A stretch of DNA of 64,000 nucleotides from an uncultured cyanobacterium. Lineage in GTDB: Bacteria > Cyanobacteriota > Cyanobacteriia > Pseudanabaenales > Pseudanabaenaceae. The notes below the pieces were generated by a model that saw nothing but the letters and a program-made list of their open reading frames with translations, did not search any database and was not told the origin of the DNA. Positions 1-64,000 of the stretch are shown here, piece after piece (within the stretch, counting starts at the first letter, position 1; the number at the start of each line of letters is the position of its first letter). The stretch spans positions 3,616,001 through 3,680,000 of the forward strand of contig OY969811.1 in assembly GCA_963703315.1 (NCBI GenBank), written 5' to 3'. The position numbers were made by a program, and so were the translations under genes.

Positions 1-298
1 CCATTTCACGCACATCACTCAAGGCGTACGTCGTGGCGGCTCGGCGGCGATGGACTTAGCCTATGTCGCCTGTGGTCGCTTAGATGGCTATTGGGAGCGT
101 GGTTTGTCCTTGTGGGACTTAGCGGCGGGTGTGGTTATTGTCCGTGAGGCTGGCGGGATTGTCACTGCCTATGATGGCAGTGACCATATTCCCAAATCGG
201 GAAGATTGCTCGCGACTAATGGTCATTTGCATGAGCAAATGATTGCGGAGTTAGCACTGATTAAACCTTTACCGTTTAAATTTCCCTTTGGTCGCTAG
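1..298 (+). CDS. suhB: Inositol monophosphatase family protein, C-terminal part (5' partial)
   Basis: Frame open from window start (HFTHITQGVRRGGSAAMDLAYVACGRLDGYWE...WDLAAG); IMPase motifs. Confidence 0.85.
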   Translation, partial: HFTHITQGVRRGGSAAMDLAYVACGRLDGYWERGLSLWDLAAGVVIVREAGGIVTAYDGSDHIPKSGRLLATNGHLHEQMIAELALIKPLPFKFPFGR

Positions 299-355
299 TT
301 ACAGTCCCCCTAGAAAGATTTTTAAAAGTCTTCCTTCATAATCCTTTCTAGATTT

Positions 356-470
356 TATAGCCAGAGCCAAGCAAGTTAAGACATAAAAACCAAAAGAGAG
401 TTGCGGCGCGATGCGCCGCAACTCTCTTTTGGTTTTTGGTTTTGTCCTAACATAACTGACTACAGCTATA
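356..470. mobile_element. MITE/small dispersed repeat with TATAGC...GCTATA ends and a central 25-bp-arm hairpin
   Basis: Terminal inverted hexamers; perfect hairpin 385-437 (loop GAT); inverted related copy at 11097. Confidence 0.65.
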
Positions 471-589
471 AGTAAGCGCAAAGCGCTGTATCTTTACAAT
501 CTGTGATTACGTCTAAAGCGAAGATAGTAGTAAAAAAACAATAAAAATTTGTGATATTCTTGAATTTATTCGTTGTTAAAAAGTAAATA

Positions 590-1080
590 ATGATTCGCTT
601 AATTGGCTTGGGGTTATTCTTTTTTGGCTTTTGGTTTATTGGACAAAATATTATTTTTACCTCGCAAATATCATTCTTTACCTTTCGAGGCATAGCCGCA
701 GGGGGAAGTATTATTTTGTTGATTGGGGGGATTTCGACATATTTATTTGGTAGCGGCAGTAGCCGTAACGCAGGGCTAGTAATGCTTTTCTTGTCGGCTG
801 TCCTGATATTTATGAGCGGTGTGATTATCATTAACCCAACGTCACTAGCTGAAATATTTGGGGAAGTATTATTTTGTTGATTGGGGGGATTTCGACATAT
901 TTATTTGGTAGCGGCAGTAGCCGTAACGCAGGGCTAGTAATGCTTTTCTTGTCGGCTGTCCTGATATTTATGAGCGGTGTGATTATCATTAACCCAACGT
1001 CACTAGCTGAAATATTTATTGGCATTGCTGCCATGATTTTTGGGGGTAGGATGATTACAAGCGGTCGCTATGATATTTAG
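590..1080 (+). pseudogene. Small membrane protein gene split by a 158-bp tandem duplication (or assembly artefact)
   Basis: ORFs 590-880 and 874-1080 share an identical peptide; removing one copy restores a 110-aa hydrophobic ORF. Confidence 0.75.
702..1017 (+). repeat. Perfect 158-bp tandem duplication
   Basis: 702-859 is identical to 860-1017. Confidence 0.95.
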
Positions 1081-1104
1081 ATGTGATATTTGAGAGTCGA
1101 AGCT

Positions 1105-1209
1105 ATGACTTTTGAAGAGATGCAATCGGTAATAGCAGGAATGTTGGAAGTTCAGCGTAACCTGCAAGAAAGTCAGCTAAGAGACCGTCAAGATATTTTG
1201 CTTTTCTAG
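1105..1209 (+). CDS. 34-aa coiled-coil-like ORF, possibly a truncated gene
   Basis: MTFEEMQSVIAGMLEVQRNLQESQLRDRQDILLF*; translated by hand, below the ORF-track cutoff. Confidence 0.35.
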   Translation: MTFEEMQSVIAGMLEVQRNLQESQLRDRQDILLF

Positions 1210-1234
1210 AACGCAAAAGGGCTGAGAGGGATAG

Positions 1235-1543
1235 ATGAGTAAGTCCAATCGATTCTTGTTATTGGTAATATTGGGTCTTGCGATCGCGGTGATTGGTAGT
1301 CACTTTTTGACTATAGTTTTGGCGATTTCCTTGATGTTACTTACCTACGCGATGCCTCTGTTGATTGTCTTGGCACTGCTAGTACTTGGGTGGAAATTAG
1401 TACTAAGTGAGGGTAAACAAGAAGAGCGATCGCAAATAGAAGCAATTAAGAGCGCCAAGCCTGAGAGTCACTTAGATATTGAACGTGAGATAAATCGACT
1501 CAAACATCAGATAGGACAGATGCATAAAAAAGATAAGCCATAA
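1235..1543 (+). CDS. Hypothetical membrane protein
   Basis: Hydrophobic N-terminal half, charged C-terminus; GAGAGG upstream. Confidence 0.7.
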   Translation: MSKSNRFLLLVILGLAIAVIGSHFLTIVLAISLMLLTYAMPLLIVLALLVLGWKLVLSEGKQEERSQIEAIKSAKPESHLDIEREINRLKHQIGQMHKKDKP

Positions 1544-1556
1544 ACTTAGTTACAAG

Positions 1557-2549
1557 TCACAATCTTTGCATGAGATAGCAGAGGCAGTCTTGGCGCACAA
1601 TGTCGGTATTGAGGGTGAGCATTGACGGCATTACAGGAACTTTTAAAATAATTTCACCATTTTCAATTTGAAAAAAGCGATCGCTTTTTTCTTCCCCATC
1701 TTCACTCACGGCTAATAAATAGGCTTTATCAGTTTTGGCTTTACCAAATTTTGCCCCAACTGGTAATTCGCAAAAATTTAAGCAATCCATGCCGTCAGGG
1801 AAAGTAATGTCATCATCAGGCTCACTCGTAAAGCTGAAATTAATCTCTTTAGAGACTTTGACGATCGCCACTGTGTGAAACAAATCAATATCGGCGATCG
1901 CGGAATCAGGCAAGTTATCGAAACTATCAAGATTGAGACAAGTTTCTACATATTCCAAAGCATGAGATGTGCCATCAGCAACATCGGGCTGTCCGCACTC
2001 TACAACGATCGCAGGACAAAACTCACCAAAGGCGTAAGACTGGACGGTTTTAGGACTAGTGTAATGCACCACGATTTTGCTAAATAATCGTGCAAGGTGA
2101 CGAGAATGCGTATCTAAGCGTGTAATGCATCCATAATGAGGATTTCTCCCCGTATTGTTGTGAATATCAATACTGGCAAATACGCCTCGTGATTGCATTT
2201 CTGCAATTACCTGTCTCGCCATTAGTTGCTCTGGTGATTCTCCCCCTTGCCAAATGCGATTATAGTCAGGCTGATGCGGTAAATGTCTTTGGCGATATCT
2301 CGCAGCTTCGATATTACCGATAAAGACCGAAAGCGATCGCGGTAATTTGCGGTTTTGATACTTACGCAGTAATTCCCGCATCGCTAGCCAACTAGTTGTT
2401 TCATTACCATGTAACAAAATCGAAACAAACAATGGTGGTTGGCGATCGCCTTCTAGGTGGATCAGTGTCGGCTGTTTGAGTAACTGCCAAAGTTGAGTAG
2501 ATTCAAGGTCTAATAATCCGTCGGGTATGCGATCGATGACATCAAGCAT
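1557..2549 (-). CDS. M14-like succinylglutamate desuccinylase/aspartoacylase family metallopeptidase
   Basis: LLHGNE, DYNR, IDIHNN and VECG motifs. Confidence 0.8.
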   Translation of the reverse strand: MLDVIDRIPDGLLDLESTQLWQLLKQPTLIHLEGDRQPPLFVSILLHGNETTSWLAMRELLRKYQNRKLPRSLSVFIGNIEAARYRQRHLPHQPDYNRIWQGGESPEQLMARQVIAEMQSRGVFASIDIHNNTGRNPHYGCITRLDTHSRHLARLFSKIVVHYTSPKTVQSYAFGEFCPAIVVECGQPDVADGTSHALEYVETCLNLDSFDNLPDSAIADIDLFHTVAIVKVSKEINFSFTSEPDDDITFPDGMDCLNFCELPVGAKFGKAKTDKAYLLAVSEDGEEKSDRFFQIENGEIILKVPVMPSMLTLNTDIVRQDCLCYLMQRL

Positions 2550-2597
2550 AAAAAATTTATCTATAAAGAAGCAACGCTAAGCGCTGTCTCTAATTAA

Positions 2598-2672
2598 AAC
2601 AAAAGGCACGCATAGCGTGCCTTTTGTTGTTTGTAAAAGCTAATTTAGGCGTGTCAATTGACACGCCTAAAT
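2598..2672. repeat. Two adjacent palindromes downstream of psaC (terminator or REP-like)
   Basis: AACAAAAGGCACGC-ATA-GCGTGCCTTTTGTT (2598-2628) and a perfect 30-bp palindrome (2643-2672). Confidence 0.6.
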
Positions 2673-2795
2673 CTAAATGCAGGATAAAGAATAATTGCAC
2701 TTAAAGAAAAATAAACAAGAATCTAGCTTAATTAAAAATTAGAAATCAAGAATTAAAAATCTACAATTCGTAATTCGTAATTAAATAATTTGTAA

Positions 2796-3074
<279 letters not shown>

Positions 3075-3334
3075 TTAGGCACGGGATGTTTAAAACCAAG
3101 TTTATCGTAGTGGTTTACATTCGATGATCAGATTGTGAGATAACTTAAAACAAATTAATATTTGAGTCTGTAATCAAGTTTTTGCCCCAATTTCATATAA
3201 CTTGAACCAATATTCAAAAAGGTGGGGCGGTGCAATGTGCCGTCCCACCTTTTTATATTTTGAGGCGATCGCTCAAACAAACTATGCAAGACTTTAATAA
3301 TTAAATAAATTGAAACGTTAATAAAAATCTTCCT

Positions 3335-4498
3335 ATGAAACGCATTACCCTGCTTGGCTCCACTGGCTCGATTGGTACACAAACACTAGACATTGTTGCC
3401 GAGTATCCTGAAAAATTTCAGGTGGTGGGAATGACGGCAGGAGGAAATATCGAACTGCTTGCGAAACAAATTCGCCAGTTTCAACCCGAAATTGTGGCGA
3501 TCGCTAGTGAAAAAAAGCTTTCTGAACTGAAAGAGGCGATCGCCGATCTAGCAGTAAAGCCCATCATGCTAGCAGGAGCCGAAGGAGTAGAGACTGTGGC
3601 TGCTTATGGGGATTCGGAAGCCGTAGTTACAGGAATTGTCGGCTGTGCAGGGCTATTACCAACGATCGCTGCTATTAAAGCAGGTAAAAATATTGCCCTA
3701 GCCAATAAAGAGACATTAATCGCAGGTGGTGAAGTAGTTGTGCCACTGGTGAAAAAACATGGCGTGAAGCTTTTACCTGCGGATTCTGAACATTCGGCAA
3801 TTTTTCAATGTTTACAAGGAGTTCCTGAAGGCGGACTGCGACGAATTATTCTCACAGCTTCAGGTGGTGCATTTCGCGATCGCCCCACCGAAGAACTCGC
3901 ATCTGTCACTGTAGCTGATGCTCTCAAGCATCCCAACTGGGCAATGGGCAAAAAAATTACGATTGATTCCGCAACCTTAATGAATAAAGGTTTGGAAGTC
4001 ATCGAAGCGCATTATCTCTTTGGTGTTGATTACGACAAAATCGAAATTGTAATTCATCCCCAAAGTATTATCCATTCTCTAATTGAATTGGAAGATACTT
4101 CTGTATTAGCACAACTAGGCATTCCTGATATGCGGTTGCCATTGCTTTATTCCCTGTCCTATCCCGATCGCATTCCGACGCAATGGGAACGCCTCGATCT
4201 TGTCAAATGCGGTACACTTACTTTCCGCGCCCCCGATCATCAGAAATACCCCTGTATGGATCTCGCCTACGCCGCAGGTCGCGCAGGGGGAACCATGCCT
4301 GCGGTGTTGAATGCTGCCAATGAGCAAGTGGTGGAATTATTCCTACAAGAGCGAATTCGCTATGTCCAGATTGCCGACTTGATTAAATATGTATGCGATC
4401 GGCATAATTGTGTTTCTAAGCCAGAGCTTGAAGATATTCTCGAAGCCGATAGATGGGCGAGAAATGTAGTAGTTGAGCAAGTATTGTCTAAAGTGTAG
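3335..4498 (+). CDS. dxr: 1-deoxy-D-xylulose-5-phosphate reductoisomerase
   Basis: GSTGSIG, LANKE, PADSEH, HPNWAMG and NKGLEVIEA motifs. Confidence 0.98.
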
Positions 4499-4567
4499 CT
4501 ATTCATAACTTGCTCAGCTCAGCTTTTCGCAGTCGTAAAGCAAATAAAGCCTATTCAGGAGATAGTC

Positions 4568-4825
4568 ATGATTAACAATTTAACTGCTGAAGAAGAAGAT
4601 ATTCTGGCTAGTTATGAGCGTGGTGAGTGGCAATCAGTTAAAAATCTTCAGGAAGAAATGGACTCTTATCGTCAATCTGCTACTGCTTGGATGCAGAAAA
4701 ATCACACAATTAGTCTCACCTTACCAGAACAAGAGTTTGAGCAATTTCAGCAGAAAGTACTCAGTACAGGTGAATCTTCACAAACTGTCTTGATAAATCT
4801 AATTCGACAATTTATTGCTTCCTAA
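4568..4825 (+). CDS. CopG/ribbon-helix-helix-like antitoxin family protein with no adjacent toxin
   Basis: N-terminal EEEDILASYERGEWQS and C-terminal beta-helix-helix pattern; AGGAG RBS. Confidence 0.55.
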   Translation: MINNLTAEEEDILASYERGEWQSVKNLQEEMDSYRQSATAWMQKNHTISLTLPEQEFEQFQQKVLSTGESSQTVLINLIRQFIAS

Positions 4826-4829
4826 AAAC

Positions 4830-4861
4830 AAAAAAGAGACTCGCCAAGCGAGTCTCTTTTT
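4830..4861. terminator. Bidirectional hairpin terminator
   Basis: A-tract, GAGACTCGC-CAA-GCGAGTCTC, T-tract between convergent genes. Confidence 0.7.
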
Positions 4862-5722
4862 CTATTTGGCGATCGCTGGTGGCATGATCACTTTAGTGGC
4901 TAAACCTAAAACTCTGAGTACTTGAATTGCCCACCAAGTAACATCAATCTCCCACCAACGCCAACCAGCCTTCGCCACATGGGGATAGGCATGATGATTA
5001 TTGTGCCAACCTTCGCCGTAGGTGACGATCGCTGCCCACCAGAGATTTCGGGAATTATCCTTAGTCTCGAAGGTGCGATAGCCCCACATATGCGTAACAG
5101 AATTAATAAACCAAGTGCTATGCCATAGCAAGACCGATCGCACACACATTCCCCAAATCACAAAAGACCAACCACCGAGAGCATATAACAAAACTCCCAA
5201 AGGGATTTGCAATAGTAGGTAATAACGATCTAGCCATAGATAGAAAGGATCTCGCGCCATTTCAGGGGCATATTTACGATATTTGGTCGGATCAAAAAAT
5301 TCTTCTTTGGGATAGAACAGCCACAATACATGACTCCACCAAAATCCTTTACGCGCCGAGTAAGGATCTTTTTCCACATCTTCTGTATGGGCATGGTGTA
5401 AGCGATGTCCTGCTACCCAAAAAATTGGTCCTCCCTGTACGGCGGCGGCTCCGACTAAGGCGATCGCATATTCTAGCCATTTCGGAACTTGAAAACTACG
5501 ATGACTCAGCAGACGGTGATATCCCAAACAAATTCCAATACTTCCTAAAAACCAATGTAATATTAGCGTCACTCCTAAAGCTGACCATGAGAAGAACCAA
5601 GGAGCTATTAGAGCTAAAGCATGAAAGATTGCAAAAAAGACAATTGGTGTCCAACTTAATTTTAGTGGTTCAGGCTTATTGTCACTAGATGGATAGATAA
5701 TGTCTGAAAATAGTCTGGTCAT
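4862..5722 (-). CDS. desC: Delta-9 acyl-lipid desaturase (DesC-like)
   Basis: His boxes HRLLSH, HRLHH, HNNHH; GEGWHNNHH. Confidence 0.85.
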   Translation of the reverse strand: MTRLFSDIIYPSSDNKPEPLKLSWTPIVFFAIFHALALIAPWFFSWSALGVTLILHWFLGSIGICLGYHRLLSHRSFQVPKWLEYAIALVGAAAVQGGPIFWVAGHRLHHAHTEDVEKDPYSARKGFWWSHVLWLFYPKEEFFDPTKYRKYAPEMARDPFYLWLDRYYLLLQIPLGVLLYALGGWSFVIWGMCVRSVLLWHSTWFINSVTHMWGYRTFETKDNSRNLWWAAIVTYGEGWHNNHHAYPHVAKAGWRWWEIDVTWWAIQVLRVLGLATKVIMPPAIAK

Positions 5723-5869
5723 AGTTTATAGCTAATATTTTGAATACAGAAATCTTGACTTTGCTATCTGCAAAATCAAACCTAAGAATGGTTGTGTTGG
5801 GACGATTGGTTTTAAGTAAGGCTACAAATCATCCCTTTTAGGACTAATGAAAATCTTTATATTGAGTGT

Positions 5870-6352
5870 TTAGTGAGCTTCAACAAAAGCCAATTCATTA
5901 CGTCCCTGCCAATTGCTACAAGCTTTTTGGAAACCATGTCGCGGGTCGTCTGGGTCAGCACAAGATTCATGAGAATTTGGACAATCTTTGCATTCAAGAT
6001 GTTGACTACAGTGATCAATCAATGGCAAGAGTTCGTCACGTAGTATTTGCAGTTGTTGGATTGTCTCTTCAATCATTCGGGCTTTTTTGAGGAGGGAGTC
6101 ATGTACAGCCTGACAAGCGGGGAACTTTCCGTCTCTAGCTGCCAATATTTCCCTAATATCATCTAAACTCAGCCCCATTGCCTTTGTCTGGCTGATAAAA
6201 GCTAAGCGATCTACATCCTCCTGACTAAACAAGCGATATCCTGCTTCAGTTCGATGAGGAGAAGGGATTAACCCAATCCGTTCATAGAAATAAAGTGTCT
6301 GAGGATTTAGACCCAATTTGCGAGAGACTTCACCAACTTGCAGCATTGCCAT
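5870..6352 (-). CDS. MerR-family metal-responsive transcriptional regulator
   Basis: TLYFYERIGLI...GYRLF HTH; Cys/His-rich C-terminus. ATG 6352 preferred because the longer ORF runs over the promoter. Confidence 0.88.
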   Translation of the reverse strand: MAMLQVGEVSRKLGLNPQTLYFYERIGLIPSPHRTEAGYRLFSQEDVDRLAFISQTKAMGLSLDDIREILAARDGKFPACQAVHDSLLKKARMIEETIQQLQILRDELLPLIDHCSQHLECKDCPNSHESCADPDDPRHGFQKACSNWQGRNELAFVEAH

Positions 6353-6380
6353 CTTTGCTTTTTCACATCCAACAGTTACA

Positions 6381-6412
6381 AGTCTAAACCTTATACTATG
6401 GTATAAGGTCAA
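6381..6412 (-). promoter_or_regulatory. MerR-type promoter/operator
   Basis: TTGACC-20 nt-TAGACT on the minus strand, with dyad ACCTTATAC-N4-GTATAAGGT (6388-6409) across the spacer. Confidence 0.8.
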
Positions 6413-6538
6413 GTGTTTTAGGTAAATTTCTTTATTGTAATGATGTTTTTGCGTAAGTCCTTGTAGCGATCGCTACTCCGAATTTCAGTTGTTGGTATCC
6501 TATGTTGGTATCCTAGAAGAAGAAATTGAGAGGACGTT

Positions 6539-7120
6539 ATGGTTGTAACAACGAAACTTGTCGCAATGCCTACGCCAGTTAAGTACCGCCTCAACGTCGA
6601 GCAGTACTACAAAATGGCGGAAGTTGGCATTTTAGGAATAGAGCAACGTACCGAATTAATTGAAGGAGAAATCATTGAAATGTCTGCAATTGGAACAAAA
6701 CACGCGATTTGTGTTTCCAATCTCTCAGAGTTATTAACTTTACGCACTATTCAAATAGCTCATGTACGTCAGCAAAATCCTGTGCATTTAAGCGATCGCT
6801 CTGAACCACAGCCTGATATTGCGCTAGTAAAACGCCCCAGTAGCTTATATGCAGATTGTCATCCTACACCTGATGATATTTTCCTGTTAATCGAAGTTTC
6901 TGATTCTACTTTGAAGTACGATCGCGAAGTTAAGATTCCACTCTATGCTAAAGCTGGTATTTCTGAAGTATGGATTGCCAATATCGAAGAACAAATATTT
7001 GAAGTTTATAAATCGCCAAATCAGGATCGTTATGAGCAGGTGCAGAATTACGGAAAGGGTGAAATGATTTCAATGAGTATGTTTACGGATATTGCGATCG
7101 CCGTTGATGAAGTTTTTTAA
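6539..7120 (+). CDS. Uma2 (DUF820) family PD-(D/E)XK endonuclease-like protein
   Basis: ELIEGEIIEM, EPQPDIAL, LIEVSDSTLKYDREVKIPLYA motifs. Confidence 0.9.
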   Translation: MVVTTKLVAMPTPVKYRLNVEQYYKMAEVGILGIEQRTELIEGEIIEMSAIGTKHAICVSNLSELLTLRTIQIAHVRQQNPVHLSDRSEPQPDIALVKRPSSLYADCHPTPDDIFLLIEVSDSTLKYDREVKIPLYAKAGISEVWIANIEEQIFEVYKSPNQDRYEQVQNYGKGEMISMSMFTDIAIAVDEVF

Positions 7121-7177
7121 TTAATGTCGGTCGTGATCATTCTGTATAGCCAAGTAAAATGCGATCTTAAGCTGCGA

Positions 7178-7774
7178 CTAAAAGCCATAGGCAATTTTTT
7201 TCGCTTGATCGAAATAAATCTTTTTACTGTCAAGAAGGTTCTGATAAACTTCATTTATTACAGGAGTTAATTCTTTTAAACCTAACTGTGCTTTGATATA
7301 GTTTTTTAATGTAGATTCAGATTTAGGTCTACATTTTTTATCAATTAATGTGAGTTTTTGAATTATTATTTGGCATATTTCTTCTAAGGACATCTTATTA
7401 TTCCATAATAAATTGGTAATTAAAGAAATGTCTTCTTTTCGACTGCAAAATACTTTTTGATTTTTTAAATAAATAATTAATGGGTCAAATCCCGTATCCT
7501 TAGAAATGATGTGAAAGAATCCTTCTGGTTCTTTTTGAACTAATTTACCTAAAACAAAGGTAATGTGAAAGTCAAGAGCATTTTTCCCACTTCCGTTAAT
7601 TTGAATCCATTCAACTTGATTACCTAGTTCTTGTGATTTTAAAACTAAATCAATAGGAACTTTTGTTTGATTCGTACCAATAAATATTTTGATAAAGAAA
7701 GTTTTCTCTTTAAGACAAGTTAGATCTATGTTTTGGACATTTTCATAGTCTACTAAGATGTAATTGTTTTTCAT
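7178..7774 (-). CDS. PIN-like domain protein
   Basis: ILVDYENVQ, GKNALDFHI, IISKDTGFDPL motifs; AT-rich. Confidence 0.8.
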   Translation of the reverse strand: MKNNYILVDYENVQNIDLTCLKEKTFFIKIFIGTNQTKVPIDLVLKSQELGNQVEWIQINGSGKNALDFHITFVLGKLVQKEPEGFFHIISKDTGFDPLIIYLKNQKVFCSRKEDISLITNLLWNNKMSLEEICQIIIQKLTLIDKKCRPKSESTLKNYIKAQLGLKELTPVINEVYQNLLDSKKIYFDQAKKIAYGF

Positions 7775-8029
7775 TGAAAATTAGATATAGGATTGATTGT
7801 GATTTTAAAACGAATATTTAGCTTAACAGATAAATGATCGCTATTGTGATGAATAAATAGCTCAAAGTGCTGTTTTTTTATCATGAATCGTAAATTAAGT
7901 TGAATTATCGGTATATTTGGTGATCGCAAGGCTTAAGATCTTATACATATAAACATTGATATAGCAAGTTTGAGCTTACCTATCGCAAGTTCAAATTTGA
8001 TGTAGCTTTTCAGGAATGGAGAAAAGATC

Positions 8030-9394
8030 ATGGCGATCGCATCAATAAATCCTGTAACGGGCGAAGTGTTAAAGACTTTCGAGCCTTTGACGGATCAGGA
8101 ACTTGAACAAAAGCTGGCACTTGCCGATCGCACTTTTGCGACTTATAAACATACTAGTTTTAGCGATCGCACTCAGTGGCTCAACCAAACTGCCCAAATC
8201 CTTGAGGCAAGAAAAACGGAATTGGGGATCATCATGACCCTCGAAATGGGGAAGACCCTAAAAAGCGCGATCGCCGAAGTGGAGAAATGTGCTAATCTCT
8301 GTCGTTTTTATGCAGAACAAGCCCCCAAGTTTTTAGCTGATACTCCCGCCCAAACTGATGCTAGTCGGACAATCATTCGCTATCAACCGTTAGGAATTAT
8401 TCTGGCAGTGATGCCTTGGAACTTTCCCTTTTGGCAAGTATTCCGTTTTGCCGTGCCTGCGCTGATGGCGGGGAATGTGGGACTACTCAAACACGCCTCG
8501 AATGTGCCGCAATGTGCCTTAGCGATCGCGGAAATCTTTCATGCAGCAGGTGTGCCTGAAGGAGCTTTTCAAACTTTGCTGATTGGGGCGGATCGCGTGG
8601 CAAATTTGGTTGCTGATAGTCGGATTAAAGCCGCTACTTTAACAGGCAGTGAACCTGCTGGGCAGAGTCTGGCAGCGATCGCAGGGCATCATCTCAAAAA
8701 AGTGGTGCTAGAACTAGGGGGCAGCGATCCGTTTATTGTTCTTAAAAGTGCAGATTTAGAATTAGCTGTCAGCACAGCCGTTACGGCGCGAGTAATGAAC
8801 AATGGACAGACCTGCATTGCGGCGAAACGTTTCATTCTTGAAGAGGCGATCGCCGATCAATTCATTGCCAAATTTGTAGAGAAGTTTAAAGCTCTAAAAG
8901 TTGGTGATCCGATGCAGCCTGAAACCGATGTCGGACCTCTTGCTACACCACAGATTTTAAATGAATTGGAGTTGCAAGTAAAAACTACGGTGGACTTAGG
9001 CGCAAAAGTACTAGTTGGTGGTTATCGCCTCAAGGACAAGGGTAATTTCTATGCGCCGACAATCTTGGCAGAAATTCCCTTTGGTGCGCCCCCCTACCAT
9101 GAGGAATTTTTTGGTCCTGTTGCGTCCATATTTCGAGTGAAGAATTTGCACGAGGCGATCGCCCTTGCTAATAGTACTAGTTTTGGCTTGGGTGCTAGCT
9201 TTTGGAGTAATGACCACCAAGAAATAGAAGAGGCGATCGAACAAATCGAAGCGGGGGCAGTCTTTGTGAATGGTATGGTCAAATCCGATCCCCGTGTTCC
9301 TTTTGGGGGCATCAAGCGATCGGGCTTTGGGCGGGAGCTAGGCATCGAAGGTATTCGCGAATTTGTGAATATCAAAACTATTTGGATCAAGTAA
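8030..9394 (+). CDS. ssaD: NAD(P)-dependent succinate-semialdehyde dehydrogenase
   Basis: [28 protein letters not shown]; adjacent to the ThDP decarboxylase gene. Confidence 0.85.
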
Positions 9395-9452
9395 AACCTA
9401 TTCAGATTCCCACTCTTTGTGTGCGAGTCTAAACTTAATTTTTGAGGAACCT

Positions 9453-11093
9453 ATGAATACCGCAGAACTATTGGTTAAGTGTTTAGAAAATGAAGGGGTG
9501 GAATATATCTTCGGACTTCCGGGGGAAGAGAATATGGCAGTTCTCAATGCCCTTGAGAACTCATCGATTAAATTTATTACCACTCGTCATGAACAGGGTG
9601 CTGCATTTATGGCAGATGTTTATGGGCGACTGACTGGTAAACCGGGGGTATGTCTCTCGACTTTAGGACCTGGAGCCACTAATTTAATGACGGGAGTTGC
9701 TGATGCCAATCTGGACTGTGCGCCACTGATCGCGATCACAGGACAGGTGGGAACGGATCGAATGCACATTAACTCCCATCAATATCTCGATCTGGTGGCA
9801 ATGTTTGAGCCAGTAACCAAATGGAATGCCCAGATTGTGCGCCCTAGCATCACTCCTGAAATTGTCCGTAAAGCCTTTAAACTCGCGAAATCGGAGAAAC
9901 CGGGAGCAGTCCATATTGACTTGCCTGAAAATATTGCTGATATGGAAGTTACGGAGCAACCCCTTGTGATTAAAGGCGATCGCCATCCCATGTTTGCTTC
10001 CTATCGCAGTCTCTCAGAAGCTGCACTTCTGCTGGCTCAAGCAAAAAATCCTCTAGTGTTAGTCGGTAATGGCGCAATTCGTTCCAATGCTAGTCAAGCT
10101 TTGACGGACTTTGCGACCCGTTTAAATATTCCTGTGGCGAATACCTTTATGGGCAAAGGTGTCATTCCCTATCGTCATCCTCTAGCGCTGTGGTCATTGG
10201 GACTGCAACAAAGAGATGTGATTAATTGCGCCTTTGATGAAACGGATTTGGTGATTGCGGTTGGTTATGACCTGATTGAATATTCACCCAAGAAATGGAA
10301 TCCTACTGGCTCGATTCCGATTATTCACATTGGTGAGTTGTCGGCGGAAGTAAACAGCAGCTATATGCCACAAGTGGAAATACTCGGTGATATTTCTGAC
10401 TCACTGATTGAACTCATGCATCGTTGCGATCGCTCAGGTATTCCTGAACCTCACGCCATCAGCTTACGTCCGCAAATTCTGGCTACCTATGAGCAGTATG
10501 CCCATGATCAAGGCTTTCCCATTAAGCCTCAAAAGATTGTGTATGATCTGCGTCAAGTCATGGGAGCCGAAGATATTGTCATCTCAGATGTGGGCGCACA
10601 TAAAATGTGGATGGCGCGGCATTATCATTGCGATCGCCCCAATACTTGCATTATTTCCAATGGTTTTGCGGCAATGGGGATCGCTATTCCGGGGGCGATC
10701 GCAGCAAAACTAGTTAATCCTGAACGCAGGATTGTTGCCGTTACTGGTGATGGCGGATTCATGATGAATATGCAGGAACTAGAAACAGCTACTCGCATTG
10801 GTACAAATTTTGTAACGCTGATCTTCAATGATGGCGGTTATGGACTAATTGAATGGAAGCAGCAAATCCATTACGGTAAATCTGCATTTATTAAATTCGG
10901 GAACCCCAACTTTGTGAAACTTGCTGAAAGTATGGGACTTAAGGGATATCGAGTGACTTCCGCAAGTGATTTAATTCCCACGCTCAAAGAAGCTTTCGAG
11001 CAGAATGTGCCGACAGTCATCGATTGTCCCGTTGATTATCGAGAGAATATGCTCTTCTCTCGTAAGGTTGGCGAACTATCTTGTCCTCTTTAA
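9453..11093 (+). CDS. ogdA: ThDP enzyme of acetolactate-synthase fold, probably 2-oxoglutarate decarboxylase
   Basis: MNTAELLVKCLENEGVEYIFGLPGEEN; GDGG...N ThDP motif; paired with SSADH as in the cyanobacterial TCA bypass. Confidence 0.75.
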   Translation: MNTAELLVKCLENEGVEYIFGLPGEENMAVLNALENSSIKFITTRHEQGAAFMADVYGRLTGKPGVCLSTLGPGATNLMTGVADANLDCAPLIAITGQVGTDRMHINSHQYLDLVAMFEPVTKWNAQIVRPSITPEIVRKAFKLAKSEKPGAVHIDLPENIADMEVTEQPLVIKGDRHPMFASYRSLSEAALLLAQAKNPLVLVGNGAIRSNASQALTDFATRLNIPVANTFMGKGVIPYRHPLALWSLGLQQRDVINCAFDETDLVIAVGYDLIEYSPKKWNPTGSIPIIHIGELSAEVNSSYMPQVEILGDISDSLIELMHRCDRSGIPEPHAISLRPQILATYEQYAHDQGFPIKPQKIVYDLRQVMGAEDIVISDVGAHKMWMARHYHCDRPNTCIISNGFAAMGIAIPGAIAAKLVNPERRIVAVTGDGGFMMNMQELETATRIGTNFVTLIFNDGGYGLIEWKQQIHYGKSAFIKFGNPNFVKLAESMGLKGYRVTSASDLIPTLKEAFEQNVPTVIDCPVDYRENMLFSRKVGELSCPL

Positions 11094-11096
11094 TAC

Positions 11097-11255
11097 TATA
11101 GCTGTAGTCAGCTATGTTAGTACAAAACCAAAACCCAAAAGAGAGGTGCGGCGCGAAGCGCCGCACCTCTCTTTTGGGTTTTACGTCAGTTAGGACTTAC
11201 GCAAAAGAACAAAATGTAGGGACAATTCATGAATTGCCCCTACATTTTGTTCCCT
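11097..11255. mobile_element. Composite of small repeats: inverted copy of the 356-470 element joined to a second GTAGGG...CCCTAC hairpin element
   Basis: TATAGCTGTAGTCAG start and hairpin 11130-11182; then TAGGACTTACGCA and AACAAAATGTAGGG...CCCTACATTTTGTT. Confidence 0.65.
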
Positions 11256-11313
11256 AAAATCGTGCCTACGGTAGAATAAGAGAATTAATAGTGAGGCTAG
11301 TAGTAACACATTT

Positions 11314-13038
11314 ATGGAAGCGATCGCTATTTTAGATAAGGTTTCTTATATCTATCCCAACTCTAAGGAAACAGTACTAAAAGATATCTCTCTAACAATT
11401 AACAAAGGAGAATTTTTAGGTGTAATTGGTGCAACAGGGGCAGGAAAAACTACGCTATGCTTGGCGCTTACAGGAATTGTTCCGCAGTTTTATGGAGGAC
11501 GCTTTTTTGGCAAAATTGCGATCGCAGGATTAGATAGTCTGGAGCATCCTGTAAGCGAACTAGCGCGTTATGTAGGTATCGTCTTTGAAGATCCTGAAGT
11601 CCAGATTACCGCTACATCCGTCGAAAATGAGATCGCCTTTGCCCTCGAAAATCTTTGTGTACCGCGTGAAGAAATCTTGCGCCGCATTCCCATTGTTTTA
11701 AAATCAGTAAGACTAGAGGGATTTGAGAAGAAAAATCCTCAAGAACTTTCGGGTGGTCAAAAACAACGCTTAGCGATCGCCGCCGCATTAGCACTACAAC
11801 CCGATTTACTAATTCTCGATGAACCGACTTCGCAACTTGATCCCATTGGTTCCCAAGAAGTCTTTGCTACAGTCAGAGAGTTAAAAGAAGAACTTGGGGT
11901 CGCAATTGTGATGATTTCCCATGCGGCAGAAGAGATGGCAGAATTTTGCGATCGCATTGCTCTGCTATCAGAAGGAAAATTAGTTGCTATTGGGACACCT
12001 GCGGAAATCTATGCACAGGTAGATTTGCTGCAACAAAACAAACTACGTCCTCCTGAAGTTGCCCAAGCTTTCCATCAAATCCAGCAAAAGGGAATTAATC
12101 TTCAGCAGATTCCTGTTACTTTAAACTCTGGAATTGAAGCTGTAGAAATACTGCGATCGCAAAGTCAACTCCTTGCTCCACCAATCTTTCCATTATCTAA
12201 TGTAAACTCTCATCAGCCTGTCGTTCTCTCTGTTAAAAATCTCAAACATACCTATGATGATGGTACGGAAGCACTAAAAAATATATCTCTAGATATCCAT
12301 GAAGGTGAATATGTGCTAATCGTTGGACAGAATGGTGCAGGTAAAAGTACGCTAGTTAAGCATTTTCTGAATTTATTGAAACCAACAGAGGGCAAAGTAT
12401 TAGTACGCGATCGCGATACTCGTCAACTATCTGTCAGTGAACTTGCTCAATCTATCGGTTATCTTGCTCAAAATCCTGACAACCAGATTTTTAATACTTC
12501 TGTGGAAAAGGAAGTCGCATTTGCGTTACCTTTCCTTGGCTATCCTCCTAATCAGGTGAAACAAGAAACAGAGCGTAGTCTTAAAGCTATGAATTTATGG
12601 GAACTGCGTCAATCCCATCCGTTATCTTTACCAAAAGGAGAACGAGGACGGATTGTGATTGCAGCGCTATTAGCAATGAATCCTGATATCATCATTTTCG
12701 ATGAACCGACTACAGGACAAGACTATCAAGGTGCTAATTCCATTTTAGAAATGAGTCGGCAATTGCATCAAATGGGTAAAACGGTGATTGTGATTACCCA
12801 CCATTTATATCTAATGCCCGACTATGCCGATCGCGCGATCGTGATGGGAAAAGGAACAATTTTATTAGACACATCGTTGCGCCAAGCCTATCATCAAACT
12901 GATTTACTAGAATCCTCTTATCTCACTCCACCACAATCAGTAATCCTATCGCAACAGCTTAGTAAAATAGGCGATCGCAACTATCCTCTAATTACCCCCA
13001 CAGAATTTGCTAATTGTTTTATTCCATCAGAAACCTAA
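11314..13038 (+). CDS. ECF transporter ATPase with two fused ABC domains
   Basis: Two Walker A motifs (GATGAGKT, GQNGAGKS), LSGGQKQR, DEPT twice. Confidence 0.9.
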   Translation: MEAIAILDKVSYIYPNSKETVLKDISLTINKGEFLGVIGATGAGKTTLCLALTGIVPQFYGGRFFGKIAIAGLDSLEHPVSELARYVGIVFEDPEVQITATSVENEIAFALENLCVPREEILRRIPIVLKSVRLEGFEKKNPQELSGGQKQRLAIAAALALQPDLLILDEPTSQLDPIGSQEVFATVRELKEELGVAIVMISHAAEEMAEFCDRIALLSEGKLVAIGTPAEIYAQVDLLQQNKLRPPEVAQAFHQIQQKGINLQQIPVTLNSGIEAVEILRSQSQLLAPPIFPLSNVNSHQPVVLSVKNLKHTYDDGTEALKNISLDIHEGEYVLIVGQNGAGKSTLVKHFLNLLKPTEGKVLVRDRDTRQLSVSELAQSIGYLAQNPDNQIFNTSVEKEVAFALPFLGYPPNQVKQETERSLKAMNLWELRQSHPLSLPKGERGRIVIAALLAMNPDIIIFDEPTTGQDYQGANSILEMSRQLHQMGKTVIVITHHLYLMPDYADRAIVMGKGTILLDTSLRQAYHQTDLLESSYLTPPQSVILSQQLSKIGDRNYPLITPTEFANCFIPSET

Positions 13039-13090
13039 ATAAAAAGGATGGATAAACTCTCCCTTCCCAAAACCTTATGATATCGGCAAT

Positions 13091-13939
13091 ATGAAATTAC
13101 AAACGGTTAAGTATGATTCTTTATTCACGCGCTTAGATTTTCGCTCTAAGTTGGTGGTGATGATCTCGGTGACAATTTTAGCTTTTCTATGGGAAAGCCC
13201 GATCGCGGGTGGGCTTTTGATGCTGAGCGTGATTTTTGCCTGTGTAATCGCTGGAGTCAGGCTTAACTATTTAGGAACAATTTTAAAGGTGATGATTCCT
13301 TTTTATATCTTTCTGATTTTGAGTATGGGATTCTTTAATGTGGAACAGGTTAAGTTACTGACACATAAATTAGAGCTAACTCCTCTTTTAAGCTTGCCGC
13401 AGACATGGTGGTTAATTGGTGGCGCGAAGATGAGTTGGGAAGGAACTCTTTATGGTTTGAATATTGTCTTTAAGACGTTGACGATGATTTTAGTTATTCC
13501 CTTAGCGATTTTTACAACTGATGTTAATCAGATGACAGTGGGAATGGTACGTGCCAAAATTCCTTATAAAATTGTGTTTATCTTTTCCTCAACTTTGCGA
13601 TTTGTCCCATTGCTATTAGAAGAAGTGCAATCAATTATTGAGTCACAGAGTTTGCGGGGTCTAAATTTTGAAAAGATGGGATGGCTCAACAAGGCAAAAG
13701 TTTACGCTAAGGTTGCCGTACCTTTAATTCTAAATTCGCTCTCAAAATCTCAGAAGTTAGAGATTGTTTTGCAATCCAAGGCATTTTCAGGAAGTTCTCA
13801 GCGTACATATCTGCATGAGTCGGCATTAACTCCGCCTGATTATATTTTGATGATTGGCTCTGCTTTGCTGTTGTTGATGGCGATCGCCTTATATTTTGGT
13901 CTTGGAATTGGAAAATTTGCGTGGTTACTTTTCTCATAG
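13091..13939 (+). CDS. ecfT: ECF transporter transmembrane component T
   Basis: LDFRSKL and LRFVPLLLEEVQSIIESQSLRG CbiQ-like motifs. Confidence 0.85.
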   Translation: MKLQTVKYDSLFTRLDFRSKLVVMISVTILAFLWESPIAGGLLMLSVIFACVIAGVRLNYLGTILKVMIPFYIFLILSMGFFNVEQVKLLTHKLELTPLLSLPQTWWLIGGAKMSWEGTLYGLNIVFKTLTMILVIPLAIFTTDVNQMTVGMVRAKIPYKIVFIFSSTLRFVPLLLEEVQSIIESQSLRGLNFEKMGWLNKAKVYAKVAVPLILNSLSKSQKLEIVLQSKAFSGSSQRTYLHESALTPPDYILMIGSALLLLMAIALYFGLGIGKFAWLLFS

Positions 13940-14186
13940 CGTGAGAAACGATACGCACAGATAAATTTTGGAAAGCGTGGCAAAGCCGCGCTTTCCAAAA
14001 TTTCTTTGAGTTTCAAGTCAGTGCAAAGCACTGTATGCTGATATCCAAATCCAAATCTAGATTTATTTCGTACAATTAGTTAGGGCTTATAGGATCTAAT
14101 ACCTTGTAAAAAAGATGGATGACTTAAGCCTTGGTATAAGTAGGAAATTTTGTAGCTTCTAAATACGGATAAACAAGGAAGAAATA

Positions 14187-14828
14187 ATGATTGAGTTTGT
14201 AAGAAAATATCAAAAGCTGCTGTTTGGCGTAGTCCTCAGTATTGCTACCTGCTTGTTTGCTATTAGCACGGCTGCTCCCTCTCAATCGATGAATCCTATA
14301 GATTCGCAGTCCTTGTCAACTCAAATGAGTTTGATCAACTATCAACAGCAAGCCGAATCAGAGTTGATTTCTCAAAATGGCACTCTGATCAGCCAAGGTC
14401 TAGCCCCAAACCTGAAAAGATTTGCGGCTATTTTGTCAGGCGATAATATTTACCCTAAGCCTGTAGAAACAATGGCGTGGGGTGTAGTTGGTGCAGCTTT
14501 GAATGGCAATCGCTTGATCGTGCGCGGAGGTTTTCGTGGTTTGAGTACCACTCTGCGTGACTATGCTACTGATCCGCTGGTTCCACCAAATCCCAACATT
14601 ACCTCAGGAATTCATATCCATCGTGGTACAGCTAATCAGAATGGTCCTTTTCAGTATGCGTTGGAAGTGCTACCTAATACAGATGGTTTAAGTGGCAATG
14701 TTAGAGGTGAATATACCTTGACTGACGAGCAACTTCAGGCACTAAATACTGGTGGTCTTTATGTTGATCTGCATACCAAAGGTTTTCGTGCTGGTGAACT
14801 ACGTGGCATTTTAAAAGCTCAAGTTTAA
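14187..14828 (+). CDS. Secreted CHRD-domain protein
   Basis: Signal peptide; GIHIHRG...NGP and LYVDLHT...GELRG. Confidence 0.8.
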   Translation: MIEFVRKYQKLLFGVVLSIATCLFAISTAAPSQSMNPIDSQSLSTQMSLINYQQQAESELISQNGTLISQGLAPNLKRFAAILSGDNIYPKPVETMAWGVVGAALNGNRLIVRGGFRGLSTTLRDYATDPLVPPNPNITSGIHIHRGTANQNGPFQYALEVLPNTDGLSGNVRGEYTLTDEQLQALNTGGLYVDLHTKGFRAGELRGILKAQV

Positions 14829-14855
14829 AAGCTTAATGCGATCGCCCTATTAGAT

Positions 14856-14890
14856 AAAAAAGAGACGATACTTAGTATCGTCTCTTTTTT
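14856..14890. terminator. Bidirectional hairpin terminator
   Basis: A6-GAGACGATAC-TTA-GTATCGTCTC-T6 between convergent genes. Confidence 0.7.
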
Positions 14891-14898
14891 ATATCCTC

Positions 14899-15333
14899 TT
14901 AGTCATTTGAGTATTCGAGAGTCCAATCTTCGGTTGTCAAATTTGGTACTTTACCAAAATCTTTTTGATTACGAGTAACGACTATGCCATTTACAGATAA
15001 TGCGATCGCGGCTATTCGTAAATCTTGACTTCCAATTCTGATCTTTTGGCGTAACAAATTCATGTAACAAGAGTAGGCAGCTTGATCGAAATCAAGCAAA
15101 TTTAAGCTTTTATAATCTTCAATTGTTTCTCTTAAAGCATGATAAGCATTTACCAAAAACTCTTGAGATTTTGCTTGCTTAACTTGATTTAAACGTCCTC
15201 GCATCTGTTCTTCAAAAGTGATAATAGTTACGAATATCTCATTAGGATCTATTGATATTAATCTCTGTCTAACATTTGGATGGTTGCGTTGTAATAAAGA
15301 AATATGATCTGTATCAAGAATCCACAGACTCAT
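14899..15333 (-). CDS. vapC: VapC-family PIN toxin
   Basis: ILDTDHIS, QDLRIAAIAL, VTRNQKDF; ATGA overlap with the upstream gene. Confidence 0.9.
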   Translation of the reverse strand: MSLWILDTDHISLLQRNHPNVRQRLISIDPNEIFVTIITFEEQMRGRLNQVKQAKSQEFLVNAYHALRETIEDYKSLNLLDFDQAAYSCYMNLLRQKIRIGSQDLRIAAIALSVNGIVVTRNQKDFGKVPNLTTEDWTLEYSND

Positions 15334-15764
15334 AAAGCTGCAACCTCAGCAACAATATTCTTGGAATCAACATTATTTTCAGCAATTTCCATCTGACGAT
15401 AGTATTCATCTAATTCAGCATCTTGTTCGCAGCGATACTCGGAGATATTTTCTAACATTTGATCAAAGTAAGGATCATTTTCATATTTACCAGCCATTTT
15501 TAGCCAAGGATTTTCTTGCTTAAGCTCAACCGAAGGTGACGAATGTAGGTCAATACTTTCTACTTCAGATGATTTTTTTGTACCATTTGTATTCAAGGCA
15601 CTAAAAAATTTGCTTAATCGAGCATCTACGACATTAGCAATCACTTCCACAAGTTCATCAACTGTCAAACTACTAACTAATTGCGGAGCATCACTAGTAG
15701 CTAAAGCTTCTGCCGCCGCATTCACATTCGCATTAACTAATTGGGTAGTCATTTTTGTCTCCAT
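15330..15764 (-). CDS. Antitoxin partner of VapC
   Basis: Translationally coupled upstream of vapC; ENPWLKMAGKYENDPYFD motif. Confidence 0.7.
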   Translation of the reverse strand: METKMTTQLVNANVNAAAEALATSDAPQLVSSLTVDELVEVIANVVDARLSKFFSALNTNGTKKSSEVESIDLHSSPSVELKQENPWLKMAGKYENDPYFDQMLENISEYRCEQDAELDEYYRQMEIAENNVDSKNIVAEVAAL

Positions 15765-15809
15765 ATATAATGCAGATTTTATAGCTTCAATAAGCGTCGC
15801 GTATCTCCA

Positions 15810-15869
15810 TACTACAACCAGTCATCATCGTCATCGTACGAGACTCTGGTGTTGGGGCGGCGGCGATCG
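15810..15869 (-). repeat. Second copy of the dnaK 3' end (direct repeat of 20605-20664)
   Basis: 59/60 identity; encodes [18 protein letters not shown]. Confidence 0.95.
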
Positions 15870-16176
15870 AAGTAAGAGGCATTTTCATGTTTCCTAGCCA
15901 TTTTTAGCCAAGGATTTTCTTTATTTATAACGAGAACCTACCATTTCAGACTTTAGTAAAAAGAAAATATTAGGAATTTTATTCGGTTGTTACATATTAA
16001 CACTGCAAAAACGACTATTTTAGCGTTTTATCCCTAAGTATAATTACTTATTGCAAAACTGAGGTATACCTCACTAACAATTATCCTAAAATTTTTTAAG
16101 GGATAATTGTTATGCAGGCGAAAATTACCTCTTGGTTTATTTTTAGAAATCTATCTAATTGGTTGCAATTTATTGT

Positions 16177-19100
16177 ATGAAAAATTCATCTCAAAGCAAT
16201 TATTGCGATCGCCAAAGTGATGATTCTGTTGGAGTCGCTCAAGCTCAAGCTGATTGGGGGCATTTGATCGCAACAATCTCTTTAAGAATTCGGCAATCTC
16301 TAGACTTGCCAACAATTTTACAAACAACTGCCGATGACGTGCATCAACTGTTGGGTAGCGATCGCGTGTTGCTTTACCAGTTTGAGCCAGATTGGAGTGG
16401 AAAGGTAGTAGTTGAGTCAGTATCTGAGCCTCGGTGGTCATTGTTAGATCGAGTGGTGCGTGATACTTGTTTTGAGGCTTGTTGGCTTGAACCTTATCAT
16501 GAGGGAAAATATGCAGCGATCGCCGATGTTGCGACTGCAAACTTAAGCTCTTGCTATGCAGATTTTCTAAATAACCTTGAGATCAAAGCTAATCTCGTTA
16601 TTCCCCTGTTGTGCGAATCTCAGCTTTGGGGCTTATTAATTGTCCATCATTGCACCGTACCCCGTCAGTGGCAATCAGCAGAAATTGAAGGATTGCAGCA
16701 AATAGCTGTCCATGTGGGTATTGCTGTCCACCAAGCATTGTTGCTAGAGCAATTGCAAGTAGCAAAGGCTAATCTAGAAACTCAAGTAGCAGAGCGTACA
16801 GTTGAGCTAGAGCAAGCCAATCAGCAACTTTTGGGAAGGTTGGATGAGTCCAACCTAAGAGTTAATGAACTAGATCAACATAAAAGACAACTAGCGCAAC
16901 TAGCCGTGATCGTTGAATCTTCTCAAGATGCGATCATGAGCAAAACTCTTGATGGAATTATTACCAGTTGGAATCAAGCCGCAGAAAGTTTATTTGGATA
17001 TAAGGCTGAAGAAATCATCGGCAAAAATGTTACAGAGTTAATCCCACAGGAACGGAAGTTTGAAGAAGATGTTATTTGTCAGAAAATCTACCAAGGTCAC
17101 AGGGTAGATACCTTTGAAACTCAGCGTAAGCACCAAGATGGGACGTTACTAGATGTCGCTTTGACAATTTCTCCAATTAAGGATGAAAATGGCACAGTGA
17201 TTGGAGCATCTAAAATTGCTAGAGATGTTAGTGATAGAAAAAGGCTTGAGTTTGAACGCACACAAGCGGAAAAAGAACTATGTCAAAGCAAAGAACAACT
17301 CGAAGATTTCTTTGAAAATGTTAGCGATCTGATTCAAAGCGTGTCTTTAAAAGACGGCAGATTTTTGTTTGTAAATCGCGCTTGGCGAGAAGTTCTCGGT
17401 TATAGCTCTGAGGAAATTGCCGACCTTAATGTGTTTGAGCTGCTTGCTCCAGAATGTATGCCAGCCTGTCAGGTTTTATTTCAACAATTGCGAGCGGGAG
17501 AAATGCTTAGTGTTGACCGAGCAGAATTCATCTTTCTTGCTAAAGATGGGAAAAAAGTATTTCTAGAAGGAAATATTAACGTTCGTCAGGAAAATGGAAT
17601 TTCTGTCGCTACCCGCACTATTTTACGCGATGTCACTGCGCTGCGCCAAACTGAATATACTCTCAATGAGCAAACAGCAACATTACAAAGTTTCTATGAT
17701 TCCGCTCCTCTGATGATGGGCGTTGTGGAGTTATCTGAAAATGACATTCTCCACATTTCCGATAATCGGGCAACCATAAAGTTTTTTAACTCAAGCCCCG
17801 ATGAAATTATTGGCAAATGGTCTAGCGAACTGGGGGTTCCTTCAGAACATATCGATTTTTGGTGCAATCACTACCGCATCAGCCAAGAGATACAGACACC
17901 CGTACAGTTTGAATACGAACATGTAACTGAAATGGCTACCTTTCACTTGCTAGTGACAGTTTCGTTTATTGATATTAGCGATAGTCAGCGACCAAGATTT
18001 TGCTATGTGGCTCAAGACATTAGCGATCGCAAACGTGCCGAATTAGAATTACAACAAAGCGAAGCCACTAACCGCGCATTAATTGGGGCAATTCCTGACT
18101 TTCTAGTGCGAATGAATCGTGATGGGTTATATGTGGCGGTCATTAACCAAGGATCTATTCATGCCATAAAATGTGACGGAGAGATCCAAGGACATTCGAT
18201 TACTGAGTTAATGCCAGATGCGATCGCGCAAGAACGGATGCGATTAGCGGAGATAGCTCTGCAAACTAGACAGGTTCAGAAGCAAGAGTATGAATTTGTC
18301 GATCAAGGACAAACCTATTTTGAGGAAGCACGGATTGCACCCCTATGGGACGATGAAGTATTGGTAGTTGTCCGTGATATTAGCGATCGCTTACGTGCAG
18401 AAGCAGAACTCAAGAGACTTTCAGAACGTTTAGCACTGTCTTTGAAGTCTGGGGCGATCGGTTCTTGGGAATGGGATATTAACCAAAACATTGTCCTTTG
18501 GGATGAGCGGATGTATGAGCTATATGGCGTTACCAAACAGTCTGATTCGGTGGTCTACGATATTTGGGTAAATGCGTTACATCCTGACGATCGTCCTTAT
18601 ACAGAAACATTACTTCAGCAAGTCTTTCTAGGACAAGCAGAATACGATACTGAATTTCGAGTCATTTATCCCGATCACAGTATCAAATTTATAAAAGCCT
18701 ATGGGGTGGTACTGCGTGATGTTCAGGGCAATCCTACTAGCATGATTGGCGTAAACTTTGATATTAGCGCACTTAAACAAGCAGAACTCGATATCAAATT
18801 CGCTAAAAATCAGCTAGAACTAGTGCTTCAAGCATCTTCCGAAGGATTTTGGGACTTAAATCTCGTCACTGGCGAAATCTATTTCTCACCGCAATGGAAA
18901 GCAATACTGGGCTATGAGGATCACGAGCTAGAGAACACCTTAGATATGTGGGTTTCTATGTTTTTGAAAGAAGATCAAGAGACCGCCCTGAAACTAGTCG
19001 AAGAATATAAAAGTGGTAATGTTGATCGATTTATCTCAACCCAGCGATGTCGCCATAAAAATGGCTCTACAGTTTATGTACTTTCCCGTGCTATTCACCT

Positions 19101-20595
19101 CAAAGACGAGCAAGGCGTTGTGACGCGGATGATTGGTAGTCATCTGGATATGACCCCACTAGTTGAGATTCAAAATGCACTCAAAATCTCAGAAATGCAA
19201 CTTAGTGGAATCTTGAGCAGCTCCTTAGATGGCATCATGGCATTTCAATCAGTGCGCGATGAGCAAGGTGTAATTATTGACTTTGAATGGTTATTAATTA
19301 ATCCAACTGCTGAAAGCATAGTAGGCAGACAAGATAAAGATTTAATTGGCAAGCGATTGCTAGAAGAGATACCAGGAAATCGAGAAAGTGGACTATTTGA
19401 TCTCTATGTAAAAGTAGTAGAAACAGGGGAATCAATGCAGCAACAGTTCTATTACAACCATGATGGCATTGATAGTTGGTTTGAAAATATTGCTGTGAAA
19501 CTAGGTGATGGCTTTACAGTTACTTTCCGTAATATTACCGCGATGAAACAGTCAGAGCTGGCAATTCAGCAAGCCAATCAGCAATTGGAAGAGCGTGTGA
19601 CCGATCTCAACCAACGCCATGCAGAAATGCTTGCCTTGAGTGAAATCAGCGACTTCCTTCAAGCTAGTCTCACCGTAGAAGAAGCTTGTATAACCCTCAG
19701 CCAACTTGTAGAAAAACTCTTCCCTAATTGTGCAGGCGGCATTTTTATTACTAGTAATTCTCGCAATCGGGTTGAATTAATTTCCTCTTGGGGCAAATCC
19801 CTCCAGTCTGAAGATGCATTTCTTCCTAAAGACTGTTGGGCGTTACGGCGTGGTCGAATCCATGTAGTTGAGACTGATCGAGTAGGGTTACGCTGCAACC
19901 ATATTCACTCACATGAATCGATCGCGGCAACTCTCTGCATTCCTATGATTGCTCAAGGGGAAACGTTAGGGATGTTCTATCTTGATACTAATAATCCCAA
20001 CGCTTTGCCAGAAGTGAAGCAACAACTTGCCCGCACCTTAGCCGAACAGGTAGCAATGGCGATCGCCAATCTTCGCTTACAAGAAACCCTGCAACAGCAA
20101 AGCATCCGCGATCCGCTCACAGGATTATTCAACCGCCGCTATCTCGAAGAGAACCTTAATCAAGAGATATCACGCGCCCAACGTCAACAGCACCAGATTG
20201 GCGTAATCATGATCGACATCGATCATTTCAAGCGCTTCAACGATACCTATGGGCATGATGCTGGTGACTATGTACTGCAAACCGTGGGAACCTTGCTCAA
20301 AAAATATGTGCGTGGCTCCGATGTTGCCTGTCGCTACGGTGGCGAAGAGATGATTCTCGTTTTGCCAGACTCAACGTTAGAAGCCGCAAGTATGCGAGCC
20401 GAAGAAATCCGTGAGGCGATCGCCCAGATCACTCTGTCCCATAATTCTCAACTTTTAGGAAAACTGACCGCATCCTTCGGTGTCGCTAGCTTTCCTCAAC
20501 ATGGAGCAACGGGTAGCGCCGTAATGCAAGCCGCCGATGCCGCTCTCTACCGCGCCAAAGCCGCAGGACGTAATCAAGTTTTGACCGCACCATAA
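16177..20595 (+). CDS. Cyanobacteriochrome GAF / multi-PAS / GAF / GGDEF diguanylate cyclase
   Basis: N-terminal GAF with DTCF and SCY; PAS/PAC repeats; RGSD I-site and RYGGEEM active site. Start ATG 16177 or TTG 16159. Confidence 0.9.
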   Translation: MKNSSQSNYCDRQSDDSVGVAQAQADWGHLIATISLRIRQSLDLPTILQTTADDVHQLLGSDRVLLYQFEPDWSGKVVVESVSEPRWSLLDRVVRDTCFEACWLEPYHEGKYAAIADVATANLSSCYADFLNNLEIKANLVIPLLCESQLWGLLIVHHCTVPRQWQSAEIEGLQQIAVHVGIAVHQALLLEQLQVAKANLETQVAERTVELEQANQQLLGRLDESNLRVNELDQHKRQLAQLAVIVESSQDAIMSKTLDGIITSWNQAAESLFGYKAEEIIGKNVTELIPQERKFEEDVICQKIYQGHRVDTFETQRKHQDGTLLDVALTISPIKDENGTVIGASKIARDVSDRKRLEFERTQAEKELCQSKEQLEDFFENVSDLIQSVSLKDGRFLFVNRAWREVLGYSSEEIADLNVFELLAPECMPACQVLFQQLRAGEMLSVDRAEFIFLAKDGKKVFLEGNINVRQENGISVATRTILRDVTALRQTEYTLNEQTATLQSFYDSAPLMMGVVELSENDILHISDNRATIKFFNSSPDEIIGKWSSELGVPSEHIDFWCNHYRISQEIQTPVQFEYEHVTEMATFHLLVTVSFIDISDSQRPRFCYVAQDISDRKRAELELQQSEATNRALIGAIPDFLVRMNRDGLYVAVINQGSIHAIKCDGEIQGHSITELMPDAIAQERMRLAEIALQTRQVQKQEYEFVDQGQTYFEEARIAPLWDDEVLVVVRDISDRLRAEAELKRLSERLALSLKSGAIGSWEWDINQNIVLWDERMYELYGVTKQSDSVVYDIWVNALHPDDRPYTETLLQQVFLGQAEYDTEFRVIYPDHSIKFIKAYGVVLRDVQGNPTSMIGVNFDISALKQAELDIKFAKNQLELVLQASSEGFWDLNLVTGEIYFSPQWKAILGYEDHELENTLDMWVSMFLKEDQETALKLVEEYKSGNVDRFISTQRCRHKNGSTVYVLSRAIHLKDEQGVVTRMIGSHLDMTPLVEIQNALKISEMQLSGILSSSLDGIMAFQSVRDEQGVIIDFEWLLINPTAESIVGRQDKDLIGKRLLEEIPGNRESGLFDLYVKVVETGESMQQQFYYNHDGIDSWFENIAVKLGDGFTVTFRNITAMKQSELAIQQANQQLEERVTDLNQRHAEMLALSEISDFLQASLTVEEACITLSQLVEKLFPNCAGGIFITSNSRNRVELISSWGKSLQSEDAFLPKDCWALRRGRIHVVETDRVGLRCNHIHSHESIAATLCIPMIAQGETLGMFYLDTNNPNALPEVKQQLARTLAEQVAMAIANLRLQETLQQQSIRDPLTGLFNRRYLEENLNQEISRAQRQQHQIGVIMIDIDHFKRFNDTYGHDAGDYVLQTVGTLLKKYVRGSDVACRYGGEEMILVLPDSTLEAASMRAEEIREAIAQITLSHNSQLLGKLTASFGVASFPQHGATGSAVMQAADAALYRAKAAGRNQVLTAP

Positions 20596-20606
20596 ATTAA
20601 AATCTA

Positions 20607-22574
20607 CTACAACCAGTCATCATCGTCATCGTAGGAGACTCTGGTGTTGGGGCGGCGGCGATCGTCTTCGTCTTTACCACGTTTATTGCGACTGGCGAAA
20701 CTGCCAATACTTTCGAGGATGCCACCAAAGAGATCGTCATCATCATCTTCGTAATATTCATCTTCGGCATAGAGTTCACTCGACAGCGCATAGAGAGCTT
20801 CTTGCAACTCTGACTGAGCGCGATCGATTAGGGCATCATCTTCCTTGGAAATAGCATCTTTGAGTTTTTTAATTGATCCCTCAATTTGTTTGCGGCGTTC
20901 GTAGGTGAGTTTATAGCCATAGTTAAGGGCTAAATCTTTTAACTGACGCTCGGCTCCCACCGCCAGATTATCGGCACGGTTTAATTTTTCGATGCGATCG
21001 CGTTTTGCCCGATCGCGATCGGCATATTGCTCGGCTTCGGTGACCATGCGCTCGACTTCTTTTTCATCGAGGGTCGAAGCGCCCTTAATGGTGACCCGAC
21101 GCTCGACACCTGTGCGGCGATCGCTGGCTGTCACTGCCAAAATGCCATCAGTATTTAGGTCAAAGGTGACATCGACCTGAGCCATACCGCGAGGTTGGGG
21201 ATCAAGTCCGCTTAATTTAAAGCGTCCCAAGGATTTGTTATATTCCGCAAGATCGCGTTCACCTTGAATTATATGAATTTCTACTGAAGTTTGATTGTCC
21301 TCCGCAGTGGTGAATAATTCCATCTTGCGACAAGGAATTGTGGTGTTTCTAGGAATTAAGCGCTTAACCACTCCGCCTGATGTCTCTACACCCAGTGATA
21401 AGGGGGTGACATCTAGTAATAAAACATCTTTGATTTCGCCCGATAAAATTGCGGCTTGGATGACTGCGCCGATCGCTACGACTTCATCGGGATTGACACT
21501 TTGACTCGGTGGTTTACCGATCGCCCGTTCTACCATTTCCTGTACTGCGGGAATACGGGTGGAGCCGCCCACTAGAACTACTTCATCGATTTGGCGGGGA
21601 CTAATTTGGGCATCTCGTAATACGCGATCGAGGGGTACTTGCAAACGCTCTAATAAATCAGCACTGAGTCGCTCAAACTGCGATCGCTTTAAGTTGGTTT
21701 CTAAATGCAAAGGTCCTTCAGCCGTTGCGGTAATAAACGGTAAGTTAATCTCGGTCACGCCTACTGTCGAAAGCTCAATCTTGGCTTTTTCGGCGGCTTC
21801 GGTCAGGCGTTGCAATGCTTGACGCTCTTTTCGTAGATCCACGCCATCGGATTTGAGAAATTCTTCCGCGAGATAATTCACAATTTGGCGATCGAAATCA
21901 TCACCACCTAACTGCGTGTCGCCTGTAGTTGCCTTGACTTCAAATAAACCATCGCTCACCTCTAGTACTGACACATCAAACGTGCCACCACCGAGGTCAA
22001 ACACTAAAATTTTCTTATTAGATTTTTTATCCAGACCGTAGGCTAATGAAGCAGCCGTTGGTTCATTTAAAATTCGTTTAACTTCGATCCCTGCAATTCT
22101 GCCAGCATCCTTAGTGGCTTGCCGTTGGGAATCATTAAAATAAGCAGGAACTGTAATTACTGCTCCAGTTACGGGTTCGCCCAGATAACGACTCGCTTCA
22201 TCGACAAGTTTGCGAATCACCATTGCCGAAATCTCTTCTGGGGCAAAGTCCTTTTCGAGTCTAGAACTGCGTAATTTAATATTGCCTTGATCATCACGGC
22301 GCACGGTATAGGGGACGCGCTTAGTCTCAGCCGACAGTTCGCTATGCTTGCGTCCGATAAAACGTTTGACAGAATAAAAAGTATTGTCAGGATTCAGCAC
22401 CGCTTGACGACGTGCCATTTGTCCGACAAGTCTTTCGCCATCTTTAGTAAAGCTAACAACTGAGGGAGTGGTGCGGCTACCTTCTGAGTTGGCAATCACT
22501 ATGGGCTTTCCACCTTCCATAACGGCTACCACAGAGTTTGTCGTACCCAAGTCAATACCTACAATTTTTCCCAT
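20607..22574 (-). CDS. dnaK: Molecular chaperone DnaK (paralogue with acidic DDDDDW tail, DnaK3-like)
   Basis: [25 protein letters not shown]; start at MGKIVG. Confidence 0.95.
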
Positions 22575-22722
22575 GCTTGACGTGTATTCCTCTTCACTTC
22601 CCAAAACTGTTTTAATGTACAGCTTACCAATTTTTGATTTTGCTTTACTTTACCAATATCCTATCTCTAAACATAGGTATATAGACGAAGGGCGATCGCC
22701 CTTCGTCTGCAATTAACAGGAT

Positions 22723-23208
22723 TTAGCCGAAAACTTTATTTTTCCAAGCTGTAATTCCGTCAATTAGCTCCTTACGAGTACTAGCCAGTAGTAAATAGCG
22801 ATAAACAAACCATATAGAATAGCCAAATCCCACTAATTCAAAGACGCTAGGCAATACAGGTAATTTATTTAAAATATCTAAAAGTGTAGAGGCGGCAATA
22901 TATGCAGGAATTGTGAGCAGGATGATAATGGCAAGTGTGACGTTAGACTGTTTACCTTCACCGAAATAATTATTCCAAGTCTCTTGGACTGTACCCAAAA
23001 TTTCACTAGTAACTTTAGTAACCTGCGCGATTTGTAAGGTGTCGGTTTCAGGAATAGGGTTGTCGGCTATGGATTTGGTTGGGGTAGTATCGGCGATCGC
23101 TGGAGTTACTATTTTGGGCGTTTCTACAGGTTCTATAGCTTCGACAGGCTCGATAGACTCGAAAATATTTTCCGCAGGTGCTTCAATAGTTGGTTCTTGA
23201 GGTTCCAT
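22723..23208 (-). CDS. CAAD/CURT1-like thylakoid membrane protein
   Basis: LPVLPSVFELVGFGYSIWFVYRYLL...RKEL motif. Confidence 0.85.
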   Translation of the reverse strand: MEPQEPTIEAPAENIFESIEPVEAIEPVETPKIVTPAIADTTPTKSIADNPIPETDTLQIAQVTKVTSEILGTVQETWNNYFGEGKQSNVTLAIIILLTIPAYIAASTLLDILNKLPVLPSVFELVGFGYSIWFVYRYLLLASTRKELIDGITAWKNKVFG

Positions 23209-23302
23209 GATTTATTTGATTTAATGACTAGTCAACATCATGATGAAATTTTAACAGCATTAAAGTAAAGATCGCCCTGTTATACCTGTAGCCATTTTTA
23301 AG

Positions 23303-23354
23303 ACATAAACCCAAAAGAGAGGTGCAGCGCTGCACCTCTCTTTTGGGTTTATGT
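23303..23354. repeat. Hairpin repeat of the 356-470 family
   Basis: ACATAAACCCAAAAGAGAGGTGCAG-CG-CTGCACCTCTCTTTTGGGTTTATGT. Confidence 0.75.
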
Positions 23355-23363
23355 TAAGACGAA

Positions 23364-23681
23364 CTAAGCTTTTCTCAGGGAAAGCTCAAACTGACTGCGA
23401 TTTTCAAATACCTCAAATAGGCTCTTCATTGAACTTACTTCTAGCAAAAATTCAATATATTCACTAACTGAGCAAATAGCAAACTTACAGCCGATCGCCT
23501 TAGCACTTCTTAAGACAAAAACTAAAGCTCCTAATCCTGAGCTATCCATCTGTTTTAAGTGTTTCAGATCCACAAGTAGTACATCAGGTTTACGATCTAG
23601 GACATTACTAGCTTGCTGACGAAAATAGTTAGTACTAGTTGCATCAAGATGTCCTGTCGGTTGCATAATTTCTATACGCAT
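23364..23681 (-). CDS. STAS-domain anti-sigma factor antagonist
   Basis: GHLDAT, VDLKHLKQMDSSGLGAL; start ATG 23681 or GTG 23705. Confidence 0.88.
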   Translation of the reverse strand: MRIEIMQPTGHLDATSTNYFRQQASNVLDRKPDVLLVDLKHLKQMDSSGLGALVFVLRSAKAIGCKFAICSVSEYIEFLLEVSSMKSLFEVFENRSQFELSLRKA

Positions 23682-24032
23682 TTCTTTTATCTCCTTTTCC
23701 CCCACTTTGAGGTACTACAAATGTTTAAATATGTTTAATAAAACTTTAATTAAAATGTCTCGATAACTGTCTGGATAAATACTTTGAGAAAAAATTAAGT
23801 TGCATGGCTATTCTTTTTTATTATTTAGAAAACTAATTTATCTAAATAAATTTTTAGGGCTACGCAACTCTGGTCTTTTGTTTCATTGACATATACTACT
23901 TCCTAATTTCGATATTTGTTTATGCAAAAGTTATGTAAAGGTTATTTGTAAGGTTATTCATATTTGAAAACCCCAAAAAGTGTGGCGCACGCTGCGCGTG
24001 CGCCACACTTTTTTATACTTACTTTTTTATAC

Positions 24033-24599
24033 TTACTTTCGAGATATGGAGGAGCGATCGCTTAGATACCAGCGCCAAGGAATATCTACACCCTGTGTAA
24101 TGCCGATCCTTGTAGTTTGATAAATTGACTCTGCAAAGTTGGGCGATCGCGCCTCTAGCCATAAATCAAAATCTGGATGCAAAGTAATGCCGTCTAATTG
24201 CCGATCAATTTTTAACAAGCGACAAAGTTTGCCAGGTCCTGATCCTGCGCGATGGGGTTTATCTTTGGGGTTATGCCAACTTGGTAGGAGATCGCATTCA
24301 ATTGCCCGAATTAAGACTGCACTACAAAAATCTGCGCGATCAGTGACGATATTAACGCAGTGATAAATCCCATAGATTAAATAGATATATGCAGTGCAAG
24401 GTTCGCCAAAAATTGCGGCATTGCGCTGAGTTTTGCGCCGATAACCATGACAAGCAGGATCAGTTGCATCATAGGCTTCCGTTTCGACAATCAAGCCTCG
24501 ATACTCAATACCATCGATTCTGCGTACCATTGTGCATCCCAATAGATCAGGGGCAACTTCATGGGCAGGACGTTCAAAAAATTTTTTTTCTAACAACAT
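24033..24599 (-). CDS. mpg: DNA-3-methyladenine glycosylase
   Basis: IVETEAY, YIYLIYG, GPGKLC, TTRIGI motifs. Confidence 0.93.
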   Translation of the reverse strand: MLLEKKFFERPAHEVAPDLLGCTMVRRIDGIEYRGLIVETEAYDATDPACHGYRRKTQRNAAIFGEPCTAYIYLIYGIYHCVNIVTDRADFCSAVLIRAIECDLLPSWHNPKDKPHRAGSGPGKLCRLLKIDRQLDGITLHPDFDLWLEARSPNFAESIYQTTRIGITQGVDIPWRWYLSDRSSISRK

Positions 24600-24638
24600 A
24601 AAAACTCTAATAGAAAAATCTCACTTTGTGAGATTTTT

Positions 24639-25064
24639 CTAGATGGGGCAATTCACCCAACTGCTGACTCCATCTAGCCAAAATTCTTTCTTCCAGATTG
24701 GGGCATCGACTTTTAAAGTGTCGATCGCATAGCGACAAGCTTCAAATGCTTCAGCGCGATGAGGTGAACCAACGGCAACTAAAACGCTGATTTCGCCAAT
24801 TTTGAGTTTGCCAAGGCGATGATGAATGACAACTTCGGTAATATCTGGGAATTTCTGATGGCAGCGATCGCTAATATCTTGAAATACGCGCAAAGCCATC
24901 GACTCATAAGCTTGATAGTCTAAATAATCAACTGCTCTTCCCCCAGTTTGATTGCGTACCATCCCACTCATTAGTACCACTGCGCCATTACGGGCATCAT
25001 CGGCGATCGCATAGACCGCCGCTACATCTAAAACATCATCAGTCAGCCGAAAATTATTAGTCAT
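24639..25064 (-). CDS. moaE: Molybdopterin synthase catalytic subunit
   Basis: HRLGKL, SPHRAEAF, KVDAPIWKKE. Confidence 0.93.
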   Translation of the reverse strand: MTNNFRLTDDVLDVAAVYAIADDARNGAVVLMSGMVRNQTGGRAVDYLDYQAYESMALRVFQDISDRCHQKFPDITEVVIHHRLGKLKIGEISVLVAVGSPHRAEAFEACRYAIDTLKVDAPIWKKEFWLDGVSSWVNCPI

Positions 25065-25102
25065 GCCTTAAGCTAATTCGTGCAAAGCACGGCTTATTTC
25101 AA

Positions 25103-25234
25103 TTAATCTTCGTGTTCTTCAAACTGATCGACTAATTCCTTGTTTGGTGGTCCAAATGCCACATATATCGCATAAGCCGTTAAAACGATCACACATACAG
25201 CAATAGTCACCGCGATCGAAGTTGCGTTTTCCAT
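25103..25234 (-). CDS. psbN: Photosystem II assembly factor PsbN (43 aa, absent from the ORF track)
   Basis: MENATSIAVTIAVCVIVLTAYAIYVAFGPPNKELVDQFEEHED*; divergent from psbH. Confidence 0.95.
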   Translation of the reverse strand: MENATSIAVTIAVCVIVLTAYAIYVAFGPPNKELVDQFEEHED

Positions 25235-25311
25235 GAATTGAACCAATGATTTGAGTTATTCTTAATTACAATTATACTATTTTGTAACAATCCTTTTAAG
25301 AAGACAAAGTT

Positions 25312-25506
25312 ATGTCACAACGTACCCGCCTTGGCGATATCCTCAGACCCCTAAATGCAGAATACGGTAAGGTTTCTCGCGGTTGGGGAACCACCCCCCT
25401 TATGGCTGTGTTCATGGGCTTGTTTCTTGTATTTCTGGTCATTATTCTCCAGTTGTACAACTCTTCCTTGATTCTTGATGGTGTCAACCTCAACTGGGGC
25501 GGCTAA
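25312..25506 (+). CDS. psbH: Photosystem II protein PsbH
   Basis: [26 protein letters not shown]. Confidence 0.97.
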
Positions 25507-25604
25507 TTTCTAGCTATCCTGCTCTCAACATTAAAGGCACGCTCTGCGTGCCTTTAATGTATTAATTACAAATATCTCAGTTATCTACAAAAAGGTCATT
25601 CTCC

Positions 25605-25910
25605 ATGAATATTTTTGGTATTGGGTTACCTGAAATGATTCTGATCATGCTTGTTGCCCTCCTGATCTTTGGTCCTAAAAAATTGCCAGAAATCGGACGA
25701 AGTGTTGGTAAAGCGATCAAAGGCTTTCAAGATGCTTCGCGTGAATTTGAGTCAGAGTTTAAGCGTGAAGCCGATCGCTTAGAACAACCCACCTCGGTCG
25801 CTACAACAACGACAACAAAGCCTGTTGAAGCTGAAGCAACTCCTGTGGCGGTTACGGTTGCGGCATCATCCGAAGAAATCAAGGAAGTGACGAACGCTAC
25901 GGATGCTTGA
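25605..25910 (+). CDS. tatA: Twin-arginine translocase TatA/E
   Basis: FGIGLPEM...IFGPKKLPEIGR. Confidence 0.93.
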   Translation: MNIFGIGLPEMILIMLVALLIFGPKKLPEIGRSVGKAIKGFQDASREFESEFKREADRLEQPTSVATTTTTKPVEAEATPVAVTVAASSEEIKEVTNATDA

Positions 25911-26541
25911 GACTCAATCTATTTCTCTAATTGTGGGACTTGGTAATCCCGGTGCTGAATATGAGCGCACCCGTCACAATATTGGTTTCATGGCGATCGA
26001 TCGCTTAGCGACAGCTTGGAGTATTTCCATTGGCAAAGAAAAGCGATTTTATGGCATTTTTGGTGAAGGTCGATTATCGACCCGTTTAGCCAGTAGCGGT
26101 AAAATTCGTTTGCTCAAGCCCACTACTTATATGAATGTATCAGGGCAATCGGTACGCGCCTGTGCTGATTGGTTTAAAACTGATCCCAAACATATTTTAG
26201 TTATCTATGATGATATGGACTTACCCCTTGGTAAACTGCGATTGCGCCCCTCTGGTTCAGCAGGTGGCCATAATGGCATGAAATCAATCATTTCGCATCT
26301 CGGTACTCAAAATTTTCCCCGTCTTCGTCTTGGTATTGGGCGAGGTGGGCATACCGATGGGGCGATCGCCACTAAAGCTAATCAAAATGTCACCAATCAT
26401 GTTTTAGGTGGTTTTACTGCTACCGAGACGAAAATCTTACCTGAAATGCTAGGACTTGCCGAATCTACAGTGACCAGCATTCTCGCGGATGGATTAGAGA
26501 AAGCAATGAGTTTATATAACAGTCGTAGCATTGAATTTTAG
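25903..26541 (+). CDS. pth: Peptidyl-tRNA hydrolase
   Basis: VGLGNPG, TRHNIGF, GGHNG. Confidence 0.96.
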   Translation: MLETQSISLIVGLGNPGAEYERTRHNIGFMAIDRLATAWSISIGKEKRFYGIFGEGRLSTRLASSGKIRLLKPTTYMNVSGQSVRACADWFKTDPKHILVIYDDMDLPLGKLRLRPSGSAGGHNGMKSIISHLGTQNFPRLRLGIGRGGHTDGAIATKANQNVTNHVLGGFTATETKILPEMLGLAESTVTSILADGLEKAMSLYNSRSIEF

Positions 26542-26696
26542 GATTGAATTTTAAGGTCGCTGATTCTAACTGTTGTAAGACTGCTTACGCGGTATGATAA
26601 GACGGGCTTTTTAGGCATTTTGAGCGAATTTTAGTGAAAAATTTGCTGAGAATATGTTAGGTGACACTTAATCGTAGCGAGAGGAGAATGTAATTT

Positions 26697-27830
26697 ATGA
26701 AAGCCATGATTTTGGCTGCGGGTAAAGGTACTAGAATCCGCCCGATCACGAATATCATGCCTAAGCCCATGATCCCCATCATGCAAAAGCCCGTAATGGA
26801 GTTTTTAGTTGAGCTACTAAGACAACATGGCTTTGATCAGATCATGGTGAATGTGAGCCACTTGTCCGAAGAGATCGAAAACTATTTTCGTGATGGTCAA
26901 AAGTTTGGTGTACAAATGGCATATTCCTTTGAGGGAACCATTGTTGATGGCAAACTGCAAGGGAGTGCGCTTGGTTCGGCGGGCGGGCTGAAAAAAATTC
27001 AAGATTTTTCCCCATTTTTTGACGATACCTTTGTTGTGCTTTGCGGTGATGCGTTGATCGATCTCGATCTCACCTATGCTGTGAACTGGCATCGTCAGAA
27101 AAAGTCGATCGCTACGATTATTACGAAAACTGTTCCTAAAGATCAGGTGTCTAGCTATGGAGTAGTCGTTACTGACTCTGAAGGGAGAATCAAGCAGTTC
27201 CAAGAAAAGCCCAGTGTTGCCGAAGCCTTAAGTAATACGATTAATACAGGTATTTATATCTTCGAGCCAGAGATTTTTGATTATGTGCCGTCAGGCGTAG
27301 AGTTTGATCTTGGTAGTGATTTATTTCCTAAATTAGTTGCGGCGAATTTACCCTTCCATGCCATTTCGATGGACTTTCAATGGGTAGATATCGGGAAAGT
27401 CCCTGACTATTGGCAAGCAATTCAGGATGTACTAGTTGGCAAAGTTAAAAATGTGAATATTCCCGGTCATGAAGTTAAACCTGAAATTTATACAGGGCTA
27501 AATGTTTCTGTAAACTGGGATAAGGTGGATATTCGTGGACCTGTTTATATTGGTGGTATGACTCAAATTGAGGATGGCGCGACTATTATTGGTCCCACGA
27601 TGATTGGTCCCAATTGTCATGTTTGTAGTGGTGCTGTTGTTGAAAGGAGTGTGATTTTCGAGTATTCGCGTCTTTCGGATGTGCGTTTAGTCGATAAGTT
27701 GGTGTTTGGTCGTTATTGTGTTGATAAGACAGGAGCAACTATTGACTTGCAGGCAGCAGCACTAGATTGGTTAATCACCGATGCAAGACATCAGCAACAG
27801 TCACAATCTCCCCTAATTGCGTCAACATAA
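26697..27830 (+). CDS. cugP: NDP-sugar pyrophosphorylase (cyanobacterial CugP-type)
   Basis: ILAAGKGTRIRP, KPMIP; C-terminal hexapeptide region. Confidence 0.8.
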   Translation: MKAMILAAGKGTRIRPITNIMPKPMIPIMQKPVMEFLVELLRQHGFDQIMVNVSHLSEEIENYFRDGQKFGVQMAYSFEGTIVDGKLQGSALGSAGGLKKIQDFSPFFDDTFVVLCGDALIDLDLTYAVNWHRQKKSIATIITKTVPKDQVSSYGVVVTDSEGRIKQFQEKPSVAEALSNTINTGIYIFEPEIFDYVPSGVEFDLGSDLFPKLVAANLPFHAISMDFQWVDIGKVPDYWQAIQDVLVGKVKNVNIPGHEVKPEIYTGLNVSVNWDKVDIRGPVYIGGMTQIEDGATIIGPTMIGPNCHVCSGAVVERSVIFEYSRLSDVRLVDKLVFGRYCVDKTGATIDLQAAALDWLITDARHQQQSQSPLIAST

Positions 27831-27849
27831 CGCTTTGCGCTCAAACCTA

Positions 27850-27888
27850 AAACAAGAAAAGCAATGCTAAGCATTGCTTTTCTTGTTT
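27850..27888. terminator. Hairpin between convergent cugP and amiC
   Basis: AAACAAGAAAAGCAATGC-TAA-GCATTGCTTTTCTTGTTT. Confidence 0.65.
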
Positions 27889-29374
27889 ATCTGCCCCGTA
27901 CTCGCATAAATTGATCGATGCCTCTAGCGATCGCCTCAGCCATTCGTTTCTGATAAGTGGGATTATTTAAATTTCGTGCCTCAGTAGGATTAGTGACAAA
28001 TCCAGTCTCCACTAACACTGCGGGCATCGAAGTTTTAGCAATCACATAAAAACCTGCGCCTCTAACGGAGCGATCAATTGCTCCTGTTCCCGATATGATC
28101 TGGGCATGAATGTAGCTCGCTAGTTCTCGACCTACTGTCGAGTTGCGGGAATGATAGGTTTCTACGCCACTAATGCCGCTATTTCCGGGGGCAAGAGCGT
28201 TAGCATGGATACTCACAAATACATCAGCATTGACTCTTTGGGCGGCTGCAACACGGGGTTCTAAATCAATTTCCACATCGTTGGTACGAGCGTAATAGAC
28301 GGTATAACCCATACTTTGTAGAGCTTGTCCTAAATTAAGACTGATTGGTAGAACTACATCTTTTTCGTATATTCCATTAGCTACAGCCCCTGGGTCACGT
28401 CCACCATGTCCTGCATCGACAAAGATCACTCCACGACGGCGATCGCCTGTATTCAGGGGAGGCTGTGTAACCGTATTGTTATTGGGTAAAGACGTTGGGT
28501 TGTTGGGCGAAGTACTATTTAAGGAAACCTGTAACTGAATTTGTTGATTATTAAAGCGTTGGGTTTCGCGGACTTGCCAACCTGCGATCGCCTTGATGTC
28601 AATTTCCACAGAAGTCCCCACTTGCGATAGCCGAATTCTTTCAATGGGGCTATTGGCAGCCAGACTAGGACGTTGCAAATTAGGTGAAATGATCGCATTC
28701 GCTACGGTTACTTTGTAGGTTCCAGAGGCAAAGTCAAAATTGGCTCGATAGTTGATGGGTTGATTAGCTTCGATAATCAGTTGTCCTGTATTACTAAAAC
28801 CTAGTCTCTGGATCGCCGTAGTTGTGGAAACCCCATTGCTGTTGACTGGTCTGGGAAGACTCAAGTTCGGATTGGGTGGATTAATTGGTATTGCTTGTGC
28901 AGTTTGAGATGCATTGGGGGTGAGTAATAGGGTTCTTGTGGCGGCAATATACTGACTTTGCCATGCAAATTTGCTATTCGGATCATTACTATCTAAATCA
29001 AAAACCAATCTAGCGGTCGCAGGATTAGTTTGAAATTGAGCAACCCTAACTTGTTTAATACCGAGTCGATTCATTGGCACGGTTGACTGGTGTAATGCTT
29101 GCGCCAAATTAGTATTTTGCAGATCGACAATCAAGCGATCAGGATTATCTTCCCGTTGAATCCGAATTACGGGATTAGCATTAACTGTCAACATCAAACC
29201 ATTTGTAGTAGGTCGGATACTGTTTAGCTGTACTGCACTGGATTGGCTAAAATTTGACTGTGCTGCCAACTGTTCAACTACGGGGCTGCCATAGCTAGTA
29301 GCCACAGTCATAATCATTCCAACTGCTAGTTGTCGATATCGCAAAGTAATTCTCCCGTGGGCATAAAGATCCAA
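27887..29374 (-). CDS. amiC: AMIN-domain N-acetylmuramoyl-L-alanine amidase (start uncertain)
   Basis: NPDRLIVDL AMIN motif; DAGHGG, SIHAN, LVETGF amidase_3 motifs. Confidence 0.88.
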   Translation of the reverse strand: MDLYAHGRITLRYRQLAVGMIMTVATSYGSPVVEQLAAQSNFSQSSAVQLNSIRPTTNGLMLTVNANPVIRIQREDNPDRLIVDLQNTNLAQALHQSTVPMNRLGIKQVRVAQFQTNPATARLVFDLDSNDPNSKFAWQSQYIAATRTLLLTPNASQTAQAIPINPPNPNLSLPRPVNSNGVSTTTAIQRLGFSNTGQLIIEANQPINYRANFDFASGTYKVTVANAIISPNLQRPSLAANSPIERIRLSQVGTSVEIDIKAIAGWQVRETQRFNNQQIQLQVSLNSTSPNNPTSLPNNNTVTQPPLNTGDRRRGVIFVDAGHGGRDPGAVANGIYEKDVVLPISLNLGQALQSMGYTVYYARTNDVEIDLEPRVAAAQRVNADVFVSIHANALAPGNSGISGVETYHSRNSTVGRELASYIHAQIISGTGAIDRSVRGAGFYVIAKTSMPAVLVETGFVTNPTEARNLNNPTYQKRMAEAIARGIDQFMRVRGR

Positions 29375-29445
29375 AATATGAGCTATCGAACAGTTAGATT
29401 TCTAATGGATTGTTAATTTAGATCACTAGGACATATTTTAGATAT

Positions 29446-44415: not shown

Positions 44416-44742
44416 TTGGTTATTCCATGAGATCGCTTTGTGACGAGATTAGGGGGCGATCGCTTAGCTCACAAACTAAAGCACTGAGATTAAAATCCCC
44501 AACTTTTTTTGTGAACTTGAAAACCACTTTTGATATAGCAAAGCAAGTTTTGCTATATCAGAGAAAAAGTTGGGGATCTGGGCATTTAGAGGTAGCCTTT
44601 TATACCAAATCACTTAGGTAGGGCGACAGATAATATTTACTGACTCTAGATCGATCTTGTTTTTACGTGTATTTTTACAATAAGCATCTGTCGTCTTTAT
44701 TTTGTGTTTTGGTATTATTACCGACTTAACCATTTCTCAATA

Positions 44743-47700
44743 TCAAGACATACTCTTTTCTTCTTGTCGCCATTCTTCTAACTTCTCCTCGGTAAATGGG
44801 GTTTTATCTTGGCTTAGATCATCTAGCCATCCTTTTTGTTCTGCGTAAGTATATTGCTCTGAATAATTTCTCTCTCTAATCGAGAGTATTACTTCAAGAT
44901 TCTCACGATAAATTTTTGAGAGGGAGATTTCGATTTCAGAAATTGCACCATTTTTATCCCCTGCAAGTACTTTTGCTATAGTTCTATTTTGGCGAAAAAT
45001 GAGATTGCTTGGTTCCAGAATAACGGTGTTATTGCAAGCGAAAATGACCTGACTTGCTGAGTTGTATAAACTGCCGTTCCAACAGAGTGTATTCCATGAA
45101 TCTGCTGAGATTTTAATATTTGGATTGCGCTTGATGGCTTCATCATAGGCAACTAAAGCAGCTTTGATATCGCCTTCTTTCGCTAAGCGTTCCCCTTTAG
45201 GGATGAAGTATGGATTGATTTCTGTTTGTAGATCGAGGGAAATACTGCTATCTAGTTTCTTGGCTTCTTGAAATAGTGATAGAGCAATTTCAGGTTTACC
45301 ACTCATGCCTTTAGTTCTTGCTTCAGCGATTAGGGCAGGAGCCGCAGCTTTTAGGATTTGTGGATCGCGACAAGTTGCTAGTTTTTGTCGTAAGTCTCGA
45401 TTTGTAGCAAGATAGTCTTGCAACCAATAGCACCCAAGCCCCTTCTGACGATCTAAGTCTAAACTCCATAATTTGAGTTTTTTGTCAGCGCTTCCAGTGG
45501 CAATCGTCTTGCCATTAGGACTAAAGGCTACGCTATTGATACCCCTGCTATGTCCTTTGAAAGTTTGGAGTTCTTTGCCTTCCAGATTCCACAATTTAAT
45601 AGTGTTGTCCCTACTACCAGAGGCAATCGTCCTGCCATCGGGACTAAAGGCTACGCTATTAACACTATTGCTATGCCCTTTAAAAGTTTGGAGTTCTTTG
45701 CCTTCCAGATTCCACAATTTAGTAGTGTTGTCAGAACTGCTAGAGGCGATAGTCTTACCATCGGGACTAAAGGCTGCGCTATTAACACTACTGCTATGCC
45801 CTTTGAAAGTTTTGAAAGTTTGGAGTTCTTTGCCTTCCAGATTCCACAATTTAATAGTGTTATCATCACTTCCAGAGGCAATCGTCCTGCCATCGGGACT
45901 AAAGGCTACGCTATTGACACTACTGCTATGTCCTTTGAAAGTTTGAAGTTCTTTGCCTTCCACATTCCACAATTTGACAGTGTTATCATCACTTCCAGAG
46001 GCAATCGTCTTGCCATCAGGACTAAAGACTACGCTATTGATACCCCTGCTATGTCCTTTGAAAGTTTGGAGTTCTTTGCCTTCCAGATTCCACAATTTGA
46101 CGGTGTTATCCCTACTGCCAGAGGCAATCGTCCTGCCATCGAGACTAAAGGCTACGCTATTAACACTATTGCTATGCCCTTTGAAAGTTTGAAGTTCTTT
46201 GCCTTCCACATTCCACAACTTAACAGTTCTGTCATAACTGACAGTTGCAATTGTCATGCCATCGGGACTAAAGACTATGCTATTGACACTAGAACTATGC
46301 CCTCTAAAAGATGGGATTTCTTTAACTTCGAGATTCCACAGTTTAACGGTTCTGTCAAAACTGCCAGTGGCGATCACCTTGGCATTGGGACTAAAGGCAA
46401 CACCCCAGACACCAGAACTATGTCCTTTGAAGATTTGGAGTTCTTTACCTTCCAGATTCCATAATTTAATAACTCCGTTCAAATCCCCAGTAACGATCGC
46501 TTTGCCATCGGGACTAAAGGCAATCCTCCAGATATCATTACTCTGCCCTTTGAAAATTTGGAGTTCTCTACCTTCTAGATTCCACAATTTGACCGTATTG
46601 TTTCCACCACTAGTGGCTATCACTTTGCCGTCAGGACTAAAGGCTAAACTATTGATACTAAGCCCTTTAAAAGTTTGGAGTTCTTTGCCTTCCAGATTCC
46701 ATAATTTAATAGTGTTGTCCCAACTACCAGAGGCGATAGTCTTGCCATCAGGACTAAAGGCTAGGCTATTGATACTATCGCTATGCCCTTTGAAAGTTTG
46801 GAGTTCTTTGCCTTCCAGATTCCACAGTTTAATAGTTTTGTCCCCACTACCAGAGGCGATAGTCTTACCATCGGGACTAAAGGCTACGCTCCATACAATA
46901 GCGCTATGCCCTTTGAAAGTTTGGAGTTCTTTGCCTTCCAGATTCCACAGTTTAATAGTTTTGTCCCCACTACCAGAGGCGATAGTCTTACCATCGGGAC
47001 TAAAGGCTACGCTCCATACAATAGCGCTATGCCCTTTGAAAGTTTGGAGTTCTTTGCCTTCCAGATTCCACAATTTAATAGTGTTGTCAGAACTGCTAGA
47101 GGCGATAGTCTTGCCATCGGGACTAAAAGCTATGCTTGTGACAATACCGTTATGACCAAGAAGTCGATTTTTCTCTTGCATAGCATAGATAACTTCTTGG
47201 ATGGAGGTAATTACACGGATCTTAGTATCAGGAGAGACGATCTTATTTTTTTGTAATCTCTCTCCAGTCTCTACTGCCTCAACTAACGCCTCAAGCTGAA
47301 GATCTCCATTCAGTAGCGATAGCATCTTGTAACTATCAGAAACAAATTGTGTGTCAACACTAGTTCTCAGAGCCATGAAACCCGCAATTCCCGCTCCAAC
47401 TGCCATCACACTAGCCACAATCCCCACCCCAACAGCCAACCGACTCCGCCCCCTTGCCCTAAACTTCGCCGCCTCTTCCTCCTTCACTGCCACACTCAGC
47501 CGATCCACAGTTTCCCTCAACGTCTCCTTAGTTTCCGCCAACTCCTGCTGCAACTTCGCCATCTCAGGCGCTTGCGACGCACGGATAAACTCCGCTAGAT
47601 AGTCATGCACCAACTGATACCTATCCAAAGGCGACTCAGGCACAAGCACCACCAAACCCGATCGCACAAAAATCTCCAACACCAAATCTAACACCGATGT

Positions 47701-50172
47701 ATCCCCCTGCATCTCAGTCAGCAAATCATGTAAATCCTTCTCTAACTCCACACGAGTCTTTAACGGACGAGTCCCCCTCTCATCGGTCAACATAAACAGC
47801 AAAAACTTAGCCAATCGTTCATTCTCCTCCCCACAATCCACAATCACATCATTCAAATAGCGCTCCACCAATATCGCCTTCGGATTCGCACCCAACAGGC
47901 GATATTGCTCCAAAGTCTTAATTCCCTCCTGCTGTAACTGCGCTCCCACCACCTGAAGCTCAATCGGACGCACTTCACCTAGCTCATCCTTAAGATCATC
48001 AGCGATCGCCCCAATCAACTCAGGCTCCAAATAAAATCGCGATTTCTGAGTAAGGGTCTGAATCAGCGACTTAGCCGCCTTGACCTTGAGGTTCCCCACC
48101 CGATATAACACATTCTTACTGAGAATATCTTGATCGATCGCTGCCATGCTTTCAATCTGATTGCACTCCAGCAAATAATGCAAATAGTCCTCCCGCAACG
48201 ACAAAACTACCTTCAGCGAAGATAGATTTTGCGAATCATTTAGCAAACTTCCAATAAACTCAAAAAAGCGGCGACGCTCAGTAGGTTGATTGTAATAAAC
48301 AAAAAAGAACTCCTCAAACTGATCGAAAATTAAAACTAAACGCAAGTTTTGTGATTCTTTTTCCCTAAGTTTAGAGATGATGCTCTCACCCCCAGCCGCT
48401 CTCCCAGAGGGCGAGGGGAGTAAAGAGTCTTGCTCCCCCTCTCCCAATGGGAGAGGGGGCTGGGGGGTGAGGGTCTTGATCGCCTTCTCCAACTCCTCTT
48501 CCCAATTCGTATATACCCGCAAGGTGATCGCACAAACATCCCTACCCTCAAACGATGTATGCTCCAACTGCGGAATTAATCCTGCATTCACCAACGAACT
48601 CTTACCCACACCAGACTTGCCATACAACACAATCAACTTATAACTCGGCTTAGCAATGCGCGTAATCAACTCATCAAGATCCTGCTTGCGTCCCGAAGCC
48701 TCAATTTCAGTTGCCACATCAGTTTGCGATTTACCGACCGACTTCTTGCCCTGCAAGCGACCCGCTCCGATAAAGGCACGATAGCCATACTGTTGCTCGA
48801 TCGCATACTGTTCCTGCTTAGTGACATAGGCTTCGAGATATTGCTTTTGTGTGGTGTAAAGCGATCGCAATTCCTGCAAAACCGCAATATAAACCTGTGG
48901 ATGTCCCGTATCTCCTAACTCTTTGGCTTCAAGAAGCAATCGCAATCCCTCTTGAGCATTTCCAAGATTAATTTCTGCTTGAGCAAGCATTACTAAATAT
49001 AAATTACGCCATTCTTGATTGGTTTCTGGAGCTTGACTCAAAAATGAAATAGCAAGATTTGATTCAGTTCTAGCAACTTCCCATTGTTGCTTTTGAATTG
49101 CAATTTCGGCTAAATATCGATGATCTAAGACAAGATAATGTGGATTTTGTAACTCTTGATGTAAAGGTACTGCTTTTTGGATAATTGCCTCAATCGCTTC
49201 CCAATCAGACATTCGCTTCGCAATCACAACCAGACGCATAATTACATTTGCCATGAGATCGCGGCGATGTGCTTTTTCAAAAATATCCATCGCATTTTGA
49301 AAAGCCGATCGCGCTACTTCCCAATTAGGAGTTCGATATTTTTCAGCATCAGTAATTTGATAATTTAATTGTCCTATTTGATTGTGCAACAGACCACTAC
49401 GTTCGAGATCACCAAGCTGCTGCCAATACTCTAAACTTGCTTGCAAATATTGCAGAGCCTTTTCAGGTGAATTATTGGGCGGTAATGTGTCTAAACCGCG
49501 AATAAAGTTAAGATTAGCTTGCAATTTTGGCTCAAGATTCAAACCGCGATCGCCTAAATCCTTGAGCGCAGTCTCCAACTCTGAACATAGAATCGAACCA
49601 AGTTGATGAATTTGTCCTAACTTTTTGAAAAATGGAACCTCACTAGGCGCAAGTACATGACTAAATAGAGCTTCACTGCCATCATGGAGAGAAGTAAGTA
49701 ACTCATCAGTGTCAATGGAAAACTCCAGCGTCGTCGTCCAACTCTCAAAGTCAGGTGCAGTGCGGATAATTCGTTTATGAGTACTATCCGAAATCCACCA
49801 CACAATTGGATAGGGGCAGTGATTGCGAAACATCTCGCGATTGAGATTGATATCCAAAAGTGCAGCGTGCAGATCCTCTAGCTCTTCTAGTCCTACTATC
49901 GACAATGCTGCGGGAGTCTCTGACGATACTTGGGAAATTATGTAGTTATATAAATCTTTTTGCGATCGCGGTAACTTTATTTCACGGATTGGTTGTGGAT
50001 GGATTTCTTTGAGACGAATAATGAGGCGATCGCGCAAATTCTGATAATTACAACGTGCTAATAGTAGCTTAAACTCACCCTCATACAAATCTAGAGCCGA
50101 CGAAAGCTCTTGCAAAGCGTCTTCATTCTCAGGTGAGATATTTGCCGAGGCGAAATTAGATACGTCGCTCAT
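44743..50172 (-). CDS. STAND (nSTAND1-like) NTPase with TPRs, one TM helix, 14 WD40 repeats and C-terminal TPRs
   Basis: Walker A GKSGVGKSS; Walker B LIFDQFEEFF; RPIELQ; 14 WD40 units. Confidence 0.9.
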   Translation of the reverse strand: MSDVSNFASANISPENEDALQELSSALDLYEGEFKLLLARCNYQNLRDRLIIRLKEIHPQPIREIKLPRSQKDLYNYIISQVSSETPAALSIVGLEELEDLHAALLDINLNREMFRNHCPYPIVWWISDSTHKRIIRTAPDFESWTTTLEFSIDTDELLTSLHDGSEALFSHVLAPSEVPFFKKLGQIHQLGSILCSELETALKDLGDRGLNLEPKLQANLNFIRGLDTLPPNNSPEKALQYLQASLEYWQQLGDLERSGLLHNQIGQLNYQITDAEKYRTPNWEVARSAFQNAMDIFEKAHRRDLMANVIMRLVVIAKRMSDWEAIEAIIQKAVPLHQELQNPHYLVLDHRYLAEIAIQKQQWEVARTESNLAISFLSQAPETNQEWRNLYLVMLAQAEINLGNAQEGLRLLLEAKELGDTGHPQVYIAVLQELRSLYTTQKQYLEAYVTKQEQYAIEQQYGYRAFIGAGRLQGKKSVGKSQTDVATEIEASGRKQDLDELITRIAKPSYKLIVLYGKSGVGKSSLVNAGLIPQLEHTSFEGRDVCAITLRVYTNWEEELEKAIKTLTPQPPLPLGEGEQDSLLPSPSGRAAGGESIISKLREKESQNLRLVLIFDQFEEFFFVYYNQPTERRRFFEFIGSLLNDSQNLSSLKVVLSLREDYLHYLLECNQIESMAAIDQDILSKNVLYRVGNLKVKAAKSLIQTLTQKSRFYLEPELIGAIADDLKDELGEVRPIELQVVGAQLQQEGIKTLEQYRLLGANPKAILVERYLNDVIVDCGEENERLAKFLLFMLTDERGTRPLKTRVELEKDLHDLLTEMQGDTSVLDLVLEIFVRSGLVVLVPESPLDRYQLVHDYLAEFIRASQAPEMAKLQQELAETKETLRETVDRLSVAVKEEEAAKFRARGRSRLAVGVGIVASVMAVGAGIAGFMALRTSVDTQFVSDSYKMLSLLNGDLQLEALVEAVETGERLQKNKIVSPDTKIRVITSIQEVIYAMQEKNRLLGHNGIVTSIAFSPDGKTIASSSSDNTIKLWNLEGKELQTFKGHSAIVWSVAFSPDGKTIASGSGDKTIKLWNLEGKELQTFKGHSAIVWSVAFSPDGKTIASGSGDKTIKLWNLEGKELQTFKGHSDSINSLAFSPDGKTIASGSWDNTIKLWNLEGKELQTFKGLSINSLAFSPDGKVIATSGGNNTVKLWNLEGRELQIFKGQSNDIWRIAFSPDGKAIVTGDLNGVIKLWNLEGKELQIFKGHSSGVWGVAFSPNAKVIATGSFDRTVKLWNLEVKEIPSFRGHSSSVNSIVFSPDGMTIATVSYDRTVKLWNVEGKELQTFKGHSNSVNSVAFSLDGRTIASGSRDNTVKLWNLEGKELQTFKGHSRGINSVVFSPDGKTIASGSDDNTVKLWNVEGKELQTFKGHSSSVNSVAFSPDGRTIASGSDDNTIKLWNLEGKELQTFKTFKGHSSSVNSAAFSPDGKTIASSSSDNTTKLWNLEGKELQTFKGHSNSVNSVAFSPDGRTIASGSRDNTIKLWNLEGKELQTFKGHSRGINSVAFSPNGKTIATGSADKKLKLWSLDLDRQKGLGCYWLQDYLATNRDLRQKLATCRDPQILKAAAPALIAEARTKGMSGKPEIALSLFQEAKKLDSSISLDLQTEINPYFIPKGERLAKEGDIKAALVAYDEAIKRNPNIKISADSWNTLCWNGSLYNSASQVIFACNNTVILEPSNLIFRQNRTIAKVLAGDKNGAISEIEISLSKIYRENLEVILSIRERNYSEQYTYAEQKGWLDDLSQDKTPFTEEKLEEWRQEEKSMS
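45465..47165 (-). repeat. About 123-bp WD40-encoding tandem repeats, 14 units
   Basis: Near-identical DNA units; perfect 123-bp periodicity over 46779-47072. Confidence 0.95.
48383..48474. repeat. GC-rich palindromic element read in frame within the STAND gene
   Basis: CTCACCCCCAGCC...GGCTGGGGGGTGAG arms; internal CCCCCTCTCCCA-A-TGGGAGAGGGGG hairpin. Confidence 0.8.
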
Positions 50173-50369
50173 GGGTTTATTCTAGAAATTGCCTTAAATA
50201 TATCCTAAGCAACCAATAACTTAATTTTATTTTTATTTATGCGATCGCCCTGCTCTCACTGATTAGAAATCAATATCAACGCCCCAAGTCCTGATATGAT
50301 GATCTGGCAGAATTGTCGTCAACAAATAACGAAATTCTAGCGAATACCCCTAGCAAACATCTCGGAAAT

Positions 50370-52160
50370 ATGCGTCTATCTCAAATGCTCTGGGTCACTC
50401 TTCGCGAAGATCCCGCCGAAGCAGAACTCACAAGTCACAAACTATTATTACGTGCAGGTTATATCAGGCGCGTGGGTTCAGGCTTGTATGTTTATCTGCC
50501 GCTTATGTGGCGGGTTTTGCAAAAGATTTCAGCGATCGTGCGTGAAGAGATGAACGAGACAGGGGCGCAGGAATGTCTATTGACGCAACTGCAACCTGCG
50601 GAACTATGGCAGGAGTCAGGACGTTGGGATACTTACACCAAAGCTGAAGGGATTATGTTTGCCCTCACCGATCGCGCAAATCGTGAAGTTGGTCTAGGTC
50701 CTACCCATGAAGAAATTATTACAGCGATCGCTAGGGATACGATTCGCTCCTATCGTCAATTGCCACAGCATTTATATCAAATCCAAACTAAGTTCCGCGA
50801 CGAGATTCGCCCTAGATTTGGACTGATGCGTGGGCGCGAATTCATTATGAAAGATGGCTATTCCTTCCATGAAAATGAAGAGAGCCTCAAAGAGACCTAT
50901 TACGAAATGGATCGTGCCTATCGGAAGATGTTTGATCGCTGCGGTCTGAAATTCCGTGCTGTAGAAGCTGACTCAGGGGCGATCGGTGGTTCTGGTTCGC
51001 AAGAATTTATGGTGTTAGCAGAAGCTGGAGAAGATGACATTCTCTTTACTGAAGATAGTAGCTATGCTGCCAATGTTGAAAAAGCAATATCGCTACCCCC
51101 CGATGCAGTTCCTTCTCATTTTGATAAGTTCGAGAAAGTGCATACTCCTAAGGCTGGGACAATTGAGACAGTTTGCAAAATGCTGAAATGCGACCCTACA
51201 CAAGTCGTCAAGCAGGTTCTCTATCAAGTCATTTATGACAATGGCACAACAGTTTTAGTACTAGTTAGTATTCGTGGCGATCGCGATGTTAATGAAGTGA
51301 AGTTACAAAATGAACTGACGAAACTCGCTGCAAATTACGGTGGTAAGGCGATTATCAATCTTCAAGTTGCTGATGCGGAATCTCAACAGAAATGGGCGCA
51401 TTCTAAACTTCCTGTCGGATTTATTGCTCCAAGTCTTGATGATTCCTATATTGATAAAATTAAAGGTTTTGCACCGAAGTTCCTCCGCTTAGCTGATCGC
51501 ACTGTTGAGCATTTACAGAACTTTGTCACAGGAGCTAACGAATCGGATTATCACGTTGTCGGTGCGAATTGGGGTAAGGATTTCACACTGCCAGCCGTTG
51601 TCAATCTAGACAAAGCGAAAGCAGGCGATCGCGCCGTTCATGATCCTTCGCAAATCTTGCAAACCGCCAGAGGTATCGAAGTTGGTCACATTTTCCAATT
51701 GGGAACCAAATATTCGCAAGCAATGAAGGCGACTTTCACCAACGAGCAAGGAGAAGAACTGCCTCTAGTTATGGGTTGCTATGGCTTAGGTGTATCACGT
51801 CTCGCTCAAGCTGCGGTAGAGCAATCCTACGACAAAGACGGCATCATTTGGAATAAAGCGATCGCTCCCTATCACGTCATCGTCACAGTTCCCAATGTTG
51901 GCGATGCTAAACAAATGGATATGGGTGAAAGGCTATATACTGCCCTTAATGCCGCAGGCGTGGAAGTGCTGCTAGATGATCGCGATGAGAGAGCTGGTGT
52001 CAAGTTTAAAGATGCGGATCTTGTTGGTATTCCCTATCGTGTGGTTACTGGTAAGGCGATCGCTGATGGCAAAGTGGAAATCGTCAATCGAGCTACGAAG
52101 GTGGCGACATTGGTAGAGATTGAGTCAGTGGTCGAGTATTTACAAAACGAACTCAAGTAA
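50370..52160 (+). CDS. proS: Proline--tRNA ligase
   Basis: [38 protein letters not shown]. Confidence 0.98.
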
Positions 52161-52235
52161 TAGAAAGCGGTGCAATGCGCCGCTTTTTTGTTTTTGCACT
52201 AACATGAAGATAGTTACTTCTAGATAGACTTAATC

Positions 52236-52859
52236 ATGGTTCAGGCGATCGCGGCAAAGGATGTAACCATAAGAGAATTAAAGCAAAATTTTGGGCTGCA
52301 AATGTCTGAAGATCCTGCTTTTTTTACTGAGTGGTCAGAAAATCTTGTGGGCTTGAGTGGTGAAGATAAACATCTTTTGGATCGTGTGAAGTCTAATTTT
52401 CTGGAATTGATGGAAGATCCACCAATGTTAGAAAATACAGTAAAGATGGTTGTACTTGCACCATTATTGGATCTTGCTGGTTTCTATCACAAACCATTTC
52501 GGATCGAAACAGAAACAAGTGTCTCTTTAGAAATGCAGGATGAGGGGACGATAATTCGTGGTCGGATTGATGTATTGGTGTTAAAAAATCGGCTGTGGTT
52601 ATTAGTGATTGGATCAAAACGCAGTGATTTTGCAGTAACAAGGGCAATTCCGCAAGCGTTGGCTTATATGTTGAGTAATACGGAAACAGTGGAACCGACG
52701 TTTGGCATGATTACCAATGGGAATGAGTTTTTATTTTTGAAGTCTTTTCAACAAGAGTATGCAAATTCGCGGCTGTTTTCGCTGGTGAATCCCACCAATG
52801 AACTGTATGGTGTATTGCAGGTGCTAAAGCATTTAGGAGCAAAAATTAGCGGACTTTAA
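52236..52859 (+). CDS. Restriction-endonuclease-like PD-(D/E)XK protein (HsdR N-terminal-like)
   Basis: GRIDVLV..LVIGSKR, PQALAYM, ITNG. Confidence 0.75.
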   Translation: MVQAIAAKDVTIRELKQNFGLQMSEDPAFFTEWSENLVGLSGEDKHLLDRVKSNFLELMEDPPMLENTVKMVVLAPLLDLAGFYHKPFRIETETSVSLEMQDEGTIIRGRIDVLVLKNRLWLLVIGSKRSDFAVTRAIPQALAYMLSNTETVEPTFGMITNGNEFLFLKSFQQEYANSRLFSLVNPTNELYGVLQVLKHLGAKISGL

Positions 52860-52921
52860 GCAGATTAAGATTTGTCTATATGAATCAAGGCATCATAGCG
52901 ATCGCTTGATTATTTTTTTAT

Positions 52922-52951
52922 TTGACATAGTATTAATATTGATACTAGAAT
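52922..52951 (+). promoter_or_regulatory. hicAB promoter with palindromic operator
   Basis: TTGACA-18 nt-TAGAAT; 20-bp near-perfect palindrome TAGTATTAATATTGATACTA (52928-52947). Confidence 0.7.
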
Positions 52952-52969
52952 CAGACTAAAATATAGTAT

Positions 52970-53224
52970 ATGGCACAAATAGAAAAAATTGTTGCTCAGC
53001 TAAAGAGGAGTCCTCAAAATGTCAACTTTACTGATTTAGTAAAAGTTTGTAATCATTATTTTGGAGAGCCTCGCCAGCAAGGAACAAGTCACTGTATCTA
53101 TAAAACACCTTGGCAAGGAGATCCTCGCGTTAACATTCAAGAAAAGAACGGAAAAGCAAAAGTTTATCAAGTTAAACAGGTTTTAGCGGCAATTGAAAAA
53201 TTTGAGGGAATGAAAGATGGTTAA
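52970..53224 (+). CDS. hicA: HicA-like toxin
   Basis: FGEPRQQGTSH, KAKVYQVKQV. Confidence 0.85.
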   Translation: MAQIEKIVAQLKRSPQNVNFTDLVKVCNHYFGEPRQQGTSHCIYKTPWQGDPRVNIQEKNGKAKVYQVKQVLAAIEKFEGMKDG

Positions 53225-53543
53225 CTACGAACACTATAGCTACAAGCTTACTTGGTCAGTTGAAGATCAAGAATTTGCAGGATTATGTGCAGAGTTTCCA
53301 AGTCTGTCCTATCTCCATGAAGATCGTTCTGCGGCGCTAGAAGGTATTACAAACTTGATAAAAGATGTAGTAGCTGATATGGAAGCAAATGGAGAGAAAG
53401 TGCCAGAACCGATAGCAGAGAAAACTTACAGTGGTAAGCTTCAGATTCGGATTCCTCCCTCTCTTCATCGTAGGTTAGCGATGGAAGCCGCCGAAGAAAA
53501 TGTTAGTTTAAATCGTTATATGAGTCAGAAGCTTGCAGGTTGA
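53217..53543 (+). CDS. hicB: HicB-family antitoxin
   Basis: CAEFPSLS; YSGKLQIRIPPSLHRRLAMEA..VSLN RHH domain. Confidence 0.88.
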   Translation: MVNYEHYSYKLTWSVEDQEFAGLCAEFPSLSYLHEDRSAALEGITNLIKDVVADMEANGEKVPEPIAEKTYSGKLQIRIPPSLHRRLAMEAAEENVSLNRYMSQKLAG

Positions 53544-53929
53544 AGTTTATTGATAATGCCTTTGTGAATAAGAGTCTAATTTATCGCTGGACAGATGTTT
53601 TAAAAAACATCGAAAAGTCCCTAGATGGCTTCTGTAATGGTTTCCTGCATCCCCGTTCTGAGTCGCCGTTGCAAGTGGTCGCGCCAATCAATGCAGAACC
53701 TACCGCTTTAATTCCATCTAATGCTGCGGTGATTCCTGCGGTGACAATTATTGCTAATGCTTTAAGAGTATTAGCAATAATTGCGATAGTTAATGACACC
53801 TAGTCTATCAAAAACAGAGGATTTCGATAAAAGCAGATGACTTGTATAAATCCTCTGTTTTTATTAGGATATGTCTGGTAAAGTATTTATTTTTCTTTTT
53901 CTTGGGAACATATCAGTATCGTGAATCTC

Positions 53930-54805
53930 ATGACAACATATCAACTTTTCCAAAAACTACTAATAGGTTCTGGAATAATCCTGTTAACACTATACATAGG
54001 CGCTTGTATATTTCTGTTTCTACGACAGAGACAACTAATTTTTAAACCGACCTATAACATTCTAGAAACACCTTTAAAATATAATCTTAAATATGAAGAG
54101 GTTTGGATTCCTCTTAAGGATAGGGATAATTTACAAGATAAATTACATGGGTGGTTTCTTCCATCCGAAAAAGATAATCTAGAATTAGGAACTATCTTAT
54201 ATCTTCATGGATCTGGTACAAATATTAGCAACTCTATTTATCTCCGAGATGTTGTGCAACTCAGAAAAATAGGATTTTCTGTCTTTATATTTGATTATCG
54301 AGGTTATGGTCAAAGTGTGGGAGATTTTCCGTCTGAACTGAGTGTTTATGAGGATGCTGAGACCGCTTTAAGATATTTAATCGAAAAAAGAGAAATTCCT
54401 CGCACAAAGATTTATTTGTTTGGTGTTTCATTGGGAGGAGCAGTTGCGATTGATTTAGCTATTAAAGAGAAAGGCATAGGAGGTTTGATTGTAGTCAGTT
54501 CTTTCACTTCTATGTTGGAAGAAATACTTTATAGAGGTTATAGGATGTTCCCAATTGAACTAATTCTAAACCAAAAGTTTGACTCTATTAATAAGATTGC
54601 ATCATTGACAACACCTATTTTAATTATTCATGGAACTTCTGACAAATCTAATCCAGCTAGTATGAGTCAAAAACTCTACAATGCAGCTCCTAATCGCAAG
54701 CAACTTCTCTTAATTCCAGATTTTGGACATGACAATATATCAGATATGATTGCAAGCACTCAGTTTAGAGATGGAATAAATAAATACATCAATGAAGCTA
54801 AATAA
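53930..54805 (+). CDS. Membrane-anchored alpha/beta hydrolase
   Basis: N-terminal TM; LHG, DYRGYG, GVSLGG, IHGTSD, GHD; AT-rich. Confidence 0.88.
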   Translation: MTTYQLFQKLLIGSGIILLTLYIGACIFLFLRQRQLIFKPTYNILETPLKYNLKYEEVWIPLKDRDNLQDKLHGWFLPSEKDNLELGTILYLHGSGTNISNSIYLRDVVQLRKIGFSVFIFDYRGYGQSVGDFPSELSVYEDAETALRYLIEKREIPRTKIYLFGVSLGGAVAIDLAIKEKGIGGLIVVSSFTSMLEEILYRGYRMFPIELILNQKFDSINKIASLTTPILIIHGTSDKSNPASMSQKLYNAAPNRKQLLLIPDFGHDNISDMIASTQFRDGINKYINEAK

Positions 54806-54870
54806 TTCATGCTGGTATAAGTCTTAAAAAAGCTGTACCATTCTATATTTTGTGAGTAGTGGCTAACTTA

Positions 54871-54937
54871 GTGATCGCATTCTGGAGTGATTGATTGGGC
54901 GATCGCGTTTTTTGTGAATGATTGGTGAGGTGATCTG
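54871..54937. repeat. HIP1-anchored tandem repeat cluster 1 (3 octamers)
   Basis: GTGATCGC 54871, GCGATCGC 54899, GTGATCTG 54930; G/T-rich linkers. Confidence 0.8.
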
Positions 54938-54940
54938 ACT

Positions 54941-55198
54941 CTAATAAATTTCCCTGCGATGCCCTACCCTAGCAATGAAGATCAACTGATTTTCTATATC
55001 AAATTCATAAATGACTCGATAATCTCCTACTCTCAACTTATAAAATCCAGACCACTGACCAGTCAATGGTAGTGGAGAAATCTTTTCAAAATTAATGCTT
55101 AACCATTGGATTTTCTTGAGAATCCGTACTCGCGTATCCTGAGAAATTTTATCTAAATCATCTATAGACTCTAGTTCAAAACTTACTGAATAAGCCAT
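54941..55198 (-). CDS. relE: RelE/ParE-family toxin
   Basis: PLTGQWSGFYKLRVGDYRVIY..VGHRREIY. Confidence 0.92.
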   Translation of the reverse strand: MAYSVSFELESIDDLDKISQDTRVRILKKIQWLSINFEKISPLPLTGQWSGFYKLRVGDYRVIYEFDIENQLIFIARVGHRREIY

Positions 55199-55414
55199 TT
55201 ATTGATCTATTCCATATCTTTTGTATACTTCTGATGCTGGAATAGTAGATCTTCCCTCCACCCGTTTTTTTCGTATGTTTAGCAAACTTTGCATGAATAA
55301 TTCTTTGATTTCTTTTCCCTGATCAGGATCGCCAAAGTATTCATCCAAACGTTCATCCACAGTATTACGGATTAAAGTTTGTAGTTGCTCTACAGTCAAG
55401 TCTTTTACTTGCAT
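55199..55414 (-). CDS. Antitoxin
   Basis: 71 aa, abuts toxin; MQVKDLTVEQLQTLIR..FGDPDQG. Confidence 0.8.
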   Translation of the reverse strand: MQVKDLTVEQLQTLIRNTVDERLDEYFGDPDQGKEIKELFMQSLLNIRKKRVEGRSTIPASEVYKRYGIDQ

Positions 55415-55476
55415 AGTTTCTACTAACGATGAAATATATGGGTGATTATAGCAATTTTTAGATCCTGAATAGGCAG

Positions 55477-55593
55477 GGGATCGCGTTTTGTGTTAATTGA
55501 TTGGGCGATCGTGTTTTGGTGAGTGGTTGGGCGATTGTGCTTTTTGATGGGATGATTGGGCGATCGCGTTTTGGGCGAGGGTTGGGCGATCGC
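55477..55593. repeat. HIP1-anchored tandem repeat cluster 2 (5 octamers)
   Basis: Octamers at 55477, 55505, 55531, 55560, 55586. Confidence 0.9.
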
Positions 55594-55596
55594 TAT

Positions 55597-55884
55597 TTAA
55601 TAAACCTCATCATGACTCCCAATATCAACCAAAAAAATCACCATCTCCAACAACTCTTCATCTTCAGAAAATCTAAAAACAATCCTACAATCATAAGCAA
55701 CAGAACAAGACCATAATCCAGCTAAATTTCCTCCCAACTTATGAGACTTTAATGAAGGCGTAAACGGATCATCTCCCAACAGCCTTAAAGCTTTTACAAT
55801 TAGCTCAGTTAATTGTGGATTTTTCTTTGTAATTTTTTTGAAAGAGCGTTTAAATCCGTTACTCCAAACAACTTGCATCATCAT
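55597..55884 (-). CDS. YafQ/RelE-superfamily mRNA interferase toxin
   Basis: PSLKSHKLGGNLAGLWSCSVAYDCRIVF...DIGSHDEVY. Confidence 0.88.
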   Translation of the reverse strand: MMMQVVWSNGFKRSFKKITKKNPQLTELIVKALRLLGDDPFTPSLKSHKLGGNLAGLWSCSVAYDCRIVFRFSEDEELLEMVIFLVDIGSHDEVY

Positions 55885-56089
55885 CCCCTAATAAATCAGC
55901 AATCAAATCATCAACACTTCCTCTTTTTGCTGTTCCATCTTTAAATGATTTCATCACCTCCTCAGAATTAGCCAAAATCTCCTGCCGCCGACTCTCAATA
56001 CGTCGCTTACGGATTAGCTCAAACAAATAATCCTGATCTTCTATTGATAAACCCTCAATAGAATCAATGATTTGCTGAAAGATCATCAT
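55859..56089 (-). CDS. Antitoxin
   Basis: 76 aa overlapping toxin start; LSIEDQDYL..RRIESRRQEI..GSVDDL. Confidence 0.8.
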   Translation of the reverse strand: MMIFQQIIDSIEGLSIEDQDYLFELIRKRRIESRRQEILANSEEVMKSFKDGTAKRGSVDDLIADLLGDDDASCLE

Positions 56090-56175
56090 AAGACTTCCTT
56101 AACTATTACAAAATTTCTTAACAACTATCTTCTGTACATTTCTAATTCTAACTCATTAACATTGAACGACTCTAG

Positions 56176-56210
56176 GCGATCGCGTTTTTGGTGAGTGGTT
56201 GGGCGATCGC
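56176..56210. repeat. HIP1-anchored tandem repeat cluster 3 (2 octamers)
   Basis: GCGATCGC-GTTTTTGGTGAGTGGTTGG-GCGATCGC. Confidence 0.9.
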
Positions 56211-56212
56211 CT

Positions 56213-56357
56213 TTAAGGGAAAAACTTGTAAATATCTTTACGGTGCAAAAACCTTACAAAAATTACTTCATTTTCAAAAATTTCTATCCCTACAAAGATT
56301 ACGATCCTTGACTAACTTCAAGTCCTTCTCAAATCTAGACTCAACCCTAACATTCAT
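56213..56357 (-). pseudogene. relE: RelE toxin pseudogene with internal deletion and frameshift
   Basis: MNVRVESRFEKDLKLVKDRNL joined out of frame to VGIEIFENEVIFVRFLHRKDIYKFFP*; ATGA-coupled to the antitoxin. Confidence 0.8.
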
Positions 56358-56581
56358 GCAACATTACCATCTAGAAGCGCAAAGATATTATCTTCAGGAA
56401 CAAATTCATTTTTTCTACCCTCAGCGATCGCATTTCCCAAACCAAACTCTTCTAAAGCATCTTGAAATATTTCCGCAAAAAGCTCCTTTCTAGTCTTAAT
56501 CAAATCAATTAAGATTTCAGTGAGCATTTCTCTTGTCTTCTCATCGTTAAGGAGTATTTGAATATTCAAACTCTCATTCAT
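56354..56581 (-). CDS. Antitoxin
   Basis: 75 aa; DALEEFGLGNAIAEGRKNEFV motif; coupled to the relE remnant. Confidence 0.8.
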   Translation of the reverse strand: MNESLNIQILLNDEKTREMLTEILIDLIKTRKELFAEIFQDALEEFGLGNAIAEGRKNEFVPEDNIFALLDGNVA

Positions 56582-56628
56582 AATCCAAGTTTATATAATT
56601 CTAGCTTAATAACATCAAACAGCTTTTG

Positions 56629-56718
56629 GCGATCGCGTTTTTGTGGTGATTGATTGGGCGATCATGTTTTGGTGAGTGGTTGGGCGATCGCGTTTTGGGT
56701 GATTGCTTGGGCGATCGC
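56629..56718. repeat. HIP1-anchored tandem repeat cluster 4 (4 octamers)
   Basis: Octamers at 56629, 56658, 56684, 56711. Confidence 0.9.
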
Positions 56719-56768
56719 ACTTTGCATTTATATACAATTACATCTGATAATTACTGAGTTTAGAAAAT

Positions 56769-56797
56769 AAAAAAGCCACACAAAGTGCGGCTTTTTT
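56769..56797 (-). terminator. ftsH terminator
   Basis: AAAAAAGCCACAC-AAA-GTGCGGCTTTTTT just after the ftsH stop. Confidence 0.65.
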
Positions 56798-56813
56798 ATA
56801 TGTATTGAAAATA

Positions 56814-58676
56814 CTATGCTTGAACTTCAGCAGGTTTAACTTGAGCTAGCAAACCAGTCAAGAATTCACCTTCAATCACTTCTGTTTCTAAAAGCTTCTC
56901 AGAGATGGACTCTAGCAGATCACGATTCGCATTAAGAATTGCTAGCGCCTTCGCATGGGCATTCTCAACGATGGTTTTGATTTCCTTGTCGATCGCCTCT
57001 GAAGTGGCAGGACTGACATTGCGAGCCATCTCCATCCCACCGAGGAATTGATTTTGTTGCTTTTGGTAGGCAAGAGGTCCCAAAACTTCGCTCATACCGT
57101 AGCTAGTCACCATCTTATCGGCGAGATCAGTAGCGCGTTGGAGGTCATTGGATGCACCAGTAGTAATGCTACCAAAGATGATTTCTTCTGCCGATCGCCC
57201 ACCGAGGAGAGTCGCAATTTGGGCTTCGATTTCTTCTTTGCTTAATAGGAAGCGATCTTCCGTTGGCAGTTGCAAGGTGTAGCCGAGAGCCGCCATACCG
57301 CGAGGCACGATCGAGATCTTCTCGACTTTACCGCTACTGGAGTTAAGCGCTCCTACTAGAGCATGACCAACTTCGTGATAGGCGACAATGCGCTTCTCAT
57401 TCTCATTGAGAACACGACTCTTCTTTTCTAGACCCGCAACTACACGTTCGACGGCTTCAGCGAAGTCTTCAAGTAGAACAGTTTCACGTCCAGCACGGGC
57501 AGCAAGTAATGCGGCTTCATTGACGAGGTTAGCGAGGTCAGCACCCGCAAAACCCGATGTGCGAGTAGCGATCGTTTCTAGGTCAACACTCTTGTCGAGA
57601 GTGACTTTTGCAGCGTGGATTTTGAGAATTGCTAAGCGTCCACTCTTGTCAGGGCGATCGACTAATACTTGGCGATCGAAACGACCTGGACGTAACAATG
57701 CTTGGTCAAGGGTTTCAGGTCGGTTAGTTGCAGCGAGAACAATTACTGTCGTTCCATCAACGCCGAATCCATCCATTTCGGTCAGCAATTGGTTGAGAGT
57801 TTGTTCGCGTTCATCGTTTCCGCCGTACATACCGCCACTAGAACGCGCCTTACCGATCGCATCAAGTTCATCGATAAAGATAATGCAAGGGGATTGTTTC
57901 TTGGCTTGCTCAAACAAATCACGTACTCGCGAAGAACCAACACCGACGAAGAGTTCTACGAATTCCGAACCAGAGATACTGAAGAAGGGAACACCTGCTT
58001 CACCAGCGACAGCTTTGGCAAGCAGAGTTTTACCTGTTCCGGGAGGACCAACTAGCAATACACCTTTAGGAATCTTTGCGCCGATCTTGGTGTATTTCTC
58101 AGGAGTCTTGAGGAACTGCACAATTTCTTGAAGTTCTTGCTTAGCTTCATCGACACCAGCGACATCGACAAACATGGTTTTGGTGGATTCGCCTTCAACA
58201 TAGACTTTTGCCTTGCTCTTACCAATCTGTAAGCCACCAGGAGCGCCGCCGCCACCGTTACGGCTGAAGAGTTGGAAGATACCGACAAAAATTAATGGGG
58301 GAATGACCCAGCTCAGTAATGTGCCGAACCAGCCCGATTTCTGTACAGGTGCTGCTGCAAATTCGACCCCACTCTTTTCGAGGCGTTCAGGGAGATTTAA
58401 GTCGAAGATTGGAGTGGTTGAAATCACATCACCCGCGATTTCAGGAGTGACACCCTTTAACTGATAGGTGATCTGGTCTTGACCAATGTATACCCTTGCT
58501 ACATGACCTTCTTCGATTTCATGGACAAATAGGCTATAGGGAACTCGTGCCACTGGTGGGGCAAATAGATTTGGTAAAAAGATATTTATTATGAGCAATC
58601 CTGCGCCGATCAGCAGGAGGACATTGCCAATCAGTCTTGCACGCGATCGCTTGGGATCTTCTTTTTTTACAGCCAT
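56814..58676 (-). CDS. ftsH: ATP-dependent zinc metalloprotease FtsH (FtsH4-like)
   Basis: Two TMs, [20 protein letters not shown]. Confidence 0.97.
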
Positions 58677-58810
58677 TTTTTAGAGCGCGATTATGTAAAT
58701 CGGCGATTTATTATTAATGTCATTATAGAAACGTTGTTTTACTGGCGCTAGATCATAAACGTAGGGATAGCCGCCTGTATCGTTAGGAATATAGACAACG
58801 CGCTTTGTCA

Positions 58811-58903
58811 TATAGCAAAAAAAGTTTGGTTTAGGACACAAAACCAAGAACAGAGTGTCGGCGCGGAGCGCCGACACTCTGTTAGAACTATTGCTTTGCT
58901 ATA
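58811..58903. mobile_element. MITE-like element with TATAGCAAA...TTTGCTATA ends
   Basis: 9-bp terminal inverted repeats; hairpin AACAGAGTGTCGGCGC-GGA-GCGCCGACACTCTGTT. Confidence 0.65.
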
Positions 58904-58904
58904 G

Positions 58905-59894
58905 TTATGTCATTGTCATGACGACATTTCTTTGGACATTGGTATTGAGGCTTTCTAAGGGGAAATGGCGATCGCTATGATCTATCTCGGCATAGTTTGT
59001 ATAACCAAGCTCTTGCAATAATTCCTTAAGCCTATCGCCTGTCGCGCCTGCTGCTTTGAGACTCGTAGGATGTACTTCAATGATCAGGGTTGGTTTGAGA
59101 GATGTAATCATTTTCCTAGCCCCTGAGAGAAAAGCACATTCACTTCCTTCCACATCAAGTTTTAGTAAAACCTTGCCAGTAAAATTTTGCCATTCCACTA
59201 ATTCATCAAAGCGTCTGAGGGGAACGGAAAAAGTTTTGTATTGATGGGTTGCGGAATGTTCGGGAAAGACTCCTGCGGAGCCAGATGTCCCAAGTGGGAC
59301 TAATAGCTCGATTTCGCCATCGGTATCGCCAACGGCGAGATTATGAATCTGGAATTTGCACAGCGCATTAGCGGTGAGAGATTTTTCTAAAGCCTTAGCT
59401 AGTCGGGGTTGTGGCTCAACGGCAAGCACAAAGCCATTCTTGCCAACTAATTTGCTCGCCACGATCGCAAAGCTACCATGATTTGCACCCACATCTAAAA
59501 ATGTATCACCTTCGGAAAGTAAGTTCCCTAAAACCTGTGTATCTGTATCTTGCGTAGCAAGCTCATTAACCACTTGAAATAGGCGCATATCAATCGGATC
59601 AAGAAATACTTGATAATTCGATAATTGCATTTCTAAATAGCGATCTGGTGAGAGTTTATAGAAAATCCCTGATAGGAATCTAAATAAACTTCTGCCACCT
59701 TTGAGATGCTTTTTGCCTGTGAAATTGAAATATAATTTGCAGTACAACCCGAATATACGGTATAGAAAGGGTAATTGCTTGCTAAGAGTTGGGTTGAGTA
59801 TCCATCCTAAAACTGAGCGATCATATAACCATGCATCGGGTTGCTCTATGTTTTCTGAATTAGCTGAGTTTGGAGAAGGAGCAGTTTTGGACAT
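58905..59894 (-). CDS. FkbM-family methyltransferase
   Basis: FLDVGANHG, AVEPQP, LKLDVEGSE, IIEVH; ATG 59894 assumed. Confidence 0.88.
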   Translation of the reverse strand: MSKTAPSPNSANSENIEQPDAWLYDRSVLGWILNPTLSKQLPFLYRIFGLYCKLYFNFTGKKHLKGGRSLFRFLSGIFYKLSPDRYLEMQLSNYQVFLDPIDMRLFQVVNELATQDTDTQVLGNLLSEGDTFLDVGANHGSFAIVASKLVGKNGFVLAVEPQPRLAKALEKSLTANALCKFQIHNLAVGDTDGEIELLVPLGTSGSAGVFPEHSATHQYKTFSVPLRRFDELVEWQNFTGKVLLKLDVEGSECAFLSGARKMITSLKPTLIIEVHPTSLKAAGATGDRLKELLQELGYTNYAEIDHSDRHFPLESLNTNVQRNVVMTMT

Positions 59895-59932
59895 AGGAAT
59901 TGGGGTGAAAGTCAAAGATAATTGGGTGAAAT

Positions 59933-60709
59933 TTAAGCAACTAGCGATCGCACAGGAATTTTATTGGCACTGAGATAATCTTTAATTTCGGAGATCGTTA
60001 ATTCGCCATAGTGCAGTAATGAAGCTAGCAAAGCCGCTTCTGCTCGACCTTCAGTCACGGCTTCCAGAATATGTTCGCAATTACCTGCACCACCAGAAGC
60101 AATTACAGGAACTTCTACTAAATCTGCAACTTGACGCGTGAGTTCTAAATCGTAACCCGCTTTTGTGCCATCAGCGTCCATACTTGTGAGCAAGATTTCA
60201 CCAGCACCACGCTTGACGACTTCCTGCGCCCACCAGAGCGCGTCAATCCCTGTATTCTCACGCCCACCTCGCACATAGACATCCCAGCCCCGATTATGAG
60301 GATCATTTCTGCGTCTAGCATCGATCGCCACGACAATGCACTGATTACCAAAGCGATCGCTACTGCGATTAATCAAGTCAGGGTCACTAACGGCGGCAGA
60401 ATTCATACTGACTTTATCGGCTCCAGCCCGCAGCAGTTCACGAATATTATCGACATTTCGCACACCACCACCAACGGTCAGAGGGATAAATACTTGTTCG
60501 GCAGTGCGATAGACCACATCAAGAATGGTGCTGCGATCTTCATGGGTAGCAGTGATATCAAGGAATACGAGTTCATCTGCTCCTGCGCGGTTATAGACCT
60601 GTGCTAATTCCACAGGATCGCCAGCGTCCTTGAGATCGACAAAGTTTATCCCTTTGACAACTCGACCTGCTTTGACATCTAAACAAGGCAAAATACGTTT
60701 TGCTAGCAT
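59933..60709 (-). CDS. hisF: Imidazole glycerol phosphate synthase subunit HisF
   Basis: [30 protein letters not shown]. Confidence 0.98.
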
Positions 60710-60819
60710 AAACTCTTCAAATATCCCAAGATCACAGCAAGAGCAAATATTTTAACCCGTTTTATTGTCCATATCACCTACGGCTCACATAGAAAAGGTG
60801 GCGCTTTGCGCCACCTTTT

Positions 60820-63800
60820 CTATACTTTGATTTCAGGAAACACGAGAGGCTCATTGAAGGTTTGACTCATATTGCCAATAATCGCTTGCAAATAGATCCG
60901 CAATTGCTGGAATTTAATCACATTAGGGTGATATGTGCCATCAGTTTCTAGTTCAAATAATCGACCTGTAAATAACTCACTACTGAGGGTGGGATCTTCT
61001 AAAATCACCTCCCGTTCAGGTTCTTGCCAAGGGAATAAACCTTCGGGTAGATCGCCTTGCAAAATTGCCAAGATGCGATCGCGACAAGCCTTAATATTGA
61101 TCCCGCGTATTTGTAACTGTTGAAGTAACTGTGGTGGATTAATTGATTTCGTGAGGTTGAGGCGACAAATTTCTTGCAACAGGAAGTAATCAGAATATTG
61201 CTGACGTGCAATATCTTGTAAATGGGGATAGAGTGGTGAGACGGCTAACCCATTGGCGACCACCGAATTAGATAAAGGGTCAATTTTGGCATTGGGAAGC
61301 TTTTGTGATAGCCAGCGCGATACTAATGGAATATTCATCGTGCTACCCAGCAATAACACCTGATGAACATCTTCACCTAAAATACCTGCATTGCTGAGGA
61401 TGCTATTTAGTTCTCGATTAATGCGTTGGATAAATGGCTGCAAAATTAAGTTTTCCAATTCACGGCGAATCACCACAATCGGTTGTCCCAATAAGTCTTC
61501 ATTCCAAGAATCAACACCAACATCTCTACCAAAGGCGATCTTCACATGATCCGCAAGCTCTAACATTTGTTGACCGATCGCCGAACTTAACAGATATTGC
61601 TGGAGCAGAATCCGTTGCTGTGGTGCAGAAGCTCCAATCTCTGGCAAACTCAGATGATCGAAATTGCAAAGATGGCGATCAGTATTCGTAATTAATTGCC
61701 AATGGGGATAGAACAGTTGGACGATGATATCTTGGCTAAGGCTAATACCTGCATAGTCAAAGCTGCGAATATGGAGCTTTGAGCGATCGCTTGCTTTCTG
61801 GTCAATTCCTTTCACTAAACAGAGACTCGTGGTGATTGCCCCTGCATCAATTAAAAGCGTAATTTCCTGTGATAGCTTCTGCTCATGAATCAAAGATAGA
61901 ACTGGGGCGATCGCCTGTTCTACGGTTACTACCTGCTCAGCTTGGCTGACTAGACCCGACTTAAGGACTGCTTCACGAAGATTCAGGATATAAGTGTCCG
62001 ACCAATGGGCAGGATGCCCTAATACCACACCACTGAGTTTTAACAAAATCAAACCCAGATCAGGCAACTTGGGATGATTAGCGCGAGTTTGGATTTGTTC
62101 CAATAGACTTTTGAGGGCGGCAACTAACCAACGCAGACTCACTTGGCGATGATCTGCCCACTGCACAATCGGCTGCCAAGTACTCACACCGCGATAGGGT
62201 AAACCCAGTTTGAGAAACTGTTTGAAATGGGTAAGCGCCACTTCCCCCTCTTCTAGTCCAGCATTTTGCATCTTCTTTGTGATCACCCGAATATCTTTAG
62301 CGATCGGGTCATCTAGACTATGTTCTTCATGCCAAACTACTTTGCAGAGAATTTCATCGGCATCATCTAGATATAGTGAATAGACTTTGCCAGTATTTGC
62401 ATTCAGGAGACTCGCTCTAATGGCAGTACTACCAAAGTCAACCCCTAAAATCCAAGAATCATCAAGGCTATAGACTTCTTTCTCAGGCGGCGGTGGAATC
62501 AGCGCATTACTACGAGACTCCAAAATAAATGAGTCAATGTCTAAAACATTGTCACTGGTATCCATAATCGGTGCTACGGATGATAAACCAAGCTGTTCAC
62601 GGCGATCGTCAAGTAATGGTTCATTAAAGTTAAACGAATTCAAATCATTTAACAAATTATCCCAATCATTATCAACGGCATTACTTTGCTGATCAGCAAA
62701 CTCATTGAGCAGTAAGTCGTCTTCTCCATCCTCAAATTCATTATCTAAATCATCAAAATCAGCAAACATTTCATTAGATAACTTGGCTAAAGTATTAGCT
62801 GGGGGAAGAGACTGCTCTTTTTTATCTGCAAGACTATTCAATTTGTCATATTGCAATGAAGCAAAAAACTCATCTGCTGATAATTCGGAAATGTCAGGTT
62901 TAGCTTCACTAACTTTTTCGTGAATGAGATTTGACTCAAGTTGTGCCAGAGCTAAACTCCAATCATCTTCTCCAGAAGTACTATTAGCAGTAGGATTTTC
63001 CAAAATTGTTGGCACTTCTTCGATCGCTGCAAATTTAGTCACTTCCGTAGGATTGATCGACTCTAGAGGCTCAGACTGAGCAAAGCCTTGCAAAATCGTA
63101 TCTAATTCCTCATCGATCGATTCAATCGGTTCGGGTTCGGGAAGAGTAACAAGGAGCGGATCTTGCAGTGTCTCGGCTCCAAGATCGAGAGTGTCATATT
63201 TCTCTCTGCTGCGATCTTGCATGACTGTATCGATTCCTTCTAATTTAGTCTCAGGCGCAAAACTAAATAACAATGTATCCAGTCCACTCTCATCATCTAG
63301 GTCTAAATTTGTGCCTAAATTTGTGTCTAAATTTATCTCTAGTGGATTGATCTCAGATAGGGAATTACTCTCAGATGATTGCGTAAATAAGTCATCAAGC
63401 TCATCATGATTAGCAAAAGAAGTTGTTGGCGATCGCTTAGCTGCATTTTCGGCGATTACCTCCGCAAAAATAGCATCCATATCGTCATCCACAATTGATG
63501 ATGGATTAGCTATAGGAGATAACTCTTGTCCTTGGGCTTCACCCTCTCCCTGTAGGTCAAACAGAGTATCAGGATCATCGAAAATCTCAGGGATTCCACT
63601 AGATTCAGTCACAAAGTCCGATGTTTGCCCAGCAGGATTCATCAAGATTTCTGGCTGCTCATTAATAATCTCAGGTTCTGGGTTCTGTTGAAAACTCGCG
63701 GGGGCATCATCAAAAGCATCTGCTAATCCATCAATAAATAAAGCTTGAGGATTTTCAATAATTGGTGGTACTACTAAGGCTTCAATTTCGGGTTGAGTTT

Positions 63801-64000
63801 TTGTTTGAGATTTCCCCTGATCGCCTTGTGATTCTTGCGCCGAAACTTCGATAATCGTAGGATAAGCTTGTGATTCTTCAGTTTCCCAATTAGTTAAGGC
63901 ATAGGGTGTATTACGGATAAACTGGTCTAGATTAGCTGCAACTAGTGGATCAGCCGCAACGCCATTATCAAAGAGCCTCAGATCGGAATCGAGTTCTCTA
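60820..64000 (-). CDS. Large protein (5' partial): acidic low-complexity region plus C-terminal Hsp70/actin-like fold
   Basis: Frame checked by hand: no stop up to the window edge; LGVDFGS, LLIDAGA, VLLLGS motifs. Confidence 0.75.
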   Translation of the reverse strand, partial: RELDSDLRLFDNGVAADPLVAANLDQFIRNTPYALTNWETEESQAYPTIIEVSAQESQGDQGKSQTKTQPEIEALVVPPIIENPQALFIDGLADAFDDAPASFQQNPEPEIINEQPEILMNPAGQTSDFVTESSGIPEIFDDPDTLFDLQGEGEAQGQELSPIANPSSIVDDDMDAIFAEVIAENAAKRSPTTSFANHDELDDLFTQSSESNSLSEINPLEINLDTNLGTNLDLDDESGLDTLLFSFAPETKLEGIDTVMQDRSREKYDTLDLGAETLQDPLLVTLPEPEPIESIDEELDTILQGFAQSEPLESINPTEVTKFAAIEEVPTILENPTANSTSGEDDWSLALAQLESNLIHEKVSEAKPDISELSADEFFASLQYDKLNSLADKKEQSLPPANTLAKLSNEMFADFDDLDNEFEDGEDDLLLNEFADQQSNAVDNDWDNLLNDLNSFNFNEPLLDDRREQLGLSSVAPIMDTSDNVLDIDSFILESRSNALIPPPPEKEVYSLDDSWILGVDFGSTAIRASLLNANTGKVYSLYLDDADEILCKVVWHEEHSLDDPIAKDIRVITKKMQNAGLEEGEVALTHFKQFLKLGLPYRGVSTWQPIVQWADHRQVSLRWLVAALKSLLEQIQTRANHPKLPDLGLILLKLSGVVLGHPAHWSDTYILNLREAVLKSGLVSQAEQVVTVEQAIAPVLSLIHEQKLSQEITLLIDAGAITTSLCLVKGIDQKASDRSKLHIRSFDYAGISLSQDIIVQLFYPHWQLITNTDRHLCNFDHLSLPEIGASAPQQRILLQQYLLSSAIGQQMLELADHVKIAFGRDVGVDSWNEDLLGQPIVVIRRELENLILQPFIQRINRELNSILSNAGILGEDVHQVLLLGSTMNIPLVSRWLSQKLPNAKIDPLSNSVVANGLAVSPLYPHLQDIARQQYSDYFLLQEICRLNLTKSINPPQLLQQLQIRGINIKACRDRILAILQGDLPEGLFPWQEPEREVILEDPTLSSELFTGRLFELETDGTYHPNVIKFQQLRIYLQAIIGNMSQTFNEPLVFPEIKV

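Follow-up and report, generated by a model that had tools for sequence, protein, structure and literature searches.

The window analyzed here, a 64,000-nt stretch of DNA from an uncultured cyanobacterium of the Pseudanabaenaceae, contains an array of three RelE/ParE-family toxin-antitoxin (TA) modules bounded by four clusters of units of about 27 bp, each unit consisting of a HIP1 octamer and a strand-skewed linker. HIP1-like octamers with at most two mismatches are located at 54871 and 54899 in joint cluster 1 (54871..54937), at 55477, 55505, 55531, 55560, and 55586 in joint cluster 2 (55477..55593; four linkers), at 56176 and 56203 in joint cluster 3 (56176..56210; a single unit with two perfect HIP1 sites), and at 56629, 56658, 56684, and 56711 in joint cluster 4 (56629..56718; three linkers), which forms the left end of the array. 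A preceding sequence-only reading had counted 3, 5, 2, and 4 octamers; the clusters are present, but the third octamer of cluster 1 (54930-54937) carries three mismatches.

All three modules are encoded on the minus strand. Module F2 comprises an 85-aa RelE/ParE toxin (54941..55198; PF05016, E 4.2e-12; TIGR02385 above cut-off) and a predicted antitoxin of 71 aa (55199..55414), which has no match in Pfam, PHROG, or NCBIfam and which a structure model pairs with the toxin. The score of the predicted complex, 0.86 versus 0.01 for the best control, comes from a model and may stem from resemblance to RelBE complexes already solved; contacts agree at 87% or more, the partner pLDDT is at least 79, and the score mark is reached by 116 of 157 solved pairs and 2 of 215 mismatched pairs. 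Module F3 contains a YafQ-like RelE toxin of 95 aa (55597..55884; PF15738, E 3.3e-11; TIGR02385) and a 76-aa probable antitoxin (55859..56089), proposed from its position and size and lacking a family match. An Atlas lead for this protein reads 'HigA' at 0.90. In module F1, an intact RelB-like antitoxin of 75 aa (56354..56581; PF25734, E 6.4e-13) accompanies a broken RelE/ParE toxin (56213..56357) whose intact relative matches PF05016. The F1 toxin is regarded as a frameshifted remnant because the cassette measures 418 bp, whereas the 11 copies in relatives measure 530-569 bp; a 122-bp deletion lies inside the gene at 56293/56294, and its breakpoint is not at a HIP1 site. Contigs from run X1, which may derive from the source sample itself, show no differences from the window over three clusters and the toxin deletion.

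A RelE/ParE-family toxin gene downstream of a small antitoxin gene is, as judged from sequence, a type II TA arrangement, resembling RelBE and DinJ-YafQ in its two-gene antitoxin-toxin operons and in the Pfam and NCBIfam matches of the toxins, and differing from them in that two antitoxins belong to no named family and the third toxin is broken. Four small ORFs had no match in PHROGs. The three pairs described in the sequence-only reading were located, with the qualification that one toxin is a remnant and only the PF25734 antitoxin has a family match; the pairs are different in the sense of not being close homologues, but all toxins belong to the RelE/ParE superfamily.

The toxin stops lie 3, 3, and 2 nt from an octamer, as had been observed, and the reported -10-like hexamers on the minus strand were recovered as TATAAT (F2, 55445..55450), TAGAAT (F3, 56145..56150), and TAGAAT (F1, 56598..56603), the upstream cluster being 26, 25, and 25 nt away. 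They are treated as conserved motifs and not as shown promoters, because none of the 4 sigma70 -35/-10 pairs in the promoter scan lies on the minus strand (all are on the plus strand; 7.0 expected). Within a cassette family the geometry is indeed fixed or nearly so: the F1 hexamer lies 25 nt from the octamer in 12/12 copies, that of F3 in 5/6, and that of F2, present in 8/8 copies, lies at 22 nt in five and at 26 nt in the window. A universal geometry across families was rejected, since stop-to-octamer distances range from about 1 to 30 nt and -10 distances from about 14 to 47 nt, a few of these being too large owing to missed degenerate units. An Rfam scan of the array gave no match at E 0.1, and the units were accordingly not identified as an RNA family or CRISPR repeat.

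The array had been described relative to ftsH, whose 3' side bears a terminator-like inverted repeat (56767..56799, minus strand). This gene proved to be the left neighbor in the window genome alone, adjoining 0/18 arrays of relatives, and it was rejected as an anchor, the DNA beyond it differing among the relatives listed (20 loci fetched). The conserved anchor of the array site is the GMC-oxidoreductase/cox operon, represented in the window by a 133-bp remnant of the GMC oxidoreductase 3' end (53577..53709, plus strand); this gene anchors the array in 16 of 18 relatives. Between anchor and array lies a variable slot, occupied by an alpha/beta hydrolase gene (53921..54805, plus strand) here and by the same gene in G049, whose homology to the window stops at 54911, within joint cluster 1. 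A metagenome scan with the hydrolase gene gave 16 loci, one of them at 71% identity and without clusters. An HSDR_N-like gene and a HicAB-type pair (52236..53543, plus strand) have no clusters in the window and only one HIP1, at 52898; these families occur as array cassettes F11 and F10 in relatives, at 81-85% identity. The site holds from 0 to about 9 cassettes. Among anchor-selected loci, nine were readable, the other 7 of 16 being broken by contig ends and excluded; they comprised six arrays, two bare clusters, and one locus with nothing. Bare clusters at empty sites contain 6-7 units, which is compatible with the earlier suggestion that extra units are scars of lost cassettes. The GMC anchor gene itself is 90.6-94.3% identical between loci; therefore, larger segments also move.

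The window genome (4.57 Mb) contains 8231 exact HIP1 sites. Among 192 adjacent exact pairs spaced 24-34 bp apart, 25 enclose a linker with at least 80% G+T on one strand, compared with 3.3 ± 1.7 by chance and a maximum of 8 over 200 draws. The joint consensus is AAAN-R-CGATCGC-C(C/T), and the A-tract ahead of the octamer occurs in every lineage examined. Only 167/351 octamers are perfect; the core CGATCG is intact in 76/86 octamers directly after a cassette and in 51/85 preceding the next. Across 84 families, the first base of a cassette is C in 67% and G in 1%, and the last base is G in 15%, a polarity that may be leftover linker. Linkers are of low complexity and 241 of 256 are unique, with near-duplicates (≤2 edits) in 8/176 neighboring comparisons, and clusters range from 1 to 13 units.

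The same modules recur in 18 arrays from 18 congeneric genomes, with octamer-fixed ends and shuffled order, although delimiting cassettes by octamers partly builds in the octamer-end result. A module measures about 420-820 bp and has its own leader and two small genes, in either direction; the modules, and likewise those of a second array of the window genome, align to relatives as single blocks that stop at clusters. Over 19 arrays, 47 of 48 adjacencies are distinct, versus a shuffled expectation of 43.2 ± 1.7. Cassette polarity relative to the A/C-rich linker strand is retained in 150/150, 9/9, and 321/321 cases (overlapping sets) and is unrelated to gene direction; a replichore rule for array polarity was rejected, GC skew being flat and dnaA lying in mid-arc. 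Among cassette pairs sharing at least 96% identity (n = 23), 18 align as far as the upstream octamer and 21 as far as the downstream one; in 16/18 and 15/21 of these, respectively, the adjoining unit beyond it already differs. Shared units beyond the octamer never exceed one, travel of units with cassettes is weak at most, and the ends of F2 and F1 are unchanged in arrays of other linker types. The comparison covers one genome per species, and no gain or loss event was caught in it; the contigs examined showed neither a circle nor an empty allele in the window strain, and runs X2-X4, in which joints fall in repeats of other strains, were left out of the evidence. The core idea that the repeats are joints for gain, loss, and shuffling of TA modules is supported, as content and order vary among relatives and homology stops at octamers.

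Cassettes are 91-96% identical while host ftsH genes are 80-94% identical, without tracking host divergence. F2 in G003 is 95.2% identical to the window copy (ftsH 79.7%), F3 in G019 is 93.8% identical (ftsH 84.8%), and a DUF433/DUF5615 cassette of Cronbergia matches that of the window genome end to end at 89.3% identity over 645 of 650 nt. On the basis of such identities rather than a tree test, cassettes cross species and order boundaries. A plasmid search yielded two distant TA homologues on plasmids, the one inspected being without clusters, and a phage search gave no match; carriage by plasmid or phage was rejected on these matches. The catalogue contains 84 cassette families in 191 copies. 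Among the numbered cassettes of the array comparison, F17 is false and F5 merges two. The window genome has 16 multi-unit loci, and comparable arrays exist in Microcystis, Nostocales, and others. Units were found in 42/42 genomes of the window's non-Nostocacean genus, and a strict triple-unit pattern in 7/301 genomes of the phylum, both read against a reversed-pattern control that is weak because it lacks HIP1; the strict pattern misses the window genome itself, and 7/301 is therefore a lower bound only. The link between multi-unit clusters and TA genes was confirmed, 11 of 50 ParE/BrnT/PIN toxin genes of the window genome lying within 450 bp of a cluster versus 0.8% of random positions; the other 39 lie outside arrays, and 0/19 PIN genes are at arrays.

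No array-linked recombinase was found for any array examined. In the window genome, the best score for IntI (TIGR02249) is 32 bits against a cut-off of 265, and no serine resolvase or reverse transcriptase was detected. Its only intact tyrosine recombinase is XerC/D-like (TIGR02249, 38 bits), a core gene 1.9 Mb from the window array that is single-copy in 40 of 41 relatives and adjoins an array in G047 only; it was rejected as array-linked. Seven IS110 transposases and one Y1 transposase are present, none at arrays. An integrase-like match at 4367693, beside another array, was discarded as a below-cut-off TetR fusion whose catalytic residues are absent by eye. The attC motif of integrons is an imperfect inverted repeat, RYYYAAC ... 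GTTRRRY, and its core is absent from both strands between 54800 and 56800. The reading frames of ComEC and DprA are open, and these two genes suggest that the host is competent.

Vibrio superintegrons carry TA cassettes. More generally, integrons and CALINs (PMC4889954) share with the present arrays gene-sized tandem cassettes with short sites between them, variable order and number, a common cassette pool that travels across species, stops near the site, and TA cargo that often has its own promoter. As far as sequence comparison can tell, the modules work like integron cassettes, with fixed ends, order and number that vary between genomes, and horizontal movement. The term 'integron-like' nevertheless holds only as an analogy: the arrays have neither IntI nor the attC motif, their sites are 1-13 direct units of about 27 bp built on HIP1, their cargo is almost only TA or small nuclease genes in both directions, and many arrays occur per genome. 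Integrons are also recognized by attI and a shared Pc with promoterless cassettes; the conserved -10-like leaders seen here, which face both directions, would argue against such an arrangement. The NIME arrays (dRS3-RS) of Neisseria, to which PMC1797815 confines them, provide another parallel, as they are dynamic, lie at conserved loci, and interleave a short, conserved palindromic site with varied short spacers, in a bacterium that can be transformed (competence here is suggested by two genes). The NIME arrays are proposed to help genes that they flank to be exchanged or inserted, through either homologous or site-specific recombination (PMC1797815). Their site is a 20-bp dRS3 inverted repeat, unrelated to R-CGATCGC-C, whereas the spacers here are 16-27 nt, strand-skewed, and polar; surface-gene alleles are replaced there, while TA modules come, go, and change order as complete units here, and a counterpart of the phage recombinase candidate is missing.

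SDR5 is a small dispersed repeat reportedly described by Elhai in 2008. As a very short, HIP1-tied cyanobacterial element of about 21 nt (PMC4390886, PMC5861425), it resembles the present units, but it inserts between HIP1 bases 3 and 4 and is reported in Nostocaceae only, whereas the units lie between whole octamers, contain no hairpin, and are present in a non-Nostocacean genus. HIP1-splitting inserts occur separately in a Dolichospermum locus (L081). Earlier HIP1 recombination events likewise have HIP1 junctions, and the extended form GGCGATCGCC (PMC4390886) resembles the cassette-end junction here; those events are single and between scattered sites, unlike the arrays. Tandem HIP1 units, cassette arrays, and TA cargo are absent from the available passages of PMC4390886 and PMC5861425, in which 'tandem' occurs 0 times.

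The arrays could also arise from ordinary RecA-dependent recombination at transformation, in which the entire low-complexity clusters, about 30-360 bp long and with linkers that differ by about 7 edits per 27 bp, would act as short and imperfect arms of homology, HIP1 would be only the most conserved island, and units would be renewed fast by slippage or gene conversion. This is one of two models proposed for NIME arrays (PMC1797815), and it accounts for the fixed polarity without a new enzyme. The missing array-linked recombinase, the spread of cluster sizes and the near-duplicate neighbors, the first downstream unit common to both copies in 6/21 pairs, and the transfer of the anchor operon between species all agree with it. 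Moreover, since the linkers are of low complexity and nearly all unique, rapid turnover could remove units once held in common and make breakpoints look octamer-precise when they are not. Nevertheless, cassettes 98.6% and 99.5% identical differ already in the first unit beyond the octamer, the shared prefix of the first unshared unit barely exceeds that of controls at ≥96% cassette identity (2.6 versus 2.2 downstream, 4.6 versus 3.4 upstream), with no excess at lower identity, and ends are retained when cassettes move among arrays and orders with different linkers; we consider homology arms a rather unlikely explanation.

It appears quite improbable that the units are selfish SDR-like mini-repeats that pile up at HIP1 in dispensable DNA and mark losses without driving gains, TA pairs collecting through ordinary island turnover and HIP1-HIP1 deletions tidying the ends. 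Excision between HIP1 sites is on record, at smtB (PMC13756078), SDR5 targets HIP1 (PMC4390886, PMC5861425), clusters without a TA pair exist (e.g., L084, L099, L110, L119, and L128), and TA families occur without clusters too; deletion from a common ancestral array would, however, preserve order, while 47/48 adjacencies differ, cassette ends are constant across array types and orders, L065 carries two adjacent F1 alleles that have diverged, sharing 92% and 95% identity with the window copy, and the units leave HIP1 intact, unlike SDR5. Retention of clusters mainly as transcription insulators between TA operons, through a HIP1-HIP1 hairpin with a T run behind it on the G/T strand, shuffling being a side effect, is given very little credence. 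Every unit does fold, HIP1 forming an 8-bp stem around an open loop, two of three terminator-like matches lie inside clusters, and the octamer follows an A-tract in every lineage examined; yet loops of 18-21 nt are atypical of terminators, three matches compare with 1.5 ± 1.4 by chance, for none of the three window cassettes is the T run on the appropriate strand, and polarity does not depend on gene direction.

We lean, by a modest measure, towards an exchangeable TA cassette array whose ends are set at HIP1, where host machinery probably makes crossovers at a polar HIP1 site, using DNA that probably arrives by transformation. Counting against it are the lack of a caught event and of an array-linked recombinase, the many imperfect octamers, the toxin genes outside arrays, and the mobility of the anchor gene. 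In such an array, crossover would take place at the octamer and not along the linkers, through a host factor acting in trans, for which the core XerC-like recombinase and methyl-HIP1-stimulated RecA/DprA strand exchange are candidates. A cassette could be excised between two joints, with a circular intermediate being optional, and donor DNA would probably enter by natural transformation. Toxin addiction or an anti-phage benefit may keep a cassette until its toxin decays, as F1 may illustrate, after which its loss would leave a longer or bare cluster. HIP1 has been tied to site-specific recombination (PMC4390886) and raises transformation in a way that depends on methylation (PMC13756078), its function having been open for three decades (PMC13756078); HIP1 scarcity serves as a sign of foreign genes in PMC3025956, the available part of which does not treat arrays. 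In the literature searched, some of it available in part and most subscription papers lying outside its scope, no account of such arrays was found, and the arrays likely reflect an undescribed, integrase-free form of cassette swapping.

More tentatively, and with somewhat less than even confidence, the system may be phylum-wide, with methylated polar HIP1 (A-tract, octamer, C) as the site of a host enzyme, the units of about 27 bp as empty cassettes or landing pads, and a TA and defense pool shared across orders; if true, a second class of cassette array would exist alongside integrons, and HIP1 would have a direct function. Because the site is defined and polar, cassette ends are fixed, and empty alleles exist, the idea of HIP1 recombination is directly testable, and the arrays offer a recurring natural substrate that would give HIP1 a testable job. 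Their sequence may also serve to search for unknown TA or anti-phage genes, the joint might be usable in cyanobacterial engineering as a minimal insertion site, and cyanobacteria, bloom-formers among them, would have in these arrays a way of accumulating many TA and defense genes without integrons.

The three antitoxin-toxin modules at 54871-56718, all encoded on the minus strand, are separated and flanked by four HIP1 clusters, which are present in the window as the sequence-only reading had described, and its octamer counts also stood except for the octamer counted at 54930, which has three mismatches to HIP1. The short distances claimed between toxin stops and octamers (3, 3, and 2 nt) and the -10-like hexamers placed near the upstream cluster (26, 25, and 25 nt away) were likewise confirmed. 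In this genome (G000), a HIP1-rich background of 8231 exact sites, 25 of 192 close HIP1 pairs carry a strand-skewed linker, far above chance (3.3 ± 1.7 expected). Two of the toxins are intact members of the RelE/ParE family, while the third, belonging to cassette family F1, has lost 122 bp and is frameshifted, with a deletion point that is not at a HIP1 site and an intact partner antitoxin. An unnamed 71-aa protein and its toxin gave a predicted complex with a score of 0.86 vs 0.01 for the best control, contact agreement of at least 87%, and pLDDT of at least 79; the score mark for binding is reached by 116/157 solved pairs and 2/215 mismatched pairs. This model supports binding of the toxin by the 71-aa protein, and the score could possibly arise from likeness to solved RelBE complexes. 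Elsewhere in the window, an 1809-aa WD40 protein whose gene contains a 123-bp repeat in 13.5 copies (44743-50172) and a perfect 158-bp tandem duplication (702-1017) were observed.

The fixed geometry that had been proposed for the array holds within each cassette family and breaks down across families. On the strand bearing A/C-rich linkers, the consensus joint derived from 351 sites is AAAAC-R-CGATCGC-CCAA, in which octamer position 1 varies more (G 62%, A 35%) than positions 2-8, which are conserved at 88-99%; other lineages have the A-tract and octamer in common with it and a different linker. Units are mostly 26-28 bp long, and 241/256 are unique. The orientation of cassettes relative to the A/C strand is constant in 321/321 cassette pairs, with genes inside them running in either direction. 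Cassette ends show a polarity like that of linker ends, and the octamer following a cassette is better conserved (76/86) than the one preceding the next cassette (51/85). In pairs of cassettes with identity of 96% or more, the unit immediately past the octamer already differs in 16/18 (upstream) and 15/21 (downstream). In F1, the stop lies at +2 in 11 of 12 copies, the exception being the broken copy in the window, and the -10 hexamer lies at 25 in 12/12; of 3153 long ORFs, only 59 have their stop within 5 nt of a near-HIP1 site. The leaders of families F3 and F1 are homologous (window 56143-56190 vs 56596-56643, 81% over 48 nt), which accounts for their identical 25-nt spacing.

When the array was queried against 47 congeneric genomes, matches were obtained in 43, the strong ones being single-cassette blocks bounded by clusters. 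Twenty loci were fetched for the presence of a window cassette, of which 18 hold arrays of the window's linker type and two hold F2 within arrays with other linkers. About 20 cassette families supply these arrays, each family starting and ending at a constant base beside an octamer, with cluster sizes between 1 and 13 units, and 47 of 48 neighbour pairs are distinct, no fewer than in shuffled order (43.2 ± 1.7). The congeneric genome G049 has the hydrolase and first cluster in common with the window, followed by F7-F4-F1 in G049 and F2-F3-F1 in the window; a second array of G000 was likewise matched cassette by cassette. Exchange of cassettes at HIP1 joints is very probable, much more so than any one mechanism for it. 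Individual loci include a tandem pair of diverged F1 alleles (L065, genome G016) and an F1 toxin split by unrelated sequence (L044, genome G053). Copies of F18, F14 (in part), and F12 are located outside arrays in G000 (3064083-3064847 and 4288715-4289290), where single HIP1 sites still bound F12, and F18-F14 look fused through a deletion.

Identity comparisons point to horizontal movement of cassettes between hosts. Cassettes are 91-96% identical to those of the window whether the host ftsH is 94% or 80% identical, apart from one copy in another array type (88.7%), and one cassette is shared by Cronbergia and G000 at 89.3% identity across 645 of 650 nt. The left neighbour of the 18 arrays is different almost every time, with an MFS-like gene common to four, while in 16/18 the right neighbour consists of one or two variable genes followed by a GMC oxidoreductase and cox operon. 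The 3' end of this anchor is present in 32/41 relatives; of 16 additional loci picked by the anchor alone, nine were long enough to read and gave six arrays, two bare clusters (6-7 units), and one locus without either. Identity of the anchor GMC gene and cox operon between species is uniformly 90.6-94.3%, against ftsH differences of up to 20%, indicating that the operon moves as well, and it is probably a mobile respiratory island. In the window, only a 133-bp GMC remnant is kept (53577-53709), the rest of the GMC/cox operon having been lost from G000, and the array region joins a proS region resembling that of the congener G014; this region is therefore a rearranged copy of the GMC/cox site. 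In the fetched loci L051-L070, the outer neighbours of the operon differ between genomes, and the slot that separates the GMC gene from the first cluster is occupied by different, larger genes in almost every genome. Of these, several are defence-like (type II methyltransferase with restriction enzyme, PDC-S39/DUF4209, HNH/DUF3427, PIN_8, and DUF4238), and 4/16 slot proteins have PADLOC matches.

Across G000, 16 loci carry two or more units, compared with 1, 1, and 4 for control compositions, and small TA-type genes occur at nearly all of them. Within 450 bp of a multi-unit cluster lie 11/50 ParE, BrnT, and PIN toxin genes (5/22, 6/9, and 0/19, respectively) vs 0.8% of random positions, so that the arrays are TA-specific yet hold a minority of TA genes. 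The unit pattern was seen in 42/42 genomes of the genus, and a strict three-octamer pattern matched at 59 loci of the species collection, roughly half of them from Pseudanabaena and the others from Microcystis, Dolichospermum, Sphaerospermopsis, Cronbergia, Nostoc, Calothrix, and others. Among 26 loci outside records titled Pseudanabaena, small gene pairs lie between clusters in many and not in several. Pfam analysis of 111/140 cluster representatives, excluding apparent shadow frames and duplicates, mainly matched ParE/RelE, YoeB/Phd, BrnT/A, HicA/B, PIN, DUF433/DUF5615, Fic, GNAT, PemK, DUF4160/DUF2442, Uma2, DUF29, and HNH, with about a third lacking a match. Array polarity in G000 forms two arcs with one exception, the A/C strand being + from 483 kb to 3588 kb and - from 3671 kb round to 445 kb; neither dnaA position nor GC skew explains them. 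Small contigs of the near-complete genome G044 carry joint units too (G044:C3:18677 and G044:C4:80965); these contigs are possibly plasmids, which would provide a second transfer route.

Searches of G000 found no IntI, resolvase, or reverse transcriptase; no attC motif was found on either strand of 54800-56800, and no recombinase is tied to arrays. ComEC and DprA are present. A protein combining a TetR domain with a degenerate tyrosine-recombinase-like domain (L139:3089-4333; G000 4367588-4368832) is encoded immediately upstream of another HIP1 array, next to a desaturase-like gene, and the genus-core XerC-like recombinase (L144:4115-5635; G000 1754114-1755637) has an additional degenerate catalytic-domain copy at its N-terminus. 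Somewhat better than evenly probable is a mechanism in which host machinery acting in trans would cross over at a polar HIP1 site on incoming DNA, since breakpoints fall at octamers, exchange occurs between linker types, and earlier reports describe HIP1-linked excision, site-specific recombination, and methylation-dependent transformation (PMC13756078; PMC4390886; PMC5861425). The main rival, RecA exchange across whole clusters with fast unit turnover, is less probable yet credible, because low-complexity units may mutate quickly and cassette ends were defined here by octamers.

HIP1 arrays work like integron cassette arrays (PMC4889954) and Neisseria NIME arrays (PMC1797815) but fail the defining tests of both. 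They also fail those of SDR5, as known from a second-hand description; hairpin-like inserts of ~24 nt that split HIP1 after the third base inside A/C-unit clusters of Dolichospermum (L081) match SDR5 as so described. No published description of HIP1-jointed cassette arrays was found in the literature searched, outside which lie two key older papers. The arrays represent a real, apparently undescribed variant of the gene-cassette array, and there is a fair chance that they form a class of their own. Judging from TA biology, their cassettes may be retained through addiction or phage defence, and the broken F1 toxin is consistent with a cycle of decay and then loss.
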